A DNA stretch of 64,000 bases, taken from positions 57,412,001 through 57,476,000 of the forward strand of contig OZ024748.1 of assembly GCA_964016885.1 (NCBI GenBank), in the 5' to 3' direction. The first letter of the stretch is position 1. Each line of letters starts with the position of its first letter. This stretch comes from Eledone cirrhosa. Lineage: Eukaryota. The position numbers and the translations under genes were made by a program. The notes under the pieces are model-generated. The model was not told the origin of the DNA, searched no databases, and saw nothing but the letters and a program-made list of their open reading frames with translations. Positions 1 to 64,000 of the stretch are shown here, one piece after another.

Positions 1-227
1 CTTTTCTAGAATATTCTTGACTGAAATGAAAATTAAGAATAACATAAAATGCAGTGAAAGATGATAACATTACATAAATATAGAATATGTTGTTACTATT
101 TGGAAAGATGAAATAGAATTTAAAAAACAAACAGATAAATATTCTTCCAAATAAAAATGACAAAGAAAAAAACATAAAAAATATCTGGCACTTAATATAT
201 ATATTTTTTCTCTCTTTATTTCTGTAG

Positions 228-1305
228 GTATGAAACAGAATCAAGTTTAAATATGCTGTCCAACCTTGTCAACCCACACAAACTATTTATTCAGCTGCTC
301 AAGTCAATGGCCTTTGATCATTGTGTTTTGTTGGATCTACTCACCTCTCCAGAGACTTGCTTTCTATTGTATTTTTTAAAATATCTAAAATTAGTCTCAC
401 AAGAATGGTGTATATTTGTGCAGTTACACAAAGAATACAGTTACGTTGCTGAATACAACACAAGCAATTATTCAAATCTTCTCATAGATGACAGTCATCC
501 TACAAGTTTGAAAGAGGAAACAGAGAAACATGATATGGCTGTATGTCTGAATTCAGCCAGTAAAATTTCATATGAGATGAAAATAAATGCTGAGAAACCT
601 CAGTGTTTCTCACAATTTTCTTTTCACTGTGAATCAAATACCAGTGAGCCAGTCTTTCATAAAAATCAAATCGATTTAAATGAAAGTTCATTATTATCTT
701 GCAACAAACATTTGAATGAAGGAAAAAATGAAAAAATTATAGAACAGAAATCAAGTTTGGGATTATCCTGGATACAGATGTATTCTGACAGTGAAGAAGA
801 ATCAGTTTCTGAGAATAGTAGCCCTAATATTCATACAACATTTGGTGACTATTCTCCCGTCTACAGCAACATTACTCATTCTTATGGTGACTCTTCTGTT
901 CAAAATGTTCATGACATCTCACTACCAGATATTCCAGATAAAAATCAGAACAATGAAATTAAAGAATTCTCTTCTGCCACCACCATTTTAAAATCACATA
1001 CCAGCATCAATACCAATGTACAGAAATCTAACAAAAAGCAAAAAATAGAAAAAGATATCAACAAAACAGGGTGTCAAATAGACCTTGATACAGTGTCCCA
1101 TATAGGTGATAGTACTTCACAGAAACTCAGTGGTGATTGCTCCAATGCTTCAGTTTCTGGGTCAGGTGCTCTTGATCAAACTCTAGGTTGTCTCATTCGA
1201 TTACAGCTTTCTCTAGAGAGATTAAACAGATCAGAAATGTTTCCTTATAATCCAGAAAAACTCATTCAAGCTTTACAGCATTGTATCTTTTTGTATGAAT
1301 CATGA
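228..1305 (+). CDS. LINS1: Terminal coding exon of a protein Lines homolog (LINS1-like); upstream exons lie outside the window
   Basis: Polypyrimidine tract and AG acceptor at 226-227, open frame to TGA at 1303-1305. The motifs NPHKLF..FDHCVLLDLLTSPETCFLLYFLKYLK and CLIRLQLSLERL..FPYNPEKLIQAL match the Lines N-domain end and C-domain, separated by a low-complexity Ser/Glu/Asn linker. Confidence 0.85.
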
Positions 1306-1351
1306 CAGAATATTTAATTCTTCTTCTTATTATTATCATTATTAGAGGATA

Positions 1352-2085
1352 CTGGATTGGCAGTATCAGTGGAGCTCCGGATAACATGCTTTGTGGCACA
1401 GATTTACGTCCCTTTACATTCTGAATTCCAATCCCACTTAGGTTATCTTTGCCTTTCAGCCTTATGGGGTTGATAAAATAAAGTACAGGTCTTGTACTGG
1501 GGTCAATTTAATAGACTTTCTGTTCCCCCTAAATTGCTGGCCTTGTGTCTATATAAGAAACCATTATTATTATTATTGCCTTTCATCCTTACGGGGTCGA
1601 TAAAATAAAGTACCAGTAATGCACTGGGTAATTGCTGGCCTTGTGCCTAAAGTAGAAACAATTATTATTATTATTGATTGACAAGGCGATGGATTAGCAG
1701 TATCGGTAGAGGGTCGGACGCCATGCTTTCCAGCATAGTTACGTCCCTTTACGATCTGAGTTCAAATCCCGCCGAAGTTGACTTTGCCTTTCATCCTTAC
1801 GGGGTCGAAAAAATAAAGTACCAGTAATGCACTGGGTAATTGCTGGCCTTGTGCCTAAAGTAGAAACAATTATTATTATTGATTGGCAGAATCATTAGGG
1901 TATCAGATAAAATACTTTGTAATATTTCTTCCTGTTTCTACATTTCCAAGTTCAAATCATATTGAGGCCAACATTGCCTTTCATTCGTCCATAAAATAAA
2001 GTACCAGTCAAGTATTTGGGTTGATTTGATTGTCTTTTCCCATTCCTCTAAATTTGCTGGCCTTGTGCTTAAATTAGAAACAATT
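1352..2085 (+). mobile_element. Cluster of 4 tRNA-derived SINE copies or fragments (dominant family in the window)
   Basis: A-box-like TGGCAGTATCGG, B-box GAGTTCAAATCC, central GCCTTTCATCCTTACGGGGTCGATAAAATAAAGTACCAG (resembles the MetaSINE domain) and an (ATT)n tail. Confidence 0.85.
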
Positions 2086-2729
2086 ATTATTAATGTTGTT
2101 CTATTTTTTTTAATGATGAATTCCAATATGATTGCTTTTGTTGTTAATTCTTTAAAAGAAATATATATATTGAAATATAATTGCTATAAAAAAAACTATT
2201 AATATTCAGTTCTTTGTCTCCACATGTATCCTTGATAAATCCTTCTCTATCCAACTTGCTGATCCTGGCTTAACTTATAACCTGCTGTATTTAGGATGAT
2301 TATATTGAAAATTATTCCTCTCCTAATGATACTAGTGATTCATTCCATTAGCTGTATATGTCAGAGATACTGACTCAAACAAGAAATCAAAACAGGGTTA
2401 TTGTGCCGTGTTTTCTCTAGGGTATTGATCAGATTTGTTTGTTTGTTTTGTTTTAAATCCTATTTACTTGGTTTTATCAATGGATTGTACTCATTGGACT
2501 GTTGCTTATCATATTGACCTCAGCTCTTATTTCAGTCTGGTATTTATTTTATAGATTTCTATTTATTGAACCAGTATGTTATGTCTGTGACATAGAGGAA
2601 CACAAGACAACATATTGGTTTACATATGTACATATATCATCATCACACTCATTGGTTTTAACATCCTCATTTCTATAGTGGCATGGGTTGGCTGAGACAA
2701 TATAATAATAATGGTAATAAAAATAATAA

Positions 2730-2918
2730 TTGTTTCTACTTTTGGCACAAGGCCAGCAATTATCCCAGTGTATTACTGGTGCTTTATTTTATTGACCCTG
2801 TAAGGATGAAAGGCAAAGTTAACCTCGACAGGGTTTGAACTCAGACCGTAAAGGGTCGTAACTCTATGCTGCAAAGCATGGTGTTAAACCTTCTACTGAT
2901 GCTGCCAATCCACTGCCT

Positions 2919-2920
<2 letters not shown>
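2730..2920 (-). mobile_element. SINE, dominant family
   Basis: Reverse complement of the same consensus. Confidence 0.85.
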
Positions 2921-2955
<35 letters not shown>

Positions 2956-3500
2956 AATTATTGTGTACAGTGGGAATATCATGTGTAGTGTTGGTGAATT
3001 TCAGGAAGCATGGAGGTTACAAAGAATGCAGTGTCCCAACAGCTAACAACTGATGCATGTAGTTTGTTCTATGCTTCAGCAACTCTGAGCATGAAAAAAT
3101 GTTTCCGAAAGTCATAGGAGCTATGCTGTTTTCTGACTTTGTAGGCATGCCCACTCATGGTAGACACAAAGGTGTTCTGGGTTGTTGTTGGCAAGATGGT
3201 TAATAATTTTGTGGGTGTTTACCAAGTCAGTTGCCGGTCGTCGGAGCTTCAATGTATCCATGCCCAAGGAAGCAAGGCATTCAGAGTATGGTAGATGCCT
3301 GATGGAGGGTATTTGCTTGGTTGCACGTCTCTGAACAGTTTCCAGGAGGTCAATATTCTGAGCAAGATAGAATTTGTATCATCAGCCTGTAACCCCTAAG
3401 TGTGGCCGTACTATAGTCATATACAGCTTTGAATAGATAGCTGGGGAGTGGCTGACAAAGGTCTTGCTGCATGATGCCAAGACACCCTCGGCCTTCTTGA
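2921..3500 (-). pseudogene. 3' end of a CR1/L2-type LINE with an (ATT)n tail
   Basis: Minus strand reads HSSYDFRKHFFMLRVAEA*NKL, like the RxxFFSxRVVxxWNxLP terminus of CR1-group ORF2, followed by a simple-repeat tail. Confidence 0.65.
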
Positions 3501-3519
3501 CATTATATATATATATATA

Positions 3520-3731
3520 ATTAATAGAAATAGTCCATAGGATGAGTTAAATATAATTAATTAAAACAGTGACATATACAGGTACTTAAGCTTCCTTGGG
3601 TTATATATTCCAACTCATTCAGCCTGTTATATAAAAAGAAATGTTCTTTTTATATAACAGGCTGAAGGAGCTGGGGTATATAACCCAACGAAACTTAAGT
3701 ACCTGTATATAACACTGTTGTAACTAATTAT
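3520..3731. mobile_element. TA-embedded fold-back element with a hammerhead motif in both arms (family A)
   Basis: Imperfect inverted arms about 3565-3640 and 3644-3719, flanked by (TA)n; homologous to 51881-52070. Confidence 0.75.
3657..3706 (+). ncRNA. Minimal type-I hammerhead-like motif
   Basis: acagg CTGAAGGA gctggg..cccaac GAAAC ttaa GTA cctgt: stem I acagg/cctgt, palindromic stem III ACTTAAGT; the core has one extra nucleotide. Confidence 0.7.
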
Positions 3732-3749
3732 ATATATCATCATCCTCAT

Positions 3750-6700
3750 CAGGCATGTCAAACTGAGGGTCTCCCAAAGGCCACATGGGTCACATACGTT
3801 TCTGAGGGCCACACATGACAACTAATTGCGCACATCATCATCATCGTTTAACGTCCATTTTCCACTCTAGCATCGGTCTGGACGGGAATTGTCCCACTTG
3901 AGGCAAGATTGGTTGTCTTGCTCAGGACTGTCTGGCGGGTTTTCTACAGCTGGATGCCCTTCCTAACACCAACCACGTTTACAGTGTGGACTGGGAGGTT
4001 TTTACCGTGTTACCTACACGGCCACATTACAGCGTGGACTGTGTGTTTTTTTGTCGTGACACCTACACGACCTCCTTTATTTAGGACTGGATGTTGTGGT
4101 ACCAACATAGCTTTACATCGAAAGGGGTGGTGTAGATGGGGGTAGGGTTAGTGGGACGGGGGTGTATTTTGGTTAAGAGGTGCCTACTGACTGTAGGTTT
4201 CGCTTTGTACTTAGGCAAGGCGGGTCTTCTGTATTACTACATAGTGCCAAAGATCTTGGTCCAGTGACATTGTCTTGGAGAGATGTAAGTGTGTGGGGTC
4301 GGATTTTATCAAGTCGTCCCAGGTTTTTCTGGGTCTGCCTACTCTGTAGCTACCGTCTATTTTGATCGCCCTGCACTTTTTTATACAGCTGTCATCTTTC
4401 ATGCGCATCACGTGACCATACCAACATAGTCTTCTCTCGAGTAAACAGCATCTGATCCCCCTTATTCCTAATTTCTCACTTAGTTCATTTATGCTTTGCC
4501 GTTCGTGTATATTACTATTACACATTCAATGGAGCATGCAAGCTTCGTTCCTCTCCAGTCTGCTTAGATCCTCTGCACACAGGGACTATGTCTCACTGCG
4601 ATGTAACATCGCTGTTCGTATGCAGGCATTATACAACCTGCCTTTTATTTTTAGAGAGAAACCTTTAGCGGCCAATAGTGGTATAAGCTCTCTGAACTTT
4701 TTCCATCCCGTTCGGACTCTAGCACTTCAGTACTTTCGGAGCATCCTCCACCACTGCTGATTTTGTCACCCAGGTAACAGAAGGTGTCCACTATTTCTAT
4801 AGAACCATCTGGGCCATGGAATGAGCTAGTATTCTGTGGGCATTTGCTGCTACTTATTGCACCAGAGCACCGGCCACATATAAAATCTATATTCTTAGTT
4901 ACCTTACCTGTGATCCCACTACATCTTCTTTGCACCCATACTTTGCATTTGGGACATAAAATGGAGTTTCTGCCTACTCCTTTCCTACACACTGAGAATG
5001 GCCATTTCCCAGATGGGACCAGTGCCCTATTCTCCTTCCTACATATTAGGACTTTAGTCTTAGACAAGTTAACAGTAAGGCGTTTTGATTCTAGGCCATG
5101 CTTCCATGTTTGGAATTTCTTCTCTAGTTCAGCCATTGATTCGGCTATGAGCGTTAGATCATCTGCATATAGAAGTTCCCATGGGCAGCCGGTCTTGAAC
5201 TCCTCCGTTATAGCTTGGAGGGCGATAATAAATAGGAGGGGGCTAAGGACGGAGCCCTGATGAACACCAACTTTTACGTTAAATTCTTCACTATATTCGT
5301 TGTTAATTCTAAACTTGCTGACTGTTTCTTTATACATGGCTTGTATAGCTCTCACAAGTCATTCATCTACACCTAGTTTTCTAAGAGCCCACCAGATAAT
5401 GGAGTGGGGGACTCTGTCAAAGGCTTTCTCCAGGTCTACAAAAGCTAAGTAGAGGGGTTTACTTTTTGCTAGGTACTTCTCCTGTAGTTGTCATACAATG
5501 AAAAGAGCGTCTGTGGTCCTTTTACCTGACACAAACCCAAACTGCATTTCGTCTAGATCAATTCGATCTCTGATTAGTTAAGCTATTACTTTTTCTGTGA
5601 CCTTCATGACCTGGTCAATTAATTTAATGCCTCTATAGTTTCCACCATCTAGGGTGTCTCCTTTACCCTTGTAGCAGTTACTGATGATGCTGCTACGCCA
5701 GTCCTTTGGTACGACCCCATTCTGTATAACTTGGTTTACTATCCGGGTGACCATAGTGTGTCCCACCATTCCAGATGCTTTCAGCATTTCAGCAACTATT
5801 TCCGAAGGCCCAGCCGCCTTGCTCATCTTCATATCTTTGATTGCCTTACTTATTATACTACCTTCAACTTGCACTGCTGGTCCCTCTATTGGATCGATGT
5901 GGGGGAGGCTGTCTTTCTCCCATTTATTCTCCTCATTTAGTAGCCTTTTGTAGTGACACTTCCAAGCTACCTTCTTATCAGTGTCATTGATGGCAAGTAC
6001 ACCATCATCATTTCGGACACACTTCTCCCCGGCAATATCACGGTTCTCTTTGACACATTGTCTAGCAATCCTGAACACCTCATGTTTTTGGTCCTCGCGT
6101 TGTAGAACATGCTTGAACTTTCTTTCCTCTGCTTCCCTTCTTGCGAAGTACACGTCTCCTAGCTTCCCCCCTGGCCACTTGATAGTCTTCTCTACTTCCC
6201 CCATCCCGCCATACTTTCCAAGCCTGCTTTTTGGCCTTGATCGACTCCTCCACCTTACTGTTCCACCACCAAGTTACTCTCCTCCTGCCTATAGGTCTGC
6301 TCCAGCCACAGATTTCATCTGTCACCTTCAGCAGGTTAGCTTTCAGGAATTCCCACTGTTCCTCTATACTGTACGACTCTAATTGCTCTTCCTTACTGTC
6401 AAAAGCATCAAGTAATATACTTTTAAATTTATTACTGGCTGTGGGGTCCTTTAACTTCCATATTTTTCTCCTAAGGATAGTCCTCCTCTGTTGTTGAATA
6501 CGTCTCCTGACTATGAGGTCACTAACTATGAGGCTATGTTGGGAGGTGCATTTTTCATGGGGGAGGGATTTAGTGTTTACAACAGACACTCTGTCTCATC
6601 TTCTGGTAAGGATATAATCTATCTGACTGGTGTGTTCCCCTGATCTATAGGTGATCAAGTGATTGTTTCGTTTTTTGAAGTTTGTGTTACAGATAGTTAG

Positions 6701-7088
6701 ATTATTTGCGTCACAGAATTCCAGGATTCTAGAGCCTTCCTCATTTCTAGCACCAAACCCATAGCCTCCATGGATTCGGTCATAGCCGTCAGAGTGTTGT
6801 CCAACGTGACCATTTAGGTCACCAGCAATAATTATATAGTCACTGTCGGTTATTTGGGAGATAATGAGCATTAACGACTCATAGAATCTGTTTTTTATAA
6901 TGCCAGGCAGTCCGGGTTGGGGTGCATACGCAGATATTATTGTCACAGTAGTTCTATTGAGGACAAGTCTTTACATTACAACACATTACAACACATTATA
7001 ACTAATATTTTTTAAATTTTATATTATGTAAAAACCTTTGTGCGGACCGCAGAAGTGCTTGTAAAGGGCCGCCTCTTTGACATGCCTG
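3750..7088. mobile_element. hAT-like MITE split by an RTE LINE insertion
   Basis: TIRs CAGGCATGTCAAA (3750) and TTTGACATGCCTG (ends 7088) bracket the LINE; no clear 8-bp TSD. Confidence 0.6.
3834..6970 (-). mobile_element. RTE-clade LINE, 5'-truncated and decayed (AP endonuclease + reverse transcriptase)
   Basis: Fragmented ORFs: IISAYAPQ, GDLNGHVG, SQIDYIL (APE); NYRGIKL, AFVDLEKAFD, HQGSVLSPLLF, LLYADDL (RT); WYGHVMR..GRPRKTW; (GAT)n 3' tail at 3834-3846; stops and frameshifts. Confidence 0.95.
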
Positions 7089-9496
7089 GTTTAACATATT
7101 TGTATGTAGGCGATGACATGCGTCTTTACTGTCTCCCTCTATTATATTCATCCATGTTTTTCTTGGTTTTCCTTTTAGTCAGGTTCCTTCTACATTAATT
7201 TTTATCACTCCTCTAACCCAGTTGATTCCATCTTTTCTCAATACATGATCGTGGCATGATTTGAACTCAAAACACAGAGAGTTTGAACAGATACTCTGAA
7301 ATAATCCATTTGACACTAATGATTCTACTCATTCACCATTCACTACTTCCAATCAACATTTAACTACAATTATCCCGAAACATGTTTATCACTACCTCTG
7401 CACCCTGCTTCCCTAACTTATATATTAAGAATACTAACTCACCACCCAATTTAAGATGTTATATTTCTGATGACTTGTGAGCCCCCAAAACATCAGATTT
7501 CTCTTCTGACATACAAACTTATCCAAACTTCTGAGCAGACACACTCACTCACACACACACATAAATACACACACACACACTCACATACATACATGCATAC
7601 ACACACATACCCACACATGCAATCATTTTATTACTATGCTAGCATAGACATCTCAACTTTAACTTAGAAAATATAGAGATATATGTGTGTATGTGTGTGC
7701 GTTTCTTTCTCCATATAAATTTGGTTAAATTTCTCAGAGGTTGGGCTATTACTTGATTTGTTATTTCAAGCAGGTCATTGGCTTGTCTTAATGATATATC
7801 TGGAGCTGTCAAAGATAAAATTTAATGTTCCAACCTAAAGGAATTAATAACACAATTTATTACTTGAAATTTGTGTTTGATTTATAAGTTAATGACAAAA
7901 TTCGCTTTTCTAGATGGTTACTGCCATTTATAAGCAGAAGTCCCCAAGATGTGGTTATTGTTTATGCTAATATTTGATTCTGTATATATATGTTTCTGTC
8001 ATGAAATTGCTCCTTGGAAGAGCATACTTGATATATTATAATATAATCTTTTATTCTACGAAAACACTAGCAGAATAAACATATTAATTAATATGAGATA
8101 TAGCAATGGAGGAGCAGAACAATACTATTTTGCCACATATAAATCTTGAAGAAAAGAGATAAATGCACAACTTGTATGATATATATTACATAAACCAAAT
8201 GCTTTCTCGCTTCAAATTAAATGAACAAACTCAGGGGGATATCATGAACCAAAATCAAATGTATTAGTACCAATAATAAACTAGAAGAATTATTTTCTTG
8301 CACAAGAATGATGTAGTCACAAATAAAAGGCAGACCATCACTTACACACTATATTTACTGTGATACTGATAAAGTTTGGACCCTAACAATGATAGTGATT
8401 TACTCATTGAATATTTGTGGACATTCCTAACTAGCAATTTACATATACATCTTGTAAATTTATATTCCCTTAGATATCAATTTACATATATGTCTTGTAT
8501 GATATATATATCCCCATCTATCAATTTACATACATCTTGTAAGTTTATATATCCCTAGCAATTTACATGCCTTTTATGATAATATATATATAGCAATTTA
8601 CAATTGCCTTGTATGATATATATTCCTAGCTAGCAATTTATGTATATGTCTTGTATGGTATATATTCCTAGCTATTGATTTACATATATATCTTGTATGG
8701 TATATACTTCTAGCTATTGATTTAAACATATGTTCCACATGGTGTATATTTTAATAAATCCTTGACAATGTATAAAATGTTAAGACTGTGAGACTGGTGT
8801 AGCTTGGTCTAGAGAAAAGGTTCTCAACCCATTTCGGCCAAACACCCCCTTTTGCCCCTCAAAAATCACGAAACGCCCCCCCCCCCCTATATTTCCATTT
8901 TTCAATATACTACTGATTTTAATATTAGTAGATTACTGGGCCAAATCAAGTTATGTTAGAATCTTTAAAAGGATCTTTAAAAAATACTCGTACGAATTAA
9001 ATACAAAAAAGTTTCAGTCCAAAACAGAAGCAAGCTATTTCAAATTATATATTAACAAAAAAAGATGTGAATGTTCTCAAAGATTTGATCACAAGCGAAA
9101 AAGCTTTTTTTTTTAAAAATTCTATATTTCACTCTTAGCTGTTGTAATATTTTGAGTGGATAGACAATTCTACAATTCAAACTGTAAAGTCAAAATACAA
9201 AAGATGCAAAATATGAAGAAATTCTTACCTTTCTCTGGAATCACAAACTCAAGTGAAAAATAGTACCTTGCAAAATAAAGTGCCTCGATCACAAACTTAG
9301 TCGGCACCACTCGAATAAGGTAGTTATTTAACCCATAAATGGAGCCCTAACAGGTACTACTACTCCGGGCCAGAGCAGACCTGAGAGTTATGACAACTAA
9401 GGGGTAACTCCACATTCCCCACAGCTCCCGAACTACTGAATTGGAGCCTTGCCATTGGATGTAGTTTAATTTCATACCCAGGACTTTACTGTAGCA

Positions 9497-9660
9497 CCGG
9501 CTCAGAGCAGGAGAGTTAAGGCGAAAAAGGTATCAGATGCTGAATTTGCTGACGACATAGTTTTGGTGAGAAATACAGTGAAGGAGGCAGAGGATTTGAT
9601 GTGGGAGGTTGAGACTGTGGCGATGAGTGGGGGGCTGAGAATGAATGAGACTAAAACAAA

Positions 9661-9662
<2 letters not shown>
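9497..9662 (+). pseudogene. Non-LTR reverse transcriptase fragment
   Basis: [32 protein letters not shown]; ends at the TA array. Confidence 0.75.
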
Positions 9663-10810
<1,148 letters not shown>

Positions 10811-11446
10811 ATTTCGTTTCTGAATTTGTTTAGCAAGATTCTTTATGTGAAATCGTGTGTTGAAACCGATATTGTTATACTTTGGGAGGGTCATGTTGCC
10901 AAATAGAACACAAGAGTAAATTAGAGAACATAGAAATAAAAATAGAATCTACACACAGAAAAGACGCAATGTTTAGACAAATTACAGAGGCAATAAACAT
11001 AAAAGAATTACAACCAAAATTAAATAGAAAATATGAGTGGAACAGCAACATCACAACTTACAATTAAGGACAAAATGAAAACACACACACACATAGAACA
11101 AACAACCAACCAGTAACATGTAAATAAACAAATAAATAAATGAACATAAACACACACAGACACCCGGATGTGGCGCATGCGCAGACTGAGCACACAACAC
11201 ACACACAGAAACAAAATGGCGTAGGACAGAACAAAGGAGAGGCACAGAAACAAAGAAAGGAATCCCCAGTCACTGAAGAGGTCACAGAGTGTGTGACGAA
11301 AGAACTATGACTATATATAAACAACTATCTGGTTGTGGAACCAACCAACCAACCAGAAATTTATAAATATATAATAAATTGAAGTGAAAGCAACTGGTGC
11401 GTGTGTTTCTTACTGGCAACATGACCCTCCGAAAGTATAACAATAT
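10811..11446 (+). mobile_element. Penelope-like retroelement 3' fragment (GIY-YIG C-terminus + pLTR with hammerhead) with an inverted 3' segment at its 5' junction
   Basis: Peptide [37 protein letters not shown] resembles the PLE endonuclease end (R.I.EAI.I....P.LN). Hammerhead at 11268-11312. 33-bp inverted repeat 10869-10901 / 11414-11446 (1 mismatch). TA arrays on both sides. Confidence 0.85.
11268..11312 (+). ncRNA. Minimal type-I hammerhead ribozyme motif
   Basis: agtca CTGAAGA g gtcaca gagtg tgtgac GAAAG aa CTA tgact: stem I 5 bp, stem II 6 bp, 2-bp stem III. Confidence 0.8.
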
Positions 11447-11732
11447 ATATGTATATATATATATATATATGTATGTATATATATATGTATATATATATAT
11501 ATATGTGTATATATATATATGTATATATATATATATGTGTATATATATATATGTATATATATATGTATATATATATATGTATATATATATATGTATATAT
11601 ATATGTATATATATATATGTATATATATATATATGTATATATATATATGTATATTTATATATATGTATATTTATATTTATGTATATTTATATATATGTAT
11701 ATTTATATATGTATATATATATGTATATATAT
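11447..11732. repeat. (TA)nTG array
   Basis: Directly visible. Confidence 0.97.
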
Positions 11733-11894
11733 GTAGAGAGAGAGACAGAGAGAGTAAGAAATGTTTGTGTGTTTGGTACACGTCTATCTATCTCTCCAAC
11801 AGGGGGCTCAAACATCCGGCCCGCGAACTACTCTTCTGTGGCCCCTGGTAGAACTAATATTTCAGATTCCATTATAACTGGTGAAAATCAGGCG

Positions 11895-12115
11895 GCGAGC
11901 TGGTGGAATCATTAGCACATCTGGTGGAATCATTAGCACATCTGGCGAAATGCTTAGCGGTATTTCTTCCGTTCCGAGTTCAAATTCCGCCGATCTCAAC
12001 TCTGCCACTCATCCTTTTGGTGTCGATAAATTAAGTACCAGTTTTGAACTGGGATCGATATATTCGACGGGACCCTAAATCCTAAATTTCATGCCTTGTG
12101 CCTACAGTAGAAATT
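11895..12115 (+). mobile_element. Diverged SINE related to the dominant family
   Basis: GAGTTCAAATTCCGCC..CATCCTTTTGGTGTCGATAAATTAAGTACCAG..GCCTTGTGCCTACAGTAGAAA. Confidence 0.7.
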
Positions 12116-12220
12116 ATTATAACTGGTGAAAATCATCATCCACCACCACGTTTGGCCCACTATGCTTCTCCTCCAGGACGTATGGCCCTTTTATGTCCTT
12201 CAGTTTGAGACCCCTCTTCT

Positions 12221-12253
<33 letters not shown>

Positions 12254-12264
12254 CACTTTACTTT

Positions 12265-12512
12265 TTTTCTGTCTCTAGACTACGCCCATGCTGGAGCATC
12301 ACCTTGGTTAGTTATGGGGACGTCAACAAAACAACAAGCATTGGTGGGAGCGCAAAGACAAACGCAAAGACACACAGACATATATATACATATATACGAC
12401 GCGCTTCTTTTAGTTTCGGTCTATCAAATCCACTCACAGGGCTTTGGTCGGCCCGTGCAGTGGGACTGAACCCGGAAACATGTGGTTGGGAAGCAAGCTT
12501 CTTGTCACACTG
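12265..12512 (-). mobile_element. Second SINE family, fragment
   Basis: Plus-strand GGGACTGAACCCGG..TGTGGTTGGGAAGCAAGCTTCTT is a tRNA-like head on the minus strand; I recall it as a common Octopus repeat. Confidence 0.55.
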
Positions 12513-12515
12513 CAC

Positions 12516-12591
<76 letters not shown>

Positions 12592-12823
12592 AATTAACAA
12601 TGAAAATAAAAAAACAAAGTCAAGTTACTTTATAATTTTGTTTTTATTTTGTTGTTTTTATTTTTATTGTTAATTTAATACCTAATATCTGACTGACTCT
12701 CTATCTAAAGAATTAATTCAGCGAAACACAGAACTTCTCTATGGATTTTATAAGATTACATTGAGTTTTATCCAGAGATAGATCAGACTGAAAAAAGATA
12801 TATATATATATATATATATATAT

Positions 12824-13262
12824 GTAGAGGTTATATTTAATTTGTTGGGATACAACAAGCAAAATATTTTTATAACTGATATAAAGCACTCAACAAATTA
12901 TTGGAGTAAATATACAATATATTAACAAATGGAAACTATATTTATAAAACCATATTTATTTCATTATACATATTTCAAGGGCCACCAAGGCAGATTATGG
13001 TGCGCTTTCATCAGATAAAATCTAATATAGATTAGTTTTATAAATAAATAAATATTGACATACCCTGAAAAAATGCAACCTTCACGGTTTGAGTCAGGAG
13101 AATCCAACCGTGAAGGTTGCATTTTTTCAGGGTATGTCAATATTTATTTATAAAACTAATCTATATTATATTTTATCTGATGAGAGCGCACCATAATCTG
13201 CCTTGGTGGCCCTTGAAATATGTATAATGAAATAAATATGGTTTCCATTTGTTAATATATTG
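12824..13262. mobile_element. TA-embedded fold-back element with hammerheads in both arms (family B)
   Basis: Arms about 12915-13089 and 13106-13262, 16-nt spacer, unpaired 3' tail 12824-12914; homologous to 41977-42238. Confidence 0.85.
13169..13234 (+). ncRNA. Type-I hammerhead motif (mirror copy on the minus strand about 12955-13022)
   Basis: tattttat CTGATGA gagcgcacca taatctgcct tggtggccctt GAAATA tg TATA atgaaata. Confidence 0.75.
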
Positions 13263-13264
13263 TG

Positions 13265-13296
<32 letters not shown>

Positions 13297-13588
13297 CGTG
13301 TGTGTGTATATAATATATATATATATGTAAATATATATATACATACATATATAAATCTACATACATTCACATATACATACATTTACCTATGTATATAGCT
13401 ATACATTTATTTATTTGTATATATACATGCATTTATATTTAAGTGTGTAAGGATATTGATGTGATTTATGTTTTTTTTTTGGTAAGGAGAAAATGTCTCC
13501 AGATTTTATTACCTAAGGAGTTTAAATACCACAGCTCTGACTGAAAGATGACCAGGTTGACAACCTCACCAACGCCGGCCTGTGTGTG

Positions 13589-13620
<32 letters not shown>

Positions 13621-13829
13621 TGTATGTATGTATGTATGTATGTATGTATGTATGTATGCATGTATGCATGCATGCATGTGTGTGTATGATTGTATGTATG
13701 TATATGTATACACCCACACCTTGCATCACCATTGCTTCTTTTTCTTGTCGTTTCTGTTGTTCTTGTAACTTGTCAAAGTTGAAGTTGTCTTTATTTTCAT
13801 TTTCTTTGATTCCTTTCGTTTTTCTTTAA

Positions 13830-14380
13830 TCTCTCTAGGCATAATGCTCTGCAGATGATAGAGAAGTGAGTAGGTGGAGATGGAATAAGATCTGCTAATT
13901 CTGTGTAACAGAAGCAATTGTATTATATGTAGAAGAGGTAAAATAAAAACAGAACAAACCTGAGTGGTAGTGGTTGGAGTGTAGTTGAGAGTGACATCAT
14001 TGAAATATGCCGAGTAGCTTTTTTTATGTGGTCTAGCATAGATATGTGTTGCAGCAGCTCCGTTCCAGATGTTTCCATAGTAGTCCAATCTAATCTGATC
14101 TGACCGAGTTTACACTCGCAAATAAGAAGAACCAGGGCCGCCCTTAGGAGCATTGGATTTGGTGTACTTCATATTTGTTTCGGTTGCTGAATACAATCAG
14201 GGGTCGCTGCTTCTCCTGAAGGTCAATAGTTCTCTTCTAACTCGAGTGGGAGAGCGCCATTCCATTGTTAATTTGTATTGATCATCTGCAAAACCGCGTT
14301 GTTCTCAGAACCACTACACCAGTCTTACGATGCGTGCAGCTGGAACTACTGCTACCCATTGATTTGGCAATGGTTAATAG
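13830..14380 (-). pseudogene. Highly decayed LINE RT/C-terminal fragment (L2/Jockey-like)
   Basis: Remnants ADDQ and QIR..LDYYGNIWNGAAATH. Confidence 0.45.
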
Positions 14381-14689
14381 TATAAGTCTAATGGAAAAGA
14401 AAAAAATAGAAAATATAATTTAGTGTGATAATTGACAATATCATGACTTTCAAAACCTCTAGTTTAGCTATTTGGTTAGTCACTCCTACACTTATAACAT
14501 TGCTGATAATTCTAGTATGGTATCTAAATTTGTATAGTTTTATACAATTCTTTTATCTTTGCCATGTCCGATGAGCAGCATTTGATGCAGATTTAAACAT
14601 TGCAAAACAATATATTTTTTAATTGTTTAGTCAGGGAGTACTCTTGGCCCATTTCAAGAATTGTAAGACTGGTGGGAATATCAGAAAAA

Positions 14690-26784: not shown

Positions 26785-27339
26785 CAGGGTGGTCCGAAAG
26801 TCTTGTCACCCCTTGTCATAAATTGTTTTAACTTTCAGTATGTTTTGTTTTAATAATATAATATAATTAATTATAATATATCATTGTTTCTATTTTGGGC
26901 AGAAGGCCAACAATTATCCCAGTGTATTACTAGTACTTTATTTTATCGACCTCGTAAGGATGAACGGCTAAGTTAACCTCGGCGGGATTTGAACTCAGAC
27001 TATAAAGGGCCATAACTCTGTGCTGCAAAGCATAGTGTCCTACCATTACCAATACTACCAATCCACCGCCCTTTTTAATAATATATTATAATTATAATAT
27101 ATAATAATAACAATATAATTTTCTATTTCAGAGCTCCTACAGTTTGGAAGATATGTTTCTTTCAAGTGTATGGACACATGGTTGTGTGCATTCTGGCAAG
27201 AGCATGGAGGATGTGTGACATGACTTCAGTGCAAGATTCGGCAAACCAGCTCCTCTGAAGAGGATGATACTGCGATGGGAACATAAACCGTTTCTCATTA
27301 CTTTTTGGTAGGGGGTGACAAGACTTTCGGACCACCCTG
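26785..27339. mobile_element. Tc1/mariner-type MITE with a nested SINE (26884-27070, minus)
   Basis: 28-bp TIRs CAGGGTGGTCCGAAAGTCTTGTCACCCC, flanked by a TA TSD. Confidence 0.9.
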
Positions 27340-28589
27340 TACTTTAATACAATATTTATAAGGAATTTCGTGCTCTTCCATTTCTGCCAAATTCCCGCTG
27401 TATTTTAACTGAAAAATATTGTCGAGTCCCACCCCGTAGAACTTGGTGTAATATTCAGTTTATGTCTTATAGTAAGGCGTCTGTGATTGGTTGGAATAAT
27501 AGAGAATGTAATCATTTGACGAAAATACCTAATGTCACGTCATTGCTGTAAACTGGGTATCGCTGAGTCATTGCCACGAACGTATTCGACTAGAGCCCAG
27601 AGTTGACGTGCAGCAAATGAAATATTAAAGAAATATATTCACTACAGCTAGCAATTGAAACCAGGTCACAGATCCATTTCATGGGTAATTTGTCTCATTT
27701 TTTTTCTGCTCACTAATTTATTGTCCACTAAACTAATCTTGTCTCAAGTTTACAGGAAAAAAAAAAAATAATAATAACAAACGAAAACGAAAAGTAGTAA
27801 AAAGGGAGACAATAGAATATGAAAAAAAAAATGCAAGCAGCAGAAATACCGAGGAAATGAAATGATTAGAATTTTTCCTTCAGGAAACATAACAATGTGA
27901 TTAAAAGAATATATATTTGATTGGATTTTAAACCAAATTTAAATTGAGTAATGTGATAGGCAAAGCTGTTATAAATTACTTGTTGATATCGTGAACAATA
28001 AATCTTGTGAATTTTTTGTATCTCTGAAGAATGAGTTTTGGACTATTTAATTTAAAATTGCTTTTATTTTTTCGTTAAGATCATGTTTTATTTAATTATT
28101 TTTATATATACATCTACTTGCTATTATTCTCGTTGTTCTTTTTGTTTAATATAATTCCCCTTTACTTCTAAATTATTTGGATTGCAATTGTTTTCCCAGA
28201 TCAAGTGTAGCACTTGATGCATTCTTATTTTATTGCCATTCGTTATAAGATTTAGATGTACTTTTAATTCCCAGTTATAAAAGATAACTTTTCAGTAGTC
28301 ACAAAGTTTTAATTTTTGTTTTCAGTGCTAAATTCAAATTTCTTTGGAGAATTGCATTTAAAACGAAATATTGGAACTGAATTACAAATGAAAAGTGATA
28401 AATTGGCAGAGTGGTTATATAGTTGGATGGTATTGTATAGTCCCGTAACTGCTGAAAGTCGTAGGGGCGCCGCATTTTAAAGCCTGGCGGAGCCCATTCC
28501 TCTCCAGGTTTGAATACAGCAGATTTCTTCCAGAGAAAGATAGAAAGTGATAGAGAGGAAATGAGAAAGAGATATAGAGGAAGAATCGA

Positions 28590-28932
28590 CCCCTATACTA
28601 GACTGGTACTTTTTTATCGAACTCAAAAGGATGAAAGTCAAAGTTGACCTCGGCGAGATTTGAACTGAGAGAGCAGAGAACCGGAATGAATATTATAAAG
28701 GCGGTGGATTGTCATATCGGTGGAGGGTCGGATGCCATGCTTTCCAGCATAGTTACGTCCCTTTACGATCTGAGTTCAAATCCCGCCGAGGTTGACTTTG
28801 CCTTTCATCCTTACGGGGTCGATAAAATAAAGTACCAGTAATATACTGGGTAATTGCTGGCCTTGTGCCTAACGTAGAAACAATTATAAAGCATTCTATC
28901 CGACGTTCTTACGACTCCGCCAATTCGCCGCC
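28590..28932. mobile_element. Young SINE (28700-28887, +) nested in an older minus-strand SINE
   Basis: Consensus copy flanked by the duplication ATTATAAAG. Confidence 0.8.
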
Positions 28933-29514
28933 ATTAGTTGGATAGAATATTTTGAAATATTCGTCACAGCTTTTAGCACTCTGAGTTTAAATCCCGCCAG
29001 ATAAAGTATCAGTCCAGTACTGGGGCCAATTCTTTCTCAACATATCTTTTTTACTCCCTCTCGTTGTGATTTATGAACATGTCAAACTAGAATTGTAATG
29101 ATAGCTTAGAAAATCTGCTAAAGTATCCTTATAGACATTGTCTAAGCTATTATTTCCAGCAACCAAGTGGGTTTACAGTTATTTCTATGTCTTTGTACTA
29201 TATTATCCGTTAACATCAATAATTCAATAATATGAATACAATGTTGTTTATATTCAAAATCTCTTTGATTTAACTTTCTAATTTAGATGCCCATTGCTGT
29301 CAGAGGCCGAAAGATACGATGTTCGATTCCTTGTAGCGGCCACAGGATTAGTCTTTTTCCCGTCTATAGCGGTATTTTATCCGACTTTCTAAGCTCTAAT
29401 TTTATAGCACACAAATATGTTTACAAATATTTTCTGTGTCTGAGTTTCCTACATTTTCTTTGTACTTCATCACTCCTCTTTAGCGCTTCAAAAGTTCGAT
29501 ACATTGTATACAAT

Positions 29515-29559
<45 letters not shown>

Positions 29560-29566
<7 letters not shown>

Positions 29567-29929
29567 AAAGAAAAACCAACACAGATATATACATTTATGT
29601 GTTCAAATCGTAAGGGACCAGATTGGTGAAAAGAATACTAACTATAGACAATTAGGTTTGCTTGTCTCAATTTAAGAAAAAAATCAAAATAAATACAAAC
29701 CGGAATTGTGGCAACTACCATCACCCAGACAACTTGGTGTTGTTTCGCAATGTTAATTGTGAATAGAATTACCAATTCAAGCTCATCATCACGATTTGAA
29801 CACATAAATGTATATATCTGTGTTCGTTTTTCTTTTTCTTTTATAATATACGGCTCGGAAATATCTCTTTCTTAGAGCTATTTTGTTGTAAGAGACTATT
29901 TTGAGTTCCTAACTCAATATATACCTCTG

Positions 29930-29931
<2 letters not shown>
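29560..29931. mobile_element. TA-embedded fold-back element with a hammerhead in the spacer (family F)
   Basis: Arms about 29562-29611 and 29791-29850; minus strand 29788-29728 reads TGATGA gc..gc GAA ACAAC accaa GTTGT C. Confidence 0.75.
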
Positions 29932-29968
<37 letters not shown>

Positions 29969-30482
29969 CTTATTCAACTTTTAATGTTCCCACGAAAAAG
30001 ACACACAAAGATACACATAATGTTTGTGTATGTTTTAAATATATCAACTTTTGTATGTATTGAAATGTGATATTTTCCTGTAATAGTTTTCCTAGCCACC
30101 AATCTGTTTTTTCTGCGATTTTCTTTCAAAGTGATCTTGCTTTCGTTCACCCGTTGGCGCGTCCATTCGTATTAGGTACACAAAGGCCTTTGAAAGTATG
30201 TTATTTGGCAGCTGTCCAGTATTAGACAGCTCGTCGTGTCAGTAACTGCAGACTCTGTCCTTTGACTTTAACTTATCTGATTTATCAAAAGAAATGTGAA
30301 GTGTAAACGTTGAAATAATGTAACTTAAATGTCATTTGCGATAAAACAAATAAAGAGAACATACAGGTAGTGTTTGTTCTGAGCTAAAGACCATTGCTGT
30401 TCATTAATATATATATACACGTATTTAGAAATTTGAAATATTGTAAATATCTTTCAAACTCAATATTCAGAATGCTGATATA

Positions 30483-30878
30483 CAGACCTGTCAACTATCC
30501 CCGTCCGACGGGGTGATTTCCCACCCACTTTAGGGTGGGTGTGAGATGTCTTCTCTTGTGCAAATGGGTATAGCTTTCATTATGTAAAATCTCTCCGGGC
30601 GGTGGATTGGCAGTATCGGTAGAGAGTCGGACGCCATGCTTTCCAGCATAGTTACGTCCCTTTACGATCTGAGTTCAAATCCCGCCGAGGTTCACTTTGC
30701 CTTTCATCCTTACGGGGTCGATAAAATAAAGTACCAGTAATACACTGGGTAATTGCTGGCCTTGTGCCTAAAGTAGAAACAATTATGTAAAATCTCTCCA
30801 TTTTGCCTAATTTCTCCCCGTTTTGGGCACTCTTTTCATGGTACTTTCCGTTTGGGTTTTTAAAGATTGGCAGGTCTG
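30483..30878. mobile_element. MITE with CAGACCTG(T/C)CAA TIRs and a nested SINE (30598-30786); other copies about 22950-23137 and 35813-36008
   Basis: TIR pair CAGACCTGTCAA / TTGGCAGGTCTG; the SINE is flanked by the TSD ATTATGTAAAATCTCTCC. Confidence 0.75.
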
Positions 30879-31499
30879 AAAATACACATCATAATTAGAA
30901 AAAGAAAGGAGAGTGGGATATGCAAAGTTGGTAGAATGCTGGACAAAATTTAGTGTAGTATTTAGTTAAGTTTTGAATTCCAATTCCAATGGGGTCGAGT
31001 TTGTTCTTCACTCTTCTGGGATTGATAAAGTACTAAATACTTTACTAAGGTAAATTTTCTTGATTATATTCTTACCCAAAAGTGTTTCACTGGCAGTGTT
31101 ATTAGAAGGTCGGATAGAATGATTTGTGATAATTTGTCCGGCGTTTTGCGCTCTGAGTTCAAATCCTACAGATGTAAAGTTTTCCTGTTATCCTTTCAAG
31201 GTCGATAAAGTACCAGTCCAATACTAGAGTAGAATTTTTACTCCACTTCCAGTGTATCCGAAAGAAGAGTGATAAGCTCCATTCGGTTTAAATGCCAGAT
31301 ACAGGCCATGTGACGATGGCGTTACTATGACTTCATCAATAGTTAAGGGGCAGTGGAATGAATCGTTTCTCACATAAAGGCTTATGATACCAGTGTTCAA
31401 AATCAGTTTTTAAGATGGTCATGTATTATTGTTAAAGACATAGAACTTTCAGATTATGTTGAGAAGTAAACAAAAGGATTTGCTCTTATGTCGTAGTTA

Positions 31500-31596
31500 C
31501 CGTATTTCCCGGCGCCGAAGACGCATCGTCCTCGAGGACGCACCCTAATTTTGACAACCAAAAATTTGAAAAAAAAAAAAAAAAAAAAAAAAAAAC
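31500..31596 (+). mobile_element. pogo/Tigger-like transposon end
   Basis: TA followed by CCGTATTTCCCGGCG..AAGACGCA..GACGCACCC. Confidence 0.5.
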
Positions 31597-31710
31597 GTTT
31601 GGCCTCCAGGAGTCTACTAGTGAAGTTGATAGCATGGACTGTTCACTTTCTAACTGTGTGACTTTTGATGACAATATGTTGACAACCACTCAGACTTTCT
31701 ATTTAGTATA

Positions 31711-32057
31711 TGAGGGTCAGCTAAACAGTTCGTAGGCTGACCAAGATACACTCATGGAATGACGAAATGAGGTTTATTTTTCAACATAGTCGTTGGAAAC
31801 AAACAATGCAGTTAATAACAAAAAGAGTTGAAATTAATGCATGCAAGATTTCACAGCTCTAGCATCACTCCTTCATAGATACTCATAGACACCAAGTTAC
31901 TTTATAGATACCAAGATACTCTCATAGAATGACCAAATGAGGTTTATTTTTCAACATAGTCGTTGAAAACAAACAATGCAATTTTTAACTGGAAGATTTC
32001 ACAGCCTAGCATCACTCCTTCATAGTCAGCCTATGAGCTTCTCAGGTGGATCTTGTA
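31711..32057. mobile_element. Mariner-type MITE; other copies about 33930-34255 and 52320-52516
   Basis: Ends like TA-CGAGGGT..CTGAAAAGTTCATAGGCTGAC / GTCAGC(C/T)TATGAACTTTTCA..CCTCA-TA; internal tandem duplication in two copies. Confidence 0.75.
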
Positions 32058-33197
32058 TTAAATGCCTACATTAAGGTATCGTACATGTTCAGACAATCAT
32101 GAAAATCGTTTCTTACAATGAACAAGATATGGACGCATCGATTCAATAACTGATCAGTATATTTTGAAACCATCAATATTTTAATCATTCATATCCAAAC
32201 ATAGTTTGACAATGAAGTTATATAATGTTTTCTGGGTATCTAAACGAATGAATATGTAGTATAAGATTAAAAAAATATATTCTCGATTAGACAGCTCTAA
32301 TACTTTTAATTCCACCTGGAAGGTAAGTTTTAGGACGATAAACTAATGCTTTCATAAGCCACTTATCACAATGGAGAGTTCATGCAAAACTATTGTAAGT
32401 GTATTGAGATGGAGAATCTTGTATATTGTGCCAAGAAAAGTTGTTTCATTCATTTTGGCTATCGAAGTAACTAAATTATCAATAACGGTATAGTTAATTT
32501 TTTATGTGTTATTGAAGATCGCAAAATATAATATGGTTAGCGGGGTATATTTTTTTCATTCAGTATACAAAATGCACTGCAATGCACGAAATGCCATTCA
32601 ATTTGAAAGGAGGATCTAGCAGCTATATAACTTTTCACTTTATATTTCTATTCAAACGTGTGCATTATTTTGATTGTACGTTTAATAAATTTTGTAGATA
32701 TGTTTTGCTTAGGAACGCGGAAGTGATCACCCCACGGCCTTGAAAATGATAACATTAGGCAAATTCCTAATACATCTTCTGCAAAATAATCTTGTAAGGT
32801 CATACTTATGTGTTGAACGATAAGGTTTTCAAGAACAAAACTATATATATATATATATATTCTCACATTGTACTGCGATGCTTTTTTACATTAAGCCATA
32901 TACTTCTTCCAAATTGCGTTCCATTGTGTTATAATCAGAGATAAGTAATACTCTCTTACCCCAATTTAAGCTTAAAAAAATGCTGATTCTTTTTGTTCTC
33001 GGTACAAAAGTTTTGTCTTTTATGAGAAGTAAGAAATGAATTAGTGTGACGTTCAATTATTTCCAGGTGCAAATAACGCAAACGTAAGTCAATTTACAAT
33101 TGAAATCTAGTTCTTCGATTCCATATACTACGTGATTAAATTCTGTTCCGTGGCAATCGCCATCAAAATAAACGAAATTGTAATGTGTACTCAAAAT

Positions 33198-33385
33198 AAT
33201 TTTCTACTTTTTGGCACACGGCCAGCAATTACTAGTACATTACTGGTACTTTATTTTATCGACCCCGTAAGGATGAAAGGCAAAGTTAACCTCGGTAGGA
33301 TTTGAACTCGGATCAGAAAGGGGCGTAACTCTGTGCTACAAAGCATGTTGTCCGACCCTCTACCGATACTGCCAAACCATCATCC
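33198..33385 (-). mobile_element. SINE with TSD
   Basis: Consensus copy flanked by AATGTGTACTCAAAATAAT. Confidence 0.9.
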
Positions 33386-36300
33386 TAAATGTGTACTCAA
33401 AATAATGTTTGAAATTTATCGGTTTTGTTATTCATAAGTAAAAAAAATTACAGTATATTACTGAGTTAGTATTTAGTTGTTCTGAGATCAAAAACCACCA
33501 GAGATGATATTTTCTCTCATTATCCCGAAAGCAATGGGGTATATTAATTTGTTTCTGTATAGCATTTGATGTTATGTTTGGTTCCAATGTCAGTATTAAA
33601 ACATTATTGTGTCAAATTGGGAGAATTGTTAGAGCGTCTGACAAAATATGTTGCAGCATTTAGTTGCAGCTCTTTATTTTTTGAGGTCAAATCTCGTTGA
33701 AGTTAACTTTTTCTTCATTCCGGGGTCGGCGTCTATATAATTGCCTTCTCCCACCCCGAATTGTTCATATTGAGAGTAATGTAAAGATCATTATTACAAA
33801 AATTATACAATATAGTAATTAGTTTCATCTCTCTACATTTCGAGTTCATACTTATTTGGGGCCAACTTAGTTTTCCTCAGATATAGATATATAGGTGTCT
33901 ACTCAATTGGTTGAGCTAATTACGTGTGTTGGCTGACACGTTCATAGGCTGACCAAGATACTCTCATGGAATGACCAAAGGAGGTTTATTTCTCAACATA
34001 GTCCCTGGAAAGAAGCAATAGTTAACAAGAAAGTCGAAATTAATGCATGTAAGATTTCACAGCCTAGCATCACTCCTTCATAGGCTGACCAAGATACTCT
34101 CATGGAATGACCAAATGAGATTTATTTTTTAACATAGTCTCTGGAAAGAAACAATGCAGTTATTAACAAGAAAGTTGAAATTAAAGCATGTAAGATATCA
34201 CAGCTTTCGCATCACTCCTTTATAGTCAGCGTATGAACTTTTCAGACGACCCTTGAATGTCGGTTGAGCTAATTACATCTAATTATCTCAGTAGCAATTA
34301 AAGCAGATTAAAAAGATGAAATGCTAAGTATGTTACATCAAGGGGTTAATTGCTTTACAATATTATGAGATGATATTTACGATCTTCACTGAATACGAAA
34401 CGGAGAACACGAGAGGTATCTACATATAATGGCTTGTAACCTCTGACTTTAATAGAATTCGATGGAATGGAACGAACCTCTCAGGAGAACTGGACAGCAG
34501 AAGGCCTTCAGAGGCGTAACCCTCCCTATGCAAGTATTTTGGCCTTAAATTCTTACATTCTAAGGGCGCTAGACCGCATCCAGGCCATGATTCCTGGGTG
34601 CCTTTCTGCTGATATTTTTAGCTCCTTGGATTAGGAAGATTTGAGTATTTAAACCGAATGGAGATTGTGTTAATATATAACTGCAGATTCTTTCTGTTGC
34701 TTCTGCTTTCAAATTTATATTTAAACGCTTTCGTTGGGGGTTTCTTACCACTGCTGACATTTATTAGCTACTTCGATATCGGAGACCTGAGTATTTAAAT
34801 CGTATGAAGATTTTATTGACAAAATCTAGCTGGAACTCCACTCATTTCCTTTGCTTTCAAACTAATATTTTAAATGCTTTTGAGTTTGGAAAAATAACAT
34901 TTGAGGTGGGAGGGGTTCTTACAATTTCTTCGATATATGGCTAACATTAAAAACATTGGGACTCTGTTGGTTGAAAGAAATTACTATTTTTCTGGAACTG
35001 CAATGCGCGAGAATTAGATTTTATATATTTCATGTATTTCTGTCATTCATGTCCGTCTTAATGTCAATAAATGAAGGATCACTGGATTGACAGTATTGTT
35101 AAAAACTCAGACGGGTTGCTTTGCAGTGTGTAATCCGACTTTGCGCATTCTGAGTTTAAATCCTGCGTCTCCCTCCATACTTTATGCCCGGCGTCAATGG
35201 TGGCGACTCATTGTTGTAAATCAACCAAAAGTCCTGACTTCACGTTCTCAAAGGAATGGATGAATCACGACAACGAATATTAAGTTACATCTCCATTAGC
35301 TAGTTTAAGTATATTTATCAAATCGTATATGCAACTACTACGGTTATGTGGAAGCCATAAACTATTTGTAGAAACAGGTTATCTGTCACCTCTTGAATGC
35401 AATTGTAGGTGATTTATATAGACAAGGTGATTTACATACTGTCCACAACACTCGTTGCTTTCGTTCGTTTAAGTCAGCAAATTATCTCACAGTTTCAGGG
35501 TAAATATGACTAAGTTAATATTGATAGACTATCAGCAGAGAAATCTCACTTATTACAAGGAAGATTAGGCTAGTTGCTGCTTATTTATTTTCGTACAGTT
35601 AAAGCCATTTTTCCTTTTGTTACAACATTTATATTTTACCTTGATATTACAGCTGCGTTTGTTTATAGCAACTATCTGAAATAATCACGAGTGAACACGG
35701 TCAAAGGATTTTTAATAATCTATGAGATAATTACAAAAAAGAATAGTACTTTTGGAAGAAGAGATTAAATATTAAATTGTTATAAAACAGCTCAGCTCAA
35801 CAGGTCACATTTGCAGACCTATCAACTCTTCCCATCTGATGGGGAGATTTCTCGCCCACTTTGGGGTGGGTGAGAGATGTCTTCACTTGTGAAAATGGGT
35901 ATAGCTTTCATTAAGTAAATTCTTCCCATTTTGTCTAATTTCTCCTCGTTTTGGGGCGCTTTTTTTCATGGTACTCCCCGTTTGGGTTTTTAGAGGTTGG
36001 CAGGCCTGCCTTGGTAACATCGTAGAATACATATTAAGGGAAAAAAAGAAAAAAAAAACTGAAACCATTTCCTAGATTTGCTCGTAAGTGGGAATATTGT
36101 GGTATCTGTTTAGAAAGCGAATTTGTAGAATAATATGGCGCCCAATTAATGTCGAAAGAACATGTGGAAGAAATGAAGGGGAAGAAAAAATTGTCAACAA
36201 TACATTAGAGATAGGCAACAAAAAAAGCAAAATGAACAAATTATGACGTAACCGTCTTAAGGATGTTTACCCCACCCTCTTGTTACACACACATACACAC

Positions 36301-37620
36301 ACACATATATAGACACTAATATACACATACAAGTATATAATCACCAAAATGAACATTATTAGCCACCTAGCGAGTTTTAATGCCGGCTGAGATAGCAGTG
36401 TATGTTTCTTTCATTTGACTTCAACATAAGTACCCAGCGTGATGTCAAGATATTGTAAAATGTAATAATAGAGTAAGCCTTAGGAAAATTGTGTAAATTC
36501 CAAATTGATTTCATCATTTCTTGTATTTTCTTAAATTATTTGCAATTCTTTTTCTCTTAAATATTTTCACGTTTTTCTTTCCTCTTTTTACATTCTTCAA
36601 TTTTTTACATCTCATGTTTTCTTTTTCTTTATATAACCCATCTACAATATATATTTACAATTTAATGATTCAATGCGATCTTGTCACACAACGCCACATG
36701 ATCTCAGGAAAAAACTCAATTCACAATACGTACAACATCGTTATATTCGCCTACGCAAAAAAGAAGACACATACAGATGCACATGCGTTCGTATGTAAAG
36801 GGCAATGATTCAACTTAACAACACACAAAACTAAATGAATAATACCAAAGTAAACAGCAACACAACAGAAATAAACCATAGAAAACAAGACACACAGAGA
36901 GGAACGGGGACACACAGAGGGGAAATAGGGCACACAGAAAAGAGGACACGTAGGAAAGAGGGGAGAGAGGACACGGAGGGTTCAGGACTTACAGAAAGCT
37001 AAAACAAAGAATATTAACGAAAACAATAGGATAAATGGAAATTAGTAGCAAAACGGTAGCGAAGAAGCAACATTAAACAAACAAAATTTGTCAATTACAA
37101 CAGTAACAACAACCATATCAACAAGAATAGAAAAAAAAGAACATATACAACATCAAGAAGGTTCCAACACTTACACAAAACATACAAATGGAACAATAGG
37201 AACTACATAGAAAATAGAGAAAATGTCGAACCCAACAAGAACATTGGAGAGAGAGGGAGAGAGACTACGCAGTCATCCGACCTGCTAGAAATTGCATCCA
37301 GATATTCCTCAAAACATAATACACTGTCATAAGAAGGATATGATAGTCATACTTGAATGCCTTTCATCACAAATCTTCATGATTAAATCTGTATGATTAA
37401 AACTGAAAACAATAGAAAATATAAATATCTATGATAAAAATTAATAGTGAGAACGTAAATCCACTCCAAATCGAACACACGAACCTCTGTGCCTCTCTTG
37501 ACGTGCTAGGAACTGCACTCAAATCAGTTTCCAAGATGTCCTTAACTTTTTGGAAGACAAAAAAGACAAATTGGAAAATATAGCTCAGGCTATAGTGAAT
37601 TTGTCCTCATAGGTCTACAC

Positions 37621-37931
37621 CAGGGGCATGCAACAGGCGGTCCGCGGGCAACAATCAGGCCCGCCAGACGAGTCAGAGTGGCCCGCGATGACCGTATTTA
37701 ATTTTTACCTTGTAGGCTTATTTAGAATTTTTTTCGTAACTGTAATACAAGTTTCTGTTATTTGACCTATACTAAAGGGCTTCACTGGTATGGTTATGTG
37801 TGTTATACTTTCCCTATTCCATGTTATGGAAAGAAGTTGTGGTGAATCTTTGGCATAGTTCTTAATAAATATTAATGGCTCCAATAGTTGTTCAAAAGTG
37901 GCCCGCCAATGGAATATGTTGGACACCCCTG
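37621..37931. mobile_element. hAT MITE with a perfect 8-bp TSD
   Basis: CAGGGG..CCCCTG termini, GGCCCGC subterminal motifs, TSD GTCTACAC (37613-37620 and 37932-37939). Confidence 0.9.
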
Positions 37932-38356
37932 GTCTACACTTTCAGTAATTTAAAAAACAACAGTCGATGGACTTTCGTCAAATCGGACCGAGGAAACAAT
38001 GTTTCCATTGGTTTTTCCAATTGCTAATACTATCTATCGGTCGCAACTCCAGGTAGAAGGAACAACGTGAAATAAAGTGTCTTGCTCAAGGACATAACGC
38101 ATCGCCCGGTCGGGGAATCGGACTCACAACCTCACGATTGCGAATCCTATTCTCTAACCACTCAGCCACGCGCCATCACTAGCATTGTGATAAGAAAAAC
38201 AATGAGAAAATGTCGATGTTACCTTGAAAATAAACGTCAGACAGAGAACTGGAAGTAAAACACTAGAGACAACATCTAATGTTTTCTGTAAATGTGGTTT
38301 TTGTTGTTGTTGTTGTTGATGCTGTTGTCGGTAGTGGTAGTAACCATGCTGTAATA

Positions 38357-38773
38357 ATGGTTTCTTATATAGGCACAAGGCCAGCAATTTAGGGCGAGGG
38401 GAAAGTCGATTAAATCAACCCCAGTGTGTGACTGGTACTTTATTTTATCGAACTCGTAAGGACGAAAGGCAAAGTTAACCTCGGCTGGATTTGAACTCAG
38501 ACCATAAAGGGCCGTAACTGTTTGCTGCAAAGCATGGTGTCCGACGTTCGACCCTATTGATAATGCCAATCCACCGCTCTCATGATATTGTAATAAGTGG
38601 TTCTAAATTTGGCACAAGGCCAGCAATTACCCAGTGCATTACTGGTACTTTATTTTATCGACCCCGTAAGGATGAAAGGCAAAGTCAACCTCGACAGGAT
38701 TTGAACTCAGACCGTAAAGGGACGTAACTATGCTGGAAAGCATGGTGTCCGACCCTCTACCGATACTGCCAAT
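38357..38773 (-). mobile_element. Two SINEs, dominant family
   Basis: Reverse-complement consensus twice. Confidence 0.85.
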
Positions 38774-39164
38774 AGTGCCGGTGTGGTATGTTCTGGTATG
38801 ATGGTGGTGATGGAGTAAATATTAGTTTATGAAAACGCGGTATGTAAAATGTTAAAGGCAATTTATTGAGAGTCGTGCAAGTTTCAATGCATAAAGTTTT
38901 ATTACACGATACAGCATATATCTTCCTTCTGTTTCCTTTAATAGCAGCCATAAAAGATCTTCATGGAACAGCTGACATACAAATGGTCTTAAACTACTAT
39001 CATCAACTCAAGTATACTTTAATTGTTAAGCATCTCTTCACAATAAAGACGCACATACATTCATACACACATACGTACAAACATGAACACACATACATGT
39101 TTGTGTTAATGTCATATTTGCATATAGACAGTATTCAGTTTAAACCTACATGCGCAAAAGTGTG

Positions 39165-40030
39165 TATGTATATATATATATATTTATATGTATTTATGTA
39201 TGTATATTTATATGTATTTATGTATGTATATTTATATGTATTTATGTATGTATATTTATATGTATTTATGTATGTATATTTATATGTATTTATGTATGTA
39301 TATTTATATATGTATTTATGTATGTATATTTATATATGTATTTATGTATGTATATTTATATATGTATTTATGTATGTATATTTATATATGTATTTATGTA
39401 TGTATATTTATATATGTATTTATGTATGTATATTTATATATGTATTCATGTATGTATATTTATATATGTATTCATGTATGTATATTTATATATGTATTCA
39501 TGTATGTATATTTATATATGTATTCATGTATGTATATTTATATATGTATTCATGTATGTATATTTATATATGTATTCATGTATGTATATTTATATATGTA
39601 TTCATGTATGTATATTTATATATGTATTCATGTATGTATATTTATATATGTATTCATGTATGTATATTTATATATGTACCTATATGTACATATACAAACA
39701 TATATATATGTACATATATACATGTATGTACATATATACATGTATGTACATATATACATGTATGTACATATAATGTATGTATGTACATATAATGTATGTA
39801 TGTACATATAATGTATGTACATATGATATGTGTATGTACATTTATATATGTATGTACATTTATATATGTATGTACATTTATATATGTATGTACATTTATA
39901 TATGTATGTACATCTATATATGTATATATGTACATCTACATATGTATATACATTTATATATGTATATATGTACATCTACATATGTATGTACATATATATT
40001 TTTATATATATATATAAATATATATGTGTG
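39165..40030. repeat. TA-derived minisatellite (24-26-bp then 18-bp units)
   Basis: TATGTATT(T/C)ATGTATGTATATTTATA units, then TATGTACATTTATATATG units. Confidence 0.95.
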
Positions 40031-40031
40031 T

Positions 40032-40398
40032 ATACCCTCAGGGAAGAAGTGAGGTGGCATGACGTCACCTTGGCTGCTGATGACACCTAAGACCATTGTT
40101 GTCGCTGGAAACTATGTTTGCATGACTCTGGGCACGTCTTTGGATGAGACACCATTCTCCTGCTGACGCTGAGAAAGTCTGAAATATCCTTATTTGTTGT
40201 CCCGGCGTGGATTCCAAGAAGAACTCCGTGTCTCTTCCACAAATTTGGATATTCAAAATTATTCATAATCAATTATTCTGAAAATAAATAATGGAAATAT
40301 AGTCACTGTTTTTATGAAGACAAGAGTGACAACGGAAGTAAAACAAATTTGCATAAAATAGCAGTTGAAAATTGCGAACAAATAAGGTCCTCACCCTG
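40032..40398 (-). mobile_element. 5' end of a Tc1/mariner transposon (TIR + HTH remnant)
   Basis: TA-CAGGGTGAGGACC on the minus strand; peptide KRHGVLLGIHAGTTNKDISDFLSVSRRMVS looks like a transposase N-terminal HTH. Confidence 0.6.
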
Positions 40399-41034
40399 TA
40401 TATATGTACATATTTATATGTATGGATCTTTACATATATGCGTATACGTGTATATATGCATATATGTGTATGTATCTGTGTATATATTTATGTATGCATA
40501 TATGTACGGATGTGTGCATGTATGTATAAAAGTATGTATATGTGTATATATACATACATGTGTGTATGTAAATGTATGTATTTGTGTACGTATGCATATA
40601 TGTGATATATAATATGTAGACATGTTGTCTACATATCGTAAAAAATATGATTATACTTAATTAATATTTGACACTAATTGGTATCTCATCAGAGAAGAAT
40701 TATTTCAAGATATCACAAAGATATATGTAATTCATGGCCTGAATATATCATACAGACTTCCATCGATCAAAATATGCTGGTTAAATATGGTAATGAAGTA
40801 AAACTTTAGATATGCTCCCATAACAGTTCCGCATTCGGCGTTTTTTAAGTTTTTCACATGATTTATAAGGTATTTTGTAGGTTTCTGCGCTTGAGCACGT
40901 CATCCTTTGTTCTGATATATAAGGATTAAGTCGGTTTAAACTAGTTAGACCGTTATTCAACAGAATATTTGCCGTATATCTCGAAATTTGCGTACCGCTT
41001 TGTTTTGGCGACCGCCGAAATACGATCTCGCTGA

Positions 41035-41071
<37 letters not shown>

Positions 41072-62412: not shown

Positions 62413-62988
62413 GCCAGTACAACCTGCCTCATGGTCGGGTCGTTGGCGACTAAACTGGCAACCCCACCAAGGTTTCTTGGTGAGGAGGGTGACTTTGGAC
62501 ATCCTGCAGGACTAAAAACAAAACCTGTCAAAGGCCAAAGGAGCTCTTAAGAGTCAATGGCCATCCAAAATCACCGGGAGAGATGACCCCTTAGCTTTTG
62601 TCAAGGCAGAATTCTAGGAGAAGGAAAACTCTGATATAACACCTGCAACCCTGATGGTATCCAATGATGTTGACTTGTTCTTCTTTTTGGTAAATATCAT
62701 CTTGGTTAAGAGAGTGGGACTGGCTTTGTGCAGTGCCTTTGCTCACTATAAAAGCTCCACGGCACAGGCATTGCTTTATATCTGGAGATCTCTCTACACT
62801 TGTCGTCACATGGTACCATGGGCCCTGCACTATGTGTCAATAATTGTCACAAGTGTAGTGTTTGTACCAGAGTTTTCAAGTCGCTGGCTGGACTAAAACG
62901 TCACACTTGTTCAGCGTATCGGTAGGGGTTCTTCTACATGGATATAAAGTAGTGGCCGTACTCTAAAACGAGTTGGCAGCCACCACCA
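62413..62988 (+). mobile_element. Short non-autonomous RTE-derived element (5'UTR-like part + 3' end) between (TATG)n and (TA)n
   Basis: CTAGGAGAAGGAAAACTCTGAT is like RTE 5'UTRs; the 3' part is a decayed C2H2-coding segment ending CGAGTTGGCAGCCACCACCA. Confidence 0.65.
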
Positions 62989-63030
62989 TGTATATATATA
63001 AAATAGCCGTCGAAATGGCTTGAGCTCTGC

Positions 63031-63068
<38 letters not shown>

Positions 63069-63086
63069 AGTATTTGTGTGTTTGTT

Positions 63087-63141
<55 letters not shown>

Positions 63142-63389
63142 GTACAAATGCATAAATATATATACATTCATCATTTTTTGTAAGTTATATAAGGTATTCA
63201 AGAGTCTCGGGTATATCACGAAAGAGAAATATACAACCTTTGTCTCATGGAACAGTCAATGACTCCTCTTGAATTTACAAATTTACAGATGGACGTTTGA
63301 GGCACGATTTCTTCAATTATTTTCAGGAGATAGCATAAAGACGTATCAACATTTTCCTTATCTTATGTCAAGCATCTATCTAGGGCGGG

Positions 63390-63560
63390 TAAAATTCTCG
63401 AGATCCATGGACGAGTTCTCTCCAGCGGTCTGTGTCCCTCATTATCGCTGCCATGTGCGGCGTCTCCAAGAGACCAGTGTCTGTCCTTAGGACATCAACA
63501 TATGTTAACCCGGGTCTTCCTCTTCCAGTGTGTCGATGAGTATGAGTGTCAAGCATTCCA
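63390..63560 (-). pseudogene. RTE-like LINE C-terminal fragment
   Basis: GRGRPG..TYVDVLRTDTGLLETPHMAAIMRDTDRWRELV. Confidence 0.6.
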
Positions 63561-63792
63561 AAACTAAATATACCGAGAAGAGCGTATTGTATTATATCTA
63601 ATGATATTTAGTATACAATCTTACAGTTTCTAAAGGTATCAGTGTGTGCTAAGTTGAAATTTGTGGTTTTGTTACGTTGTTACAAAACACAAAATAAATT
63701 CTCGCATTATTAGTGCTCAGTTCTAGAAACAAATCTGTCTCATTTTGGGCTGAGTATAATGAACAAACGTGAAACAGTGTTTTACTCTACAA

Positions 63793-63860
63793 CAGGGTTT
63801 CCCAAACCTTTTCAAACGCCGAACCCGATTTGGTTCAGAAAATGTTTGGTAACCCCAAAG
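63793..63860 (+). mobile_element. hAT MITE end
   Basis: CAGGGTTTCCCAAACC terminus. Confidence 0.45.
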
Positions 63861-64000
63861 TCTAATAGTTATATGGTCGTAATATAAATAAAGTGAAGGC
63901 GCATGACTTAGTGGTTAGAGCATTGGGCTTGCAATCGAAAGGTTGTGAGTTCAATTCTCGGACCGGGTATTGTTGTTTCCTTGAACAAGACACTTTATTT

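What the first reader, a model, noticed from the sequence alone, without database searches (positions are those of the whole stretch)
10811..11446. Key copy: Penelope endonuclease tail + hammerhead + inverted 3' end between two TA arrays
Seen: RQITEAINIKELQPKLNRKYEW then a stop, a 3' region containing GCGCATGCGC, a hammerhead at 11268-11312, and a 91-bp inverted piece (10811-10901) whose inner 33 bp duplicate the right end. It has the same layout as the non-coding hairpins but keeps coding sequence, so it ties the whole class to an endonuclease-containing PLE (inference).
Basis: partly seen in the sequence, partly recalled or inferred. Interest (0 to 1): 0.75.

Follow-up and report, generated by a model that had tools for sequence, protein, structure and literature searches.

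The report
Two-ended Penelope copy, telomerase-like enzyme
This is a short, mirror-armed leftover of a very abundant Penelope-type jumping gene; its sister copies suggest that both arms are likely copied from one RNA molecule, and the family's copying enzyme carries an unusually long insert at a spot where telomerase has one.

Summary
Observation confirmed; interpretation partly supported. 10811-11446 is a 5'-truncated, head-to-head copy of a young, very high-copy Penelope-like element (PLE) with a C-terminal GIY-YIG endonuclease, inserted in (TA)n. The inverted piece is the natural continuation, the known optional PLE 'tail' (58 nt), and carries the first 28 codons of the ORF. This layout is in print. 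The copy does not tie the window's other hairpins to this family: four tested belong to four other PLE families, each with its own endonuclease. Family-level results: 47 of 47 classifiable inverted insertions have one tailed and one untailed end; the tailed arm is shorter in 17 of 45. Three sister loci carry ADAR-type A>G hypermutation on the sense strand, shared by both arms, one confirmed in an independent run. This favours priming of both target ends on one sense RNA. The scan already noted such ADAR fossils and two-ended copies on other DNA. Not found in the papers read: the RT has 128 residues between motifs A and B' (57-60 in other C-terminal-endonuclease PLEs, about 115 in human TERT), conserved in 119 of 120 homologues, with a Nematis-type linker.

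The parts
9661..10812 (.). Left (TA)n-type target array
10811..10868 (-). 58-nt PLE 'tail' (between the short and the long 3' end), on the inverted arm only; codes for residues about 9-28 of the ORF
10869..10901 (-). Inverted duplicate of the last 33 nt before the short end; holds the ORF start codon (ATG at 10894, minus strand)
10896..10908 (.). Head-to-head junction with short imperfect microhomology; the same junction occurs at G000:C5:85.25 Mb
10903..11067 (+). Last 54 codons and stop of the GIY-YIG endonuclease (second CCHH His, catalytic E and N)
11068..11267 (+). AC-rich 3' untranslated part of the pseudo-LTR
   Evidence: family alignment
11173..11182 (.). Palindrome GCGCATGCGC, intact in 135 of the 158 copies listed; resembles an NRF-1/Ewg site (recalled); possible promoter element, untested
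11268..11312 (+). Minimal type I hammerhead motif; predicted cut after 11307; cleavage untested
11421..11446 (+). ORF start (ATG 11421) inside the pseudo-LTR and short 3' end at 11446
11443..11732 (.). Right (TA)n-type target array

Best explanation
This is a truncated, non-autonomous copy of a Penelope-like retrotransposon sitting in a TA microsatellite, and its two mirror arms were likely made by priming reverse transcription from both cut ends of the target on the same sense RNA. Shown: family identity, intact RT plus GIY-YIG ORFs in sister copies, two fixed 3' ends 58 nt apart, TA targeting, one tailed and one untailed end per inverted insertion. Inferred: the element's protein (probably a dimer) nicks both strands of (TA)n; one 3'-OH starts cDNA at the long end of the RNA, the other at the short end 58 nt upstream; both cDNAs run towards the RNA's 5' end, the first displacing the second over the shared stretch; here they stopped after 91 and about 546 nt and were joined by microhomology. 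The hammerhead is carried along and was not cut in the template, since copies run through it.
For: Family: 40 of 40 scored DNA candidates match at 93-100% over 91-636; 23,570 first-look candidates for the 55-aa peptide, 150 of 150 scored match. Natural ORFs of 898 and 900 aa end in this peptide; their endonuclease hits Pfam GIY-YIG (E 1.4e-4, 22.5 bits, just under the cut-off); the model (pLDDT 92) matches telomerase RT best (Z 14.6, rmsd 3.6, 364 aligned) and I-TevI GIY-YIG for residues 607-704 (Z 10.2, rmsd 2.1, 88 aligned). The window peptide scores 37 bits against a profile of 119 outside homologues, best of 500 shuffles 14. Ends: of 217 3' ends, 104 long, 88 short, 25 unclassified; 176 of the 192 classified run into TA, 10 long ends into the next tandem unit. 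Of 62 head-to-head junctions 45 are long+short, 2 long+long (tandems whose outer end is short), 0 short+short, 15 unclassifiable; the tailed arm is longer in 17, shorter in 17, equal in 11. A shorter tailed arm, as here, cannot come from fold-back of one cDNA. Three loci carry sense-strand A>G hypermutation against their nearest copy: L111 102 A>G and 0 other changes, L063 33 and 3, L112 29 and 2; the two arms differ at 0 of 1008, 3 of 1048 and 4 of 330 columns, whereas ordinary pairs share 24 and do not share 183 rare variants, so arms are not homogenised after insertion. PMC11167929 shows in vitro that a PLE protein nicks and extends both strands of AT-rich DNA and starts at two internal RNA sites that bound the tail.
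Against: The window copy itself has no edits (0 A>G), so the one-RNA evidence comes from sister loci. In the three edited loci the arms are of near-equal length or part of a tandem, which fold-back of one cDNA also explains. Two further candidates (L113, L170) failed against their nearest copy. The edited copies were sought with A>G-rich queries, so 0 T>C-rich copies among 322 alignments (loci overlap) does not exclude antisense templates; an earlier scan note (e1-9106339, unchecked) reports the opposite strand in another genome. A copy on C5 has the same junction without shared unique flanks, so this unit may have been re-copied whole or the junction is a hot spot. No RNA reads of the host were available.
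Confidence: 0.72

Rival explanations
1. One cDNA primed at the long end folds back on itself and copies part of itself; copies with a shorter tailed arm, like this one, arise by later deletion or by template switching during second-strand synthesis.
For: 11 of 45 pairs have equal arms and junctions often show short palindromes or filler copied from nearby sequence; it explains shared edits in L111, L112 and L063 equally well; self-priming is proposed in PMC3846280 (passages).
Against: It predicts the tailed arm to be the longer; observed 17 longer, 17 shorter, 11 equal. It does not explain why the other end stops at one fixed site 58 nt inside, which matches the second RT start site shown in PMC11167929.
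Confidence: 0.15
2. The unit is itself a mobile non-autonomous hairpin: a read-through RNA of one such locus is copied whole from the short end through the junction into the TA array.
For: G000:C5:85.25 Mb has the same junction and ends, 14 substitutions and one indel apart, with only TA arrays alike in the flanks.
Against: Only 1 of the 39 other scored matches covers the junction; both breakpoints recur with other partners (3424-3428 and 3968-3971 in unit coordinates; partly favoured by my queries); it moves the origin of the junction back one step without explaining it.
Confidence: 0.1
3. Inverted copies are made by self-priming on an antisense transcript (PMC3846280).
For: Proposed in print to explain head-to-head arrangement and intron retention; scan note e1-9106339 reports opposite-strand edits elsewhere (unchecked).
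Against: In the three clean edited loci both arms show A>G on the sense strand and 0 T>C against the nearest copy; an edited antisense template would give T>C.
Confidence: 0.05
4. Assembly or sequencing artefact (fold-back reads, polishing errors).
For: Long TA arrays and inverted repeats are hard to assemble (general knowledge).
Against: Arms end at two fixed sites with different flanks; an independent run holds a contig over 10811-10898 and many fold-back joints and a 353-nt single-copy contig identical to the edited L111 arm across 50 A>G sites.
Confidence: 0.02

Closest known systems
Canonical endonuclease-bearing PLEs with inverted pseudo-LTR and optional tail (Pen2a_Av, PMC3846280, passages read; overview in PMC8557442, parts 1-3 of 10, section 11, passages, supplement parts 53-55 read)
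   Same: RT plus C-terminal GIY-YIG, partial tandems, inverted 5'-truncated arm, tail at one end only, ORF starting inside the pseudo-LTR and running through the tail, (TA)n targets.
   Different: Tail 58 nt rather than 30-40; RT motif A to B' spacing 128 aa rather than 57-60 (my count on their Fig. S1).
Nematis clade PLEs (PMC8557442 Fig. S2)
   Same: Linker C-x4-CxxC-x7-C, the same spacing as Nematis_C4; CCHH motif; similar H-A-K-x-x-H stretch.
   Different: Nematis RTs shown have about 60 residues between motifs A and B'; DKG is DKS here; no tree with named members could be built.
Poseidon PAc of the green anole (PMC11167929, parts 1-2 of 4 and passages read)
   Same: Two RT start sites bounding the tail, both strands of AT-rich DNA nicked and extended, hammerhead cleavage not needed for insertion.
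   Different: That paper does not pair one start site with each strand on one RNA (words 'inverted' and 'twin' found only in methods); Poseidon lacks the zinc-finger linker.
Minimal type I hammerheads of metazoan PLEs (PMC4209133, passages read)
   Same: Type I core, bulged base before G10.1-C11.1, 6-bp helix II, 2-bp helix III, place in the pseudo-LTR.
   Different: Positions 15.2-16.2 (GAAC, variant GGAC) are not palindromic, so the dimer fold would be imperfect.
LINE-1 twin priming (recalled, not read) and A>G-hypermutated avian retroviral genomes (recalled; named in earlier scan notes)
   Same: Two primers from the two target ends on one RNA; ADAR-type changes fixed by reverse transcription.
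   Different: L1 inversions do not duplicate the 3' end and have no fixed second start site; here the edits are in germline transposon copies.
Naiad/Chlamys PLEs and telomerase RT (insertion in fingers)
   Same: Long stretch between RT motifs A and B' (Naiad up to about 84, one Chlamys about 119, human TERT about 115; my counts).
   Different: Endonuclease is C-terminal and a canonical hammerhead is present; the predicted insert is short helices and loops, with no shown homology to the telomerase insert.

Membership tests
Endonuclease-bearing Penelope-like elements | Telomerase-related RT in one ORF with a GIY-YIG endonuclease | tested here: met
   (sister copies; the window copy keeps only the last 54 codons)
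Endonuclease-bearing Penelope-like elements | CCHH motif and catalytic R, H, E, N in the endonuclease | tested here: met
   97-100% conserved in 120 homologues
Endonuclease-bearing Penelope-like elements | Pseudo-LTRs: partial tandems, inverted 5'-truncated arm, optional tail at one end | tested here: met
Endonuclease-bearing Penelope-like elements | Hammerhead motif in the pseudo-LTR | tested here: met
Nematis clade | CX2-5CxxC linker with short spacer before the GIY motif | tested here: met
   C-x4-CxxC-x7-C, commonest pattern (61 of the homologues matched)
Nematis clade | RT without insertion in fingers | tested here: not met
   128 aa between motifs A and B', 126-135 in all 119 rows that have both anchors, against about 60
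Nematis clade | RT groups with named Nematis members in a tree | not testable with these tools
   no named reference proteins could be brought into a tree
Neptune clade | CX2-5CxxC linker with long (about 25 aa) spacer | tested here: not met
   spacer is 7 aa
Naiad/Chlamys | N-terminal endonuclease, no canonical hammerhead | tested here: not met
   endonuclease is C-terminal, hammerhead present
Hydra clade | CxCX5C linker, no CCHH, DKT motif | tested here: not met
   this family has CCHH and DKS; window families at 12947, 55601, 57377 do show the Hydra linker
Penelope/Poseidon clade | No zinc-finger linker between RT and endonuclease | tested here: not met
   linker cysteines 100% conserved
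Minimal type I hammerhead | Core CUGANGA/GAAA/UH with helices I and II and bulge before G10.1 | tested here: met
Minimal type I hammerhead | Palindromic 15.2-16.2 and loop 3 for dimer formation | tested here: not met
   GAAC (128 hits) or GGAC (23 hits)
Minimal type I hammerhead | Self-cleavage | not testable with these tools
   needs an assay; the family is too young for covariation
ADAR hyper-editing signature (sister loci) | Clustered, strand-specific A>G | tested here: met
   102/0, 33/3, 29/2 A>G versus other changes
ADAR hyper-editing signature (sister loci) | 3' G favoured, 5' G disfavoured (preference recalled) | tested here: inconclusive
   3' G 47 of 94 edited against 23-33% for other bases (p 7e-5); 5' G 21 of 98 and 5' C 23 of 108 against 34-42% for U and A (5' G p 0.015): right direction, 5' G not lower than 5' C; four loci pooled, one of them (L170) unconfirmed
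Telomerase-type insertion in fingers | Structural homology of the insert to the TERT insert | tested here: inconclusive
   same position and size; whole-model matches give ranges only; the insert folded alone gave pLDDT 35

The most novel reading that the evidence does not exclude
The copy belongs to an undescribed, widespread marine-animal PLE lineage that joins a Nematis-type C-terminal endonuclease to an RT with a conserved telomerase-sized insertion in the fingers. It is amplifying now in this octopus-like genome, primes both target ends at two fixed sites on one sense RNA, and writes the host's ADAR edits into germline DNA, sparing the last 140 nt that the protein must recognise.
Probability: 0.35. 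Interest if true: 0.72.

Novelty: new variant of a known kind. Interest (0 to 1): 0.48.

Why it matters
The copy itself is ordinary debris. The family makes two open points testable. First, how PLEs build inverted, tailed insertions and whether the template is sense or antisense RNA was left open in PMC3846280 and PMC11167929; the strict one-long-one-short rule and the edit marks give sharp predictions for the existing in vitro system, and the edit-free last 140 nt point to the RNA site the protein binds. Second, a long fingers insertion was reported for telomerases, N-terminal-endonuclease PLEs and some Coprina (PMC8557442); a C-terminal-endonuclease lineage with a longer, conserved one bears on whether it was gained several times, and intact young ORFs are at hand.

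Tried and rejected
Rfam: no hammerhead model matched 10800-11460; the whole-window list was swamped by TA repeats. Pfam on the 55-aa peptide alone: nothing. First guess Naiad, then Neptune: rejected by domain order and linker spacing. Hyper-editing candidates L113 and L170 passed the majority-based filter but not the nearest-copy test and were dropped; L085, L086, L091, L098, L102 looked like subfamily variation. Sharing of rare variants between arms of ordinary pairs is low (24 shared, 183 not) and gives no positive support by itself. The two RNA runs were metatranscriptome contigs covering only fragments, useless for expression, ends or editing. The edited arm was seen in run X3 but not in X4 (same sample), X6 or X8, and only over 353 of 1071 nt. 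Sequence search of solved structures gave only weak RT hits. Single-sequence fold of the insert failed. The Atlas search with the O. vulgaris homologue returned unnamed PLE-like clusters, no clade name. A first, strict hammerhead pattern printed nothing. Literature searches for ADAR-edited retrotransposon copies fixed in genomes, twin priming in PLEs, octopus PLE hammerheads and fingers insertions in PLEs gave no matching report in the listings; the library lacks Repbase and the 2005-2006 PLE reviews, so absence is weak. About six further window hairpins were not tested.

Full report
Observation. The frame from 10900 reads to a TAA at 11065-11067, eight residues after the quoted W. GCGCATGCGC lies at 11173-11182. 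The hammerhead has helix I at 11268-11272/11308-11312, the core at 11273-11279, a bulged G, a 6-bp helix II and a 2-bp helix III. Its folding energy is not unusual (z -1.1) and Rfam misses it, but only three sites in the window pass a core-plus-helices filter. 10869-10901 mirrors 11414-11446 at 32 of 33 bases. TA arrays flank both sides.

The family. The window lies on G000:C8 of a 3.0-Gb genome. All 40 scored DNA candidates (of 1607) match bases 91-636 of the query at 93-100%, and the peptide has 23,570 first-look candidates, 150 of 150 scored matching; these are not copy numbers. At least 25 copies score identically over a 401-nt stretch, so amplification is recent. Natural ORFs of 898 and 900 aa end in the window peptide, a 1167-aa open frame exists, and a tandem copy gives 1180 aa from the true start with an internal in-frame deletion. 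The endonuclease part hits Pfam GIY-YIG just under the cut-off. A model from a 102-row alignment (pLDDT 92) matches telomerase RTs best and I-TevI for the last domain. The window peptide scores 37 bits against a profile of 119 outside homologues, the best of 500 shuffles 14. The best named homologue is from Octopus vulgaris (69%), another from a sea cucumber; most are unnamed environmental sequences. The host is therefore probably an octopus (inference).

The inverted piece. The reverse complement of 10811-10868 directly follows the short end in 10 of the 30 best matches. In 125 merged regions, 217 3' ends fall into two classes 58 nt apart: 104 long, 88 short, 25 unclassified; 176 of the 192 classified run into TA and 10 long ends run into the first base of the next tandem unit. 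The ORF starts inside the pseudo-LTR (ATG at 11421 on the right arm, 10894 on the left arm) and runs through the tail into the next unit. This is the optional PLE tail and the ORF-in-pLTR arrangement described in PMC3846280 (passages) and PMC8557442.

The claim about the whole class. No other part of the window matches this copy, though the window holds about a dozen TA-flanked hairpins. Four were followed into the genome. The 12947 family leads, through shared upstream sequence, to a Hydra-type endonuclease ORF on the same strand in 8 of 20 loci. The 57377 family has one 0.8-1.4 kb upstream in 5 of 25 loci. The 55601 family has an 832-aa Hydra-type ORF in 4.2-kb tandems. The 18766 family has an RT and GIY-YIG ORF. 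So the hairpins tested are PLE ends with the same one-sided tail, but of four other families; this copy ties only its own.

Mechanism. Of 62 head-to-head junctions, 45 pair a long with a short end, two pair long with long but are tandems whose outer end is short, none pairs short with short, and 15 could not be classified; 47 of 47 mixed outer ends would have p about 1e-14 under free choice. 39 of the 45 have TA on both sides. The tailed arm reaches further 5' in 17, less far in 17 (this copy among them) and equally far in 11. Fold-back of a single cDNA can only give a tailed arm that is the longer one, so a shorter tailed arm needs two priming events or a later deletion. PMC11167929 (parts 1-2 of 4) shows that a PLE protein nicks and extends both strands and starts at two internal RNA sites that bound the tail; pairing one site with each target end on one RNA is my inference.

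Edit marks. Locus L063, fetched for its ORF, showed heavy A>G change in its upstream pseudo-LTR and in the inverted arm, but not in the full-length unit beside them. Searches with edited stretches found more. Against the nearest other copy, L111 has 102 A>G and no other change, L063 33 and 3, L112 29 and 2; L113 and L170 did not hold up and are dropped. The edit sets of the three loci overlap only in part (29/113, 14/53, 17/53). The two arms of each locus differ at 0 of 1008, 3 of 1048 and 4 of 330 columns, and the changes are A>G on the element's sense strand in both arms. Ordinary pairs share 24 rare variants and differ at 183, so arms are not homogenised later. A contig of 353 nt at single-copy depth in an independent run is identical to L111 across 50 edited sites. 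Edited As favour a 3' G and avoid 5' G or C, broadly the ADAR preference as I recall it. No edits fall in the terminal region, 0 of 82 As against 94 of 323 just upstream (p 3e-11); a protected or required protein-binding site is the likely reason (inference). These marks show a sense template in these three events and argue against the antisense model of PMC3846280 for them. Limits: they do not separate twin priming from fold-back; my queries could not find T>C-rich copies equally well (0 among 322 overlapping alignments); the window copy is unedited. I found the pattern before consulting the scan's notes, which already report such fossils in this and other genomes, one with the opposite strand.

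A second copy with the same junction sits on C5, 14 substitutions and one indel away, with only TA arrays alike in the flanks. Either the junction is a hot spot or the small unit was re-copied whole; not resolved.

Classification. The linker C-x4-CxxC-x7-C matches the Nematis spacing in Fig. S2 of PMC8557442, not the long Neptune spacer; CCHH and catalytic residues are 97-100% conserved. The RT departs from all C-terminal-endonuclease examples in Fig. S1: 128 residues from the motif A Asp to the motif B' Gln, 126-135 in the 119 rows of 121 that have both anchors, with conserved C, P, R, G, P, R, W inside. My counts on the printed alignment give 57-60 for Penelope, Poseidon, Nematis and Neptune rows, up to 84 for Naiad, 119 for one Chlamys and 115 for human TERT; the Hydra-type family here has 61. 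That paper reports such insertions for N-terminal-endonuclease PLEs and some Coprina only. The insert is modelled confidently as short helices and loops; homology to the telomerase insert is not shown. One paper search and one scan look-up found no report, but Repbase and older reviews were not available, so the lineage may already be named.

Papers seen: PMC8557442 parts 1-3 of 10, section 11, passages, supplement parts 53-55 and one supplement search; PMC11167929 parts 1-2 of 4 and passages; PMC3846280, PMC4209133, PMC12602865 passages; bioRxiv 10.64898/2026.07.22.740005 part 1 of 5 (its supplements are closed; not needed for a claim). L1 twin priming, ADAR neighbour preference and the NRF-1 motif are recalled.

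Verdict. The value lies in the family: strict pairing of the two ends, inherited edit marks on the sense strand, and an RT with an unusually long fingers insert. Novelty: new variant of a known kind; interest 0.48.

Noticed in passing
L063 (G000:C1:2.088 Mb), L111 (C22:15.916 Mb), L112 (C3:54.532 Mb): Sense-strand A>G hypermutation shared by both inverted arms; the hammerhead core is damaged in these copies; the last 140 nt are spared.
   Followed up: yes
L062:4178-6874, residues 349-477: RT with 128 residues between motifs A and B', conserved in 119 of 120 homologues, in a C-terminal-endonuclease PLE.
   Followed up: partly
window 12824-13244, 55434-56289, 57377-57610 (second copy 25103-25290): One-tailed hairpins of three Hydra-type PLE families; the 55601 family is very young (99-100% identity, 832-aa ORF, 4.2-kb tandems); the 12947 hairpin has a hammerhead in each arm.
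   Followed up: partly
window 18720-19165: Perfect 400-bp palindrome plus 46-nt tail of a fourth young PLE family (DKG motif, 3.1-kb tandem unit).
   Followed up: partly
window 3581-3703, 25392-25491, 25757-25840, 26576-26638, 29566-29836, 42351-42476, 42503-42957: Further hairpins, several next to TA arrays; probably ends of other PLE families.
   Followed up: no
L076 (G000:C5:85.25 Mb): Copy with the same junction as the finding and no shared unique flank.
   Followed up: partly
unit coordinates about 3066-3073, 3174-3187 and 3424-3428 of the family: 5' truncation points cluster; the equal-arm insertions often sit at these clusters.
   Followed up: no
L113:4285 ORF, residues about 150-370: Long Asn/Thr/His-rich low-complexity insert in the N-terminal part of the ORF, like the N-rich inserts of rotifer PLEs.
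   Followed up: no
window 196-1305: Last exon of a Lines homologue (Pfam LINES_N and LINES_C); the finding lies about 9.5 kb downstream.
   Followed up: partly
window 4651-6273 (minus), 59259-61297, 42962-50955: A broken RTE-like non-LTR element (by eye), a 24-nt tandem array of 85 copies with long open frames, and an 8-kb TA-type array.
   Followed up: no
L238, L261, L002, L024, L032, L077 flanks: Fragments of a related, about 65-72% identical sister PLE family with the same RT insert.
   Followed up: no
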